A DNA stretch of 64,000 bases from Camelus dromedarius (taxonomy: Eukaryota), in contig NC_087436.1 of the NCBI RefSeq assembly GCF_036321535.1, forward strand, positions 11,966,001-12,030,000. Reading direction: 5' to 3'. Positions 1-64,000 of this stretch are shown piece after piece. Position 1 is the stretch's first letter, and each line of letters starts with the position of its first letter. A program made the translations under genes and the position numbers. The notes beneath the pieces are model-generated. The model searched no databases. It was not told the origin of the DNA and was given only the letters and a program-made list of their open reading frames with translations.

Positions 1-59
1 GAAGGTGAGCACTGGGATGTCATGGGGGGAAGACAGATGAAGTAATGAATCTGAAACTA

Positions 60-350
60 TTCAGGGAAAGAATGGAAGGCTTGGTAAACTGGACCTAGAA
101 GAAGAAGGAGAGGGCTGACCCAAAGACCATCCTGACGTCTAGAGTCTTGCTAACTGGGACAACTCTGTGTGGGTACCGCTGACAGAGAAGGCAGCTAGAG
201 AACAATCAGATGATAATGAGCATCAGTGTTGCATATGCTTGGGGAGAGCTGGTGGCAACATACGCCAGTGGAAATTTCCAACGAAAAGTTAAGCCATTTA
301 TTCAAAGAATCTGGCAACAGAAGAGAGAAAGAGCACAGTACTTAGAGGAT
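60..350 (-). mobile_element. L2 LINE fragment, highly diverged
   Basis: Purine-rich tract (gcatcagtgttgcatatgc...acatacgccagtggaaatttcc...gaatctggcaacagaagagagaaag) resembling the reverse complement of the L2 body. Confidence 0.4.
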
Positions 351-478
351 CCACAAAAATGGCATAAAAAACAGAGCTATTGGAGATGGATAAATGCAAG
401 GCAAAATCTTTTGGAAGTTAGAGAAGAATAAAATCTAGGATTCCGTGCTGTGAATGAATGGGTAGGTTATAGGATTTT

Positions 479-3400
479 TAAAAAAAAATTGGAGTATACT
501 CAGTTACAATGTAACAATTTCTGGCATACAGCACAATGCCTTAGTAATACATATACATACATATATTTGTTTTCATATTCTTTTTCTTTATAGATTATTA
601 GAAGATATTGAATATACTTCCCTGCGCTACACAGAAGAAACTTGTTCTTTATCTATTTTGTATACAGTAGTCAGTATTTGCACATCTCAAACTCCCAACT
701 TATCCCTTCCAAACTCCCCTCCCCCCAGCAACCACAAGTTTGTTTACTATGTCTATGAGTCTGTTTCTGTTTTGTAAGTAAGTTCATTAGTGTCTTCTTT
801 TTTCTTTTCATCTTACTTTAAAAATTATTTTTTTTTAGATTCCAGGTATGAGTGATATCATATGGCATTTTTGTTTCTCTTTCTGGCTTAGTTCACTTAG
901 AATGAGGATCTCCAGATCCACCCATGTCCCTGGCATTATTTTATTCTTTTTTTAATGTCTGAGTAGTATTCCATTGTATAAATATACCACAGCTTCTTTA
1001 ACCAGTCATCTGTTGATGGACGTTTAGGCTGTTTCCATGTCTTAGCTATTGTATATAGTGCTGCTATGAACACTGAGTGCATGTGTCTTTTCAAATTAGA
1101 GTTCCTTCCAGATATATGCCCAGGAGTGGAATTGCTGGATCATATGGTAAGTCTATTCTTAGTTTCTTGGGGAATGTCCATACTGTTTTCCATAATGGTT
1201 GCACCAAACTGCATTCCCACCAACAGTGTAGGAGGGTTCCATTTTCTCCACAGCCTCTCCAGCGTTTATAATTCATGGACTTTTTAATGATGGCCATTCT
1301 GACTGGTGTGAGATGACACCTCATTGTAGTTTTGATTTGCATTTCTCTGATAATTAGTGATACTGAACATTTTTTTCATATGCCTGTTGGCCATTTGTAT
1401 GTCTTCACTGGAGAATTGTTTAGTTCTTGTGCCCATTTTTGGATTGGGTTGTTTGGTTTTTGTATTATTAAGTCATTTGAGCTGTTTATACATTCTGGAA
1501 ATTGAACCTTCATCAGCTGCATCACCTGAAAATATTTTCTCCCATTCCATAGGTTGTCATTTTATTTTGCTTGTGGTTTCCTTTGCTGTGCAAAAGCTTA
1601 TAAATTTGACTAGGTCCCATTTGTTTATTTTTGCTTTATTTTCATTGCCTGAGTAGATTGCCCTAGGAGAGAACATTGTTAAGATTTATGTCCAAAAATA
1701 TTTTGCCTATATTTTCTTCTAGGAATTTTATACTGTCTTGTCTTATACTTAAGTCTTTAAGCCATTTTGAGTTTATTTTTGTGTATGTGTGAGGGACTGT
1801 CCTAATTTCATTAATTTACATGTGGTTGTCCATTTTTCCTAGCATCACTTGCTGAAGAGACTGTCTTTTATCCATTGTAAATTCTTTCCTCCTTTTTGAA
1901 GATTAATTGGCCATAAGCCTGTGGGTTTATTTCTGGGCTCTTTATTCTGTTCCATTGATCCATATGTCTGTTTTTCTGCCAATACCACACTGTTTTGATG
2001 ACTGCAACATTAGTGTCTGAAGTCTGGGAGGGTTATTCCTCCAGCTTCGTTCTTTTTCTTCAGTATTGCTTTGGCAATTCTGGGTCCTTTGTGATTCCAT
2101 ATAAATTTTAGGATTATTTATTCTAGTTCTGTGAAAATGTGCTGGGTAATTTGATAGGGATTGCATTAAATCTGTAAATTGCTTTGGGTAGTATGGCCAT
2201 TTTAACAATATTAATTCTTCCAACCCAAGAGCATGAGATATCTTTCCATTTCTTTAAGTCATCTTTAATTTCTTTAATCAATATTGTATATTTCTCCATA
2301 TTTAAGTCTTTCACATCCTTGGTCAGATTTATTACTAAGTATTTTATTGTTCTGAATATGGTTTTAATGAGATTATTTCTTTACTTTCTTTTTTGTGATT
2401 TTTCATTGTTAGTGTAAAGGAATGCAACTGACCTCTGTATGTTAATCTTGTATCTTGCTACATTGCTGAATTCATTTATCAGCTCTAGTAGTTTTTGTGT
2501 GGAGATTTTAGGGGTTTTTGTATATAGTATCATGTCATCTGCATATAGTGACAATTTTACAACTTCTCTTCCAATTTAGATCCCTTTTATTTCTTTTTCT
2601 TGTCTGATTGTTATGGCTAGGACTTCAAATACTATATTGAGTAGAAGTGGTGAGAGTGGGCATCCTTGTCTTTTTCCAGAATTTAGCAGGAAGATTTTCA
2701 ACCTTTGAATAATATGTTGGCTATGCGTTTGTCATGAAGTTGCAAGGCCCTAGGTTATGGATTGAGGTTTCAGCCATGCCTCCTCCTGGGAGCTGCACAC
2801 AAGCAATTGTGATGGCTAAGACTGAGCTCTGCCTCTTTTCTCGCAAGAATGCATCAACAATGGTGCTGAGAAAGTCCTCTGGGCTAGCAGAGATAGCAGC
2901 TATGGCCCAGCTCTGTTGTACCCCTACCCTTCATACACAAGCAGAGTTGCTTTTTTATGGGGATCCTAAGCTGTTTTCTTCTGTACGCACTCTCAGCCAT
3001 AAGCCATACGACACTCCAGCCCCCTCTATGCAGTCGGCCCCAACTCTGTCCTCGTGCTTATCACTGAGCTCCAGCAGCCAATCCTGGCCCACCCTTGCTG
3101 GCTCACGTCTACAGCTGGGGACAGTAGAGACCCTCTGTGTTGGATTCTCTCAGTTCTTTCTGCCACGTGGTTGCTGTTTTCTCCTCTGGGCCTCAGAAGC
3201 TCCCTCTCTATCTCCACTGACCTCCTGGATGGAGACGGGGCTTCCCTGGGTAAGAGCGCTTTTTCTCTTTTGCCACTCCCCAGGCAAGACAGGTCCCTCA
3301 CTGATTTCCTTTTTCCTTTTTATTCTCCTACCAATTTTTCTGAGGAGTTTTCTTCTATTTTGAAGTAAAAGATGTTCTGCCAAAGTCCAGTAGGTGTTCT

Positions 3401-3496
3401 GCATGAATGGACGGGTCTGTAGATGTAACTCTTGGTGTATTTATAAGAGAAGGTGAACTGTGTGTCCTTCTACTCTGCCATCTTGTCACTCCCCTC
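479..3496 (-). mobile_element. L1 element A: intact 5' end and ~760 bp of 5' UTR joined directly to distal ORF2 and 3' UTR (large internal deletion)
   Basis: ORF2 C-terminal peptides on - ([52 protein letters not shown]). 5' start gaggggagtgacaagatggcagagtag at 3496, homologous to the L1 5' end at 15000. Junction at ~2735. TSD taggatttt at 470 and 3497. Confidence 0.9.
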
Positions 3497-3505
3497 TAGG
3501 ATTTT

Positions 3506-5360
3506 ATTTTATTTTATTGAGTTATAGTCATTTTACAATGTTGTGTCAAATTCCAGTGTAGAGCACAATTTTTCAGTTATACATGAACATATATATATTC
3601 ATTGTCGCATTTTTTTCTCTATGAGCTACCACAAGATCTTGTATATATTTCGCTGTACAAGTATAATCTTGTTTATCTATTCTACATTTTGAAATCCCAG
3701 TCTGTCCCTTCCCACCCCCTGCCCTCTTGGCAACCACAAGTTTATATTCTATGTCTATGAGTCTGTTTCTGTTTTATATTTATGTTTTGTTTTATTTTGT
3801 TTTGTTTTGTTTTGTTTTGTTTTAGATTCCACATATGAGCGATCTCATATGGTATTTTTCTTTCTCTTTCTGGCTTACTTCACTTAGAATGACATTCTCC
3901 AGGAACAACCATGTTGCTGCAAATGGCGTTATGTTGTTGGTTTTTATGGCTGAATAGTATTCCATTGTATAAATATACCACCTCTTCTTTATCCAGCCCT
4001 CTGTCGATGGACATTTAGGCTGTTTCTATTTCTTGGCTATTGTAAATAGTGTTGCTATGAACATTGGGATGCAGGTGTCATTTTGAAGTAGGGTTCCTTC
4101 TGGATATATGCCCAGGAGTGGGATTCCCGGGTCATATGGTAAGTCTATTTCTAGTATTTTGAGGAATCTCCATACTGTTTTCCACAGTGGCTGCACCAAC
4201 CTGCATTCCCACCAGCAGTGTAGGAGGGTTCCCTTTTCTCCACAGCCTGTCCAGCATTTGTCATTTGTGGACTTTTGAATGACGGCCATTCTGACTGATG
4301 TGAGGTGATACCTCACTGTAGTTTTGATTTGCATTTCTCTGATAACTAGTGATACTGAGCATTTTTTCATGTGCTTATAGATCATTTGTATTTCTTCCTT
4401 GGAGAATTGCTTGTTTAGGTCTTTTGCCCACTTTTTGATTGGGTTGTTTGTTTTTTCTTATTAAGTCATATGAGCTGCTTATATATTCTGGAGATCAAGT
4501 CTTTGTCAGTTTCATTTGCAAAAATTTTCTCCCATTCTGTAGGTTGTCATTTTGTTTAACTTATGGTTTCCTTTGCTGTGCAGAAACTTGTCAGTTTCAT
4601 TAGGTCCCATTTGTTTATTCTTGCTTTTATTTCTATTGCTTGGGTAGACTTTCCTAGGAGAACATTTTCGAGATGTATGTCATCTAATGTTTTGCCTATA
4701 TTTTCTAATAGGAGGTTTATTGTATCTTGTCTTACGTTTAAGTCTTTGATCCATTTTGAATTTATTTTTGTGTATGGTGTAAGGGAGTGTTCTAGCTTCA
4801 TTGTTTTACATGCTGCTGTTCAGTTTTCCCAACACCATTTGCTGAAGAGACTGTCTTTATTTCATTGTATGTTCTTGCCTCCTTTGTTGAAGATTAGTTG
4901 ACCAAAAGTTTGTGGGTTCATTTCTGGGCTCTCTATTCTTTTCCATTGGTCCATATGTCTGTTTTTGTACCAATACCATGCTGTTTTGATGACTGTAGCT
5001 CTATAGTATTGTCTGAATTCTGGGAGAGTTATTCCTCCAGCCTCTTTCTTTTTCTTCAGTAATGCTTTGGCAATTCTAGGTCTTTGATGGTTTCATATAA
5101 ATTGTATTATGATTTGTTCTAGTTCTGTGAAATATGTATGGGGTAATTTGATAGGGATTGCATTAAATCTGTAGATTGCCTTTGGGCAGTATGATCACTT
5201 TAACAATATTGATTCTTCTAATCCAAGAGCATCGGATATCTTTCTATTTTTTTAAGTCTTCTTTAATTTCCTTAATCAGTGTTTTATAGTTTTCCATGTA
5301 TAAGTCTTTCACCTCCTTGGTTAGATTTACTCCTAGGTATTTTATTACTTTGGGTGCTAT
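3506..5360 (-). mobile_element. L1 element B: 5'-truncated (~1.85 kb), ORF2 C-terminus plus 3' UTR
   Basis: ORF2 peptides ([38 protein letters not shown]). TSD taggatttta at 3497-3506 and 5361-5370. Internal (TTTTG)n at ~3785-3823. Confidence 0.93.
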
Positions 5361-5669
5361 TAGGATTTTAAATAAGATTAATTTTGCTAATGCAATATGG
5401 GTTTCTTAAATGTATTCATCCTTATGAAGAATTGACACATATTAATCCAGAAGCAAAAATTCCTTTGAGTTTAATTTTAAGAACTCAAGAAGGTAGGAAT
5501 GAAGTTCATTGATAACTAGCTATATTCCCACAAATATGAATCAAAGGACATATAATTTTATAAAACCAAACCAAAACCAAAAAATGAGGTTGGTGAGAGG
5601 ACTGGAGTGATACAGAGAAGATAAAGGAGGGTGTAGGCTACGCAAGGCTCTGTGCGTTTCTGAGATCCA

Positions 5670-5890
5670 ACTTCATTTATTTCTTTACTCAACAAGTATT
5701 TGTTAATTACCTATTATGTGATGTCGCTGTGCTAGTCCTCAGGATAGTGGGAAGAAGCAGGGAAATATGGCCCTGCTGTCATGAAGCTTTAGTCTAAAGC
5801 AGAAAGAAGTTATTAGACAGTCACATACTTAACACTAAGTATGTTAGCATTGTAATGCATGCCATGAAGAAGTATAACAGAAAAAGAGGA
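5670..5890 (-). mobile_element. L2 3' end fragment
   Basis: ttcatttatttctttactcaacaagtatttg...ggccctgctgtcatgaagctttagtcta resembles the reverse-complemented L2 3' terminus. Confidence 0.65.
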
Positions 5891-6375
5891 ACCACTATGT
5901 TTAGTTTCATAACTTTTTCTACAGGATTATGAGAACCTCTTCATATCTCTGATCTCTTCAGTACATTGTCTGCTACTTTAATCTTTCTTTTAAAGGAAGA
6001 TATCAGTCCAATTAGTGTTTTAAAATTAAGGTAGTTATGTTATTTATCATTCAAACCAGTTCCCTGGTGTTAATAGTTATGCTGGGATGATGAGCATAAA
6101 ACAAAACCAGTGGATACTGTCTTTAAAGGGCAGGGCGAGAGGATTCAAAGTTTAAAAAGTGATGAGAAGGAAAATTTGTCAGACAAGTAAACAGTGTTTT
6201 TCCTGTGATGAATCAGGGGGTAAAGAAAAGAATTGTTTAGAGAAGTCCAGTGGGATGTAGTTAAGATTAATAGCATGAACCTAAACAAAGAAAAAGTTAA
6301 GCTAAGTAAATACCAAGAAAAAATTTCTAACAACCAAGACTGATTGTAAAAGAGACTCCCAGAGGAAGGTTTTTT

Positions 6376-7397
6376 GTTTGTTTGTTTGGCTCTTGTGATT
6401 TGAATTTCTAACTGTTTTTTAAAGTTTATTTTTTTATTAAGGTGCAGTTGATTTACAATATTAGTTTCAAGTGTACAGCAAAGCAATTCAGTTATACATA
6501 TACATACATACTTTTTTTTCAGATTCTTTTTCATTATAAATTATTATAAGAAATTGAATCTATTTCCTTGTGCTATACAGTAGGACCTTGTTATTTATCA
6601 ATTTTATATATAGTAGTGTGTATATGTTAATCCCAAACTCCTAATTTATCCCCTTTGGTAACCAGTTATTTCTGGCTTGTAAATAAAATTTGTACTTTTT
6701 TTTAAGATTCCAAATATGATATCATATGATATTTGTCTTCCTCTGTCTGACTTACTTTACTTAATATGATAATCTCTAGATCCATGTTGCTGCAAATGGC
6801 ATTATTTCTTTCTTTTTATGGCTGAATAGTATTCCATTGAAATTTCTTCTTTATCTAATCATCTGTTGATGGACATTTAGGTTGTTTCTATGTCTTGGCT
6901 ATTGTAAATAGTGCTGCCATGAACACTGGGGCACATGTGTCTTTTCAAATTACAGTTTTCTTCAGATATATGCCCAGGAGTGGAATTGCTGGATTATATG
7001 GTAAGTCTATTTTTAGTTTTTTGAGGAATCTCCATACTTTTCCATAATGGCTGAACCAATTTACATTCCCACTAACAGCATAGGAGGGTTCCCTTTTCTC
7101 CAAACCCTCTCCAGCATTTATTATTTGTAGACTTTTTAATTATGGCCATTCTGACTGGTGTGAGGTGATACTTCATTGTAGTTTTGATTTGCATTTCTCT
7201 AATAATTAGTGATATTGAGCACCTTTTCATGTGTCTGTTGGACATCTGGCTGTCTTCTTTGAAGAAATGTCTATTTAGGTCCTCTGTCCATTTTTTTGAT
7301 TGGGTTGCTTGTTTTTTTTTTTGCTATGAGGCTGCATAAGCTGTTCATATATTTCGGAAATTAGTCCCTTGTCAGTTGCATCATTTGCAAATATTAT
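6376..7397 (-). mobile_element. 5'-truncated L1 (~1 kb) with possible short 3' transduction
   Basis: L1 3' UTR and ORF2 end. Flanking direct repeat ctcccagaggaaggtttttt (6356-6375) / ctcccaggggaaggtatttt (7398-7417). Confidence 0.88.
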
Positions 7398-10300
7398 CTC
7401 CCAGGGGAAGGTATTTTAGGCAGTGTGAACTGAGATTTTGAAAATTAAATCTGGAGAATATGTATTTTATATTTATGTACACATTTATCATATATATAGT
7501 AAGAAATATGCCTTCACCATGAAAAGATAATTGAACTGAGAAATCTTTTCTACCTCTAATTCTTAATAGCCTTGAATGTTCCAAAATTTGTTTGTTTCTT
7601 TTTTTTTTTTTTTAAGGTAAAAAGACTATCTTAGTGATTGTGATCACTAATCTCATTTGAGATACTGAAAATACAGAGACCAATTATTAGCATGGCTCGG
7701 ACCATATCCTAGTTATAATGAATTCACTTTGTTTGGCTATGGCTAAAAGGCCCAAGAATACTTTCTTGAAAGATTAACTCACAAAAGACGTAATTGAAAT
7801 GAATGTCTTCATTGGGCACAGCGAAAAGACCATCTGAGATATCTTATCTCTAAGTGTATATTTTAAAAAGCATGGAAAACTGTTTTTCTTCTGGAATGTG
7901 AAGGAGAGCAAGGCAGAATTCTCACTTCTATGAACGTTACATTAAATCCTTTTAATTTGAAAAGAATCAAAATTCATTGGGCCTAAAATATTTGGACGCT
8001 TGTCCCAAGTTACTCTGTAAGTATAAACCTGGTTCTCCTCAGCGTTCGCAAGAGGAACTGGCAGCCAAATTAAGTGGTGCTAGTGACTAAGTGTAAGGTG
8101 TTCTCTCTACCTTGGAGAGGGGGAGATGGGGAGCAGAGGATGCTGAAGCCGGGAGCTCTGACTTAAAATGGGACACCTGATCCCTAAAAAGCCCCTGGTA
8201 TTTGTTGTCAGAGATGTCGGCTGGACTTCAGTTCAGATAATTACCTTTTGCTTGTCTAATGCCCCTAGCAGTTTCAAGTGGGCTCTTCATTTCCTGTCAG
8301 AAGTTACTCTGCATGTGCTGCTGTGCTAATTACACAGCTTCTGTGTGGTGGTCCACAGGTGGTGGTGTTTCTGTGGTCAGTGAAGTGATCTCTCGAAAGG
8401 CCCGTGCCAGCCACACTGCCCAGGCTTGAATTCTCTCCAGGGAAGTGTCTGGTCCAAGATCCTCAGGAAAGAAAATAAATCTATCCTCAAGAAAGAAAGG
8501 TGAGTTTAGAAATGTAAGAAAGCCTGGCAGGTTTTGGTGGGTCTTTGTGTTTGTTTCAGCAGGCTGAATTTCACGGTGGCTGCTCCGTGTGTGTTCCGGG
8601 GGACCAGTGTTGCCTGGGCTGTCTGAACTTACTCTTTTCACAAGAGTCTTGGATCAGTTTTAGTTTCTTGGTAGAAAATGTGAATGATAGGAAAGTCTCA
8701 GGCAATTCATTGACCTTCATTCCAAGGATGTAGGCGAACTTGGATGGCTGAATGGCCCGGGAATCCTCAGACACATTTTCCTTATTTTACACTTAGCAAA
8801 AATATTCTCAACAGAACAATTTAGTTAGATGAAAATATGGTTAAGAATCCAGATGCAAACCACCCAAAGTAAAAGTTACTGTACAAAATTCAAGATCAAT
8901 ATCTCACTCCAGAAGTTTTATTGTTCTTTTAAATTGATTCAGTTGAGAACATTTTCTGTAGGTATAATTCTATCTCAGAAAACTGTCTGTTTAAAAAAAA
9001 ATCACTTTTATGTTTTTAATCAAACATAAATACAATACATTCTTTTGAAGGGATATATTCTGATCAACACAATATATTTTACACTTATTTACATTTGTTT
9101 AACATTTAACAATATGTTAAAATGCCAACTCTTTATAAATTGAAGTTACAGAGAGGATATTGTGATTGTCAAAAAAGCAGAATATATGGAGATTTTGTAA
9201 TTTTACCTATTTCTAAAAAACATCATAAGAGAAATATATTCAGAGAAGAGGGAGAAAAACTTAGTAAATTTTAGACCTTATTTTCTTACTGGTCTACAGA
9301 GACACACTATCTTTTAATGATTTTAATGGTAATATTATAGAGTATATTTAAATAAAAAGTCTTTGATCATTGGTTATTTATTTGTGTGGTCTTTTTTTGT
9401 TGTAATGATAACAGTATTTACAATAACAGTAACTTGTAATTTCATATTGTTGGTGATTTCAAAATATCAAATGTGGTTATCATTGAAATGGTCAGTAAAG
9501 GAATCACTTTTTTTACAGGAGAAATATTGCCCTGTTTTGTTTTGCTGAGGATGAGGAAGGAGAAACAGAAGCATTTCTGGGGTTTTCTGCAATTGCATTT
9601 TTTCTTTTAAATAGAAGGGTAATTCAAGTATTCACTTACATGCTAACCTATGAAATATACTCCAATTTGAAGCTTTAGAGAAAAAAAAAATGTGCCTAGT
9701 CATTCTGTTTTGCACAATGAAGGAAAAACTCAGAAAACCTGAGCAACCTGTTCTCTTATCAACGCTCCCTCATCCTCACCACTGAGCTTCAGGTTTATGC
9801 TTTCCAGGCAGTTTCAGAAGAAAAGCTAAGGTGGAAGTGTTCAAGTTGTTGCTGAGATGGCACAGCTCTTTTGGGAAAAATTGAGATGCTACCATCTGAG
9901 AGAGGAATCCTACCAGCAGCATGCCAAGTCCCTCAAAATAAATTCTTCCTTTGACAGTTGTGATTTACCCACTGTGCCAGTGATCTAAAATAATCTTTTC
10001 ATCATAGGGTGACATCTTTTCTGTAATAATATCTTCCACACTTCTAGACTCTTATCATCCCAGTTTTATGTGTTTATCTATTTATCTCCTTTCTGTTCCA
10101 GGAAAAAAAAAACTTTCAGATATCTATTATGGGCACAGAAAATAAAACAAGATGAAATGAAACACAAATTGCACAAATGAAGAAAATGGGCTCACGGGAA
10201 AATGAGAATAGGAAAAAAATGAAGATGTCAGGAAAAACTAGGTAAATGCTTTAAGATTTTTTTTTTTCACTGCTTCAAGAGGGCTGTGAATTTGGCTGTA

Positions 10301-10489
10301 CGTTTTATAGTAGGCAATGTAAGGATAAGAATAATCATTTGCTTGGGAGAAGCTCAATTATTCTTGGTACTGAAACCCATAGTGGTTTTTCTTATGAGTA
10401 TTTGAAAAGAGAAATGGCAGTGTATTGAGTAATATCTTTGCAGCATCCTTACCTGTGATGGGGAGAGAGAAATAAAGCTATGGTTTGTC

Positions 10490-10700
10490 TAGACCCAGAA
10501 ATGGAATTCAGGCTCTCTACTTTAATGGCCAGCCATATGACCTCAGGAAACTTACTTAACTTAGTTACTAAGTCCTGCTTTTAGCCTTTGTAAAGTGTGT
10601 CCTCTTCATAGGCTGAGGTGAGAATTAAGTGAGCCGATGCACGTGAAACGCCAGCACAACACGTGGCATGCGGCAAGTGCTCAGCAAACGTGAGCTCTTC
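10490..10700 (+). mobile_element. MIR SINE
   Basis: Core tgacctcaggaaacttacttaac...gaattaagtgag...tggcatgcggcaagtgctcagcaaacg. Confidence 0.7.
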
Positions 10701-11949
10701 CTAGTCTGTGGTTACCTGGGGGATACAAAGGCACTTAATTCAGCATTAACTCAAGTAACTATGGTTACGGGTAGTTTAATGTAAGAATAAGTAATTGAAG
10801 GACTGCTATCTTGAATGTATGTTTTTAAACACACCACACCCACCCACACGAGCACTTCTGATTTTTATCTGTTTCTTGGATCCTTTCTACATAGTAATTT
10901 TAGCCCAAGCATCTGACATATGTTGAAGAAACTTTAGCATTTATTTAATTAATTCATTTATTTTTTTTGCCGACTCCCAGGTTGGTTATGAGAACAAAAC
11001 CTTGCAAAATAGCTGGCTCTGTCAAGTGCTGAGAGTGGACTTGAGGACTTCCCAAAGTCAGCAAAGATGTGAATTAGGAGATAATTCAGACCAGCTAAGT
11101 AGACAATAAATGAATCCTTTTATTGTTTTTTTTTTCCCTTTCTACAAATCATTTCCTCATTTTAAGTAAAGAAGGAAATAGAAGGCTGAGAACTTTGGCT
11201 GGAAATGGCTTTTTCAAAGCATTTCTCACAAGTGAGGAAAGGCACTGGGGGTTGCCAGCTTCTGTAGGAAGAGCTGTGTGTCCACTACCACACAGAGATG
11301 AAAGAACCACCTTTTCCTAAGTATTTTTCTGTGACTGGAGTTACAAAGAGTGATGAATTTAAAAGGTCAGGAGTTGATGCTTGTTTTTTAGTGTAGTTCT
11401 GGCTGGGAAATGGTATGTTCAGAGAAGGGGACTTACAAGTGAATTCTAAGTCTTCCACAGAAATTACTTCAATCGGGGCAAAAAGTTTAGGTGATCCATT
11501 GAATTTACTTAATCATCAGTTTGGCATAACAAAATCTTCTCATCCATTTGGTAATCTCTCAAATGGTTTTCATTTTAACTCCTGAAACACTGTAACATAA
11601 GAAACTGTCTTAATTTTCTTCCTTTTCTCAGAGCATGAAGTAGCATAAAATTATTCCATAAATGTATCTTCCCTCTACCTTGCTCAGGACAGAAGTTTTA
11701 CTGAGTATAATTCTTGTTACTTACTTTTGCATAACCCTCAGACCTTCTTTCTATAATTTCAGTAGCTTTTTGCTGTAAACCTAATATCTTTGCAGAATTC
11801 TTACCTGTGACAGGGACAGTGAAATACAATTATGATCTGCCTAGTTAGACCCAGAAGTGGAATTCAGGCTTCATAGTTTAATGGCTAGCTACGTGACCTC
11901 CTCTAGTTTGAAGGAGAGAAAGTGACATGTGAAATGACCACTCTTGGGT

Positions 11950-12050
11950 TACAAGACCTTGGTTTCTTACTCTGACTGCACCACTAGCTAATAGTATGAT
12001 ATCATTCAAATAATTTATCTTTAATTTTTTCATATTTTCTGTTCTAGACA
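11950..12050 (+). mobile_element. MIR fragment
   Basis: agaccttggtttcttactctgactgcaccactagctaatagtatg resembles the MIR 5' half. Confidence 0.45.
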
Positions 12051-12255
12051 AATTTAGCAATTGTGCTTTTTAAACATAAAAAAAATTCTTGAAGTAGAAA
12101 CATCTCTTAAAGTAAAAATTTTCCTTAGAAACTCAATATGTAAATTAGATAAAAGCTGAACTGTGTTCTTGAAATGAGGGGTCATCTGCTCTGCCAGCCA
12201 CTCCTTCCTCTTGCCGTTTGTTGAATTCCCTGAGGGACCTGCAACAAACCCCAGG

Positions 12256-13392
12256 ACGGTGCTTCTCAAAGCACAGTCAATGGGACACTGGTAGCCACTG
12301 ATGGTCTATGGGTGGTTCGTAGTTTGGGTGATTTTAGGACAAGAAAGTGAAATATTTGCTCACATGTATTTCATAAATTTGACATATAAAATAATAATGC
12401 ATAATATAACATATTAATGAATAATGTAAGTATAATATAGAAATGCTTTCATGTTCTGAATAGTCATTATGTTTTAAGGATTGTGTACGTGCTAAGGCTC
12501 TGTATTAGACTGTTTGTTTCACACCATCTGTGCATTTTTATTTTTGTGTATTGATAATCCTATTTTTGTTGTTATTGTGACCATAGAGCTGTGTATATTC
12601 TGAATTCACAAAATGGATCAATAATTCAAATATCGTTCACTGAAACATTTAACTACAATTATATAGCAGTGTAAATTATGTAATTCAAAGTAATTCTATA
12701 ATCATTAAGACTGATGAAGACTCCAGCATCATTATAACTGTTTAAGTCTTTTTCTGCTAGGACAAGTGAAATTGTAAGTCTGGTGATTTTTAAGAATATC
12801 TGAACAGCAAAAGCTGGACTAGGAAACATGTTCATGAGTATTTGAAAGTCAGACTTATTTAGCTCAGTGGGCCATTTGACCCTGGTCCCTAGTGTGTTGT
12901 CTGTTATGGGAATTTTCCAAATAGTAGGAGGGAACCATGGGAAGGTTTTATGTAATTTTCAGAATTACATAGTGAAATCTCTGACAAATGAATTGAGAAT
13001 ATTCTAGAAAGAAAAAAATACCAAAAGTAATGTATTGTCATCAAAATGAAGAATTAGGCTAAAGGTAGATTCAAATTTTTATTTCTTATATGAAAAACAT
13101 GTAAAGATATATTCTAGCTGAAAAATCTATGAAATCATACTCAGAGTTAATGACAATATCACACTTGGAAAGAAAGCATAATAAACATTTACAATATTAT
13201 TTTATTACAGGTCAGTGGAGTACTCTAAAGAAAAATAAATACTCCATGTCTGTGAAAGCAGGGATTTGCTTTAAATTGGATGCAGTAACTAACATGCAGA
13301 TTATGAATCAGTTTTGAGTGTGTTCATATATATAGCGTGTGTATGAAGGAGAAGTGTTTGACAATCTTTTTTGTTTATAATTTAAACTTCTT
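12256..13392 (+). mobile_element. hAT-Charlie DNA transposon fossil with degenerate transposase, interrupted by ERV-L (may resume ~21916-21965)
   Basis: Terminus-like cggtgcttctcaaagcacagtc. Frameshifted peptides resembling Charlie/ZBED5-type transposase (FALQLDESTD-like KLDAVTNMQIMNQF...YEGEVFDNLF at ~13260-13380). Confidence 0.6.
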
Positions 13393-13518
13393 TGTGATAG
13401 TTAATCTTATGTGTCAACTTGACTGGGCCACCATATACCCAGGTATTTGGTCAGATGTTATTTTGGGTGTGTCTGTGAGGGGTTTATTTTTGGATACTAA
13501 CATTTAAACCAATAGACT
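13393..13518 (+). mobile_element. MLT2-type ERV-L 5' LTR, first ~125 bp only (interrupted by L1)
   Basis: Begins tgtgatagttaatcttatgtgtcaacttgactgggcca. Homologous to the start of the LTR at 21508. Confidence 0.85.
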
Positions 13519-13519
13519 A

Positions 13520-14999
13520 GCTTGATCAAGATGGTGGAGTAGGGGACATGGGCCTCACCTCCCCCATGAACACATCAAAAGTACATTTTGTATGGAACAA
13601 TTCTCACTGAAAACCAACGGGAGACCAGTAGGGAGACTGTTGTACAAGCAAAGCTGTAAGAAAGATCCACACAGATCTGGGTAAGAGGGGAAGAGAAGCT
13701 TTATTAGGTCAGGACCTATTCCCCTGGGAGAGGACTCAGGAAGAGGGAGGTTACATGGGCGGACATCCTCCTTGAGGTGTGAGCAGTTTGAGTCACATAT
13801 TCGACACCTCAGCCCTGGGATCCAACACAGGAAAGACAGACTAACAGGAGGGCTGCGGGAAGCCTGGGCTCTGCTCATGAGGAGCGTGTGTACTGGCTGG
13901 CACCCAAGGCAGGGTGGGGAGAGTGGACTGAAAACTGCAGAGCGGCCCCCCAGGTTCTCATGCCACCCTGGTGTGTGCCCGTTCTGGTCTGGATGAGTGC
14001 TCCAGCCCCACTTCGCGTCACAGCGCCACACTGCAGTGAGGGCTGCCGTAACCAAGGCAAGGGCTTGACCATGGAATGCAGAGGTGACTCAGACATGAGG
14101 GGGCATCTGAACAGGGCAGGGGCAGCCACCACTGACACTTACACAGGGGGCACGTCAGGGGTGGTCCGAATCTCTGACAGCGGCTGGACCGCAGCCCATG
14201 CCCAACATACACCAGGAGGCCACATGGGCTCCACCTGCCCTGTGGCACATCGCCACACCAGGGCAGGGGTGGCTGAAGCTGAGGGGACAGATTGGCTGTG
14301 AAGGACAAAAGAAACTCAGACCTGTACTGGTGTCTGAGCAGGGTGGGGGCAACCACTGCTGGTGCTTACACGGGTGGCATATGAGAAGCAGCTTGGACCT
14401 CTGTCTCTGGAGGACCACTGTAGCCCATCACAAGCTGACAGCCTGCACAGTCCCAGCACTGCTACCCTCTGGGTTAGCACAGGGCGCTGAAACTGGGAGA
14501 TGGGAGAGCACACACCTGAAGAAAATTGAGCCAACTCAGGCCTGAACCTCAGGACTTCTGCTCCAGCAACTTGGGATCTGACCCCAACCCTGATAGGGTG
14601 CTGAGAGCCACAGAGCGGAGGGGGAGCCCTGGCCCACACCTGGCTTTGGCTCTAGTTCCTCCATCTCCAGCCTTGCTTCCTACCAAGGTGATAGCTGCCA
14701 GCACACCCTAGAGAAAGATGCAACCTGTGTTCGTGTCAAATCTACCTCTTCCATCAAAGCCACTGAGCACATGCAGACTGTAGAGGGATGCTCTCACACA
14801 AGGACACCCCTTCAAGACCACAATTGGTAACCGTTTCACCTAATTTTGTAGAGAAAGAAAATGTTAAGCAAAATGAGAAGACAGAGGAATTTATTCCAAT
14901 TGGAAGAACAAGAGCAAACCCATAAAAGTCTAATGAAACAGAAGTAAATAATTTACCAGATAAAGAGTTCAGAGCATTAGTAATAAGAATACTAACTGA
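13520..14999 (+). mobile_element. L1 element C: 5' UTR and start of ORF1
   Basis: caagatggtggagtagggg start and GC-rich UTR. ORF1 start MRRQRNLFQLEEQEQT..., then NNLPDKEFRALVIRILT, at ~14873-14998. Confidence 0.85.
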
Positions 15000-17885
15000 T
15001 GCCAAGACGGTGGAGTAGTAGGATGCACAGCTCACCTGATCCCACGAACACACTGAGAATTACATCTACAGACCCATTAATTTGCACAGAACACCTACTG
15101 AATTTTGACAGAATATCTTTTACTTTGAAATTCAAGAAGATTCCTCACAAAAACTGGTAGAAAGGAAAAAGAAACAGGAAATTGGTGCAGAACCCGTCCT
15201 GTGGGGAGGGAGCAGCAAAGGAGGAATAGTGCCCTCGTGCTGGGACACTCTCTCTCCGGCCGAGAGTTTACCAGGGACAGAAATGGAGCTTCTGGGGCTC
15301 AGAGGAGAAAACAACACCTGTTTGGCAGACAGAACTAAGAGAAACCAGCACAGAGGGTCCCTATGATCCCCAGCGCTAGACAAGAGCCAGTGGGGTGGGC
15401 CAGGACTGGCTGCTGGAGGTTAGTGACTAGCCTGGGCAGAGGGCTGGGGCCCACGGCACAGAGGCAGCCTCAGGGGGCTGTGGGGTAGTGCAGGCTGTAG
15501 CTGGGAGTGTCTGCAGAACAGAGCAGCCTGGGGCTCCCATGAAAAAGCACCAGTGCTGGTGCACATGGGGAGGAAGGGCACAAGGCAGCTGGGCCATAGC
15601 TGCCATCCCTGCTGGTCAGTGTAGACATGCACTTGTTGGTGTCTTCTCACCAGAAGAAGGGGGGGGGGGCTCTGTCATAGCCATTACAACCTCTGGAGCA
15701 TGGCTCCTGGGTGGAGGCAGGGCTGAAAGCTGAATTCACACCTGGCAGCCCCCCCCCCCCCCCATTCACAGGCAGGACTGGTGGAGATTTGTTTACAGCC
15801 CCAGGCAGAGGGGTCAGATTTGCTCCGCTGGTGCCTTTGTGGACCCATGCCTCTCAGATTCCGCACGGAGTTCTGGCCAACAGCAGGGGCAGGTATGGCT
15901 TTACAATGGGCATGTGTACCATACCATACCTGGAGGCGGGCCGGGGTCTGTGCTGGCCCTGTGGCGCAGCATGGATCCAGCTGTGCGACTGTACACTCAC
16001 AGCGGCAGGTCTTGGTGCCTGACATCCGTGACTCTGCACTGGTTAGCTCTGCAGGTCGAGAGCCTGGGGACACCAGAGCAGGTGGCCGACATTCCCACAG
16101 CTAAGGCAGGGACAAGGGCAGTGGCAAAAAGAGTACCTTGTAAGCCTACATAACAAGTGACAGACAGCACCACAGAGGGCACCGCCTGGTGGACGTCTCC
16201 TGTAGAGGTGCACTCAGTGGCTCTTCTCCGAGCTGAAACACTCCAACCCCACCTACCACACACCACAGCTCAGAAATGGATGTGGAAGCCTCTATTCCTA
16301 CAACGGGGGGGGGGGGGGGGGGGGGGGGCGGGCAGACCCAGCCCTGTCAGGGCTGTGACAACCACAGAACAAGGAAGAAGGCCCACTCCACAGCAAAAAG
16401 CAGGTTGGCTCTGACCAGTACAAAACCAACCACACCCCCAGTCAAAGGGATGATGGGCAACACACGTGGAAGGAAGGCATGACAGCCACCCATACTAAGA
16501 ACAGCCCTCATTACAGGACTATTAGATGCATGCAGTCTACACAAAGACACTCCCATTTTAAATAAATAAAAGAAAAAACCACAGCCCTTCAAGACCACAG
16601 TAGATAACTGATACTCCTAAATCCACAGAACCAGAGAAATATAAGTAAAGTAAAGAAGCAAAGGAACCACTCCCAGTTAAAAGAGCAGAAGTCCCCTGAA
16701 AGCATAAGCAATGAGATAGACCTCAACAGTCTATGAGAATATGACATCAAAAAGGGGGTGACAAAAACACTTCAGGAAATAAGAGAGACTTTGAACAGAA
16801 ATTCAGGATACTATAAAAAGGAAATAGAAACTATAAGGAGGAGCCAACTAAAAACAGAAAACTCAATGGCTGAGATAAGAGCTGAGCTAAAGGCAGTCAG
16901 AGCAGATCAGGTAATGCAGAGGAATGAATAAGTGATGTAGAAGACAGGATGACCAAACTCACCTAATCAGGACAGCAGACAGAAAAGCCAGTAAAAACCA
17001 ATGACAACAATATAAAGGAACTATGGGATAATATAAAGGAACCAGCCTATGGATACTAGGGGTCCCAGAAGGAGAAGGAAGAGAAAAAGGCATTGAAAAG
17101 GTATTTGAAGAAATCATGACTGAAAAATTCCCAAACTTAAAGAAGAAATATCCAAGTACAGGAAGCTCAGAGGGTCCCAAACAAGAAGAACCCAAAACAG
17201 ACCTACACTAGAACATACTATCATTAAGATGGCCAAAGTTCAAGATAAAGAAATGATTCTAAAGTCAGCAAGTGAAAAACAAAGAGTTAGTTACAAGGGA
17301 ACCCCCATAAGACTTTCAGCTGATTTCTCTACACAAACCCTGCTGGCCAGAAGGGAGTGGCAAGATACATTCAAAGTCCTGAATGAGAAAAAGCTGCAAC
17401 CTAGGATACTCTATCTGGCAAAACTATCCTTTAGAATAGAAAGAGAGAGAAAGAATTTCACAGACAAGCAAAAGCTGCAAGAATTCTGCAATACTAAACC
17501 AATCCTAAAAGAAATATTGAAAGCTCTACTCTAAATAGAAAAGAAGTAGGAAGCTATAGAAATGAGAAAACCATAACTGGAAATGTGATAACTACAATGA
17601 ATTGCAAGAGAATAAACATGAAGATGTAAAAGAGGACATCAAAATTAAAAGGTGGGAGATGGAAGCAAGAAAATACAGATTTTTTTCTCTCTCTCTTTTT
17701 TTTTTCTTTTTTCTGTTCTTTTTAGGATGTGTTTGAACCTATATGAGAATCTAAAGCAAGCAGGGTTGGTAATGGATTAACATACATGAAAAACAGGGTA
17801 ACCACAAATCAAAAACTTACAATAGAGTCACAAAAAACAAAAACAAACAAACAAAAAGAACCCAAGATAATACAAAAAAAAATTT
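15000..17885 (+). mobile_element. L1 element D: 5' UTR, degenerate ORF1 and inter-ORF spacer, no ORF2
   Basis: 5' end homologous to L1 A. ORF1 C-terminus KGTPIRLSADFSTQTLLARREWQDTFKVL...KEILKALL* ends at 17534. The spacer ends in an A-rich tract at ~17882. Confidence 0.9.
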
Positions 17886-20754
17886 ATGAGGGGAGCACCT
17901 GCATCCAGTACAAATTATGGGACTGCCCTCCTCCTCAAGACAGATCTTACTCACTGAGGACACTGAATTGGGAAACCTAAATGCAATGGAAGTAATCGGA
18001 TCCCTGGGTGATGGAGGCCAAGTGGTGGCATGCAACCACCAAAGGCCAGGTGCGTGTGGTTACTGGGGTAGACAGCAGAGTTAAAGGGATTGCAGAGATC
18101 AGTACCACAAGCAAGGACTTGGAAGATGTGAGGGTGGTGATTCCCGCCACATCCCCATTCAATTTGCCTATCTGGCCTGTGCAGAAGACCGATGGATCTT
18201 GGAGAATGACAGTGGATTATCACAAACTTAGTCAGGTGGTGACTCCAATTGCAGTTGCTGTCCCAGATGTGGTTCTACTGCTTCAGCAAATTAATACATC
18301 TCCTGGTATCTAATATGCAGATACTGAGCTGATAAATCCTTTTTTTCTTTTCATCTGTTCATAAGGACCACTAGAAGCACTTTGCTTTCAGCTGGCAAGG
18401 CCAAAACTACCAGCTCACTGTTCTAACTCTGGGATATTGTCAGCTCTCTAGCCCTGCATCATAATTTAGTTCTTAGGGATCTTGGTCCCCCTTTCCTTTC
18501 ACAAGGAATCACACTGGTCCATTACATTGATGCCATTATGTTGATTGGATCTAGTAAGCAAGAAGTAGCAACTACTCTAGACTTATTGGTAAGACCTTCG
18601 TGTGTCAGAGGTGTAGAAACAAATCTAACAAAAATTCAGGGACCTTCTACCTCAGTGAAATGTCTAGGGGTCCAGGGGTGGGGGGCATGCTGAGATATCC
18701 TTTTCAAGGTGAAGGATGAGTTGTTAGATCTGGCCCTCCTTTGACCTCAAAAGGTACAATCTCTAATGTGCCTTTTGGATTTTGGAGGCAACACTTTCCT
18801 TTCGGTGTATTACTCCTGCCCATTTAACAGGTGATCTGAAAGGTTCTGAGTGGGGCCCAGAATAAGAGAAGCCTCTGCAACAGATCCGGCTGCTGTGCGT
18901 GCCTCTGCACCACTTGGGCCACATGATCCAGCACATCCAACGGTGCCTGAAGTGTGGACAGCAGATGAGGATGCTATTTGGGGCCCTTCTAGGTGAACTG
19001 CAGCATGGGCTCTTAGGCATTGGAGCAAACCCCTGACATCTTCACAGATAATTACTCTCCTTTTGAGAAACAACTCTTGGATTGCTACTGGGCCTTAGTA
19101 GAAACTGAACACTAAGCTTGCCATGTGACCTGAACTTCCCATCATGAATTAGGTGTTATCTGACCCACCAAGCCATAAAGTTGGGTGTGCACATTAGTGC
19201 TCCATCATCCAATGGAAGTGGTTTATACATGATTGGGACTGAGCAGACCCTGAAGACATAAGCAATTTACATAAAGAAGTGGCCCAAATGCCCACGGTCC
19301 CCCTCCTGCTACTCTGTCTTCCCTCCCCTAGCCTCACCTGTGACGCCATAGGGCGCTCCCTGTGATCAGGGGACAGAGGAAGAGAAGACCGGGGTCTGGT
19401 TTACAGAAGGCGCTGCATGAGTTGCAGGCACCACCGGAAAGTGGACAGCTGCAGCACCACTGCCCGTTCCTGGGACGTCCCTGAAGGACGGTGGTGAAGG
19501 GCAGTCCTCCCACTGGGAGCTTCGAGCAGAGCACCTGGCTGCTCATTTTACTTGGAAGAAGAAATGGTTAGACATGTGATTATATACACCAATTTATGGG
19601 TTATAGCTAATGATTTATTTAGAAGGTCAGAGACTTAGAAGGAGCATAATTAGAAAATTAGTGAAGGAAATTTAGGAAGAAGTATATAGATAACCCTTTG
19701 TATGGGCAAAAAATGTGAAGATATTTGTGCCTCGTGTGAACTCTCACCAAAGGCTCACCTCAGTGGGGTAGGATTTTAATAATCAAGAGGATGGGATGAC
19801 CCATTCTGTACATACCAGTCAGCCTCCTGGCCCAACCACCCCATCCATCACCCAACATAGCGCTGTTTCTGACCAAGAAACTCACTTCACAGCAAGTGTA
19901 GGGGGCCTAAGCTGACGAGACTCCCTGGTCTCACCACGTTTCCCACCGTCCTCAAAGCAGCTGGCTTGATGGAACAGGGGAATGGCCTCTGGAAGACTCG
20001 GCCACACTGCCAGCTTGACGGCAACATCTTGCAGGCCTGGGACAACATTTTCCAGAGGGTGTTCTTTCTGAATCATCGTCTGACGTGTGGTGCTATTTCT
20101 CCCACAGCCAGAAGTCATGGATTCAGGAAACAAGGGGTGGGGACGGCAGTGACCACTCACTATTGCCTCTAGTGACCCACTAGCAAAATTCGTGCTTCCT
20201 GTTCCCATGACCTTATGCTCTGCTGGCCTAAAAGTCTCCGTTCCAGAGGGAGAAATGCTTCCACCAGGAGGCGTAATGATGATTTCATTGAACTGAAAGT
20301 TGAGACTGCCACTTGGCTATTTGGGGCTCCTCGGGCCTCTGGCTTTATAGTTAAAGAAGGCCGTCACGGCGCTGGCTGAGGTGACTGATCCTGACCACCA
20401 AGGGGAAATTGGGGGGCTCCTCCCTGTGGAGGTAAGGAAGAGCATGTCTGGAATACAAGAGGTCCCCTAGGGCATCTCTTAATGTTACCATGCCCCATGG
20501 TTGATTTAAGGTTAATGGAAAACTGTGACCCAATCCAGGCAAGACTGCTGATGGCTCAGACTCTTCAGGAATGAAGGTTTGAGTTGCCCCATTGGGTAAA
20601 TGAATATGACCCGCTGAGCGGCTTGTCAAAGGCACAGGGGATACAGAATAGATGGTAGAAAACGGCAGTTCTTCATACCGGCTACAACCATGTGAGCAGC
20701 CACAGAAACGACTGCCATTGTCATGAGTGTCTTCTCCTTATTTTATCATGAATA
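17886..20754 (+). mobile_element. ERV-L internal region: gag remnant, pol (RT/RNaseH/IN) and dUTPase, degenerate with deletions
   Basis: RT peptide [71 protein letters not shown] (YIDD-like) at ~18520. WFTEGAA (RNaseH-like) at ~19397. SDQETHFTA (integrase-like) at ~19868. dUTPase-like segment at ~20200-20500. Confidence 0.93.
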
Positions 20755-21479
20755 AAGCTCCTTTCTAATGGGAAGGAGGCCAATACCCTCAATCAAGTCT
20801 GGCTGATGGAAACATGAGGACGCAGACTGACTGTACGGAGAAGTGCGCGGACCCGGCCCTGACATTGCGAGGAGCAGCTGTGCTTGGTGGAGAGGGCCGC
20901 CACTGACGTCTCCCAGCTCCGGTGCCGGCTCCTCTCCAGCCAGCAGCTGGAGACTCTGCTGCCCTGAGCTGCTGCAAGTGCCTGTGATAGGCAAAAACCT
21001 GGGTGTCCCGAGTCTTTTGGGCCCCAGATCAAGGGTGCCTGCTGCTTGGAAGGAAAGATCCGCCAGTTGCTGGAACCCCTGGGCTTCCCATGCACCTTTG
21101 TTAATGACTTGGCTGCTCCCTGACTGAGATTGGAGACTTCTGCTCCTGTGCCAACATCTCCTGGGTGCACTTTGCCTTCAAATGGTGGAGGACAGTGCCC
21201 AGTGCCCTAGACCCACCAGTGCCTAGCACTGCCAGCCCTGCCCAGCACGGATGGCCCATTATCACCATTCAACAGCCTTCTGACCCCTGCCCTGATTGGA
21301 GGGCCGGACAGTCAAGAACTACACCCCTCTTTACCCTGCTCACCTCTGTCCCTTAGTGTCCAGTGGGGTGGCAGATGCTGCCAGCTTGAACCCCTTGGAA
21401 AAAGACAGAAGACTATCTTCAGCTGAGAAATGTTCCCTAAATATCCATTAGAGCGCTAGCTGTTCTGGGGGAAAAAAAA
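20755..21479 (+). pseudogene. PADI6: Processed (intronless) PADI6 3' fragment: frameshifted C-terminal coding sequence, 3' UTR and short A-tail
   Basis: Stitched frames read LLSNGKEANTLNQV..ADGNMRTQTDCTEKC...[76 protein letters not shown]. This matches the recalled PADI6 C-terminus ([23 protein letters not shown]...[24 protein letters not shown]). TAG at 21208-21210 follows a 7-bp tandem duplication agtgccc. ATTAGA at 21447 and A8 at 21472-21479. Confidence 0.9.
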
Positions 21480-21507
21480 GTGTTGGCCAAGTTGACAAAA
21501 GTCTCCT

Positions 21508-21915
21508 TGTGATGGTTAATTTTGGGTCACCTTGACCGGGCCCAGGGTGCCTAGATATTTGATCAAACATTATTCCAGGGGTTTCCATGAAGGTGTTTTG
21601 GATAAAATTAACATTTAAATTGGCAGACTGAGTAAGGAGAGGGCCCTCCCTAATGTAACTGGGCTTCACCCAATCAGTTGAAGCCTCGAATAGAACAAAA
21701 GGCCGACCCTCCCTGGAGGAGAGGAAGATTCTCCCTGCCTGAGTGCCTTTGAACTGGGACACTGGCTTCTTTCCTGCCTTTGGATACAAGCTGAAATACT
21801 GGCTCTCCCTGAGTCTCTAGCAGGCCGACTCACCCCGTAGATCTTGGAATTTGTCAGACTGCATAATCAGGTATATACGCTCCTGTTGGTTCTGTTTCTC
21901 TGCCTGACAAATACA
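21508..21915 (+). mobile_element. MLT2-type ERV-L 3' LTR
   Basis: tgtgatggttaatttt...cccaatcagttgaagcctcgaatagaacaaaagg...ctgttggttctgtttctc...aataca. Preceded by the ERV-L internal terminal motif gccaagttgacaa at ~21486. Confidence 0.9.
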
Positions 21916-21984
21916 CTGTTGTTCCACGAAAACAATTTTTCACAGTTATTTAGCAGTTATCTTGTGAGTTGCTTTCCAAATACC

Positions 21985-22735
21985 AGCATTAGTGGGGCTC
22001 TTGACTCCTTCATTCTCTTCCTAACACACACCTAGAGAAGTTCTTTTTTTGTCTTGTTTCACTTTAATTTATTGAACTACAGTCAGTTACAATGTGTCGA
22101 TTTCTGGAGTGCAGCATAATGTTTCATAGAGCAGTCCTCTTAAAGGTCATTCAGATCATGGCACCCTATGCTCAGAACCCCCACTGCTCGCATTTCACTC
22201 AAAAAGCCCAAGTCCTTTTTGTCACCTACCAAGCCCTGCAGAGCCTTCTGCCCAGCCTGGCCTGTTACCTCTGCTGTCCCACCATCTCCTACTCTCCCCC
22301 CACCTCCAGCTTTCACCTTGTGCTGGCCACTCAGATGGTCCGCTGGCCCTCGAGCTGGCCGGGCAGTCTTCCACCTCAGCACCTTTGTTCTCCATCTCTC
22401 TGCTTAGAGTGGTCTTCCCTGAGGCTGCATGGCTTCCTCCCCACTTTTTCTTCAGGTTTTCACTCATATGTCTCCAGCTCAGCAAAGTCTTCCTTTCTCT
22501 CTTACCTAAAGTTGCAAAACCCACCACCCTAAAACGCCTACACCTTCCCTGCTTTGTCTCCTTAGCGTTTACCACCATCCAACAGACATACAATGTCATT
22601 TGTCTTGTTTACGATCTCTCTCTCCTAGTAGAATGAGAGCCCCAGGGAGAGAGGTTTTGCATCTCCAGCACCAAAATAAGGAATCTTAGCACATATGGAG
22701 ATACCTAACAGATCTTGATTGAACAGGTGGATTAA
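21985..22735 (+). mobile_element. L2 3' region, interrupted by a short L1 tail
   Basis: cagatcatggcaccctatgctcagaaccccc...agaatgagagccccaggg...tagcacatatggagatacctaacagatcttgattgaac. Confidence 0.75.
22042..22126 (-). mobile_element. Very short L1 3' terminus
   Basis: tttattgaactacagtcagttacaatgtgtc. Approximate TSD tagagaagttct / tagagcagtcct. Confidence 0.7.
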
Positions 22736-24549
22736 TAAACACTTTCAAATTTTAAAGGAATTTTGTAGACTGCACTTCGCTTTGATGGGCTAAACTCTGT
22801 GGGTTTTGGTCTCAAAGCCATGTCACTGCTGTCTTGACTCTTAGTGGGTGACAAGGGCTGTGCTTGTGAACACACTTCACATCATTTTACCCAGATTCTA
22901 CACAGAGAAGCTTGCAGTTCTTCAAATAAGGAAATAAAATGCGTTTTATGTAGCCTTCAGTGGAATACCACTGAGTACACATTTTTGTTTAACTATTTGA
23001 TCTCTTCAGTTCCACGTCTATGAAAGCAGAATAATTAATATGAAATATAAGAAATTAAGCTAAATTGCCCATGCCTAGCAGTTAGTGTTCTGTGTTAAAT
23101 AAAAGTGAGCTATAGCATAATAAGGGGGTGAAAAATAGGGGCACTGAGCTGGAGTAAAAAGTGTAGTTTCCATATATGGTTAGCTGATTTCTCCTTTATA
23201 TTTCAACAGCTGCGTGTGTCATTACAAATGTCCATACAAGGTCACAGCCAAAAATAATTTTATTCTCAGATCAAGTTTTTCTCTACTTAGAAAGTCATAG
23301 AAACACTTCACAAAGATGCCACATAGATCTTTGAGCATAACATATTAAAAAAAAAAAAAAACCTAAACTTACTGTATTATGTTACAATTAGTCAAATTCT
23401 ACTGTATTAACAAATGAAGACATGTTAGTTTTAAAACTAAACGTGGTGAATTAGTTTTCTTAGAACATTTTTTGTCTAGTTTAATCTAGCCACTCAGTAT
23501 CTGCTGTTTTTGACAACTTACTGCACAAAATAAAATACAGTTAATTGCTTTTTTCTTCTTTACCTGAGGCTAAGGATACTTCATAGCAGTTTTTGATAGA
23601 TTAAGAGTAAAATAAATATGAGTGAGGTGTTTTCCATTGAATTTCAGAGGAGACCTTTGAACAGTGAGGGCAGCACCTGAAGGAGACTCTGGTTCTTCCC
23701 CCATTGCTTTTCAGGGTGGTCGCTCCCCGAGTTGGTCTGTGATTACCTTGGGCTTGGCCCTCAGCTTTCCAGACTCAGCAGGCTGGCTATCAGCTCTCTG
23801 AGAGCGGTTTTGCCTCTCAGGGAGAGACTTGCACTGCCAACTCAAAACCCCAGTGTATAAAGACAATGGCCAATTATTAACCTACAGCTATATTTTAGCT
23901 TCTTGCAGGCAAGCACGTGGAAAGCCAGAGTCTGCGCAGGGGCTGGTAATCGTGAGTACAAACACGCAGTTGTGCTTAGAAACTGTGGGGTCAGGTTTGT
24001 GATTTGAATGTTTCAAGATGCCAACTACGGGAGCTTGAAGCACCTGGTACCCAGCAGGTTGAGACCTTAAGGATAATGGACCGTTTCAGCTGCACATACT
24101 CCAGTAAGGACTCAAAACTTCTGTCTTTGAAAACCTCTTTATTTCTTTGCTGCATACCTAATATTTTCTTTCTTTAAATGTGTTATACGTCCCCTTAAAT
24201 GACTTGTGCACAATTTCTGCTTTAAATAATTATGGATTGAGCTTAACATTTATTTTCCTCAGGTCAGTATTATCTTCTTCATTTTTATGTTCTGGTAGGC
24301 AGACGGTATGCAGCTATAGGGACCAACATTTTTCGTTATATACATTTTTTTTTTTTTGAAGATGAGCCAATTAAGTTGCCTCCCCATTAATTAACTTACG
24401 GATCTGGTTAATATCAGCTTGCTATTCTGAAGGGTTTTAGGGAAATCGCCTTCTGGATTATTTTTGCTTGTGGTTCCTGAATGATCACGTATTTTCTAAT
24501 GGATCAGAGATTACTCAGCTGCTATTTTAAGCTATGCTTTTGTTTGCAG

Positions 24550-24582
24550 GTGGGCGGAGAGATGCAGCGGTACACTTTTAAG
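24550..24582 (+). other. Putative 33-bp exon (VGGEMQRYTFK, ATG at 24562), host gene unidentified
   Basis: Acceptor cttttgtttgcag| and donor aag|gtaaac. Length is a multiple of 3, the frame is open, and it lies in repeat-poor sequence. Confidence 0.3.
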
Positions 24583-27500
24583 GTAAACACTACTAAAATA
24601 GTTCCAGAATAACTATACGTACCCCTCTGTGTCTCTTTCGTGAGTTACTGAATACTGACTGGACTTGGCACCCTAATGCTAATTGCTTTAGGTTGCAGCC
24701 AGCTGCCAGCTGCCTGGACTTCTTCAAGTCTCAGCCTGTGGAGGACGTGCGATCCCCTGATATGTAAATAAAAGGGGCTTGAACTCCCAGTGTGTTCCCT
24801 AGGAAACTGATGGCAATTTCTCCTACTCATCTTTTCCTCTAACTTTTTTTCAATGAAGTTTTAAGTTTTCGTGGGTCTTGCCACTACCTGCTGTGGCCTC
24901 CTCTCTTCTCCATGTCATGGGAGTGCAGCCACTCTTCATTTCCTCCAACACTTTCATATGATGTGGTAAGAGGTACATTCTTGATGATTTGTGGGTCATT
25001 TACAGGTTGGGAAGGGGCTACCTCTAAGAAAGTTATTTCCTTGGCTGTTTAAGTTACACAGCATAGCCCAACATTTAAAAAAATCTCAACAGTAAATATT
25101 AAACATCTTTGTTTCTAAAATTCTGTCAGCCACCCCTTTTTCCAGGTGGCACTGCTCTAAGACTGTTCTCTCCCCTTGAACCCCTGCCGTGTCCTTTGCC
25201 CTCTGCTGGTCTGACTTCTTCCCCTCTTCAGTCCTCTGCCTCCTCTCTATTCTGCCCCTAACCCTTTCCTTCTTGAGCTACTGTTGGAAATCCAAATTTA
25301 TTTTTATGGAGTAAAATTTAATTATTTTTTCTCAGTCTTCAACCATCCTATATGCAGAGAGGCTGTCTTTTTACAACCAAAGTCAGCAACCATGCTTATA
25401 AAAGAGAATTCTCTTCCTGAAGAATTCTGCCAACAGCTCTTCAACTTTGTGCCCTATGTGTGCCCATAACCATACGGTCAGTTAAGTGGCAGAGCCAAGG
25501 TGTGACTGTAGGTGTGATAAACCCCTCTGTGGTGGCCCTGGATGTGACTTGCTTCCTCTGGGAGTTTTAAAACTGACCCAGCAGATTCTCCTCGGCTCTC
25601 TTGATCAGCACATGCTACTAAGGAGTCATATGCTTTCCCTTCATTGTAGAAGACCGTCCAATAGCATTTTCTTCCTCGTACTATTAGTGGATATGTACTT
25701 ATTTATTTCCACGTGGTAGGACCCATCTATGGCTTTTGATGTGTGTAGGAATAGAAAAATCAGAAAACAGCCCAAATAGCTGTTTGTTCATGTTCCTTAA
25801 TGCCTTTAATAGTGATGATACGATCCTCTGGCTACTTTTTGACCCTGTTTTCTGCCAAGAAATAAAATAATCTGAGTAATAAAAAATGTCTTAAGTACGT
25901 CATGATTGCCATAATAATATAGTGGACAGTGGAGCCAAATCTCCTCTTCGCGTGCAGGGGATCTAGAAACTCTTTCAGTTCCAGGAAAAGGAGAAATATT
26001 CCTCTCCTGGTTTTCTAAAGTAAGTGTTGCTCCGTGAGGCAGGATGGTGCTCTCCAGCAACACAACACACGCAGTTCTTTACTAAGCTTGGCGGTTCCGC
26101 AGAGTCAGCAGGGATGGCTGGTTACCCAGCGTGAGTTAGAGACATTCTATCCTCAAATTGCTGGGAGGTGAATTGTGAGCCTCAGGAGGTAAGGCTTTGG
26201 GATACTGTAATATGATTGGGGAAATAGACACCATTAAATCAATTAATGAAAAGTACCTTGAGATAGGTGAACTTGCCCATGTTATGAAAAGAAACAACAC
26301 AATCCCAAGGAAGGGACCTGGGGAGAAATTAAGTTTTTATTTGGGGCACATACCATCTCACATCACATCTTGCTATATGCACTCAGATGTTTGCCTCAGG
26401 GAACCACTTAGATAGCAAGGGGGTTGGAACAGAAAAAGTCATTTCAGCATTGGCAACCAAAGGGAGTTATTTTTTGTTGTTGAGTTTTGTCTATAATTTG
26501 TGGATGGGTATTGAAAGGCCTTTATAATGAATCAAAGTGTAAAACTTTTAGAGAAACATTTGCAAAATACTTTTAGAAAAATGAAGGTGTTCTTTTCCAA
26601 GACAATATTTTCCCATAAGTTTCAATAATGTGCATTCATTCAGTTTAGTGGCATACCTTGGGCTAAATTATTACCAGTTTTTATTAAAAACTAATTTTCA
26701 GAATTTTATCAATCCAGCATCTGGAATATTGTGCATTTGAACTTGCATTTTTCTGTAGGTAGGTAACCCAATTATAATAATTATATTTTGGAAAATTTAT
26801 TACATTCTCCTTTGCTGCTCATTTATTTTACCTGCTGTTGTAGCTTAGGGTGAATTGTTGAGAGTCAGAGAGACTAAGAAGGTATTTTCCAATCTCATTG
26901 CTATGTGGGTATATAATGTTTTAGAATATAAATTCTCATCCATTTTTTAATATATAGACAACAAATCAAATTCTATGAAGATATTAGTAAAATGAAAAAA
27001 AAAACCCACAACACTTAAAATGGAAAAATAAAAAAGGGGTCTTTTGGTATCTATTTCTCTGTTGTCCTTTTTTTGTTATGGTCAACTTAAGTCCCTTTCT
27101 TTATTTCTATTTAAAGAGATTTATTAGTAAGGCAAGAAAGTAAAAATTTGGGCATAAACTATATTAAGATATAAAAGAAAGAAAAGGAGGAAAGTGAAAA
27201 TTTACTGCTCCCCTGGAATAACATTTTGCTGGGGTCGTGGAGCTATGGAATGTTCAGCGTCCCCAGATAAATTCCCAGCACTCAGGAAGAGTGAATTTAT
27301 GAATCTGGCTCATCTTCAAGAGAATTATTCCATTCTGTATTTTGAAATGCTTCCTTCTATGAAATTAAATTAATTTGGGAGGATTAGTCACAGTTCGTCA
27401 TGATGCTTACAGGAAACACGAACCGTTAAAAGCAGCTCTCCTCTCAGTTTTATTATCATCCGAACCGTTTTCTAAACACAGGAAACCCCTAAAGCCTTAA

Positions 27501-30500
27501 AATTAAAAATTGGACTGAAAGACTCATTACTGAAGAGATGACTTAGGTTGTGTATGGCAGGTATCTGTGCTGATTGACTGGGCACATCCTACTCAGCCTT
27601 TACAACTGTGGAACCTGAATTCACAAGCTTAGTCCTGGAGAGACCCATGCAAACGGGAGAGAGAGGCTTGCTCACTTAGAGTTCATTGGTAAATACTTGT
27701 CGCCCTACACCTTTTTTTGTTGTTGTTGTCTGTGATTAATGCCTTTGTGCATCCCTTCATATTCATTCTCTCTCTCTGTATATCTGTATCTACTGATTCT
27801 ATATATCTGTGTAATTTATCCTGTCTACGCAAACACACACATGTGTACACATAAGCACACGTACATATATCTATTTACATATGTACACCCATGTGGGAGG
27901 GTGTTTGTTCTCCTCACTCTGTAGCATTTAACATTTTTAAAAAACTTACAAAAGACTATTGCATACCAGTGAGAAAATTACGTGATTGACGTACTGAAGT
28001 TATTTTTAATAGTGAGAGGCATGTAAGCTGTTCAGTTCATTCTGAGCGTGATTGATTGGCTCATCCCCTCAATGGATGCAGAGCAGGATATTATGGGCTT
28101 TCCTCTGCCTCCCTGAGTTATGATTTATACCTTCCTGACAAATTTATTTGGAAAATAATTGAATGACTTCATTTCTGTATTTACGTATAAGTAATAAAGC
28201 ATAATTGAAGACACTTAGGGTACTGGAGAGCTGGTCTTCACGAGGGGACAGAATTCACTCTTCAGCGGCTTTATCCAGCACTGTGGTGGCCCTGTAGAAG
28301 GAGGGGTTAATCCCTACTCATTGGGTTTTAACACGGGCCCTAGCATTTCCACACTCATTTACCAGCCTCCGATTTTTTTTTTTCCCAAACATGGTTCTAA
28401 AATGTTATCTGTTTCTCCTTACCTTCAATTCAGGAAGAGAATGAAATGTGTCTCAGGTCTGACATCTCTGAATTCTTCAGGAGTACTGGCAATGGGCCAC
28501 AGAGTTCATAAAAAGTGTGCCGCCTTGTTGTGCAAATGAAATCTGTATCCATATGAATAGATCGTGGGAAAAACTTTTTAGAGGATCACAGGGAGAAAGG
28601 GCACTTTTAAAGAGGAGAGTTTTTCTAACATCTATAAGGGATTTAAATAATGATCAATACCAAGAGATATTTGATCTCCACATATTTTTTGAAGAGCAAA
28701 GGAAACGCTGGAGTTAATGGGCAGGGTCACAGCACTAAGAATCTTGTGTCGCCATTAATACCTTGTATGGACATCTACGTTGTTTTATCAGAGCCGGGCA
28801 GCGTCAGCGAGTGAGCAGAAATGGAGGTTCAAATCATAAGCAATGCTGACCAGCGTGGTAACTTCAAAATGAGTTTTGCTTTTCTTTTCTCAGTTAGTGC
28901 CCACAGCACTCAGCTGACGCGTTCCTTTCTGTTTCTGAAAGTATTGTCTCTCCACAACTCAGGATTGAAAGGTTTTTGTTAAGAATAAAAATAGACCAGT
29001 CACTGTCCCAGGCTTCTCACCATGAGTCCGGGGTAAGTCTGATTTATGGCTTCAGCTCTGCTGTTGGACAGAGGCCTCAGCCCATCGGAACACTCCGGAG
29101 CTGTGGGAGAGGGGAGGGACTGTGGTCCACCACACCCGGGGAGTTCCAAGGCCTGGTCTGCTTTCGGCCAGACACAAATGTTAACAGTTTGTTAGGCTGA
29201 GAACCTAAGTATGAGTTCCAAATGGTGTCCTGATGAGTTAAGACCATATGAAGAATCAGACCTCCTCAAAAATTCTGTCAGTTACATGTGACTGTTTTGT
29301 GGAAAATAAGTCAATTGCAGTGTTCCCCATTTTGCTCCAAAGTAAAACAAAGGACCCCCCCCCCGCCTCCTTTTACAATATCAATAGAAAATGGAGCATA
29401 ATGGAAAGCCAAATTGATCATTTGTTATTTTTAGGTAAGACGATTTTACAACTTGGTTTTGGCAGGACTTTTTCAGTTTACTCTGATGTCCTGGCATAGT
29501 TATTAATAAGCCCCCTTTGAATCTCAAACATACACAAGTTTAGACAATAAATGCGATAGTCATCCTACTTTTAAATATATATTTTCTTATTTGCAGGTAG
29601 GCATAATATCTTAAAATAGAGCTATGCAGCAAACAGGTTAGGATTTCAAAAGATGTAGGAATCAGCTTTTTGAAACTCCTCCCACCAGTTGAAAGCCTCC
29701 CTACCAGCCCAGAGAAGCTCACCCTGGAACGGCCACATTCCTAGGGGCTAATATGTCACATAAAAATTATACCAAAGGAGCTTCTGTGGTCTTACTCATA
29801 TTGTATTCCTAATAAATTAATTCAATGGCAATGCTAAAAATTTTTTTTTTTGTATAAGAGGAGGACAAGGAATTCTCCTTTTCTATACATTTTTCATTCA
29901 TATATGAATAGGAAGGCTTCCTGGAAGAAGCGATTCTCAGTGTGAAGTAAGAGGTTCTTTTCAACTGAATGAAATACAGAGGTAGTTGACATAGGAGACG
30001 GGAGGGGGTGGTTGGTAGAAGAGGTAATATCTGCTTCCCTGATATTATTGTAAGGAATAAATGCAAGTAATGGTGTATAAAAGGAACTTTGAAAACTTGG
30101 GAGCCCTTTTCAAATACAAAATATGTGGTAGTCATGGTATTTGGTCTTTTACCCCCTAATTTTTCATGAAACACATTTTGTAATTGATTATTCATTTGGT
30201 GCTACTTTTGAATGTGAAAATATCTTGTTATAAGAGCACATATTTTAAAAAGTAATAAATGACCTTAAACCACATTTTAAAACCATACATTTTCTTTATT
30301 ACTTATGACCTCTTACATCAAAAAATGTTTTACTTCTCATTCAAGCAACTTAGAATCGTGACGCTCTTTGTAAACTCAGGTTTTAAACAAGTCTCACTTC
30401 CATTAATTACAAACCATGAAATATGTCGTCAGAGCATCTGTGTCTTGTGCACCTCTTTTAAATCCATACAACTCTTCAACTCCACTTTCTCAATAAGAGG

Positions 30501-31508
30501 GAAAGTCAGTTCATTCTTTTAGAAAGATAATCGACTCGTATCCTAAAGAAACGTAAGTACACATTCCTCAGCTCCACAAATGTCAGAAGTCTAGAATAAA
30601 AGTATTGCTTCCCTAAAATAGACTTTAATCCTAAACCGTTCCTTCAAAGTTTGTTTTAATTAGGCTAGAGATACAAATGAGGCAAACTATTATGTCTTCT
30701 TCGAATTCCCAAAGGAATCTTTTGCTTGGTTTCAGGTGGTTACATCTTGCTATGAATCATTAAGAAAACTTCCACTGATCTGTGACATAATATTTTAACC
30801 CCATGGAGGTTTACAACTATAATTTACAATGTTAAGGTTAAAAGACTCATTTCAATAGAGCATTAAAATTACATATAGATATTCTGCTAATTAAGAAAAA
30901 AAACAAGCAGACAAATTTATAACAAGCACTTTGTGTATCCAAGAGAAATTATATAGGGGAAGCAGCCTTCCTGCAGATGATTTAGATACGTCTAGAGAAT
31001 TAGATAATGTGGATAATGGACCCAGAAAATATTTCTTCTCCACCCCAGAGTATTTCTCTGTTTCTATCATTGTCACTTCATAAATCACTTCTGGCATTTA
31101 AGTAAAGTGTATTTCTTACTGCCGCTTTTCCCTTACTTGCGAACTCACATTACCCAGCTTACTGACTTTGCTTCTCCTTCAGTTGCCTGACCTCTTCTCC
31201 TGTCCTCTCTGCTTCTTGGGTACTGATAGGTTTATTTGCTTCCCTCCAAATGTTCTGAAAGGTAGCTGTCCTAGGTGTTTTTTGAAAATTCAAAGAATTG
31301 TATCCTTAGTCACTTAAAATTATATAATGTATCCAGTGTCCTTTAGTTATTTTTCTAGGCCTCCATCATCTTCTTAATGGTACTTTATATGTCATTTGAA
31401 TATCATTTATGTTACATAATATGAACAATCATAATGGTTCAGGTGCAGCTACGTGGACATCACCATGGCAAACTACCCAGTTTGCACAATTTCGATACTC
31501 ATTCTTTT

Positions 31509-31722
31509 AGTGCTGTCCAATAGAACTTTCTGCCATGATGGAAATATTCTGTAACGGCTCTGCCCAACATGGGAGCCATTGGCCACATATGGCTGTTGAG
31601 CCCTTGAAATTTATGTAGTGCAACTGAAGAACCAAATTTTAAGCTTAATTTAACTTTAATTAATTTGAATATGAATATCCACACATGGTGTGGCTGGTGG
31701 CCACCATACCGGAGAGTAGCAA
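31509..31722 (+). mobile_element. MER3 (hAT-Charlie MITE)
   Basis: agtgctgtccaatagaactttctgccatgatggaaatattctg...ccacatatggctgttgagcccttgaaat matches the recalled MER3 consensus. Confidence 0.85.
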
Positions 31723-34189
31723 GGACTCCTGTTTTTCTAGCTTCATTTAATTAACACCTCTGTCAAGAAGTGTTGACCCTCTTATCTAACACGGCACTAC
31801 ATTGATGAAACCCATCTTCTGCTCTTTCTCAGCTTTACATGAAGAGACCTCCAGAGCAACCTGGAGAAGGATGTTACAAGATTTATGAATAAGTGAATAA
31901 GTCAACCAGTGCATTACCGTATTGAGAAAATGCCATCCCCTCCGTGAAGCCGTCTCTGACCTTTCTCACGTGTATTCTCCTCTTGGCCCTGCTCAGTGGT
32001 CCCTTCCCTCTTCTCAAATCCCACATCTACGTATGCTCCTTTCCCAGTTCTTGTCAGAGTCTACCCTGGATTACAGTTATTTGTGTACCTGTTTTACCTC
32101 CTCTTCTAGACACTTTGAGGATAAGACTCAGAACATAAGCCTGGAAGATCTTCTCATCTCTCCGAGAACCCAGCATAGCGACTTTCATAGCCAATCTTGC
32201 CCAAGTGGTAGATATATGAAATCTCTGCCTTCCTGTGGAGGCTAACAATCTGACAGTGACCATCAGTTGGAGGCCTCTGAGAGTCTGCACTGTGTGGTCA
32301 GACCTTGGATGAGGTGCATGACCTCATTCTGGAAAGGTCACCTTTGATTTCTACTCGCAGGTGGCTCTGTGAGCTCTGATCTCACATTCATTTGACACAG
32401 CCATCCTCTGTATCCAGCTTGAATATTTCCTCTACTTTGTTCTATTTCTCTCTTTTGCCATTTTTGTTTCTAAAACTCACAGCACTGCGACGAGCCCTTG
32501 GCTCCTAAAGCAAATCACCTTTGGTGGGAGGGCTGCTGTCTTCAGATTTACATTTTTACAGGGCGTTACAGTAAACTGGTAGTGACCACTAGGACCCACT
32601 GAAGGAAACCCCACTGTATTCTTTTTTACCATTAAATCTTCAGCTAATTCCTTTCCAGACTGATTCTTCAGTGTCTAAAAAGCAATCTGTAGCAGTTATA
32701 ACTTGGTACAACCATGGTGTAGTTAGAGAAACAACCACACAGTGAATATAACTGTTGCAGGCCAGGTGAACACACATTGTTTAATGGCTTCTCTGGTCGT
32801 TAACGGCCACAGTATGGTGGCATCACAAATGCAGTGCTATTTCCATGTTAGTTTCTGAACTGTCTCTGTTGAACATCTGTGTGCTCAGAATTATCCGTGC
32901 TCTGTCCCTCTGACCTGTTTCGTTTGATCTTTTCTGGATGTGATTTTTTTTTAGCCACTAAATCTAAGTTCAGGGTGTGAATCACACGGGTGATGATAGA
33001 TAATTGGACAGGGAACTTATCAGAGGCATGAGAGCATCAGAGATCCCATGTTCTCAAAGGAAATCATTTTTTTTTTTCGAAAAAAAGAAAGTAATATTGG
33101 GAAGGGATTTTTTTTTTTTAATTTTCCTGGAGAAAGTAATTAGATTTTGCAAAGAAATTCTGTTTCAAAAATGGGTCAAATGTTTTAACAAAGTGCTTAA
33201 GATTACGGAGCTAAACAGTAAAATCATAATATTTTCTCAATACTTCATGGGTCTTTTAAAAGCACATATTAGGGAACTGGATGTGTGAAGGCTGTGTCCG
33301 TCCTTCGCTGTGGGACACTCCCCTGGGATGGAACTCACAGTGCTCGGTAGCTACATGCTTTCATGCATAATGGCTCAATACAATTTTAGAAAATGAAATC
33401 AGGAAACATATTTTCCAACACCATGGCACTGTCTTTTAGAACTATTACTTTTAGGTTTATAAGTGTAATATGCAATCTCTTGATTGTGGAAAGCAGAGAA
33501 GAGGATTTTTTTTTTTGGCCCAACTATAGAAGAGTTTCTTTTCCCACGCACATTATCAAAGCGTTTGCATTTAAAGAACACAACCAAAGTAAAACGTGTA
33601 TTTGTCCCCAAAGAGCACATGCCAAACATGGTGAGACACGAATGGTTTTTACAGTGTGCTGATAGAGTTTTAAAACACAGTGGACAGAAAGTACTCTCTT
33701 AGATTCATTCAACAGTTCGTCCAGCCTTGGCCCTGGTCCTGGTATAGTAACGTTGAATCCAACAAAATAAACAGTATATTGGTGAATGGAAGATATCAGA
33801 GTGCCTCACATATGTTTTAGTTTTACTCAATAAATGTCTGTGTAACTATTTCCAATTAAAGTTTCAGATAAATATTATTTAAAAAATAAAGATTTTAGAA
33901 TTGTTAGCTATAGATTTATTCATACATACTGCAATATTGGTTAGAACTGAAAATACTTTACATAATACCATCTTACTCAACTTTATGATGTTGCCAAATG
34001 GAAAAAAAAATTGCCTTAAAAATAGGCAGTTTCAAATGGAAATGTATTTTTTCTGAAAATATATTTTTTCTGAATCTTGCCTACACTAGCTAATTCTTTA
34101 CCAGTCCTTAAACCTTCTTCCTTATTAGTTTATTACTAGCAGAATTAATCAGCATATGACTTAAGAGCAGACAGTTTGATAAATAGTTG

Positions 34190-34490
34190 ACCTAAGGGTT
34201 TCATTTGGCCCCAAACTTAAAATGAGTCAACAGCGTGACATGGATGTTGAGAAAATTGAATCTTACATGGCGTTAACAGAAGTATCATCTCCAGATGTTC
34301 ACACAATACTCTGGAAATACTAAAAGGACGTTGACAAAATGATGAGTTTTCCCAGGAGGAGTGACCAAAAGGGTGGGAGATTTATAAGCTTTATTATATG
34401 AAGAATGGTTGATGGAATGGCACATGTAGAAGTGGAAAAATTAGAAATGTTGGTGGCTATAGTTACTTTTTTCAAATATATACTACATCT
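34190..34490 (+). mobile_element. L3/CR1 LINE fragment
   Basis: aaatgagtcaacagcgtgacatgg...ggacgttgacaaaat...caggaggagtgaccaaa...tatgaagaatggttgatggaa is typical of the L3 3' region. Confidence 0.7.
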
Positions 34491-35195
34491 ACCTCCATAT
34501 CTACATCTTATTACTGGGAGAGTGGACTTAACAATATATATTTTTTTAAATCTCTGAGCCATATTTGTTATTTGGGCCAGAACCCTGAGCAAGTCTAGAC
34601 TGGGGCTAAGAAGTTACAAATGAGAGAGTGGTATGGGGGAGTTAGGGCAGGGATCTCGACTAGTTGTGGCCTGGTTTGGGTCCCAGAATATACAAGAGCC
34701 AGGCAGGCAAGCAGGAGGCTGAGCAAAACCATCAAAGACAAGGTACAAGGACATGGTCCCAGAGCCCTTACATCAAGAAATCACCCTTTGCCTCCAGGAA
34801 GAAAGGTCTTGTTGGAGCCCACACATGGAAGCAGGAAGGCAGGAGCTGGGGCAGTGACGCCAGCAGCTGGCTTCCCCTCCGCGCACTGGCAGCACTGGGC
34901 TGCAAGGTACTTGACACGTTGTTTAATACTAGGGATTCATACAGCTGTGTTCTTATCCAAACAGTTCACAGTACCAAAGTCCTGCTGAGAATAGCTTTCC
35001 ACAAGCAGCTGGGCATCATGACTTCCTATAGCTTTCTGTGACACGATACTTCCCTTCAAGTGCCCCACCAGGCTGTTGAGAGTAAGCCTTAAACACTGCA
35101 GACAACTGGGGTGCCAGGACACCAAATGCTCTTCAATGTGGTCCTGTTTTTTTAATTTGAATCTTGAGTAGTTTTACACCTGACATTTATCAGTA

Positions 35196-35306
35196 CAGTT
35201 GGCCCTCTGTATCCAAAGGTTCTGCATCTGTGGATTCAACCAACAGCGGATCAAAGATTTGGTTGAATCCACAGATGCAGGAGCCGAGGGTCCTTAGGGC
35301 TGACTG
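35196..35306. mobile_element. Tigger/MER2-type palindromic MITE
   Basis: TA|cagttggccctctgtatcc ... agggctgactg termini. Perfect 22-bp internal inverted repeat at 35222-35243 / 35259-35280. Confidence 0.8.
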
Positions 35307-35479
35307 TCCGTGCAACCAGACAGGCAACAGAAATCATTGGATCGAGGTAAAAGGAGCCTAAGACCTTATTTGACCCTCATTAATCAACTGTATTCATTGC
35401 TCCAAGTTAGAATTAATTGGTACTTTTCGTATAATTTGCATTCTTGTTGGGTACCTTGAGAGATTTTCCCTCATTTTTT

Positions 35480-36036
35480 GCTTTTCAATCCATTCTTTAC
35501 CTTGCCATCAGAGTTAATGTTTTAAAGGCCAGACATAGCTATGCCATCTCTTTGCTAAAAATTACCTGCGGTTCCTCATGGGATCAAGTCAGGCTTCTCA
35601 GGAAAGCAGTCAAGCAGTGTGTCTCTCCCACTCTCCTGAGCTTCACATCATCCAGCTTTCATTCTTGTTATACAAATGCAGCCCCTGGGTTTGTTTTGTT
35701 CATGCTGTTTTCTATTCATGGAATACCTTTTCCCTCTGGCCACCTTTCTGCTAGATGACATACAACTTATCCTCCCTAACTGAACAAAAAAACCCCTGCC
35801 TTCTCTGGGAAGCCGGAACTCATTTTAAAAGACTAATCACGACCTCCTTCCTGCTCCTGTCTGTACCTCTGTCACTGAGCACGGTCATATTGTAGTATAA
35901 TTTTGTCCCCTGTAACTCTTTCTTCCTCTCAGACTGTGAGCATCCTAAGAGTAGGGGCAATGACACTTAATTTTGTAGTTTCAGGGTCTGGCACATAACA
36001 GATAAACACTAAGTAACTTATAAATGTTTATTGAAC
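35480..36036 (+). mobile_element. L2 3' region
   Basis: agactgtgagcatcctaagagtagggg...tctggcacataac...taaatgtttattgaac. Confidence 0.7.
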
Positions 36037-37764
36037 AGTATCTTTCAATAGTACCATTTTTGGGGTCCCTTTGGTTCTCATTGGCACTTTGGCTACCTAA
36101 ATGTTATTATACAGTTCAGATGGAATTGGCACCACTGAACAAAATCTTATAAATGGCAAGTTAAATTGCCTTGTGGCTTGCTAAAAACCTTGGAAAAGCC
36201 AAGTTCAGAAACTATATGATTCTAGGTCAGTTTAACATCAACTGGTTTCCAGAATCTCTGTGGCTTCTGTTGACAGGAGTTGCCAGTCTTGACCTTCTCT
36301 GTAGGATCAGCAATGCTCTTTGTGGGGACACCTTGATAGGAACAGCCAGGTGGTCATATAAGGAGAGTGGACATCCATGTCTTTAGCAAGATTTTTCTCC
36401 CTCGCTGCCTCCCCATCACATACTTGTGAAAACAAAAGCTGAGTGTGATCAGGGGAGGCCCAGGAGGACGTTTGTCCCCTTTAGCAAAATGAATTCCCCA
36501 CGAGTGGATGGAGATAGTGTCACAACCATATGAAATGAGCTTGGCTAATGTTGATAAACATCTGTATGATGTTTTATTATTTCATGTATTTATTATTAAA
36601 AAAAAAAACATTCTTAACACTAGAATAACTCTGGATAGCAGCCTAGACATGCATGTCACCATTAAAGTAAATACCAGGAAGGGATGATCTTGAGGCAGTT
36701 GAGAGGAGCCAGGGACAGTAAGAGCCACCCCGATCGTCAGCGTATATACATCTAGTCTTAGCTGCACAGGGCTTCACTCTTTCCTCCATCCATGTTCTCT
36801 CAGAAACAATGGCAAGCTCATATCTGACATCAAGTGTTTCCTCTTGGCTTTTGCCTGAGCTCCAGCTTATTATTTCTGGCACCTTCCTCACCAGTGCCTG
36901 GTGGTTACAGCAGCAGGGTTTGGCCAAGAGTGCCTCCGGCCAATGGGCGTAACTGGAATCGGGGCACATACGGAAGAGTTCATCTGTTTATCATTGCAGT
37001 GCCCAGCGGTGGGGCTGTTAGCGTTTACTTTCAAAACTGTCTTGCTGAGAAGTTTGAGGTTTGATCTTTTCAATTTTCCATTGGCTTAAAATTCATCACC
37101 AGAGATGTTTGGCTTTTTTTTTTTTTTTTTTTTTTAATACTATTAAAGTGTAGACTAGTCCAAACTTTCAGAGATACTGTTTGGGAAATCATTCTCCACT
37201 TGAGATTTCAGGGGGAAAAAATAAATCAAATTTATTTCAACTTCATATTTGTCTTTCATTAAAATGAGTAAGTTTATAAATATTTTGTCATTGTGTCACT
37301 TGGAGGGAATGAGTAAGTGACCTGGAGGAGAAGGTCAAACTTCTTAAAAATTTATACCAAAGTCATTCTACGCTCTGCTGGATAGAAGTTTTAAAATACA
37401 CCCCTTGTTTATAATCTTGACTACATAACCCTAAGTTAACAACAGATCCATTCCTTATTGCCCAAGGACAAAGATTTTTAGGAGGCCTAGAATTCTCATT
37501 GATCTCATTGATCTGATTTTCATCAGAGTTCACCAGTGTGGCTTTTGTTCCATGAAGAGGACATAAGATCCAAAAATAAGCAGCCTAGATTCCCAACATC
37601 CACCAAAGGGCTCCTGGTCCTCTTTGAAGAGTCCAAAAACCTCCTTTTTTTCTACCTCCTCAATTTTACATGTTCTTAAGGCTTCTGTTAAGAGTAGCCT
37701 GCTTGTGCATCTCACTTTGTGAAATGGAAAAGCTCCTGAAATAGTTAATTTACCTTTAAAAAGT

Positions 37765-37992
37765 GAGAGCTACCATTTATTGAGCACTCTCACAGTCAAG
37801 ACATGGTACTATACATCGCCTTTCATTACTTTCTTTCGTCCTCCCAGCAGCCCTACAAGATGGGGATATTATCCACATTTAGCAAGTGACAGGAGAGGCT
37901 CAGAAATGATAGATATGATTCAAGGTCACATAAGCAGTGAAATGAGCCCCTGAATCAGGATCTCAGTGTCTGACTCCAAGTTCTGTGCTTCG
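37765..37992 (-). mobile_element. MIR SINE
   Basis: agctaccatttattgagcac...gaggctcagaaa...caaggtcaca...gtctgactccaag. Confidence 0.8.
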
Positions 37993-38643
37993 CCTTCAAT
38001 AGCATGGGGCCACCACACCTTGAAATACTTCGAATATGCAAGAGAAATTGACCATTTTAAGAAATCTTAGCCCATTTTTTTTTGGGTGAATAATTAACAA
38101 AACTTTCTTTGTGTTAAAATAGTGCTTATCTATTTTCATTACTTAAAATGTTGTACACTATATGCTCTAAGAGATAATCTGTCTCTAGGATTTGTAATGT
38201 GTTGCCAAAAGGGTCCCTTAACCATGGATGGGCTTCGTAGAATTAACGACGCCCTCTGCAGTTGAAGGCACATTTTACCTGTCTTTGCAAAAATGCGTTT
38301 CCTCACGGGGACAAACGTCCACCTTTCACCATATTCCTTGAGAGAACAAGTTTAAGTATTATTGCTCTAAGTAGTTGGGAAATTTACTGCTTAAAAATGA
38401 AGAAAGATATTTCAAAAAGATTTCCACTGCTTCAGAGAAGTATTCCTTTTCCTATTGAAACAGATGGAGATTTGGGAAAAGAGGAAAGAGAAGCTGGTAA
38501 AAGACATTGAAGAGCTTTTAATATTACAATAGATCATGGGATCATCCAACTTAACCTGTAACTCCTGCACATTAGGCTTTGTCTCTATGACCAATAAAGT
38601 TAAATTTGTGTATACTTATTTGTTCATTAGAAAGTTAGTTCCA

Positions 38644-38958
38644 GGCGCCTCTCTCACTCCCTCGTCTTCGAAGATGGCCCGCACTCTGTCCATGGGGTAC
38701 GTACCTGCTTTTACTTTAAACTGAGCCCGCGACCCCCACACCTCGTGGCCTTTCTCTCGCCTTCTGAGACAGCCTGCACTCTACACAGCATGTATCTCTC
38801 TAAATAAATCTGCCTTTACTCAACTGGGGCTCGCTCTTAAATTCTTTCCCACGTGAAGCCAAGGACCCACACTTGGTGGGCTCATCCCAGGGGCTCAAAG
38901 AAGACCTGGCACACGGCCCTCCTCACTCCCCATATTCATTTTTTCTTCCCCTGTATCA
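38644..38958 (+). mobile_element. ERV1 LTR, apparently R-U5 only (no U3 or TG start)
   Basis: Starts abruptly at ggcgcctctctc right after the TSD. AATAAA at 38803-38808. Ends ...tgtatca, followed by the PBS. Confidence 0.7.
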
Positions 38959-38964
38959 TCTCTC

Positions 38965-38982
38965 TGGTGCCCATCATGGGGT
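38965..38982 (+). other. Retroviral primer-binding site, tRNA-Lys(CTT)-like
   Basis: tggtgcccatcatggggt versus the Lys1,2 PBS TGGCGCCCAACGTGGGGC, just after the LTR end. Confidence 0.55.
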
Positions 38983-41860
38983 CTTTAAATAAAGAAACAG
39001 GGCTCAAAGGGCATAATCTCCATCTGCCTAATGGGCTGCTGTTCCCCTCTCTTTGAGGGGTGGCAGGGGTTTCTTCCAGGCCATGCAGATTCAAGTAGCC
39101 CTTAGGTGGCGGCTGACACTGCCTGCAGGATCCGGCAGAGACCGGCTTTCTAGTGATGAAGGAGCCCACTGAGCCCCAGGCTTTTCTCCCCTTGATCCTT
39201 TCTCATTCTCCCCTAACACTCTATCTCTTGGGACTCGAGAAGATCCACCAAGGGGACCACTTGGACATCCAAACTAAGACCATGTGGCAAGTAATCGGCA
39301 ACCTGGTTGAGCGAACTTCCCCTCTGTGGTTCCTTGAGCCTAATTCCGCTTTCCTATGTGGTCTTAGTCTCAGTCAGGTTCCAGGATCTGGAACCACGAA
39401 AGGGGGCCCAAATTAGGAGACTCTGGTATTTCCCCTTTAAAAAGTTGCAGCCCGACCCTCCCCGAGTGCCCTCCAGGCGTAAGGCCACATTGCATCTGTA
39501 GACTGGAATTGCAGGCAGGCACTCCCTTTGCAGATCACGTTTTTTTTTTGCACCCCTGAGTGAGAGTTGCCAGCAAGCACTCTCTCCACGGGTCAGGGGT
39601 TTTTGCACCCCTGGGTGGGGTCATGGGTTTATGCACCCTTGAGTGGGTGTCACAGGCAAACACTCCCTTCACGGGTCACGGGTCTTGGCACCCCTCTTGC
39701 GGTCGTGGTTTCATTACACCCCTGAGTGGGAGTTGGGGCGGGCACTCCCTCAGTGGGCCCACGGAGCTCTGATCTAGGAAGCGCTGTGTACACCTTCCTG
39801 TCAACTCGCTTCTCCTCTGGGAAGCATCTTGGCTGTCCACCTTCCCTCTGTGCCCTGGATTTCTCTTACATCCTCCTCCGTCCTGGCTCCTCAGACTGAC
39901 TGTCTGTTGATACCTGAGGCTCATTTTCACTGCCTTGTTGCGCTCTAGCCCTGCCTTTTGGCTCTATTTGTTTCCCATTCTTTTGCAGAAGATAATCCAC
40001 TTAGTTGACTCAGGCCTAGGCCTTCTCCCTCCCTCTCTGAAAGATTAGGCCATGGAGCTGTGGTCACTTTTTCCAGCTGCATCATTGAACCACAAAAAGA
40101 AGGTAAACAGGAGAAGTCCTGTATGTCCAAGTGTCCCTGACCTGATTCCAAGGCTCAGGTTTAAGGAACTCCTGCTGGGAATGCCTGCCTCCCACCCCTC
40201 CAAAGCGTCTTTTACAGGAGCTCAGTGTTTCAGATGACCCCGTACAGGTTCACCTCCCCGAGGGCCACAGCCGGGAACTTTCACCTCCCCTGACCTGAGG
40301 GGGGACGGTCTTCCCAATCATCTACCCCTAAGGCTCCTTCTGGGCAGCTGGGGACCCCAGACCCCCATGAATCAGCTTATGGATTTGGCTTTTGGAGTAT
40401 TTAACAATAGAGACAGTGTTAAAGAGGCAGAAAGGATTCAGGGACAACAGCAAAAGGCACAGTTTTTAGCGGCAGCCCTAACTCCTGCATCACCTCAGGG
40501 TTACCTGCGCTTGTGAAGACGCATGGCAAGGACAAGATCCAGGACGCCTGAATCAGAGCCACTGTCTTGCTGAGAAGGGACCTGTTTTAAGTGCAGCCAG
40601 GAGGGGCAACTACAAGGATGAATGCCCCATGTTTGGGAAAAGTCCATCAGGACCCTGCCCCATATGCAAACAAAAAGGCCACTGGAAGAGGGGCTGCCCC
40701 AGGTCTGGAAGAGGGGGCTCCCAAACCAATGATGGCTGAGCTGACTGAAGACTGATGGGGCCCAGGAACTCCCTGGTTCCCAAAGGACACCTGGTCATTT
40801 CTCTAGAGAAGACTTCGGTAACCCTTGACGTGGCAGGTAGAAAAGTGTTTTTCTTATTAGATGCAGGAACTGGCTACTCTGTGCTGACTGATGTCCCTGG
40901 ACACTTGTCCTCCCAATCCTGTGTAATAATGGGGGTTGACGGAAAGCCCCAAACCAAGTGATTCATACCCCAACCTCCTTTTAGCTGCCTGCTAGAAAAT
41001 CTTACCTTTGCACATCAGTTTCTGCTGGTGGCTGAGTGCCTCATCCCCTCATTAGGAAGGGACCTGCTCGCTAAAGTCCAGACAATAATCCAATATGGAG
41101 ACCCTTACATGAATGACACCCACCAAGAGAAATGTCTGCTCTTGGGCTCTTGGCTTTGGGAGTCTGCCTCAGTCCCAAGCCAGAGGTTCCCTTCCACCCC
41201 ACATTGTTTCTCAAGTGAAACCTGCTGTCTAAACTGAGGTCCCTGACAGTTACTATCATCAGGCTACAGTTAGAAATGGGACCACATGGGGCTCTAGGCA
41301 AGCCTCTCCAGATCAAAGGCCGAACTGAGAACCGTAATTAAAAACTTCTCAGATCCAAAAAGGATTCTCAAAAGTGTTTGTAAGTAGATTGCCAAATGGG
41401 AGGCCATCTACCACTCCCAAAACCTCTCCTACTTATCTTAAGAGACTTACAAGTATTGAGGAAAGATTTTTCCTTTTTCTGGCTTTAAGGGAACAAAGTC
41501 TTTCTAGGAGAAACTTACCTTCCTGTGCCTTTGAGATACAAATATTCTACCTTGTCTTCTCCAGGAACTCTGATCTTACCATCTTTTAAGATGCAAATTT
41601 CAAAAAAGGGAGATTAAATAGTTTGGAACTTTACTTGTTAAGGACAAAGAAAAATTTCGTCTCTTTCTCACAAATATTAGTAAAAAGGTTTAGCCATCTA
41701 GATGGGCAACTTTAATTTGTTTTATCTGCCAGAAACCCAATTTAAACCAAACTTCTTTTGTAAGGAATAGGTTTTACATAGTTATATCTGATTCATGACT
41801 AAAATTTTAAAATGAAAACAGATATAAGTTCTCTGTTTTATATGTTTGTATGTCATAGAT
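38983..41860 (+). mobile_element. ERV1 (class I) internal region: leader, degenerate gag with two zinc knuckles, protease, then MER4-group-like AT-rich non-coding sequence; no RT seen
   Basis: GPQTPMNQLMDLAFGVFNNRD (gag). CFKCSQEG at ~40583 and CPICKQKGHWKRGCP at 40656-40700. Gag stop at ~40753. Protease VTLDVAGRKVFFLLDAGTGYSVLT and IPSLGRDLLAKV. Confidence 0.85.
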
Positions 41861-41869
41861 GCAAGGGTT

Positions 41870-42083
41870 TCCAAATGCAAGTGCTAACCACTATATATAA
41901 AAATAGATAAAAAACAAATTTCTTCTATATAGCACAGGGAACTATAGTCAATATCTTGTAATAACCTATGATGAAAAAGAATATGAAAACGAACATATGT
42001 ACATATATGTATGACTGGGGCATTATGCTGTATGCCAGAAATTGACACATTGTAACTGACTATACTTCAAAAAAAAAAAAAAG
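41870..42083 (+). mobile_element. L1 3' terminus and poly(A) fused to the ERV1 segment
   Basis: tgctaaccactatatataaaaatagat...tatagcacagggaactatagtcaatatcttg...gtaactgactatacttcaaaaaaaa. Confidence 0.9.
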
Positions 42084-43457
42084 AAAAAGTTAATTCCATA
42101 ATTTATAGAGAGGCAGACCTGGGTAAGCTGCAAATACTTATCTGTAAAAGTGCTGTGTGCCACACTCCATATGTCAACAGAGAAATGAGGTTACTTGCCT
42201 CTAAAGAGAGAGAGCTGGGAGGGTGGATGGTGGTTCAGATCAGGGCCCCTGAGTCTGTGTGGCCGAACACAGTGGCTGCAGAGCAGTCATTTTCACAGGA
42301 AAGCAGGCACACATTCTACTGGGCACACACGAAGGTGGTCTCAGGGCCATGAGATCATCAGTAGTTTCACAGAAATCAATTTCCCAGTCTTCAGTTTCCA
42401 TCTTTGGTCATTCCTAATGTGGATGAGTTCGAGGATTTGTAAGCAGGCCCTCCTTTCTCGCCTCTCTTTTCAAAGTCATCCTTTCCACACTTTCCCACAA
42501 AGGAAACGAGGGCACAGTTTTTACCCATCCTCATTCCTACCATGGTGCATCGCCTCGGAGTGGGAAAACCTCTGGAAGGAAATGAAAGAACAGATACATT
42601 GCAGTGGGCAGTGAGAAAGGGAATGACCGACTGCTATGGGCAAACCTTTTGAATTTAATAGTTTCCCAAGTATTGCCTTCAACACAAGTGAAAAAGAACC
42701 TAATCAAGTTATCATATTACATCAAATAATTACTTTTGATAAATAGATCGCCATGAGATTTTTGGCCTGTAACTGAGAAGGAATTTAGAGAACTGAGGAA
42801 CTCTACTGAATTATTTTCATTCCTATCTGTTTTCTAACAAGCTTTTTTTTTTTTTTCCCCCTTTCAGTGTTTCTATTAAATAAGGAAAAGGAGTAATGAA
42901 GCTTAGGCTGGGGTCCACCTCATTCTAGTAATAGATAATATTTATCCTTGACCACATAAATTAATTTTAACAGCCCCATCCATTTTATTAAAAGATGCAT
43001 TTCCAAAAATACTTTTTATAATTAGTAATTATTTATACATTATTTATATGTTGTTTTGATCAGTTATCAACTACTACTAATAATACTGATACCTCAATTG
43101 AGAAAAAATTTTTAAAACTTAGAGACTTGTGATCATAGAAGAAAATTTAAATTTCTCATTTAAATTTCTGTACTTATTCTATGACAGAAAAATGTGATAG
43201 GATGAACAAAAATAGACTTTCAAGCTTAAAACATTATATTTGAATAAAACTCTGTGATGAATGTTGAAAGAAAATATAAATTCAAGAAGAAGATGGGATA
43301 ATGTAAAAATTTTGTATATTAAAGAAGAGATTGTCTTGCATTTTTCAAATGGATTGTGGTTGATGGAGTATCAAATATTCTTGGTAGAAGATTCTATTGG
43401 AACATATAAAAGAGTGATGAAAATGTTTATAATACACTATTTCTTACATCTCTACAA

Positions 43458-43705
43458 CTGGTGGGGTGTATGGTAAGTTTGTAACAAGTACCCCAGAGGA
43501 GAAAAATCCCCCATTTTATAGCATTTTTTGATTTCAATAGTGTAAATATTTCTACAATAGCCAGTTTAAAGGAACAAGTAACAACTTGTGGTTACATACA
43601 ATACAATACAAGTTACAATATAAGTGTGACCACTGAATGGTGAAATTCCTGAAAACTGAACAATTAGCCTCACAAACCTGTACCAGCCAGCTCTAGCACA
43701 TTGCT
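43458..43705 (+). mobile_element. MER63-like (hAT-Blackjack)
   Basis: tggtaagtttgtaacaa...gtgtaaatatttctac...cctgtaccagccagctctagcaca. Confidence 0.6.
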
Positions 43706-43894
43706 TATAATATGATATTGAATGCCAAAATAAAAATGTGTAAAGGCTATCTCATTTTCCAAGTCCCTTCATTTGGAAGCCCTTGCAAACATTTTTATAA
43801 TAAACTTATTTGAAATAAAAATAAGTTCAGTATGTACCCTAAGCCCTTACTTTAAGCATCCACAGTGATCTGATCTTTTTCTTCTATATTGATT

Positions 43895-44065
43895 CCCCAA
43901 ATTAGCTATACCTAAGAATTACCTATAAAACTTTGGGGGAAATAGTAGATTCTAGACTCATACCTACTAAGTCAGACTCTCTAGTGGTGGGGTCCAGTTA
44001 GCTTTGCTCAGCAAGCACCGTGGGTGATCCTGCTGCCAAGCCCAGTACTTCCGCTCCCCTAAGAA
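43895..44065 (+). mobile_element. MER5-like (hAT-Charlie)
   Basis: acctactaagtcagactctctagtggtggggtccag...caagcaccgtgggtgatcctg. Confidence 0.55.
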
Positions 44066-45299
44066 GTTCTGCCCCATAGGATCGGAATAAGAGGATTAAG
44101 AATCGACATAGAAGTCTTCCCTTACTGCTTCCGTGTACAAGTTACACAGCCTCAGCAGGGCTGGCTGTAAGCTTCTTTTGTTAGAGAATTTGGGAAAAGT
44201 TGTGTCATTTTCTCCTATATTGAAATGAATAATGCATTCCTGAGTTCAGTTTTGGAGCAGGGAAATAAGATAGGTCATTTTGGGGATGACAGAAATTCCT
44301 TAATGGTGGTACCTGAGATATTGAGCCGAAGCCAAAGAACATTCCTAGGAGGCATCCCTGCCCCTGAAATTACCCCAGGACCTCCTTTCCTGCCCCTTTT
44401 TTGACTCCCCCCCACCACCACACACAAACGACCACCTTGGGGAGCTGTAAGAATGAAAGGAAATCACGTATCTGAAAGTGCTGTATAGAAGCTAAGGGCT
44501 ATATTTTACATACAGAGAGAACAGAGCATTATTTCAAATGCAAACTGAGATAAAAGAGCAACAGTAAACGTCCATCCCCATGTGTGCACTGTGAGCTCCA
44601 TGCCTAGTTATTGTTAGGACCATGGTGGCTCCTATGAGGTCCTTGACGTTCCTTTTCCATGGGCTCTGTGGTGCCCATTGAAAGGTCTAATCCTGGACTG
44701 TCCTGGGCTTTATTGGGCCTCAGGACCCCACCCATGCTGTTCACCCATCATGTAGGAACTTAGGTGTGTGCCCTCAATATTGCCTATGTCTGTGGATGAT
44801 GATGACTCCACTTCATTTACTACATTATTAGAGGAGAAATATATTATACTTCAGAGAAAACCTTGCTCTCTTCTGCTCCCAGTTTCTTCACTTATCTCTG
44901 GTCCCTGGAGTAGGGTTTTTTTTTTTAATAGATCTCCCATTAATCAATCCAAACACAGGATGAAAGTTGGTTTAACTCCTTCCTGAGAGAGTGAGAATGG
45001 CTCCTCCAGGGCTGCTCAGAGGGGCAGAGCCTCAGCGAACCAGAACCTGACAGCTGGATGGGGTTTTCTACTCGTATTTCTTTTGTCCCTCCCAGGAGGT
45101 CCTTGGAATATAAAGTGCTTACTCATAATCATCATAGGAGGTTATATCCTCATTCAGAGCATATTAAAACATTTGTGTGAGCAATTAGCATTAGACATTT
45201 CTTGCTGAGACACTCCCAGGTGCTAGAGAAGTTGACTTGTTTGCTATGAGAAAACATTACACACTTTAATAAGTTCTGTGCCTTTTGCCTTAATAGCTA

Positions 45300-47005
45300 A
45301 ATGGCTCACAGAATGCGATAAACATGTATAAAAGCAAAGCATAGCATATAATTTAATACCCATGCATTTGTAGCTACAGTAAAACATAACAGATTTATCT
45401 GAAGGCCCTGTTTAGCTCTTCCTAGTCCTAGTCACCTCTTTCCCCCTTAGAGGGAACCACTCTCCTAACGTTGTTTCCTTTTTACGCATGATTTAATTTT
45501 TTTCACTATATGCGTATTTTCCATAAATAATTTGAAGTGATGAAACTTTACATATGTGAAATAATACTGTATATACCAATATGATTTTTTTTTCAGGATA
45601 CTGTTTAAAACTTTTACAAGTAGAGTATGTAGTTTTATATAGTTTAATGTTATTTATCTTTCCTTTTAAATTTCACTTCACACATTTTGGTTTTTAATCA
45701 ACCTCAAATTGATTTTCTGTGTCATGTGAAGCAAGGACCATAATTTGTTCAACATGGAAAATAACTTGTCCTTGAAAAATCTATTAACCAGCCTATCTTT
45801 TCCCGTTGATTTTATCCCACGTCTATAGTATATGGAGTCTCCACACACCTGGGTCTCTGCTCTGTCCCATTGGTGGTCCCCTTCTGTGCCAGTCCCACAC
45901 GGTCTCATTTACCCTAGTTGTACTTGGACTCTAGACTTAATAGTCTTAATAACTGATAGGCAACTCCTTCCTCTTCAAAATTATCTTAGTTATTCTCGGT
46001 CCTTTATTCTCCTATATGAATTTTACCATCACATTTTGAAGTTTTGCACATATTCTTACTAGGATTTTTAGTAGAATTGCATTAAATTGTAGAACAATTT
46101 TAGAGGAATCAATACCTTTAGACAGTTGAATTTTCTATCTAAGTAGGACTACTTTTATGTCCTATTTTTAAAATTTATTATTTATTTTATTATATCTTGT
46201 TTTTTCTTTATTGTTATTTTATTTGTTCTATTATATCTTATTGTATTATTTATTTTATTATATGTATTATTTACTTATTTATTATTTATTTTATTATATC
46301 ATATTTATTTTATTAAATCTTGTTATTTATTTTATTATTTTAATATATAATATATTATATTATTATTTATGTTATTATATCTTGCACAGCAGATGTTTGG
46401 ATTTATTTCTGTATACTTCAGGCTTATTTTGCTACTGTCATTGTTTTTTTCTTCCACCAGCAAAATTTATTTTACTGTCCTGCGTCTGATAAACCGTTTC
46501 AATTTGAGTCTTGTGCCCAACCTAGAAAATTTTTCTTTGGTTCCCTTATTTTATTGTCCTGGTTCTATCTTTCTGAAATTTCGTTAGACAGAGGAAGTTG
46601 AGCTCATATTCATTCCCCATGTCCCTTAGTTCTTCAAGTTCTTTGTCTTTTCGCTCTATGTTTTAGAAAATTTTCATGAGTTTATCTTCCAGATTATTAA
46701 TCTAGTCCTGAGGGATGATTATTTCAGGATTTGGCTGATGGAGGTACTAGATGTTTGATATCAGTGCTCATGTATTTGCTTTCCAAGAACTCATTCTCCT
46801 TTTATGATTGTTCTTATTTTATTACCAGACTTTATTTTTCCTTTTATAGATTAAGTATTCTCTTGTATCCCGGAGGGGGCTATTAAGAGTATTTTAAATT
46901 TCTCTCTGTTCCCTGCATTTCTTTTTCTTCGGGCTCAGGCATTCTGCTTATTGATCTTTGTTGTTTCCTTTGCTTTTTCTCAAATATCTTTTTGTCCCTT
47001 ATGTT
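45300..47005 (-). mobile_element. Old L1M/L1ME-type fragments with an embedded AT-rich low-complexity tract
   Basis: Pyrimidine-rich degenerate L1-like sequence (ccttagagggaaccactctcct, gtagaattgcattaaattgtag). Confidence 0.5.
46165..46385. repeat. AT-rich low-complexity (TTATT/TTAT)n tract
   Basis: Directly visible. Confidence 0.9.
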
Positions 47006-47009
47006 TTAC

Positions 47010-47095
47010 TATGATGAAGATTAAATGAGTCAGTACTTATAAGCTGCTTAGAACAGGGCCTGGCACATAGCACGTGCTTTATTAATGTTAGTAGT
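47010..47095 (+). mobile_element. MIR 3' fragment
   Basis: gaagattaaatgag...gcttagaacagggcctggcacatag. Confidence 0.75.
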
Positions 47096-47149
47096 TTTTG
47101 TTAATTATGTCATTATCTCAATAACAACATAAATTAGGCTCCAATACTC

Positions 47150-47314
47150 TTTTTTTTTTTTATTGCTGTGTGATTGACACACAGCATTATATTAGCTTCA
47201 GGCATTTAATGCAGTGCTTCAGTATTAGTATAAATCATGAGATAATTTCCACAGTACATCCAGTTAACATCCGTCACTGCTCATAGTTACACATTTCTTT
47301 CCCTTGTGATGAGA
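47150..47314 (-). mobile_element. L1MA9-like 3' terminus
   Basis: poly(T), then attgctgtgtgattgacacacagcattatattag...gttaacatccgtcac...catagttac. Confidence 0.65.
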
Positions 47315-47323
47315 CCTATTATT

Positions 47324-47586
47324 ATTATTTTTTAAATTTTTAATAGACTTTATTCTTTTAGAGCAGTTTCAGGTGCACAACAGAACTGAGCAGAAAATAT
47401 GGAGTTCCCACATAGCCTCCCCCTTTGCACATACACACTCCCCTACCCTCAACATCCCTCATCAGTGTGGCATATTTGGTACAATCGATGAGCCAACATG
47501 GGCATATTATTACCAACCAAAGTCCACAGTTTACATTAGGGTTCACTCTTGATGTTATACATTCTATGGGTTTTGACAAACGCATA
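47324..47586 (-). mobile_element. L1MC1-like 3' terminus with perfect 15-bp TSD
   Basis: tagagcagtttcaggtgcacaacagaactgagcagaaaata...ccacagtttacattagggttcactcttg. TSD atgagacctattatt at 47309-47323 and 47587-47601. Confidence 0.8.
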
Positions 47587-48279
47587 ATGAGACCTATTAT
47601 TCTTAAAAGAACACTCCCCTGAGAAAATTACCTACTTGCTTTTGAAAGCAGTTCTCAGGGATTAGCCTACACATAAAGACTGCTGTTCTGCTTAGTGGGA
47701 GAGTGAGGGGGAACAACCAAGGCAAAGCTGTTAGAATGTCTTTTTAATTCTTTACTTTGAAATATCATCGAAACTTCTGGTAGTTTTTTTTTTCTATGTG
47801 GTTTATTGGCCCCCCTTTCTCCAGACTAGTTCTCCTTCAGTTGTACCAACTTGCTGTTCATCTTTCAGCAATTCCTCGTTTTTTGATTTCCTTATTTCAC
47901 CCTTTCTCATGTTTAAATAAAGTTGTAGATTTATCCCTTATCAAAAGCCTTTCGTCATCCCAAGAATTATGCTGCAGGAAGTGAGACAAAATTATGTTTC
48001 TCCCATAAATTTGACTCAAATGCTGTTCTTTGGATTTTGCATCAAGAAAAACTGTGAGCGATCTTGGTGAGAGCATGTTCGATGACTTAATGGAAGGGAT
48101 GCAGACCACAGAGGGCTGAGGAGTGAGTAGTGGTTGCACTGGACAGTGGTAGCATTTCCAAATTCGACTGTCGCTGGCTATTTGACACTTGACGTGTGTC
48201 TCTGTGTAACAGATGCAATAGAAATAATCATGCGCTGTTCCAGCAGAACCGTGCAGGGCAGCACGTGCTCCACGGTGCT

Positions 48280-48470
48280 GGAAGGGCAGATCTTGTACAG
48301 AGAGTACAGGGCCCAGGAGGCTGGGGGTTCTAGTCCCAACACCTGTTCAAACACAGATTTGTTAAGTTGCCTTGAGTAAATTACTTTAGCTTCTCTATAG
48401 AATATTATTTCCTGTCTCCTGCCCACCTCAGAGTTGCTCTGTGAGGATTCATTAAGCAAAGCACTTAAGG
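48280..48470 (+). mobile_element. MIR
   Basis: gggttctagtccc...ccttgagtaaattacttta...cctcagagttgctctgtgaggattca. Confidence 0.6.
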
Positions 48471-48564
48471 TTTTTTTTTTTTTTGGTTCAAATGTGTACA
48501 ATCTGTCAAGGTTACACAGTGACAGGCCTCTCACTGCCAGTGACCAAGAACACCTTCTCTAAGC

Positions 48565-48750
48565 CAGTGCTTCTGAGAGAGCCACGGCCCACCTACATGT
48601 ACATCGCCTGGGTTTCATTGTTAAAAAGATTCCTGAGCTGCAGCCCAAACCTACTGAATCAGAATTCATCTGTGGATGGGCCTGATCATCAGCAGTTTCC
48701 AGTCCTTCTGTGCGTCTCACCCAGGGCCAAGGTTGGAAGACCTCTGCTCT
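48565..48750 (+). mobile_element. MER5A/B-like (hAT-Charlie)
   Basis: cagtgcttct...gattcctgagc...acctactgaatcagaattc...aaggttggaagacctctg. Confidence 0.65.
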
Positions 48751-49098
48751 AGGGCAGGGAGCTCTCTACACCTGCCAGCAAAAGAGCCGGGTCATGTTCT
48801 CCTCAGGTTTACATCTATTTCTATGTCAAAGGACAACCACAACTTAAATTTTTTATGATTTTTTAATCAGCGTAATTAGGATGCTCTTAACAGCAAACTT
48901 TCTGGGGGAAATGGGCTTGCTCTGAAGCCCACACTGAGGGTGAGATATCAAAGTGTGGGCGACAGTCACACATTTCTTTCACCTTCATCTTGGAACATAT
49001 TGCTACCACCTCAGATACAGTTTTCAAGTCGTACATTGAGTCCTTTTCCCCTCAGTTATCTGCAGGGGTAAGAAGGAAGTCAAGTCTCCAGATCCTTC

Positions 49099-49657
49099 TG
49101 TTACCTTAAAAGGGGAAGGGAAAAAGACCCCAGTTTTGTCATATCCGAAAGATAAGAATGTGAATGGGAGATGGTGTGTTGTGTAGCAAAAGATTTTAAA
49201 GGATTTATTAGCAAAGGGAAAGCACCCCTCCAAGAACGGGAGGCGGGCTGATCCCAGGGCAGGTAGCAGTGGTCTCTGTTTGCCCCCTTCTCTCACACCC
49301 TCGCTTAGAGGGGGTCTCTTGGTTGGTTGATGGCTCTTGCCCTCAGAGTGCTTGGTCACGCTTGTCCCCTTTTGTGCATGTCCTCACCCTTGAGGCACAG
49401 AGAAAAACCCGTGGCGGGAGGGAGGCACTAAACTGCAGTGCTAATTTTATTACTATGAGCATTGGGTCATGTCTGCTCAGGTCCTTGTCACTCCTGGACA
49501 GTTGCAGCTGTCGGGTTTTAACCAGTTTCTTGCTGGCTCTCATTTAGAGGCGGTAAAGCCCCTTTATGCTGAAGGCGGACATACCACAATCTTCCAGACC
49601 GTCCTCCCTTCCTCCACCTTATCTGCCTGATGTCCCCACATACCTAACTACCTAACA
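49099..49657 (-). mobile_element. ERV1 solo LTR (559 bp) with 4-bp TSD
   Basis: TGTTA...TAACA termini. TSD cttc at 49095-49098 and 49658-49661. On - it starts tgttaggtagttagg and has AATAAA at 49204-49209. Confidence 0.85.
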
Positions 49658-50377
49658 CTTCCGTCTGTCACTGCAGACAAATGGTAGGAGAGAGGGAAAC
49701 TACACTGGCCAAACAAAACTGTAAAAGAGGCCCAGCCTTAGAAATCCGAGGAGAGCCAACGGTTCTACTGAGACCTTTCGACATAAGAAGCCTGGAGACT
49801 GGGACCATGCAGACACGCAGAGGAAATCCTGTTCACTGCCACAGGATCAGTCCTTGGAACCAGGGCTCTGCCCATGGCGCCCTGAGCGACTGGGGGCCGT
49901 GCCCTCTGGGTGGTGGTCAGAGCAGCAGAGGGTCCCCAGGCCCAGCTCGCCTCCTTCCTGCCCGGCTCCCTCACTGGTGGGTGAGGGACAGGGCTGTACC
50001 CACCAGGAAGGTCTTTCAGTTTTAACATGAAAGGAAAAACTGTAAACCGAGTGTCCACACACCTTGGTGAATATCTTCTGTCACATATTTCATAAGTTTG
50101 GTTTTGACACAATTGATTCCACGATATCAAGTGACTGAAAAAAAATCTCTTTTTCACTAAATGAGAAGTTTCTTTGAAATAATTATATTCAATTTATTGT
50201 TTTTAAGGGTAAAAAAAAAAACCCCTCATGGAATTTGCATTCTACAAACTGTCTAACTGAATTTTTTCTTTTGCCAGAAGAATGACACCAACTTGAAAGA
50301 AAAACCTTTGTAGACACTGTCTCTTTAGCATCCTGTCAAAATCTTTACAAATGTGGTAATGAGGTCACTGGTATTTT

Positions 50378-50436
50378 TTTTAAATTATTTTTTTAATTGA
50401 AGTATAGTCAGCTACAATGTGTTAATTTCTGGTGTC
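50378..50436 (-). mobile_element. Minimal L1 3' terminus (~60 bp)
   Basis: tttaattgaagtatagtcagctacaatgtg. Approximate TSD tcactggtatttt / tcattgatatttt. Confidence 0.7.
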
Positions 50437-52564
50437 CTCATTGATATTTTAAAAGTCACTATTTAATTCTGAACTGAAAGCAAACTATTCCATATATGAT
50501 TATCATTATAGTAGCAAAAATTACCGTGCATATTGTGCTGGGGGACCTGCTGGTCCTGACCGTGTAAGGCCTCCCCTCGAAGGAGACGAGAAGCCACTGA
50601 AAAGCTTCAGTGAGCGAGTCAAGTGTTGTTATAGGCAAAAGTCAAGTGTGCTTCTTTGCCATCTGGGAGCGTCTATGTTTGGTCTTTTTCTGAGAACACA
50701 TCATTAAATAGTTAAATATTCATCATGTCCATTGATTTCATTTAATAGTTAGGACTTTGTATTGTCTCATCGGAGACTTGATTTCAGCATTTTCCCAGGA
50801 ATTATTCAGAAGGAGTCATGAAGAAAGCAGATATTTTCATTCAAAGTAAAGCAGAGAGTTGAAGAGACCTGGTAATTCAGAAAGAGTTGGTTATTTCAGT
50901 GCCGAACCCTAGGGCTTGTAACAATTAGCAAAATCTAACATCTGAATGAATCAATCACAGCTCTGTTTTCCTCTTGCAGGAAAGGCAGGGAGACCTTAAT
51001 GAGTCTCTGGGTATAAATGAGGTAACTATTCCGGTTTATTTTTTTCCCAGCCCTCAGTCTTTTCTTCAACCTTTCATTAGAGGTTTTGAGTCTTTCCACT
51101 GTATAATTTCTCTCAGATAATGGGCAAAGAAGAGGGAAAAAGGCATAAAATCAATCAAATTGTCAGGAGGCTTGCTAAGTCAGAGAAAAAAAAAGTTTTC
51201 ATCTATTTTTTGTGACAAATTGGATTATATATCTGACAATAATGCTGTTAGCATTTTAATTCCATATGATTATATGAATGAGCTCCTTCAGGGCACCGAC
51301 CACACAAACCAAATTCTGTTTCTCCACTCTTCCCACACAGGCTTGCTTTCTGCCCGGCGCATGGAAATGATTTCATAAACGCTTTCTGAGTTAAATGAGG
51401 TTTTGCCATCCCTGGTCTTGTAGCTCGTTCAAGGGCGCAGCTGCCAGTCGAGGTGCTGCAGAAGACAGTGGCTGGAGCCCTTGAGGAATAAGATTTTGAA
51501 AGTGTGTTTTCCTCTCAATACAATGTTCATGACCTGAGTTCCTGAGGACTAAGGGGTGGTTGCCTTTGAATGCTTCAGCACACTAAGGAGAGAAAGTAGA
51601 GGGTTAGTAATTCTAAGAATCTACAGATCCCAGTTGGGGGACTGGGAACCAGCAGGCTTGAGAGAGTCGATGCACAGATAACAGATGTATTTTTCATGAA
51701 TAACAAAATATTTTGATAATAAGGAAATTTCACATTAAAAATCTGGAATTTTTTACTTCTCTTGGAGTTTAGTCGATTGGACAATCCTTGGCAATAATGC
51801 TTTGGAGCTGAAGAGAGGCTGGTCTCTTGCTGCAACCGCAGTTCTCTGGTCTAATATGTGAACTTGTACTGTTTTATTTTGGGCCTTTAGATATTTGGGT
51901 TTGTAACTGCTCCTCCACCCCCGCTGTAGAGGCTTAACATTTAGAGTTAACCAGGACAAATTGGATATTTTTTGGCATTTGAAAACCTTTGCAAAGACCT
52001 TTCGGTGAATTAAATTTGTACTTTCTTAGAACCCCCATCAGGAACTCCATGCATATCCTGAGGTTCTACCAACACCCGTTCCAAACAGTGAACTTGGACT
52101 CTCACGTAGGAGCATTTGGTAAATGGCCCTCCTGACAGTGAATCCCAAAATACGTGGGGTCTGTCTTTTTATCGCTTGTAGCCTCAAAGATCTGATCCAC
52201 GGTGTCAGCGGATGTCACGAGGGTTACAAGTGTGATGGGGTGCAGGCTGATGCTTCCCTCGGCCATCCTGACCAACAGCAAGGCTATGCTGGCCTTTATA
52301 TCCCACATTCAAGTAAATTTTCAAAAATGGCAAAATTATTTTTATGCTTGCTTTAATTGTGGACTTAACATTTGAACCTCTCTTGTGAGTGAGCCCAGAG
52401 ATCTATGGAATATACTAATTTATAATTATGTGGAGTCTAGTCTTTGGAGACTGGAAGACATTAATCACTTTACTAATTAATGAGCCTTACCAGCCACACA
52501 TACGCATGTCGCCATGTGGCATTATTGTCCCATTTTTATTTTTATCTATGTGTTTTATGGTGGT

Positions 52565-52589
52565 ATATATATATATATATATATATATA
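52565..52589. repeat. (TA)n microsatellite
   Basis: Directly visible. Confidence 0.95.
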
Positions 52590-54456
52590 GTTGTCTCTGA
52601 ATAGGAAAATGTCATGGGTTTATTCTAATAAAACTAAGCAATTTAAGTAGACCCTCAGTTTACCTCAAGTGCAGATTTCAAATATTTTTTCCAGATTTGG
52701 GAATCATTTCCAGTAATAAATTACATGGCATGTTGGCAGGAACCTTTCTCTAGGCTCTGTCTTTAATTTTGGCAGTTGCTAGTATATTTATTTCACTCCT
52801 TCACAGGCCTGCTTCTCTAAGCTTAGTAATATTTTTATGCAGAGTCACAGAAGCCCTATGTCACTCGTCCCAGTGATGTATGTGAACTGAGAAGACGGCT
52901 TGTCTTACAAATTCTGAGAAAAGTGCTTCATGCCGAACCTCTTAACGGTGGCCTCTTCTCAGAGGATAACTCAAATCTAGTTTTTTCATGTAGGTTCATT
53001 GCCAAAGTTTAAATATCTATAACTTTAAATGAAGTAGGAATCATAGTTTTGAAGTCCCAAAGCGTAAAAGCATAAGGTCTAAAATTAATAATAAACTACA
53101 TGCTTCTACAGATACAACAGGTGTGTGGAAGACCTGTGCTACCTATTTGACAAGGAGAAGCAAAAATTAAATGTCCAACACGCAGGCTTACTTTTCCATT
53201 TGCAAAAGGAGGCAGGCTAATTTATTAATTTAATCTATGTAGAGATATGGGTGGCAATGGCTTGAGGGGAAAGTAAAGAGGCAGGCCAAAAAAAAAAAAA
53301 AAAAAAAAAAAAGCAGAGGAGACCAAAAACAAGCATCAGAGCAGAAATAGCTCAATGCCTGATGAATAACCAATTCCAAGAAGTCACTGACTAATGAGCT
53401 GAGTGAGCCCAGAAGTCCGGAGTCCCTGCGGAGCAGTGTCACACCATGGTGGCCACAGGAATGGCGAGAGCAAGAGCAAGAAACAATAAAAACACATGCA
53501 AACAGCATCAAAAGTAGGACAAAGGATTTGAGACAGTTCGTTTTCCCAGCCTCAACTGTCTTACTCTCTTAGGTTGGTGTCAGTTCTGGTGAAATTTGAC
53601 AGCGAGAGCACAGGAGAAGGTACCGGGAGCCAACTGGACGATAATGCAGGGAAATCCCTGTTCTCGGAAGCATCTTTCTAACAGTTCAGAGAAGGAAGTA
53701 CAAACTTACTGTCATTCCTGAATTCCTCCCTTAAGTCAGGCTTATTTCTTGACTACACGGTAACTTATTTCTTTATCTTTTGGCCAATAGTCAAGAATCT
53801 TTCTTTCAGTTATAGAGAAGCATCCACGAGGATGTGGAATGGGAATCAAGGAGCCAAAGGAGGACGGACAAAGGTTGTGGGGCCACAGGCCACCCCTCAC
53901 CGTCACTAGACCAGCCCCAATGCCCCATCCCATTCCCAAAGCATCACCTGCCCTGATCCCAGATCCCAAAGGACCCCCGGCCCCACATGAAGCAAGCCTT
54001 TGGGAAGAATGGGTTTCTTGTCTTTCACACAACCCTAGCTATAATCCAATCATCTCCCCAGCTCTTCTCATTCCCTCTTCTCATTCCCTTAGCTTTCTCT
54101 GGCATCTCCCTCAAACACAGTTTAAGCTTGGAATCTTCATTTGTAAAGGATCAGCATTGGGACTTCACGAGAATAGTGTTAAGAATGATTTTAGTCTCCT
54201 CTATTGACCCAGTCCAGGGCTGCCATCTGATAACTGCCCTGAGATACTAGTACTAATCAGATGCACTGATTTTCAACACTGTGTCTGGTCCAAAACCAGA
54301 GGGAATGCCAAAGATTTAAAGCAAACGTCTCTACTATTCAGGAAGACATCATCGTCTGCTTAGGAACTCTTGACCCAGTCTGGTAAGTACCACTATCTTT
54401 TCATGAAGCACCTGTCAATTAGTTACCTCCCTCTGGGCATAATAAGCTAATGTAGA

Positions 54457-54752
54457 ACAGTTCTGTCTGACAGAAATATAATGAGGGGCACAAAGAGGAA
54501 TCACACGTGCAATTTCAAATTTTCTATACCCATGTTAAAAAATTCTAAAAAAGGTGAAATTAATTTTCATAACAAAATATGATTTCAAAATACAATCAAT
54601 ATAAAATTATTAATGAAATCTCTTACATTATTATTTTGTGTGTGTCCTAAGTTTTCTAAATCCACTGTGTAGTTTTTGCTTATAGCAAGTTTCCATGTGA
54701 AGGAGTTATCTTCCAAAAGCTTGATAATTCTACTGTGTCAGAACGGGCGGCT
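54457..54752 (+). mobile_element. MER33 (hAT-Charlie)
   Basis: ctgtctgacagaaatataatgag...aaaaggtgaaattaattttcataa...taagttttctaaatccactgtgtag. Confidence 0.75.
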
Positions 54753-56466
54753 CTGGCCTTAAATAGAGGGGCCTGGGGAGAAGAGTTTCTCTTTCTCAGA
54801 TCTTCTGGGATTCCTTTGAGCCACACAGTTCCCTAAAACAAACTAATTGTATGTCATATATAATTTTTCTTTATGACTTAAAATATGTACTAAAGATCCT
54901 TCCACTTTTCAAAACACTGATTGTGATTGATTCTAATTTTTTGCTCTTTGCCAAATGGGGGACTGCTCTGCACCTCTGTTCATCCTCCAACACCCCCCAC
55001 ACACCCCTACACAGAGGAGAACTTACCACACACTTTAAAGGGCCACATACTTTTACCATGGTGTCAAGATCTGCTGTAGACGACTCATCAGGTTTTTCCT
55101 CAACTTAACCCGCAAAACTGAGAGGCAAGAAAAGATGAACTGTGTTCTTTCCATTTCACTGAATCTTGCTACTGCAGGGGTCAATTCATACTGGTTTGGG
55201 GCTTGAACGCCGGCTGTACTATTTACCAAGTGGTGGCCAGTATGCATCTATTCTCACTTAGAGGAAGAAAGAAAAGTGCTTGCTGTGCTTCATGACACGT
55301 GGACCAATTCCGAAGGCTGCTCAGGTTAAACTGAGGATTTGTCTTGGTTTCATGACCCGTCTTTGTGTGATAACCCCTCCATTAACATGTACACTCGGGT
55401 CTTAGTTTACTTTGGTTAATTTTTATCCATCACTGATCTTAACTCTAAGACAAACAATAATTCTCTATATAATGTTAATGTAAACGAATATGTATTTTGA
55501 AGTACTTACTGATGACTAAACATTGTTTATAATCTGCAGCGTTTTGGAAGAAGTGGCTTCTTTTCCCAAGCTGTTTTTCTAGGTCCGGAGATCGGTGCCT
55601 TAGCTCTGAGCTTTCAGGCTCCCAAGAGACAGGAACAAACAGAAAGCTGTTGTGTGTGCAAATGCCCCAGCTTTAAAACTGGGCGCCTGTCTTTAAACAG
55701 GAAATGTTTCATTCAAGAGACACGCACTCTCCTCTTGAGCCCGAATGAGCCTTCCTGGGTCAGAAAGGCCTGGAATGTTCTGTGTTGGTGAGGAGGTTGG
55801 TTCCCAGGGTCGCTAGAAGGCAGCCTACAGAACACTTGGCCGAAGTTGAATGTCTTCAAGAATGCCCTCCAATGGGACAGAGCCAACAGAAGGGTCTAAG
55901 GACTATGGGTCAGACTTTCTGGAACTCAGCAGATCTGTCTGGAATGGATGCAGAAGAGTTGAAACATCAATTTTTCTAGTTTTATATAGAAAAGTCAAAC
56001 TGACTTTATTTTAGATTGAGACGATAGTATTTGATCATTCCTCTTTTATTTCCAGAAGATGTAGAGTAACAGAAACACAGTCTGGACAGAAGAGCATCAG
56101 TAAGAAATTTAGCTGTTAGACTTTATATGAGTTCCCCCCTTTGTACAACTTCTGCAGAGGATTGCCCTGATAATCTTCTTTTCTTCTGGGCCTAGCCTGG
56201 CACCCACTACATCTTTAAGAAATATTTGATAAATTGGTAAACAAAATACCCAAATTTCTAAATTTCCATGGTGAGTACCATGAGAATAATGTTGAAGGAT
56301 ACACTTTCAGTTAATACAGGACTGAGAATATACTGGTTCAGGTAGATAGTTACCAGCTGAAAATTTGTTAAATCATTGCAATATTTTCAGAGAGGTTGGG
56401 AAACACTCTCTTCTGCCTCCACTGCTCCCATCCCCCACCCCCACCTCCCAGATCCATTCATTTAAG

Positions 56467-57012
56467 CATCAACAGATGACTGGATAAAGGAGCTGTGGTA
56501 TATTTATACAGTGGAATACTTCTAAGCCACAAAAAAGAATAAAATAATGCCATTTGCAGCAACATGGATGGACCTGGAGATCATCATTCTAAGTGAAGTA
56601 AGCCAGAAATAGAAAGAAAAATACCATATGATATCACTCATATGTGGGATGTAAAAAAAGAAAAAAGAAGACACTAATGAACTCATCTACAAAACAGAAA
56701 CAGACTCACAGACACAGTAAACAATCTTTTGGTTATTGGGGGAAAATGAGTAGGAAGGAGTAAATTTGGGAGCCTGAGATTTTCAAATGTTAGCCACTAT
56801 ACATAAAAATAGATTAAAAAATGAATTTCTTCTGTATAGCACAGGGGACTATATTCAATACCTTCTAATAATCTTCTAATAATAATAAAAAGAATATGAA
56901 AATGAATATATGTGTGTATATATATATATACGTATGACTGAAACATGCTGTATACTAGAAATTGATACATTGTAACTGACTTTACTTCAAATTAAAAAAA
57001 AAAAAAAGAAAA
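56467..57012 (+). mobile_element. 5'-truncated L1 (end of ORF2, 3' UTR, poly(A))
   Basis: catcaacagatgactggataaagg...ccatttgcagcaacatggatggacctggag...gtaactgactttacttcaaattaaaaaaaa. Confidence 0.92.
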
Positions 57013-57914
57013 GAATGAAGGCCTGGTGCAGCAGGGGGTCTACACTGGCCATTGCTTCTAATTGGGCAGGTCTGGCTGGCAGTGCCTGGACCAAAATATT
57101 TTGAACGTACTCCTCAAGTGTGTACGGGAAAAAACCCTTCGGGAAAGCATATGATGTTAAGTGTCAAGATACATTTATTCTCAGTGAAAAACATTCCTGA
57201 AAGAATTTTTTGAAGGATTTTTTGTTGTTACATTTTCATAAGACTCTCAAGAGCACACTGTGAGAGAAACTAACTGAAAATAGGGACCCTTTCATAAAAA
57301 TAAATCCCATTCTGAGTTAGTTAGTATGCGCTCTTTAAAAGCTCATTTCCCTCTCTTACGATTTGTTTGGCTGTGCTGTTAAACGGTTTCTGCCTGAACC
57401 TGGCATTGCACTGGTAACATGTTCTAAACAGTGTGAGAAAAACAAATGATCAGATTTTATCAGGGGTGGGGAATATTTACAAATCCTCAATTAAATTTTC
57501 AGTGCTTAGTCACAGGGGACAAAAACAAGAAAGAATACTTGAGAGAAATCTTTGAGACAAAGAAGGTAAAATTAAAGCTGTTGGTTATGGACACGTCTGA
57601 TGCATTTTGTACACGTGTAACTCTCTATACTACATTGTGTTACAATTTACCTTGAAGTCCAAATCTTAACTTCTATTTTGTGTTTGAGGGGTAGGGAAAA
57701 TGGACAAATCATGTACAAGGTTAATAAGCCAACAAAAGAACAAAGTCAAAGGATTTTTATAACCTGATTATGTAGTTTTGAGCTCTCTCTGATTTTTCTG
57801 TTTTTTTTTTTTGAGATAAAAGTTTTTGTCTTTTTTTAATGTAAAATTCTGTAGGTAGATGTAAAAAACAGTTGTGGAAAACTCTCGTATCAAACATTTA
57901 TATTACTGTTCTTG

Positions 57915-58172
57915 TTTTTTTAAACATTTTTTATTGAGTTATAATCATTTTACAATGTTGTGTCAAATTCCAGTGTAGAGCACAGTTTTTCAGTTATGCG
58001 TGAACATACATATACTCATTGTCACATTTTTTTTTTGCTGTGAGCTATCGCAAGATCTTGTATATATCTCCCTGTGCTATGCAATGTAATCTTATTTTAT
58101 CTATTCTGCATATGCCTGTCAGTATCTACAAGTTTTGAACTCCCAGTCTGTCTCTTCCCACTCCTTCCCCCT
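57915..58172 (-). mobile_element. L1 3' terminus, same subfamily as L1 B
   Basis: Near-identical to 3515-3720 (attgagttataatcattttacaatgttgtgtcaaattccagtgtagagcac). Confidence 0.9.
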
Positions 58173-58680
58173 TTCTGATGTTTTTATATAACTAAATCAA
58201 TGAACGTTTTAAAATCCTATTTTATACCATTGCTGAGGACACATTTTATTACTGAGTATTCTTTTTTATAGAATGAAGCTTCAATAATGTGACAGAACGC
58301 TGAATTTTATTAGGCAACTAAAACTATAAAAAAAACACATGAAGTTATTTTTAGAGAATTGAGTGATGGAGGTCTTGTGAAGGTTTTATTAGCAACTGTC
58401 AGCTGAACTGGACAAGTAGTTTTGGTTAAGCATAGTAGGAAACTGATCTGTTTTATCGCAGTCAAAATGCTTTCACTAAAAGTACTGGAGTACAAACAAA
58501 GATACATCCACCACAGCTTTGCCTTGGGACAGGTCCAACCTTAGGAGTTGTATCATGAATTTCAATCCTCCAAATAAGTTTATTCAAAAGCAAAAGATAA
58601 ATAAAAATAGGGCCCCCAGTAAAGGCATGAGATCCTATGAGGTCCTTACCACGAGGAGCTGGTGTTAGGAAAGTCAGACT

Positions 58681-58712
58681 TTTTGTTTGTTTGTTTGTTT
58701 GTTTGTTTGTTT
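58681..58712. repeat. (TTTG)n microsatellite
   Basis: Directly visible. Confidence 0.9.
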
Positions 58713-59179
58713 CGTAGGACTGGTTTTCTCAGATTCAGGCTGTTTTAGGAAATGTTTTCTCCATTTGCTACACTTTTGCCAAATATTGTTCTTTCCCTTT
58801 CTTTTCAAAATCTTTCTTAGATCCTCCACTAAAAAAAAAAAAATTTCTATTAAAAATCAGTATTAATGATTCAATAAATTCTTACAGATACAACATAAAA
58901 GTTTTGGGGTATGTTAAATAAATTCTAGTATTAATATAGTGTAATATAACATTTTCATTTTTACTACCTTTTTTTTTTTTTTTTTTTACCATATGAAGAG
59001 AACATCATCTGAGAATCTGAGAAAGATATTTTGGAATTAATTACAGAACAGATTTCCATGCCAAGGATGAGGATATATGCTAGTCAGTGCCTTCTCTTTA
59101 TTTCAAAACCACTGTGTAATAGACCATAAAGTAATTTAAAATCTACCTTTAAGAATCACAGTGGAATGAGGGGCCTTAA

Positions 59180-59345
59180 TTATTAGAAATGGAAGAGATT
59201 TTCAAAGTCATCTAGTCTATGGTCTTCATTTTATGAATGAGGGAACTGAAGCTCGGAGAGGATCAAAGACTTTTATAGGATCATGCAGCTGGTTAATGAC
59301 AAAACTAAAACAGCCACCAAGGATTCCTGGTCCCCATTCTAGCCC
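59180..59345 (-). mobile_element. MIR
   Basis: cattttatgaatgagggaactgaagctcggagagg...ggattcctggtcccca. Confidence 0.6.
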
Positions 59346-59369
59346 TGTGTACATACACCACGCGGCCTC

Positions 59370-59792
59370 TTTTTTTTTTTTTTTTTTTAGTACATTTATT
59401 GTGATATGGTTCCTGTACAGTAAACTACACGTTTTCAAATGTACAACCTGATGAATTTTGATATCTGTATACACCCATGAAACCACCACCACAATCAAGA
59501 TACTGAACATTTCCATCACTCCCAAGAGGTGCAAATTCCGAATTCCTAATTTATCCTTTCCCACTCCCTTTACCCTCTGGTAATCACAAGTCTGTTCTCT
59601 ACATCTGTGAGTCTGTTTCTGTTTTGTAAATAAGTTCATTTGTGTCCTTTTTTTTTTAAGATTCCACATATAAGCAATATCATATGGTATTTTTCTCTTC
59701 CTAACTTACTTCACTTAGAATGATCATCTCTAGGTCCATCCATGTTGCTGCAAATGGCGTTATTTTATTTGCTTTTATGGTTGAGTAGTATT
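59370..59792 (-). mobile_element. Composite L1 3' sequence: L1MB-like terminus joined to a cetartiodactyl-type 3' UTR
   Basis: 59388-59528 (tatacacccatgaaaccaccaccacaatcaagatactgaacatttccatcactccc) is L1MB-like. 59530-59792 matches the 3' UTRs of the L1s at ~680-970 and ~6630-6830. Confidence 0.7.
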
Positions 59793-61669
59793 GTTTCCTC
59801 TTCTATATCAGCAAAAATGTAAATACCATTATTGAACAAAATGTAGTTTTAAAAACCACTATCCAGTATGCACATACATCCTTAAATAAGAGTGTGTCTT
59901 AGAGCACAGCAATTAATAATGTGTAGTTTTTCAACTAATTTTTTTATTAGGTAGTCTCCATCTTTCCAGAAAAATATAAATATTTTGATGAAAACCTGAA
60001 ACTTTTAAGGAAAAATCATTTGAAGACTAAACTTAGATAAATTTGAAATGGAAAAATAAGCTTTTGTCAATCTGTGAGGCACAAGATTATAGTAAACTAG
60101 ACCCCTTGGCTCCAACCACACTGGCTGGTCAGGGGACACTGCAGATCCTCTGCACCCACACGGGCAGTAGAAGGTTGATTCTTTTTGTACTAGTGCAACA
60201 CATCTATAGGAGATGTTAAATATTGGTTTGGACGTAAGGGACCCTCTGAAAGCAGATCACATGCACCCTTGTGCACTGCTCCCACAGTCAGATCAATGTC
60301 TCCCTCCTCTCTTCCAGCCTCCACGCCAGACCCTTCTGAAAATCCCTTATCTTATTGCTTTGCAAAACTCAAATCTTGTCTATCAGTCCTTGACTCTGAC
60401 AGTAATGTATACTTCATTTTCCAGGTAGAGAAAGTCTGAGTCATAAAAATCAATAACTTTACAAAGTAGATATTAATTAACAGTAACTTGGAAATGATCC
60501 AAAAGAGAAGCAAAGCTATTTTCACCATTAGTAAATCCAAGTGAATCATAAAACTTTCAGCGGTGTTTGGATCAAAGGAGAGACTGCTTTCTCCAGCTAA
60601 CTGCAGTCACATAGGGATGTAAGATAATTTTGCCATATGAAAGTTCTTAACATCTTTTATATTTTTGTTATGTATTACCTTTAATTAAAATTTCTAGATA
60701 GGACTGAAATGATCAAGGTCTATTTTTTTAATCTAATTATACATTAAGAAAAAACATTTCTCTCCAAAATATCAAAAGCCAAGTGTGTTAACTTCAGATA
60801 TTCCAAACTCGAAAATATTTCAAGGCACTTACTTTTTCTATTTAACTCTCATGGTAAGCTAATGTATGCTTAAAGTATTCTTATCTTTTAGATCACAACT
60901 TTAGTTTCTTAAAATATAAAAATTAAATTAATAGAAAGATTTCTGAGAAATGATTTCAGTGGAAGGTAAAATACACTAAAATCATTCAGGTATACATGGA
61001 AGATTTCATTGCCTGGATTAACCAGGAATTGCCTTAAAAATACACACTTTAATACATAAAATCTATTTCAGAATGCTATCCAGTTAGATTACACGTTTAT
61101 AATAGCATTGCTTTAAAAGGGAAACCAATGAATTGTTTCGTTACTCAAACTGAGCAAAAATACTGAAACAGTCTAAACAGAAAAGGTAATGAAGGAAAAT
61201 GCGTAGGTGGTGGCTGATTTATGTCTGTTTCAGTCTTTCGGCTCTTTCAGACGACATGCGGTTTAATAATTTAGTTTGAAAGCAATAATTAAACTCTTTC
61301 TCCGTGTATCCAATTTGTTTCTGACCAGCCACTCTCCTGCGTGCTACTAGGTGCCAGTTAACAAGACAGATGAGCCGAGAAACTACGAGTCTCCACACCG
61401 CCGAGGGGCAAATGCTTCCGGAGCTCACCCGCTTTACGAAAAGTGATGGAACTGCAATGCTCACTGCGGCATTTTCAGGATTTATTTCAAGAGAAGAGCA
61501 AGAAGCAAAAAAGGGCATTGGGAGCCCCTGCCACCCTCCTTCCTTACGGAATTTTATCATCAGCAATGAAGGGGCCAAGAAAAATCTGTCTTCTTTGGTT
61601 TTTCTTTGCTATCAATTTCCTCTTCTGAAATAAGGAAGTCTAAACAAAGTAGACTGGTTTTTGAAATTT

Positions 61670-61865
61670 TATATACCTATATAGTATAATATATAATATT
61701 TAACTTTGAGATGAAGTTGTATATAATACATATACACACAAACATATATATACACATATTGTATACACATAAATTTATATGTGGATAAATGCATATGTGG
61801 ATAAATTTGTATGTGGATAAATGCATACATATGATATATACACACATACACGTAATGCACATACC
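61670..61865. repeat. TA/CA low-complexity tract with three copies of (t)atgtggataaat
   Basis: Directly visible at 61779-61823. Confidence 0.85.
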
Positions 61866-64000
61866 TTCCAGTTTTAGGTGTACTTAGATGTGTAACTTAG
61901 AACAGTCAAATCCACGTTAGAGAGATGACAGAAGCTGCCAGTTTTCCTGAGGTTTCCAAGCCTACTTCAACCAGCGGAAGGACTGAACGTCACCATCATG
62001 AATGTGCAGGCTCAGGGTCAGTGGTTCCGCTGTACCAGCCACACATCTCCAAGGCCGACAATGAAAGGCCTTCCCACTAAGGCTTAGGGTGGGCCATGGC
62101 TGATTGAGGAGGCAACACAGAGTAGATTGTGATTTATGGAGAAATGGTGGTTTATGTTAAAAAAAAAAATAAATTACAGGAGAAGGCAGCAGTTTTGCCA
62201 TCTGTTTAGATGCTCACTTTGGCATTACTATAACTTTGAGGGAATAATGTTTAGTGTGACTCACCCACATACTTCTTTAGCGATTGTGTTTGAGATGCAG
62301 GATACTTGGAAAGGGGGGCGCTGGTTATTCCCACGAGGACAGGCAGCAGGAGCGGGCGGTGGTTCACAGCCTCCAGCAGGCCCCTGGGCTCTTCTCTTTC
62401 TCTGGGACCAGCTGCTTTTCAGATCCAGACATGAGCCGAGACCAACCCTTTCGGGTCAGAGATGACGGGAAGGAAGCAAGGGCCATCCTGTGATACCATC
62501 TTGAACAAAATGAAAAAAGTTGGCTGTAGGACAAGACAAGCATGTTCAAAACATGGGTTAGTGGCCTGAGTCAGCTGTGGGTGGTCTCTTAACATGCACT
62601 TCAAGGCCACCCAGAAGCCCACCTGAAAGTGTTAAAATGTATTTAGACGTTCAAGTTTCCTTTTTTTGTTCTTTGTAGGTAAGTGGTCTGAAGGTCCTTG
62701 GGCTTCTATTTTTTTATGTAACTGAAGATTAGTTACTAAAACGGAAGTGCATTTTTGATATGTGCTACCATTTGATGAGAATAAACCCAAACTAGCATGA
62801 TGCTAAAGTTTGCTAAAGACTTTAATTCCATAACCTTAACAGAATTCCAGTGGTTTAACAATGTTATCAGTCTCTTCCTGTAAAGGAGAGCTAGTAAGTG
62901 GTAAAAGTCACAACTTGAAAACACTTCTCACACTAGCAGAGGGCTACTTATAGCTCACTCAGCTGAATAAGAGGTTGGATCCCAGCACTGAGTTTCAAGC
63001 ACCTTTATAGCCTGGAGCAAGAGGTCAAATCTAAGACAAGGACATTTACTTAGGAGTAAAATTTGCAGAGCGTTAGCCATCATTTTTAAATACCAGCTGT
63101 AAAATGCAGAATTGGGTAGTCTCTGCTTTATAGTTGCTCCTGAGAAACCACATCAAAGTTTAGGAAGGACATCGATGAACTTGAGTTTGTACAGGGGAGG
63201 GTGGTGGTCGGGGAAACATGCACAGTTAAGAGAACCGGCAGGGTGCACTTCGTGCAGAAGGGATTTAGAGTAAACGAAATAGCTGTCAGAGGGATTCTTT
63301 ATTCCACAGAGCTGTGTGGCTTCATTTGCAGAAACCCAGAGATGAGATAAGTCAGGCAGCTCCATGAAAGAATCTTCGGCATCTCAGCTTCCTACTCTGA
63401 AAGAGGGTAAAATTGTGATCCTTGTGCCAGGCACAGTGAGGAAGCACTGAATTAGCATCTGAAATCCCTGAGGCAGGCAGGGGGTGCTGTGAAGTACTTC
63501 TCAGTTCTCTTTTGAATGAAGGACCACTTTTCCTAGCTGCTGGGACAGCGGCTGACAGACAGCTCTCAGCTCCTGGGAGGTTGTGGAAATGGCACATCTG
63601 GGATCAGGCACATGCAGGGCTGGGGGACACAAGAAAAGCGGCACAGGCAGGTAGCCCAAAACTCCGGGAGCCCCATGCCATCTACCATTGCTGCCCCAGT
63701 TTCTCTCCCTCCGCTCACTCCTATAGCTACCTTGCAGGGCAGGGGGTGGGGACTCACTTAACAGCAAAGGAAGTGAAGCAGAGGGCACATGACCATGAGA
63801 TTTAGTGATTGTATCCCATGCCACACCCCTAGAAGCCATCAGGCTGTCGGAATAACTAGACAACTTGTTGAAGGCACAGCTGAGGTACCACGTTGGTGCC
63901 CCACTAAAGGAATAATTCAGGATTCAGTACACACACTACCCAGTGATTGTTATACGGTGGTGTGTGCTCAGAGTATGGAATTCAGGCATAGTCCAAGTAA

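What the first reader, a model, noticed from the sequence alone, without database searches (positions are those of the whole stretch)
20755..21507. PADI6 cDNA captured inside an ERV-L provirus, at the env-equivalent position
Seen: a ~720-bp intronless PADI-family C-terminal fragment with its 3' UTR and short A-tail lies in sense between the ERV-L dUTPase region and the motif gccaagttgacaa preceding the 3' LTR. I find no TSD (left ...tcatgaata|aagctc, right aaaaaaaa|gtgttggcc). The motif GDFCSCAN, where active PADs have GEVHCGTN, together with FAFKWW points to PADI6. Established: PADI6 is an abundant maternal oocyte/early-embryo mRNA (cytoplasmic lattices), and ERV-L/MLT2 elements are transcribed around zygotic genome activation; retroviruses can capture host mRNA by co-packaging and RT template switching. 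Inference: from recall of the ERV-L consensus, several hundred bp of its 3' internal region are missing at this point. That fits ERV-L-mediated transduction of a maternal-effect gene rather than a simple L1 retrocopy, and it may define an ERV-L subfamily carrying PADI6.
Basis: partly seen in the sequence, partly recalled or inferred. Interest (0 to 1): 0.85.

Follow-up and report, generated by a model that had tools for sequence, protein, structure and literature searches.

The report
PADI6 processed pseudogene inside ERV-L remnant
An old, broken, intron-free copy of the egg-cell gene PADI6 sits in the tail of an ancient ERV-L retrovirus remnant in a camelid genome, and it is more likely an ordinary LINE-1-made pseudogene plus a deletion than a gene captured by the virus.

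Summary
Window 20756-21479 is a 5'-truncated, fully spliced, decayed copy of PADI6: the last 15 nt of one exon, three further exons, the 3'UTR and A8. The parent gene lies at C14:59.63 Mb.

The copy sits in sense inside an ERV-L remnant. It starts 28 nt after the pol-dUTPase stop and ends 28 nt before the 3' LTR. It replaces about 300 bp of ERV-L non-coding sequence that 16 of 16 other copies keep. There is no target-site duplication.

- It is a single copy in this 2.3-Gb genome, so there is no PADI6-carrying ERV-L subfamily.
- It ends at PADI6's own polyadenylation site with an A-run and is truncated only at the 5' end. Both are LINE-1 hallmarks.
- Neither junction shows clear microhomology.
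- The same provirus has another clean deletion of about 0.65-0.75 kb and has lost its 5' half, so loss of sequence here is not special.

My odds: LINE-1 retrocopy with target or later deletion about 0.68; ERV-L reverse-transcriptase capture about 0.18; other repair capture about 0.1. Comparing the orthologous locus in other laurasiatherians would decide it, but I could not run that here. The event is old (3'UTR K2P 0.30). Interest is low to moderate.

The parts
17961..18086 (+). Upstream ERV-L internal piece. It is followed directly by sequence that lies about 640-745 bp further on in 7 of 7 other copies, so this marks a clean internal deletion in this provirus.
   Evidence: paired matches of query 462-587 and 586 onwards in C27, C37 x2, C18, C2, C3, C36
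18087..20726 (+). ERV-L pol remnant running from reverse transcriptase through integrase to the C-terminal dUTPase. It is full of stops and frameshifts. It ends at the stop codon that aligns with the stop in L010 and L017.
   Evidence: RVT_1 E=8.1e-5 at 18427-18693. The window is collinear at 66-75% identity with many genome copies. In those copies, dUTPase PF00692 scores 24.3 bits in L027 and E=0.0068 in L010, and rve scores E=0.026 in L010. Stop position.
20727..20754 (+). First 28 nt of the ERV-L 3' non-coding region. Position 20754 is the left breakpoint.
   Evidence: the alignments to L007, L008, L010, L017, L038, L039, L041, L044 and L047 all end at 20754
20755..21210 (+). Coding remnant of the PADI6 retrocopy. 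Position 20755 is ambiguous. 20756-20770 is the end of exon N-3, 20771-20840 is exon N-2, 20841-20971 is exon N-1, and 20972-21210 is the coding part of the last exon. It carries five 1-nt gaps, 15-nt and 14-nt deletions, and a 7-nt duplication before the stop.
   Evidence: Pfam PAD; PDB search
21211..21471 (+). PADI6 3'UTR remnant. Homology to the parent runs to 21467. A decayed poly(A)-signal-like hexamer lies about 15-20 nt upstream of the end.
   Evidence: K2P 0.298 +/- 0.044 over 234 sites
21472..21479 (+). A8 run at the retrocopy's 3' end. It is a poly(A)-tail remnant and may partly overlap a purine-rich ERV-L stretch.
21480..21507 (+). Last 28 nt of the ERV-L internal region, the stretch that in other copies carries the purine tract just before the LTR. 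Position 21480 is the right breakpoint.
21508..21915 (+). ERV-L (MLT2-like) 3' LTR. Homology to other copies is traced to 21869. The end near 21915 is inferred from the terminal CA.
   Evidence: the name MLT2 is recalled, not tested

Best explanation
A mature, polyadenylated PADI6 mRNA from the germ line was reverse-transcribed by LINE-1 machinery (target-primed reverse transcription). It was inserted, 5'-truncated, into the AT-rich 3' non-coding region of an ERV-L provirus that was already in place, about 30 nt upstream of the 3' LTR. The roughly 300 bp of ERV-L sequence and the upstream target-site copy were lost in one of two ways: at the insertion itself (an L1 insertion-mediated deletion), or through a later deletion that also removed the 5' end of the retrocopy. 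The copy has decayed neutrally since then and has no function.

Shown: source gene, processing, junction positions, size of the missing ERV-L segment, single copy, other deletions in the same provirus.

Inferred: the enzyme (LINE-1) and the order of events.
For: - The copy is fully spliced across three exon junctions.
- Its 3' end is complete. Homology to the parent stops at the expected cleavage site and is followed by A8.
- Truncation is at the 5' end only. Tan et al. 2016 (PMC5131818, passages read) call a retrocopy L1-mediated on a poly(A) tail or a 5'-truncation bias. None of their 15 LTR-mediated Drosophila retrocopies had a tail.
- The left junction is inside exon N-3, with 0-1 nt shared with ERV-L.
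- It is a single copy. The 961-nt junction-spanning query matched only itself.
- Deletions are common at this locus. 7 of 7 other copies carry about 640-745 bp that this provirus lacks at 18086. Everything 5' of 17961 is gone as well.
- A second, independent PADI6 fragment on C3 and a PADI4 retrocopy on C2 show that PADI mRNAs were ordinary retroposition substrates.
- L1 insertions with target deletion and no TSD are documented. 26 human-specific L1 insertion-mediated deletions are cited in PMC1920257 (passages read).
Against: - No TSD abuts the junctions.
- About 300 bp of target sequence is missing, and 16 of 16 other copies keep it.
- At the right junction other ERV-L copies read a purine-rich ...AAGGAGAT directly before GTGT. 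That is not a good TTTT/A cleavage site unless 2-4 substitutions occurred later.
- The insert is in sense orientation and lies wholly between the pol stop and the stretch before the LTR, as a transducing element would need.
- The retrocopy's age (about 0.15 per lineage) is close to that of the ERV-L family (pairwise identity 66-75%). Insertion during ERV-L activity therefore cannot be excluded.
Confidence: 0.68

Rival explanations
1. ERV-L-mediated retroposition, that is, capture before integration. A PADI6 mRNA was packaged into an ERV-L particle. During minus-strand synthesis the ERV-L reverse transcriptase copied the 3' LTR and the last ~28 nt of the internal region, then jumped into the mRNA's poly(A) tail. 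It copied about 715 nt and jumped back to ERV-L RNA 28 nt downstream of the pol stop. The chimeric DNA then integrated.
For: - The same element flanks the insert on both sides, collinear and in sense orientation.
- The element is discontinuous by about 300 bp, well above the >20 bp criterion of PMC5131818.
- There is no TSD.
- The right junction is not at a good L1 cleavage site.
- pol and the stretch just before the LTR are retained.
- Ages are compatible.
- PADI6 is described as oocyte-specific (PMC10982689, abstract start in the search listing). That ERV-L is transcribed around zygotic genome activation is recalled, not checked.
Against: - The 3' end is complete and ends in an A-run at PADI6's own poly(A) site. 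This fails the 'no L1 hallmark' filter of PMC5131818, where 15 of 15 Drosophila cases lacked a tail and were more truncated at the 3' end than at the 5' end.
- There is no clear microsimilarity at the left junction (0-1 nt) and only A-richness at the right junction.
- There is a single copy and no secondary retroposition.
- Other clean deletions in the same provirus make the discontinuity weak evidence.
- Such cases are rare in mammals: 3 in human and 8 in mouse, out of 518 and 208 LTR-flanked retrocopies.
Confidence: 0.18
2. A PADI6 cDNA, or a fragment of an existing retrocopy, was captured at a double-strand break in the ERV-L by end joining. This would be endonuclease-independent, repair-type insertion with loss of about 300 bp of target.
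For: There is no TSD, target sequence is deleted, the right junction is not at a consensus cleavage site, and the junctions are blunt or nearly blunt. In 18 of 21 endonuclease-independent human L1 insertions, target DNA was deleted (PMC1920257, passages read).
Against: Those insertions are defined by 3' truncation and absence of a poly(A) tail. Here the 3' end is complete and carries an A-run. The class is also rare: 21 loci in the human genome.
Confidence: 0.1

Closest known systems
LINE-1-mediated processed pseudogenes, including L1 insertion-mediated deletions
   Same: The copy is spliced, truncated only at the 5' end, ends at its native 3' end with an A-run, derives from a germ-line-expressed gene, and has decayed neutrally.
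   Different: There is no TSD, about 300 bp of the target is lost, and the right junction is not at a clear TTTT/A site.
LTR-retrotransposon-mediated retrocopies (Tan et al. 2016, PMC5131818; for example FAM8A1 in HERV-K and an IAPEy case in mouse)
   Same: The retrocopy sits in sense between two collinear parts of one LTR element and replaces part of its internal region. There is no TSD.
   Different: It has a complete 3' end with an A-run. Junction microsimilarity is not evident. The replaced part is non-coding only. No second copy exists. The carrier would be a class III ERV-L, which I did not see named among their cases in the passages read; their supplementary table was not opened.
Oncogene capture by acutely transforming retroviruses (read-through or deletion model; recalled, with Swain and Coffin 1992 seen only in a reference list)
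   Same: Spliced host exons sit between viral sequences ahead of the 3' LTR.
   Different: The left junction is inside an exon, not in an intron or at a splice site. There is no open reading frame, no sign of selection and no amplification.

Membership tests
PADI6-derived sequence | Best match is PADI6 rather than PADI1-4, including non-coding sequence | tested here: met
   75% identity over 510 nt including the 3'UTR to the PADI6-position gene, against 62-65% over coding sequence only for the four paralogues. PDB search: PADI6 49.9 bits, PADI2 44.2 bits. The parent is 100% identical to a named PADI6.
Processed (RNA-derived) copy | Exon-exon junctions present without introns | tested here: met
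   Three junctions are present. Parental introns of about 1.0, 1.5 and 1.1 kb are absent.
L1-mediated retrocopy (TPRT) | Poly(A) tail at the native 3' end | tested here: met
   A8 lies 4 nt after the last base that matches the parent, about 15-20 nt downstream of a decayed signal-like hexamer.
L1-mediated retrocopy (TPRT) | Truncation at the 5' end only | tested here: met
   The copy starts 15 nt before the end of exon N-3, and the 3' end is complete.
L1-mediated retrocopy (TPRT) | Target-site duplication | tested here: not met
   No repeat abuts the junctions. The longest shared word is 7 nt, is not adjacent, and was reached in 120 of 2000 shuffles.
L1-mediated retrocopy (TPRT) | TTTT/A-like cleavage site at the 3' junction | tested here: inconclusive
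   Other copies read TTTAAGGAGAT or AAAAAGAT before GTGT. This fits only if 2-4 substitutions occurred later.
LTR-mediated retrocopy (criteria of PMC5131818) | Same LTR element on both sides, discontinuous by more than 20 bp | tested here: met
   10 of 13 collinear copies have 281-318 bp between the breakpoints. The segment is absent from the whole window.
LTR-mediated retrocopy (criteria of PMC5131818) | No L1 hallmark (poly(A) run, TSD, 5'-truncation bias) | tested here: not met
   An A8 run and 5'-only truncation are present. Only the TSD is absent.
LTR-mediated retrocopy (criteria of PMC5131818) | Microsimilarity at the switch points | tested here: inconclusive
   The left junction shares 0-1 nt. 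At the right junction an A-run meets a purine-rich ERV-L stretch. The age of the locus blurs short matches.
LTR-mediated retrocopy (criteria of PMC5131818) | Retrocopy and flanking element present or absent together in outgroup species | not testable with these tools
ERV-L (class III ERV) | pol with a C-terminal dUTPase, no env, LTR shared with many genome copies | tested here: met
   dUTPase scores over the cut-off in the collinear copy L027, and rve plus dUTPase hits occur in L010. Only about 360 nt separate the pol stop from the LTR in other copies. PMC4724089 (passages read) states that nearly all HERVL have a dUTPase at the pol C terminus. Pfam found no dUTPase in the window's own frames.

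The most novel reading that the evidence does not exclude
An ERV-L particle in the germ line or early embryo of an early laurasiatherian or stem cetartiodactyl co-packaged maternal PADI6 mRNA. Through two non-homologous template switches it produced a transducing ERV-L in which host cDNA replaced exactly the dispensable 3' non-coding region. This would be a fossil of class III ERV-mediated capture of a maternal-effect transcript.
Probability: 0.18. Interest if true: 0.5.

Novelty: new member of a known kind. Interest (0 to 1): 0.22.

Why it matters
As read here, this is one more decayed processed pseudogene. Its value is as a worked example of how a LINE-1 retrocopy plus a deletion inside a provirus can look like retroviral transduction. 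It may also serve as an old insertion marker for camelid or cetartiodactyl phylogeny.

If the capture reading were right, it would add a class III ERV-L case to the handful of LTR-mediated retrocopies known in mammals. It would also link ERV-L particle formation to cells rich in PADI6 mRNA. One genome-alignment look-up would settle which reading is correct.

Tried and rejected
1. Intron remnant at the left junction. BLAST aligned 20758-20770 to the parent's intron polypyrimidine tract, and for a while I read this as a transduction signature. One search showed that the same bases match the end of exon N-3 better (14 of 15 against 10 of 13). Rejected.

2. Dating by an LTR pair. Self-BLAST and the repeat finder found no 5' LTR. 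The LTR fragment at 13394-13523 is only 66% identical to the 3' LTR (K2P 0.478 +/- 0.092, 125 sites). That is less alike than unrelated genome copies (about 69-84%), so it is not the cognate LTR and gives no date.

3. The C2 locus as a second chimera. A PAD-like retrocopy lies about 700 bp upstream of an MLT2-like LTR. It has the active-type GEVHC motif, its own AATAAA signal and a best match to the PADI4-position gene. Unrelated.

4. Pfam on the window's own ERV-L frames found no dUTPase or integrase. I used collinear copies instead.

5. Protein tree to date the retrocopy. The ML position is inside Laurasiatheria (support 90/77) and outside crown Cetartiodactyla (88/86) on a 0.63 branch. AU tests rejected none of three alternatives: with Cetartiodactyla p=0.40, with Camelus p=0.084, outside Laurasiatheria p=0.31.

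6. Sequencing runs.

7. The search of earlier findings gave nothing for this place or for relatives, and only unrelated giant-virus PAD notes.

8. Paper searches for poly(A) tracts at retroviral transduction junctions found nothing usable.

Full report
**What is there**

Window 20755-21507 contains a real PAD-domain remnant. Pfam PF03068 scores E=2.4e-11 on the read-through frame and E=2.8e-11 on the ORF 20968-21123.

The window is G000:C1:11966001-12030000 of a 2.3-Gb assembly. A search of that genome with the PAD profile shows one cluster of five PADI genes on C14 at 59.62-59.88 Mb, four on one strand and one on the other. It also shows this window, a multi-exon set of hits on C21 and an intronless hit on C2.

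The stretch matches the gene at the end of the cluster far better than the four paralogues. Identity is 75% over 510 nt, including about 240 nt of 3'UTR, against 62-65% over coding sequence only. That gene's last exon scores 148.6 bits against human PADI6 (PDB 8ql0) and 106 against PADI4. It is 100% identical to a database PADI6 of Camelus dromedarius, so the genome is a camelid. The spliced parental exons translate exactly to that protein's C-terminus, which also reads GDFCSCAN...FAFKWW.

**Anatomy of the copy**

The copy is made of these pieces:
- 20756-20770 matches the last 15 nt of exon N-3 (14 of 15).
- 20771-20840 is exon N-2.
- 20841-20971 is exon N-1.
- 20972-21210 is the coding part of the last exon.
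- 21211-21467 is the 3'UTR.

Three introns of about 1.0, 1.5 and 1.1 kb are absent. Homology to the parent stops where the parent continues with unrelated genomic sequence. Four bases later comes A8 (21472-21479). A decayed signal-like hexamer lies about 15-20 nt upstream in both copy and parent.

The copy is dead. Against the parental coding sequence it has five 1-nt gaps, 15-nt and 14-nt deletions and a 7-nt duplication, and 89 of 146 readable codons are unchanged.

I first read the 13 bases before exon N-2 as intron sequence, because BLAST had aligned them to the intron's pyrimidine tract. One search showed they are the end of exon N-3. That reading, which would have favoured transduction, is withdrawn.

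**The surroundings**

Upstream lies a decayed retroviral pol. There is a weak RVT_1 hit at 18427-18693. The region is collinear at 66-75% identity with many genome copies (355 first-look candidates, 40 scored). In those copies Pfam finds dUTPase (L027, 24.3 bits, over the cut-off; L010, E=0.0068) and integrase (L010, E=0.026) in the expected order. Pfam found neither domain in the window's own frames. A dUTPase at the pol C-terminus is the mark of HERV-L (PMC4724089, passages read).

The pol frame ends ...KRGLQL followed by a stop at the same aligned codon in the window, L010 and L017. L005 is frameshifted there. This stop lies 28 nt before the left breakpoint.

Homology to other copies ends at 20754. 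BLAST picks it up again at 21486 in most copies, and two copies (L027, L010) carry it back to about 21480. The LTR starts at 21508 and is traced by homology to 21869.

Of 13 copies with both flanks collinear, 10 have 281-318 bp between the two points. The other three have 194, 251 and about 640 bp. All 16 copies that reach the left breakpoint continue into this non-coding segment, and it is found nowhere in the window.

So about 300 bp of ERV-L 3' non-coding sequence is replaced by 725 bp of PADI6 cDNA, in sense orientation. No TSD abuts the junctions.

**Is there a family of such chimeras?**

No. The 961-nt query across both junctions matched only itself in the genome.

The fragment on C3 covers part of the PADI6 last exon and 3'UTR. 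It has no ERV-L flanks and is closer to the parent (72%) than to this copy (67%).

The C2 copy lies about 700 bp from an unrelated LTR. It carries the active-type GEVHC motif and its own AATAAA, and it matches the PADI4-position gene best.

**Age**

K2P between the copy and the parent is 0.298 +/- 0.044 in the 3'UTR (234 sites) and 0.195 +/- 0.035 in the last-exon coding part (217 sites). With a generic mammalian rate of about 2.2e-9 per site per year (recalled), the UTR value gives roughly 70 million years.

Site patterns are mixed:
- The copy shares S in GDFCSCAN with all 8 cetartiodactyls examined.
- It keeps K in GPQIKG where all 8 cetartiodactyls have N.
- It carries several laurasiatherian states.

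The tree puts the copy inside Laurasiatheria (90/77) and outside crown Cetartiodactyla (88/86) on a long branch. AU tests reject none of three alternatives (p=0.40, 0.084, 0.31).

The ERV-L family is of similar or slightly greater age, with pairwise identity 66-75%. No cognate 5' LTR exists to date this provirus. The order of the two events therefore cannot be read from divergence.

**Mechanism**

Both the LINE-1 and the ERV-L routes predict a spliced copy.

For LINE-1:
- The copy has its native 3' end with an A-run and is truncated only at the 5' end. Tan et al. 2016 call a retrocopy L1-mediated on either feature. All 15 of their LTR-mediated Drosophila copies lacked a tail and were more truncated at the 3' end (PMC5131818, passages read).
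- The left junction falls inside an exon and shares 0-1 nt with ERV-L.
- There is only one copy.
- This provirus has another clean deletion. 7 of 7 other copies hold about 640-745 bp that are missing at 18086, and everything 5' of 17961 is gone. A missing 300 bp and a missing upstream TSD are therefore not surprising at this locus. They may have been lost at insertion (L1 insertion-mediated deletion, cited in PMC1920257) or later.

For capture:
- The orientation is sense.
- There is no TSD.
- The replaced segment lies wholly between the pol stop and the stretch before the LTR.
- The right junction is not at an obvious TTTT/A site in other copies. At about 15% divergence per lineage, 2-4 later substitutions could hide such a site.

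In mammals LTR-mediated retrocopies are rare: 3 of 518 LTR-flanked retrocopies in human and 8 of 208 in mouse passed their filters. Weighing these points, I put LINE-1 with deletion at 0.68, ERV-L capture at 0.18 and break-repair capture at 0.10.

**Other data**

Sixteen DNA-type runs hold all sampled words of the junction-spanning kilobase, 15 labelled organism A and 1 labelled organism B. Five of these rows, from four studies, are not marked as possible sources. The locus is therefore not an assembly artefact. Nothing could be laid on it.

**Verdict**

The attractive transduction story is not excluded but is the less likely reading, and the subfamily idea fails. This is a new instance of a known kind, of low to moderate interest. 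A cheap comparative test is still outstanding.

Noticed in passing
window 13394-13523: The first ~130 bp of an MLT2-like LTR (begins TGTGAT...), cut off by the 5' end of an L1. It is only 66% identical to the 3' LTR at 21508, so it is probably not the cognate 5' LTR of the provirus.
   Followed up: partly
window 13524-17885: An L1 5' portion in + orientation: a 5'UTR-like start, then ORF1 domains (Tnp_22_trimer, Transposase_22 and dsRBD, about 16900-17534). It lacks most of ORF2 and has no 3' end. Its last 380 bp are 80-87% identical to many genome copies, so it is younger than the ERV-L. It abuts the ERV-L remnant at about 17900-17960.
   Followed up: partly
window about 18086: A clean internal deletion of about 640-745 bp in the ERV-L, relative to 7 of 7 other copies, with no insert at the site.
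   Followed up: yes
window 21495-21507: The stretch just before the 3' LTR reads AAAAGTCTCC. Several other copies read a G-rich purine tract followed by GGAC here (L007, L010, L027; L005 and L017 are similar). The difference is more than expected from point decay and resembles a tiny inversion. Unexplained.
   Followed up: no
G000:C21:5314748-5319598: Multi-exon PAD-profile hits (profile positions 2-31, 67-113, 128-153 and 160-207) on a chromosome other than the PADI cluster. This may be a partial PADI duplicate or pseudogene.
   Followed up: no
L032 2100-3040 (G000:C2:36291600-36292540): A processed PADI4-derived pseudogene with the active-type GEVHC motif, an internal A-rich insertion (about 2290-2320), a local duplication near the catalytic motif and its own AATAAA signal.
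   Followed up: partly
L003 1411-1671 (G000:C3:57008283-57008543): A second, independent fragment of the PADI6 last exon and 3'UTR, 72% identical to the parent, with no ERV-L nearby.
   Followed up: partly
PADI6 protein alignment: All 8 cetartiodactyl PADI6 sequences read GDFCSCAN and GP(Q/R)(I/V)(N/S)G. Most other mammals read GDFCACAN and GPQIKG. The parent camel gene has several further lineage-specific changes (T in GTNLG, V in EEKV, D in FIDDF).
   Followed up: no

Follow-up and report, generated by a model that had tools for sequence, protein, structure and literature searches.

Introduction

SVA and LAVA are composites of repeat-derived parts that are moved by L1, SVA with HERV-K sequence and LAVA with an L1 piece; both have a VNTR at their core and have been amplified into families. 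In a class I provirus made by integrase, each end is a full LTR bounded by TG...CA, and the target-site duplication (TSD) measures 4-6 bp. HERV-W processed pseudogenes are ERV RNAs copied by L1, with a 5' LTR clipped to R-U5, a 3' end formed by U3-R of the 3' LTR, poly(A) and a TSD of 5-15 bp; 135 are described in human (PMC5016936, PMC5537654). Their L1 insertion motif is given as TT/AAAA (PMC5016936), and a review names W as the sole HERV group so mobilised by L1 in human (PMC5537654). In the 5'-partner/L1 chimeras (U6/L1, U3/L1, U5/L1, Alu/L1, and mRNA/L1), a foreign RNA lies 5' of a sense, 5'-truncated L1 3' end within one TSD, with an endonuclease motif and poly(A), and the U3 and U5 partners are themselves 3'-truncated (PMC4476161; bioRxiv 10.1101/2025.02.02.635956). 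Here, we analyse a unit at positions 38629-42098 of a 64-kb stretch of DNA (the window) in which an ERV segment is followed by the 3' end of an L1 (Table 1).

Table 1. Features of the ERV/L1 unit, in coordinates of the window
Feature	Position	Strand	Evidence
L1 endonuclease-type site TT/AGAA	38627..38632	+	sequence
TSD, left copy, 15 bp	38629..38643	+	alignment; GC change-point 38641
5'-clipped LTR (presumed R-U5), 315 bp	38644..38958	+	alignment; depth
PBS-like 18-mer, 6 nt past LTR end	38965..38982	+	sequence
ERV leader; boundary to gag approximate	38983..40040	+	repeat search; contigs
Decayed class I gag (NC zinc knuckles) and protease	40041..41240	+	protein comparison
AT-rich ERV interior, ended by junction	41241..41876	+	GC 0.35; contigs
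ERV/L1 junction zone	41859..41881	+	sequence, noticed post hoc
L1 3' end, sense, ~192 bp	41877..42068	+	sequence comparison
Poly(A), 13 A	42069..42081	+	sequence
TSD, right copy, 17 bp including A-run expansion	42082..42098	+	gapped alignment

Results

One target-site duplication encloses the whole unit

The first-pass annotation had proposed a TSD of 13/15 identity, preceded by TT, around the entire unit. Both copies were recovered at those positions, with 13 of 15 bases identical in an ungapped comparison; a gapped alignment of 38629-38643 with 42082-42098 raised this to 14/15 plus two additional A in the A-run, which means that the G within the apparent tail is part of the right copy. The right 15-mer had no other match of at least 13/15 on either strand of the 64-kb window. 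As a control, we took 4607 AT-rich, non-low-complexity 15-mers: none matched likewise in a 151-bp bin ~3.4 kb upstream, and 66 of the 4607 did so somewhere within 4 kb upstream. Independently, a GC change-point was placed at 38641 (within 2 lnL, 38630-38646 in two of three spans and 38629-38646 in the third), and the left edge of the unit is at the left TSD copy. With the gapped alignment, the control and the change-point, the proposed duplication emerges slightly stronger than it was. The site reads TT/AGAA, a tolerated variant of the L1 endonuclease motif. We also looked for a separate TSD around the L1 part alone and dropped it, the best ungapped candidates being just 5/7 or 6/9.

The left junction was matched exactly by contigs from two DNA runs (38100-38737 in X1 and 38100-38761 in X6), and both runs carry the insertion. 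No empty allele was found in the contigs of these two runs, and none of the 15 joints listed, out of 129, skips the element; an empty allele may still exist elsewhere. The repeat might also be a chance match between the flanks of a provirus that was eroded at both ends and happens to lie beside an unrelated 5'-truncated L1. The AT-rich DNA, the 66 control matches within 4 kb, and the lack of an empty site in the contigs fit such a coincidence, yet we consider it very improbable: the left TSD copy follows TT and ends at most 3 bases from the change-point, no control matched in the 151-bp bin, and the L1 part is without a TSD of its own.

The 5' part is a class I ERV that starts within its LTR

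The LTR starts abruptly at 38644, without a TG and without a TATA match; it carries AATAAA at 38803 (160 nt in) and ends in CA. U3 appears to be absent, and with it the promoter of the unit's own. An internal duplication of ~95-100 bp, the first unit of which is missing the AATAAA, scored 56 in alignment compared to 35+/-5 for shuffles (max 48, n=300). TTTAAA at 38715 was considered as a TATA box and dropped, as it aligns to the stretch 3' of AATAAA in the second R unit. The ERV part may begin at R, with the cap site at 38644. The LTR is multicopy by depth (24,254 in bin 38704-38854 versus ~14 in the flank), and we take it to belong to a MER41-like family; LTR motif scans of viral, metagenome, and genome contigs returned no match. 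The earlier claim that a 3' LTR is missing holds, in that the 64-kb window contains no second LTR copy and the unit has no LTR-type 3' end. An integrase-made class I provirus would show two full LTRs and a short duplication; the LTR found here is single and clipped, and the repeat is 15 bp long.

The PBS-like 18-mer may resemble a tRNA-Lys PBS. Rfam and ARAGORN gave no match anywhere in the window. An 83-bp tandem repeat (2.2 copies, 39551-39730) lies in the leader, and a paralogous contig, 80% identical, spans 38950-39496. The gag and protease region is disrupted by stops and frameshifts. Its protease matched XMRV protease at E 3.3e-11 (with 400 relatives at E<=0.001), gammaretroviral-type NCp10 entries matched the NC at E 0.005, and Pfam yielded zinc-knuckle matches below threshold only. 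The NC and protease are closest to gammaretroviral proteins, and by these similarities the element would be a class I (gamma-like) ERV; the NC zinc knuckle and the protease match likewise bear out the gag-pro assignment made at first pass. No RT was detected after the protease when 41260-41876 was compared using pol-bearing proteins; the same proteins match an RT fragment at 18 kb of the window. Protein-space searches returned 15 candidates for the protease frame, with 0 at E<=0.001, and 0 candidates for a minus-strand frame over the LTR start, blanks that carry no weight. In the AT-rich interior, paralogous contigs extend to at least 41779, with bin depths of 166-366 versus ~14 (DNA run X1). 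Judged from its sequence, the copy is dead, with no coding capacity and apparently no promoter of its own.

A short L1 3' end is joined to the ERV interior

The L1 part is 85% identical to an L1 at 489-682 of the window, has a three-point branch length of 6.5% relative to the L1 copies at 489 and 56784, and lacks AATAAA at its end. Its identity as an L1 3' end agrees with the first-pass annotation, and its length is about 192 bp rather than the ~210 bp given there. The ERV/L1 junction can be located only to 41862-41877. The junction zone contains two ATGCAAG motifs at a spacing of 16 nt; between them stands TTCCA, with which the TSD ends, a pattern that was noticed post hoc. Among the matches listed (32 of 89,720 pieces and 24 of 2,424 loose ends, with 42063-42096 skipped as a repeat), no contig bridges the junction; the 24 loose ends are mostly L1 contigs. 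A protein-space search with the frame over the junction gave 0 candidates, again a blank without weight. Splicing as the joining step was dropped on weak grounds: two donor motifs had no match, and the L1 upstream of the junction is purine-rich.

As in the 5'-partner/L1 chimeras, a copy of a non-L1 RNA is found 5' of a sense L1 3' end within one TSD. As in HERV-W-type processed pseudogenes, a duplication in the 5-15 bp range (14/15 plus the A-run expansion) surrounds the whole unit, and a TT/AAAA-type site (TT/AGAA) and a poly(A) of 13 A are present; however, the 3' end is that of an L1 and not U3-R of a 3' LTR.

Two successive events could also have produced this arrangement, i.e., a full ERV processed pseudogene with this TSD, into whose poly(A) an L1 later inserted, the ERV 3' part being deleted then or afterwards. 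Elsewhere in the window, an L1 at ~470-3499 has inserted into the tail of an older L1, and in two steps both TSD copies would be retained and an RNA chimera would be unnecessary. Nevertheless, a second insertion and a deletion that leaves no remnant of U3-R are required, no such remnant was found, and we regard this history as unlikely.

The unit shows no sign of amplification

One contig, 39088-40377, runs for 1290 bp without a branch, at a depth of 14.0 (X1) and 9.0 (X6) compared to 14.1 and 13.6 in the flank, although depth in this read-contig mapping does not equal copy number. The lowest internal bin depth is 36.8 (X1) and 32.5 (X6), less than three times the flank. Contigs break at shared 31-mers; on this assumption, a sibling of 90% identity would have a chance of ~0.008 of leaving the contig unbranched, and for siblings at <=87% identity the chance of no shared 31-mer is 0.11-0.29. 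Contig structure and depth hence reveal no source or sibling of at least ~90% identity, a test that does not reach more distant ones; given the 6.5% branch of the L1 tail, a sibling of the same age could be as distant as <=87%. The longest relatives among the contigs listed are just 80-89% alike. In RNA run X17, the left flank is without cover and the matches listed include only relatives at 82-88%; neither X17 nor X15, which may be DNA, shows expression of the locus.

The first-pass annotation had raised, conditionally, a non-autonomous composite retroposon in many copies, with a tail from L1. Such an element, headed by ERV sequence, would follow the logic of SVA and LAVA. The AT-rich part adjoining the junction, at 12-26 times flank depth (X1), speaks for it, and old or differently 5'-truncated members might exist, since the depth and contig data do not count the junction. 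Against this stand the ~1.29-kb contig without branches, whose depth does not exceed that of a single copy and which weakens the case for siblings of at least ~90%, the internal minimum below three times the flank, and the 80-89% identity of the longest relatives. The promoter would moreover have been lost with U3, such that further copies could come from a master locus only. Contig structure and depth thus disfavour this reading, and we give it the lowest credence of all. Hardly more credible is an old, small, lineage-specific composite family to which this locus would belong, in which the 3' end of an L1 lay embedded in a master provirus whose LTR-driven RNAs were repeatedly copied by L1; members <=87% alike, or 5'-truncated into the AT-rich part, would be overlooked by the contig test.

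Discussion

The sequence shows an endonuclease-type site and, on either side of the unit, a duplication of 15 bp; the ERV part starts within the LTR, and at the other end L1 3' sequence in sense orientation runs into poly(A). It is very probably a retrocopy made by L1, and we estimate a probability of roughly 0.75 that a single TPRT event by L1 ORF2p with a chimeric template made the whole unit, which was not amplified later. The core of the earlier reading, one L1-driven insertion of ERV 5' RNA and an L1 3' end within one TSD, is thereby retained; the two joining routes that it offered are inseparable on the data, and it did not consider a third, in which an L1 landed later in the tail of an ERV retrocopy and a deletion followed or came with it. 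In the proposed event, ORF2p would nick at TT/AGAA and prime on the poly(A), ~190 nt of L1 would be copied first, and the enzyme would then pass to an internal point of an ERV RNA transcribed from the LTR and copy it up to, or nearly up to, its 5' end.

For the joining step, we tentatively favour joining in trans, either through a switch of template or through ligation of the RNAs, over a read-through RNA that was already joined. Inspection by eye of the 7-20 nt upstream of the junction showed nothing like TT/AAAA at which an older TSD could begin, the element contains no donor-motif match, and its L1 part is short, like that of U6/L1 chimeras (bioRxiv 2025.02.02.635956). On the other hand, template switching among snRNAs seems mostly confined to U6/U6atac (PMC4476161), and the 17 mRNA/L1 chimeras described mostly carry near full-length L1, unlike the present unit (bioRxiv 10.1101/2025.02.02.635956).

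The pre-joined template, which differs at this step only and falls under the same single-event estimate, is possible and somewhat less probable. It supposes that a 5'-truncated L1 had entered the AT-rich region of a provirus in sense orientation, and that L1 retroposed a transcript that started in the LTR and terminated where this L1 ends. Ordinary steps suffice for this, and the depth allows one or two distant relatives over the whole element. In addition, a protein cluster (P0044, 7 members), known from proteins without DNA context, runs from the ERV protease frame into residues like those of an L1 3' end, which implies that sense ERV/L1 junctions exist elsewhere; no loci of P0002 or P0044 were found in viral contigs. 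It is disfavoured by the same lack of an endonuclease-type older-TSD start directly upstream of the junction, by an L1 end without AATAAA and with no transduced ERV sequence behind the tail, and by the lack of a source of at least ~90% identity.

No function of the unit is evident, and the insertion offers a clean presence/absence marker. If it is a one-off, retroviral RNA becomes a further kind of 5' partner known from L1 chimeras, L1 has copied ERV RNA outside the HERV-W group, and the left edge would mark the cap site of this LTR subfamily. If the junction proved multicopy, its importance would be far greater, and a true composite family would extend the SVA/LAVA type of element beyond primates, in a form whose 5' end is retroviral and whose tail comes from L1.

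The unit shares with HERV-W processed pseudogenes the L1-copied ERV RNA, the clipped 5' LTR (its start at R being presumed here), and the hallmarks of insertion; it differs in its L1 3' end, in its non-primate host and short AT-rich ERV interior, and in being apparently one copy (PMC5016936, PMC5537654). With the L1 chimeras it shares its layout and, like the U3 and U5 partners, a 3'-truncated partner; its L1 is short, unlike that of most mRNA/L1 chimeras, which often also have splice signals (PMC4476161; bioRxiv 10.1101/2025.02.02.635956). A further difference from these chimeras is that the partner here is a 3.2-kb retroviral RNA, and the main text of the L1-chimera study contains no word starting with ERV or HERV (bioRxiv 10.1101/2025.02.02.635956). 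Similar to SVA and LAVA, it is a composite moved by L1, but it has no sign of amplification, and its sole tandem array is the 2.2 copies of 83 bp. Altogether, we regard the unit as a variation on two known products of L1, chimeric retrocopies and processed pseudogenes of the HERV-W type; it looks like an isolated accident, now dead, and not like a new mobile family.

A single flanking repeat encloses the whole unit

The first-pass annotation had placed a 15-bp repeat on either side of a unit running from a clipped endogenous retrovirus (ERV) LTR to an L1 3' end and poly(A) at 38629-42098. Both copies lie where it put them, with 13/15 ungapped identity, and TT, read from the sequence, precedes the left one. 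A gapped alignment of 38629-38643 with 42082-42098 gives 14/15 plus two additional A in the A-run, and this expansion in the right copy explains the G within the apparent tail. Across the whole window, on both strands, the right 15-mer has no second match of ≥13/15. Of 4607 control 15-mers (AT-rich, low-complexity ones left out), 66 matched at 13/15 somewhere within the 4 kb upstream, and none did so inside a 151-bp bin ~3.4 kb away on that side. A two-segment GC change-point fit, made independently of the repeat, set the insert's left edge at 38641 (about 38630-38646). Our search for a target-site duplication (TSD) of the L1 alone returned candidates of just 5/7 or 6/9 at best. Later insertion of an L1 into the tail of an ERV retrocopy, with deletion, is rather improbable. 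Taken together, the gapped repeat, TT, GC edge, control, and lack of a separate L1 TSD make it highly likely, as judged from the sequence, that the repeat is an L1-type TSD around the whole unit. That repeat and element edges coincide by chance is very improbable.

The sequence shows an endonuclease-type site, a TSD, poly(A), a sense L1 end, and a clipped LTR. We put the probability that it is an L1-made retrocopy of some kind at roughly 0.9.

Features of the element and of the surrounding window
Feature	Position	Strand	Remarks
L1, 3.0 kb	470-3499	minus	a 5' UTR-like stretch of ~750 bp, 70% identical to 15000-15738, abuts 3' ORF2 near 2730; ~9-10 bp flanking repeat; nested in poly(A) tail of an L1 ending ~3507; may be spliced or internally deleted
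Retroviral RT fragment	18077-18301	plus	matches pol-bearing proteins at 35-41%, with E down to 6.6e-10; presumably ERVL-like
Inverted repeat	35195-35307		49-nt arms, 78% complementary, 15 nt apart; resembles a Tigger-type miniature DNA transposon
Clipped LTR	38644-38958		lacks a TG start and a TATA match; AATAAA at 38803; CA end
PBS-like 18-mer	38965-38982		3' of LTR; presumably tRNA-Lys-like
L1 3' end	41877-42068	sense	85% identity to copy at 489-682
Degenerate AT-rich tandem array	46174-46380		periods 12-68

The retroviral part is a clipped LTR with a gag-protease interior

The LTR contains a ~95-100 bp duplication (score 56 versus 35+/-5 in 300 shuffles), and AATAAA is absent from its first unit. 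Depth in the public DNA run X1 was 800 in the bin with this unit, 24,254 in the following bin, and ~14 in the flanking host DNA, and one contig links 38689 directly to 38787, as expected of a single-unit LTR. These two observations suggest that the first unit is probably the mark of an LTR subfamily. We assume that the layout resembles MER41, in which case the clipped LTR would start near where the cap site falls. CpG observed/expected is 0.80 in 38644-38825 (a small-number figure, 9 CpG in 182 bp), versus 0.15-0.33 in the remaining element and 0.25 in the window, possibly from low germline methylation.

Translated with X at three stops, the frame at 40482-41234 matched XMRV protease (E 3.3e-11) and NCp10 entries (E 0.005). 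It also matched 400 representative proteins at E<=0.001, with top identities of 63% and 54%. Pfam returned zinc-knuckle matches below threshold only, on 1 of 10 pieces, and another weak match that is unrelated. Downstream of the protease, pol-bearing relatives gave no match within the element. The AT-rich stretch that follows is ERV interior, since paralogous contigs span it to at least 41779. In the RNA run X17 (reproductive system), contigs resembled the ERV interior at 82-88%, one of them with a depth of 65.8, and the left flank was uncovered; related ERVs may be expressed in that tissue, or DNA in the library may be the source.

The insertion is real and probably single

Evidence on copy number and orthology came from public contigs of 4 of 24 runs. 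Contigs identical to the window extend from left-flank sequence into the LTR in X1 (organism A; 38100-38737) and X6, a second DNA run (organism B; 38100-38761), so the insertion is real and occurs under each of the two organism labels. The left contig is unbroken at the TSD, where an empty allele should break it, and none of the 15 joints listed, of 129, skips the element. Further X1/X6 contigs without a differing letter cover 39088-40377, 40905-41457, and 42097-42600. In X15, a presumed RNA run, left-flank 38100-38401 had a depth of 69.5 versus 2-3 at the far right, with 2/344 differing letters; transcription of this stretch could account for the difference, as could material from another individual or species.

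The annotation had added that the element, if multicopy, would be a non-autonomous composite retroposon. Assuming that contigs break at shared 31-mers, the chance of an unbranched 39088-40377 with a sibling copy at 95%, 90%, 87%, or 85% identity is about 0, 0.008, 0.11, or 0.29. This contig is unbranched across 1290 bp (depth 14.0 and 9.0), the lowest internal depth bin is 36.8 and 32.5, <3x flank (depth is not copy number and serves as a loose bound only), and the longest relatives among those listed are 80-89% alike. These figures make a young composite in many copies unlikely. In favor of amplification, AT-rich bins adjoining the ERV/L1 junction reach 12-26x flank depth in X1, and a same-age copy near 87% identity could escape the contig test. 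An old family, or one of very few members, keeps a low probability, and amplification of any kind is highly doubtful. Among the 32 of 89,720 pieces listed, none bridges the junction, and L1 contigs dominate the 24 of 2,424 loose ends listed. The annotation's core reading, one L1-made insertion within one TSD, is well supported; contig structure and depth speak against the multicopy composite.

How the two parts were joined

The junction lies within 41862-41877. ATGCAAG occurs twice, 16 nt apart, in 41859-41881, with TTCCA (the TSD end) between the copies; this pattern, noticed post hoc, may have arisen by chance or may combine microhomology with filler for which the target end was the template. 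The L1 part has a three-point branch length of 6.5% (three sequences, rough). The window is repeat-rich mammalian DNA, and its L1 3' ends appear camelid-like.

ORF2p would have used a poly(A) for priming, reverse-transcribed ~190 nt of L1, and continued through 3.2 kb of ERV RNA, reaching or nearing the RNA 5' end. We lean slightly, and tentatively, toward a trans join, made by template switching or by ligation, because by eye the sequence before the junction shows no endonuclease-type site at which an older TSD would begin, the L1 end carries no poly(A) signal (AATAAA) and no transduced sequence, and the L1 part is short. Read-through RNA from a provirus carrying an L1 is a somewhat less probable route. 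Lacking U3, the copy could not be re-transcribed from its own promoter. We suggest that the element is a well-formed and old L1 chimeric retrocopy whose 5' partner is retroviral, and that it is probably the only one of its kind here.

Comparison with known systems

HERV-W processed pseudogenes, as the consulted parts of PMC5016936 and PMC5537654 define them, have R-U5, U3-R, poly(A), TT/AAAA, and a 5-15 bp TSD. The element matches their TSD, insertion site, and tail, may start at R, and has no U3-R; it works like one of them and is not a member. Alpaca has short, probably non-autonomous ERV1 clusters according to the consulted part of PMC8605555, in which "chimeric" does not occur. The portions seen of PMC6500023 and PMC2912911 concern, respectively, an engineered construct with no bearing on the element and general background. 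Titles and abstract openings, mostly outside the subscription literature, held no ERV-5'/L1-3' retrocopy in camelids.

Seven database proteins from ENA contigs (P0044 and P0161-P0166, in two groups at 92-99% identity) carry another ERV NC-protease frame, 30% identical to that of the element, which continues into residues matching the translated L1 3' end (window 41901-41972; 60-65% over 20-24 aa). They represent an independent sense ERV/L1 junction, probably in another host, and suggest alleles or orthologues of a single locus rather than a family.

Chimeras of snRNA, Alu, and mRNA with L1 are described in the consulted parts of PMC4476161 and bioRxiv 10.1101/2025.02.02.635956; the main text of the latter has no word beginning ERV or HERV and four mentions of LTR. 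The element's structure fits this class, with a retroviral partner unnamed in that main text: L1 chimeric retrocopies are already known, and retroviral RNA as the 5' partner would be the new feature.
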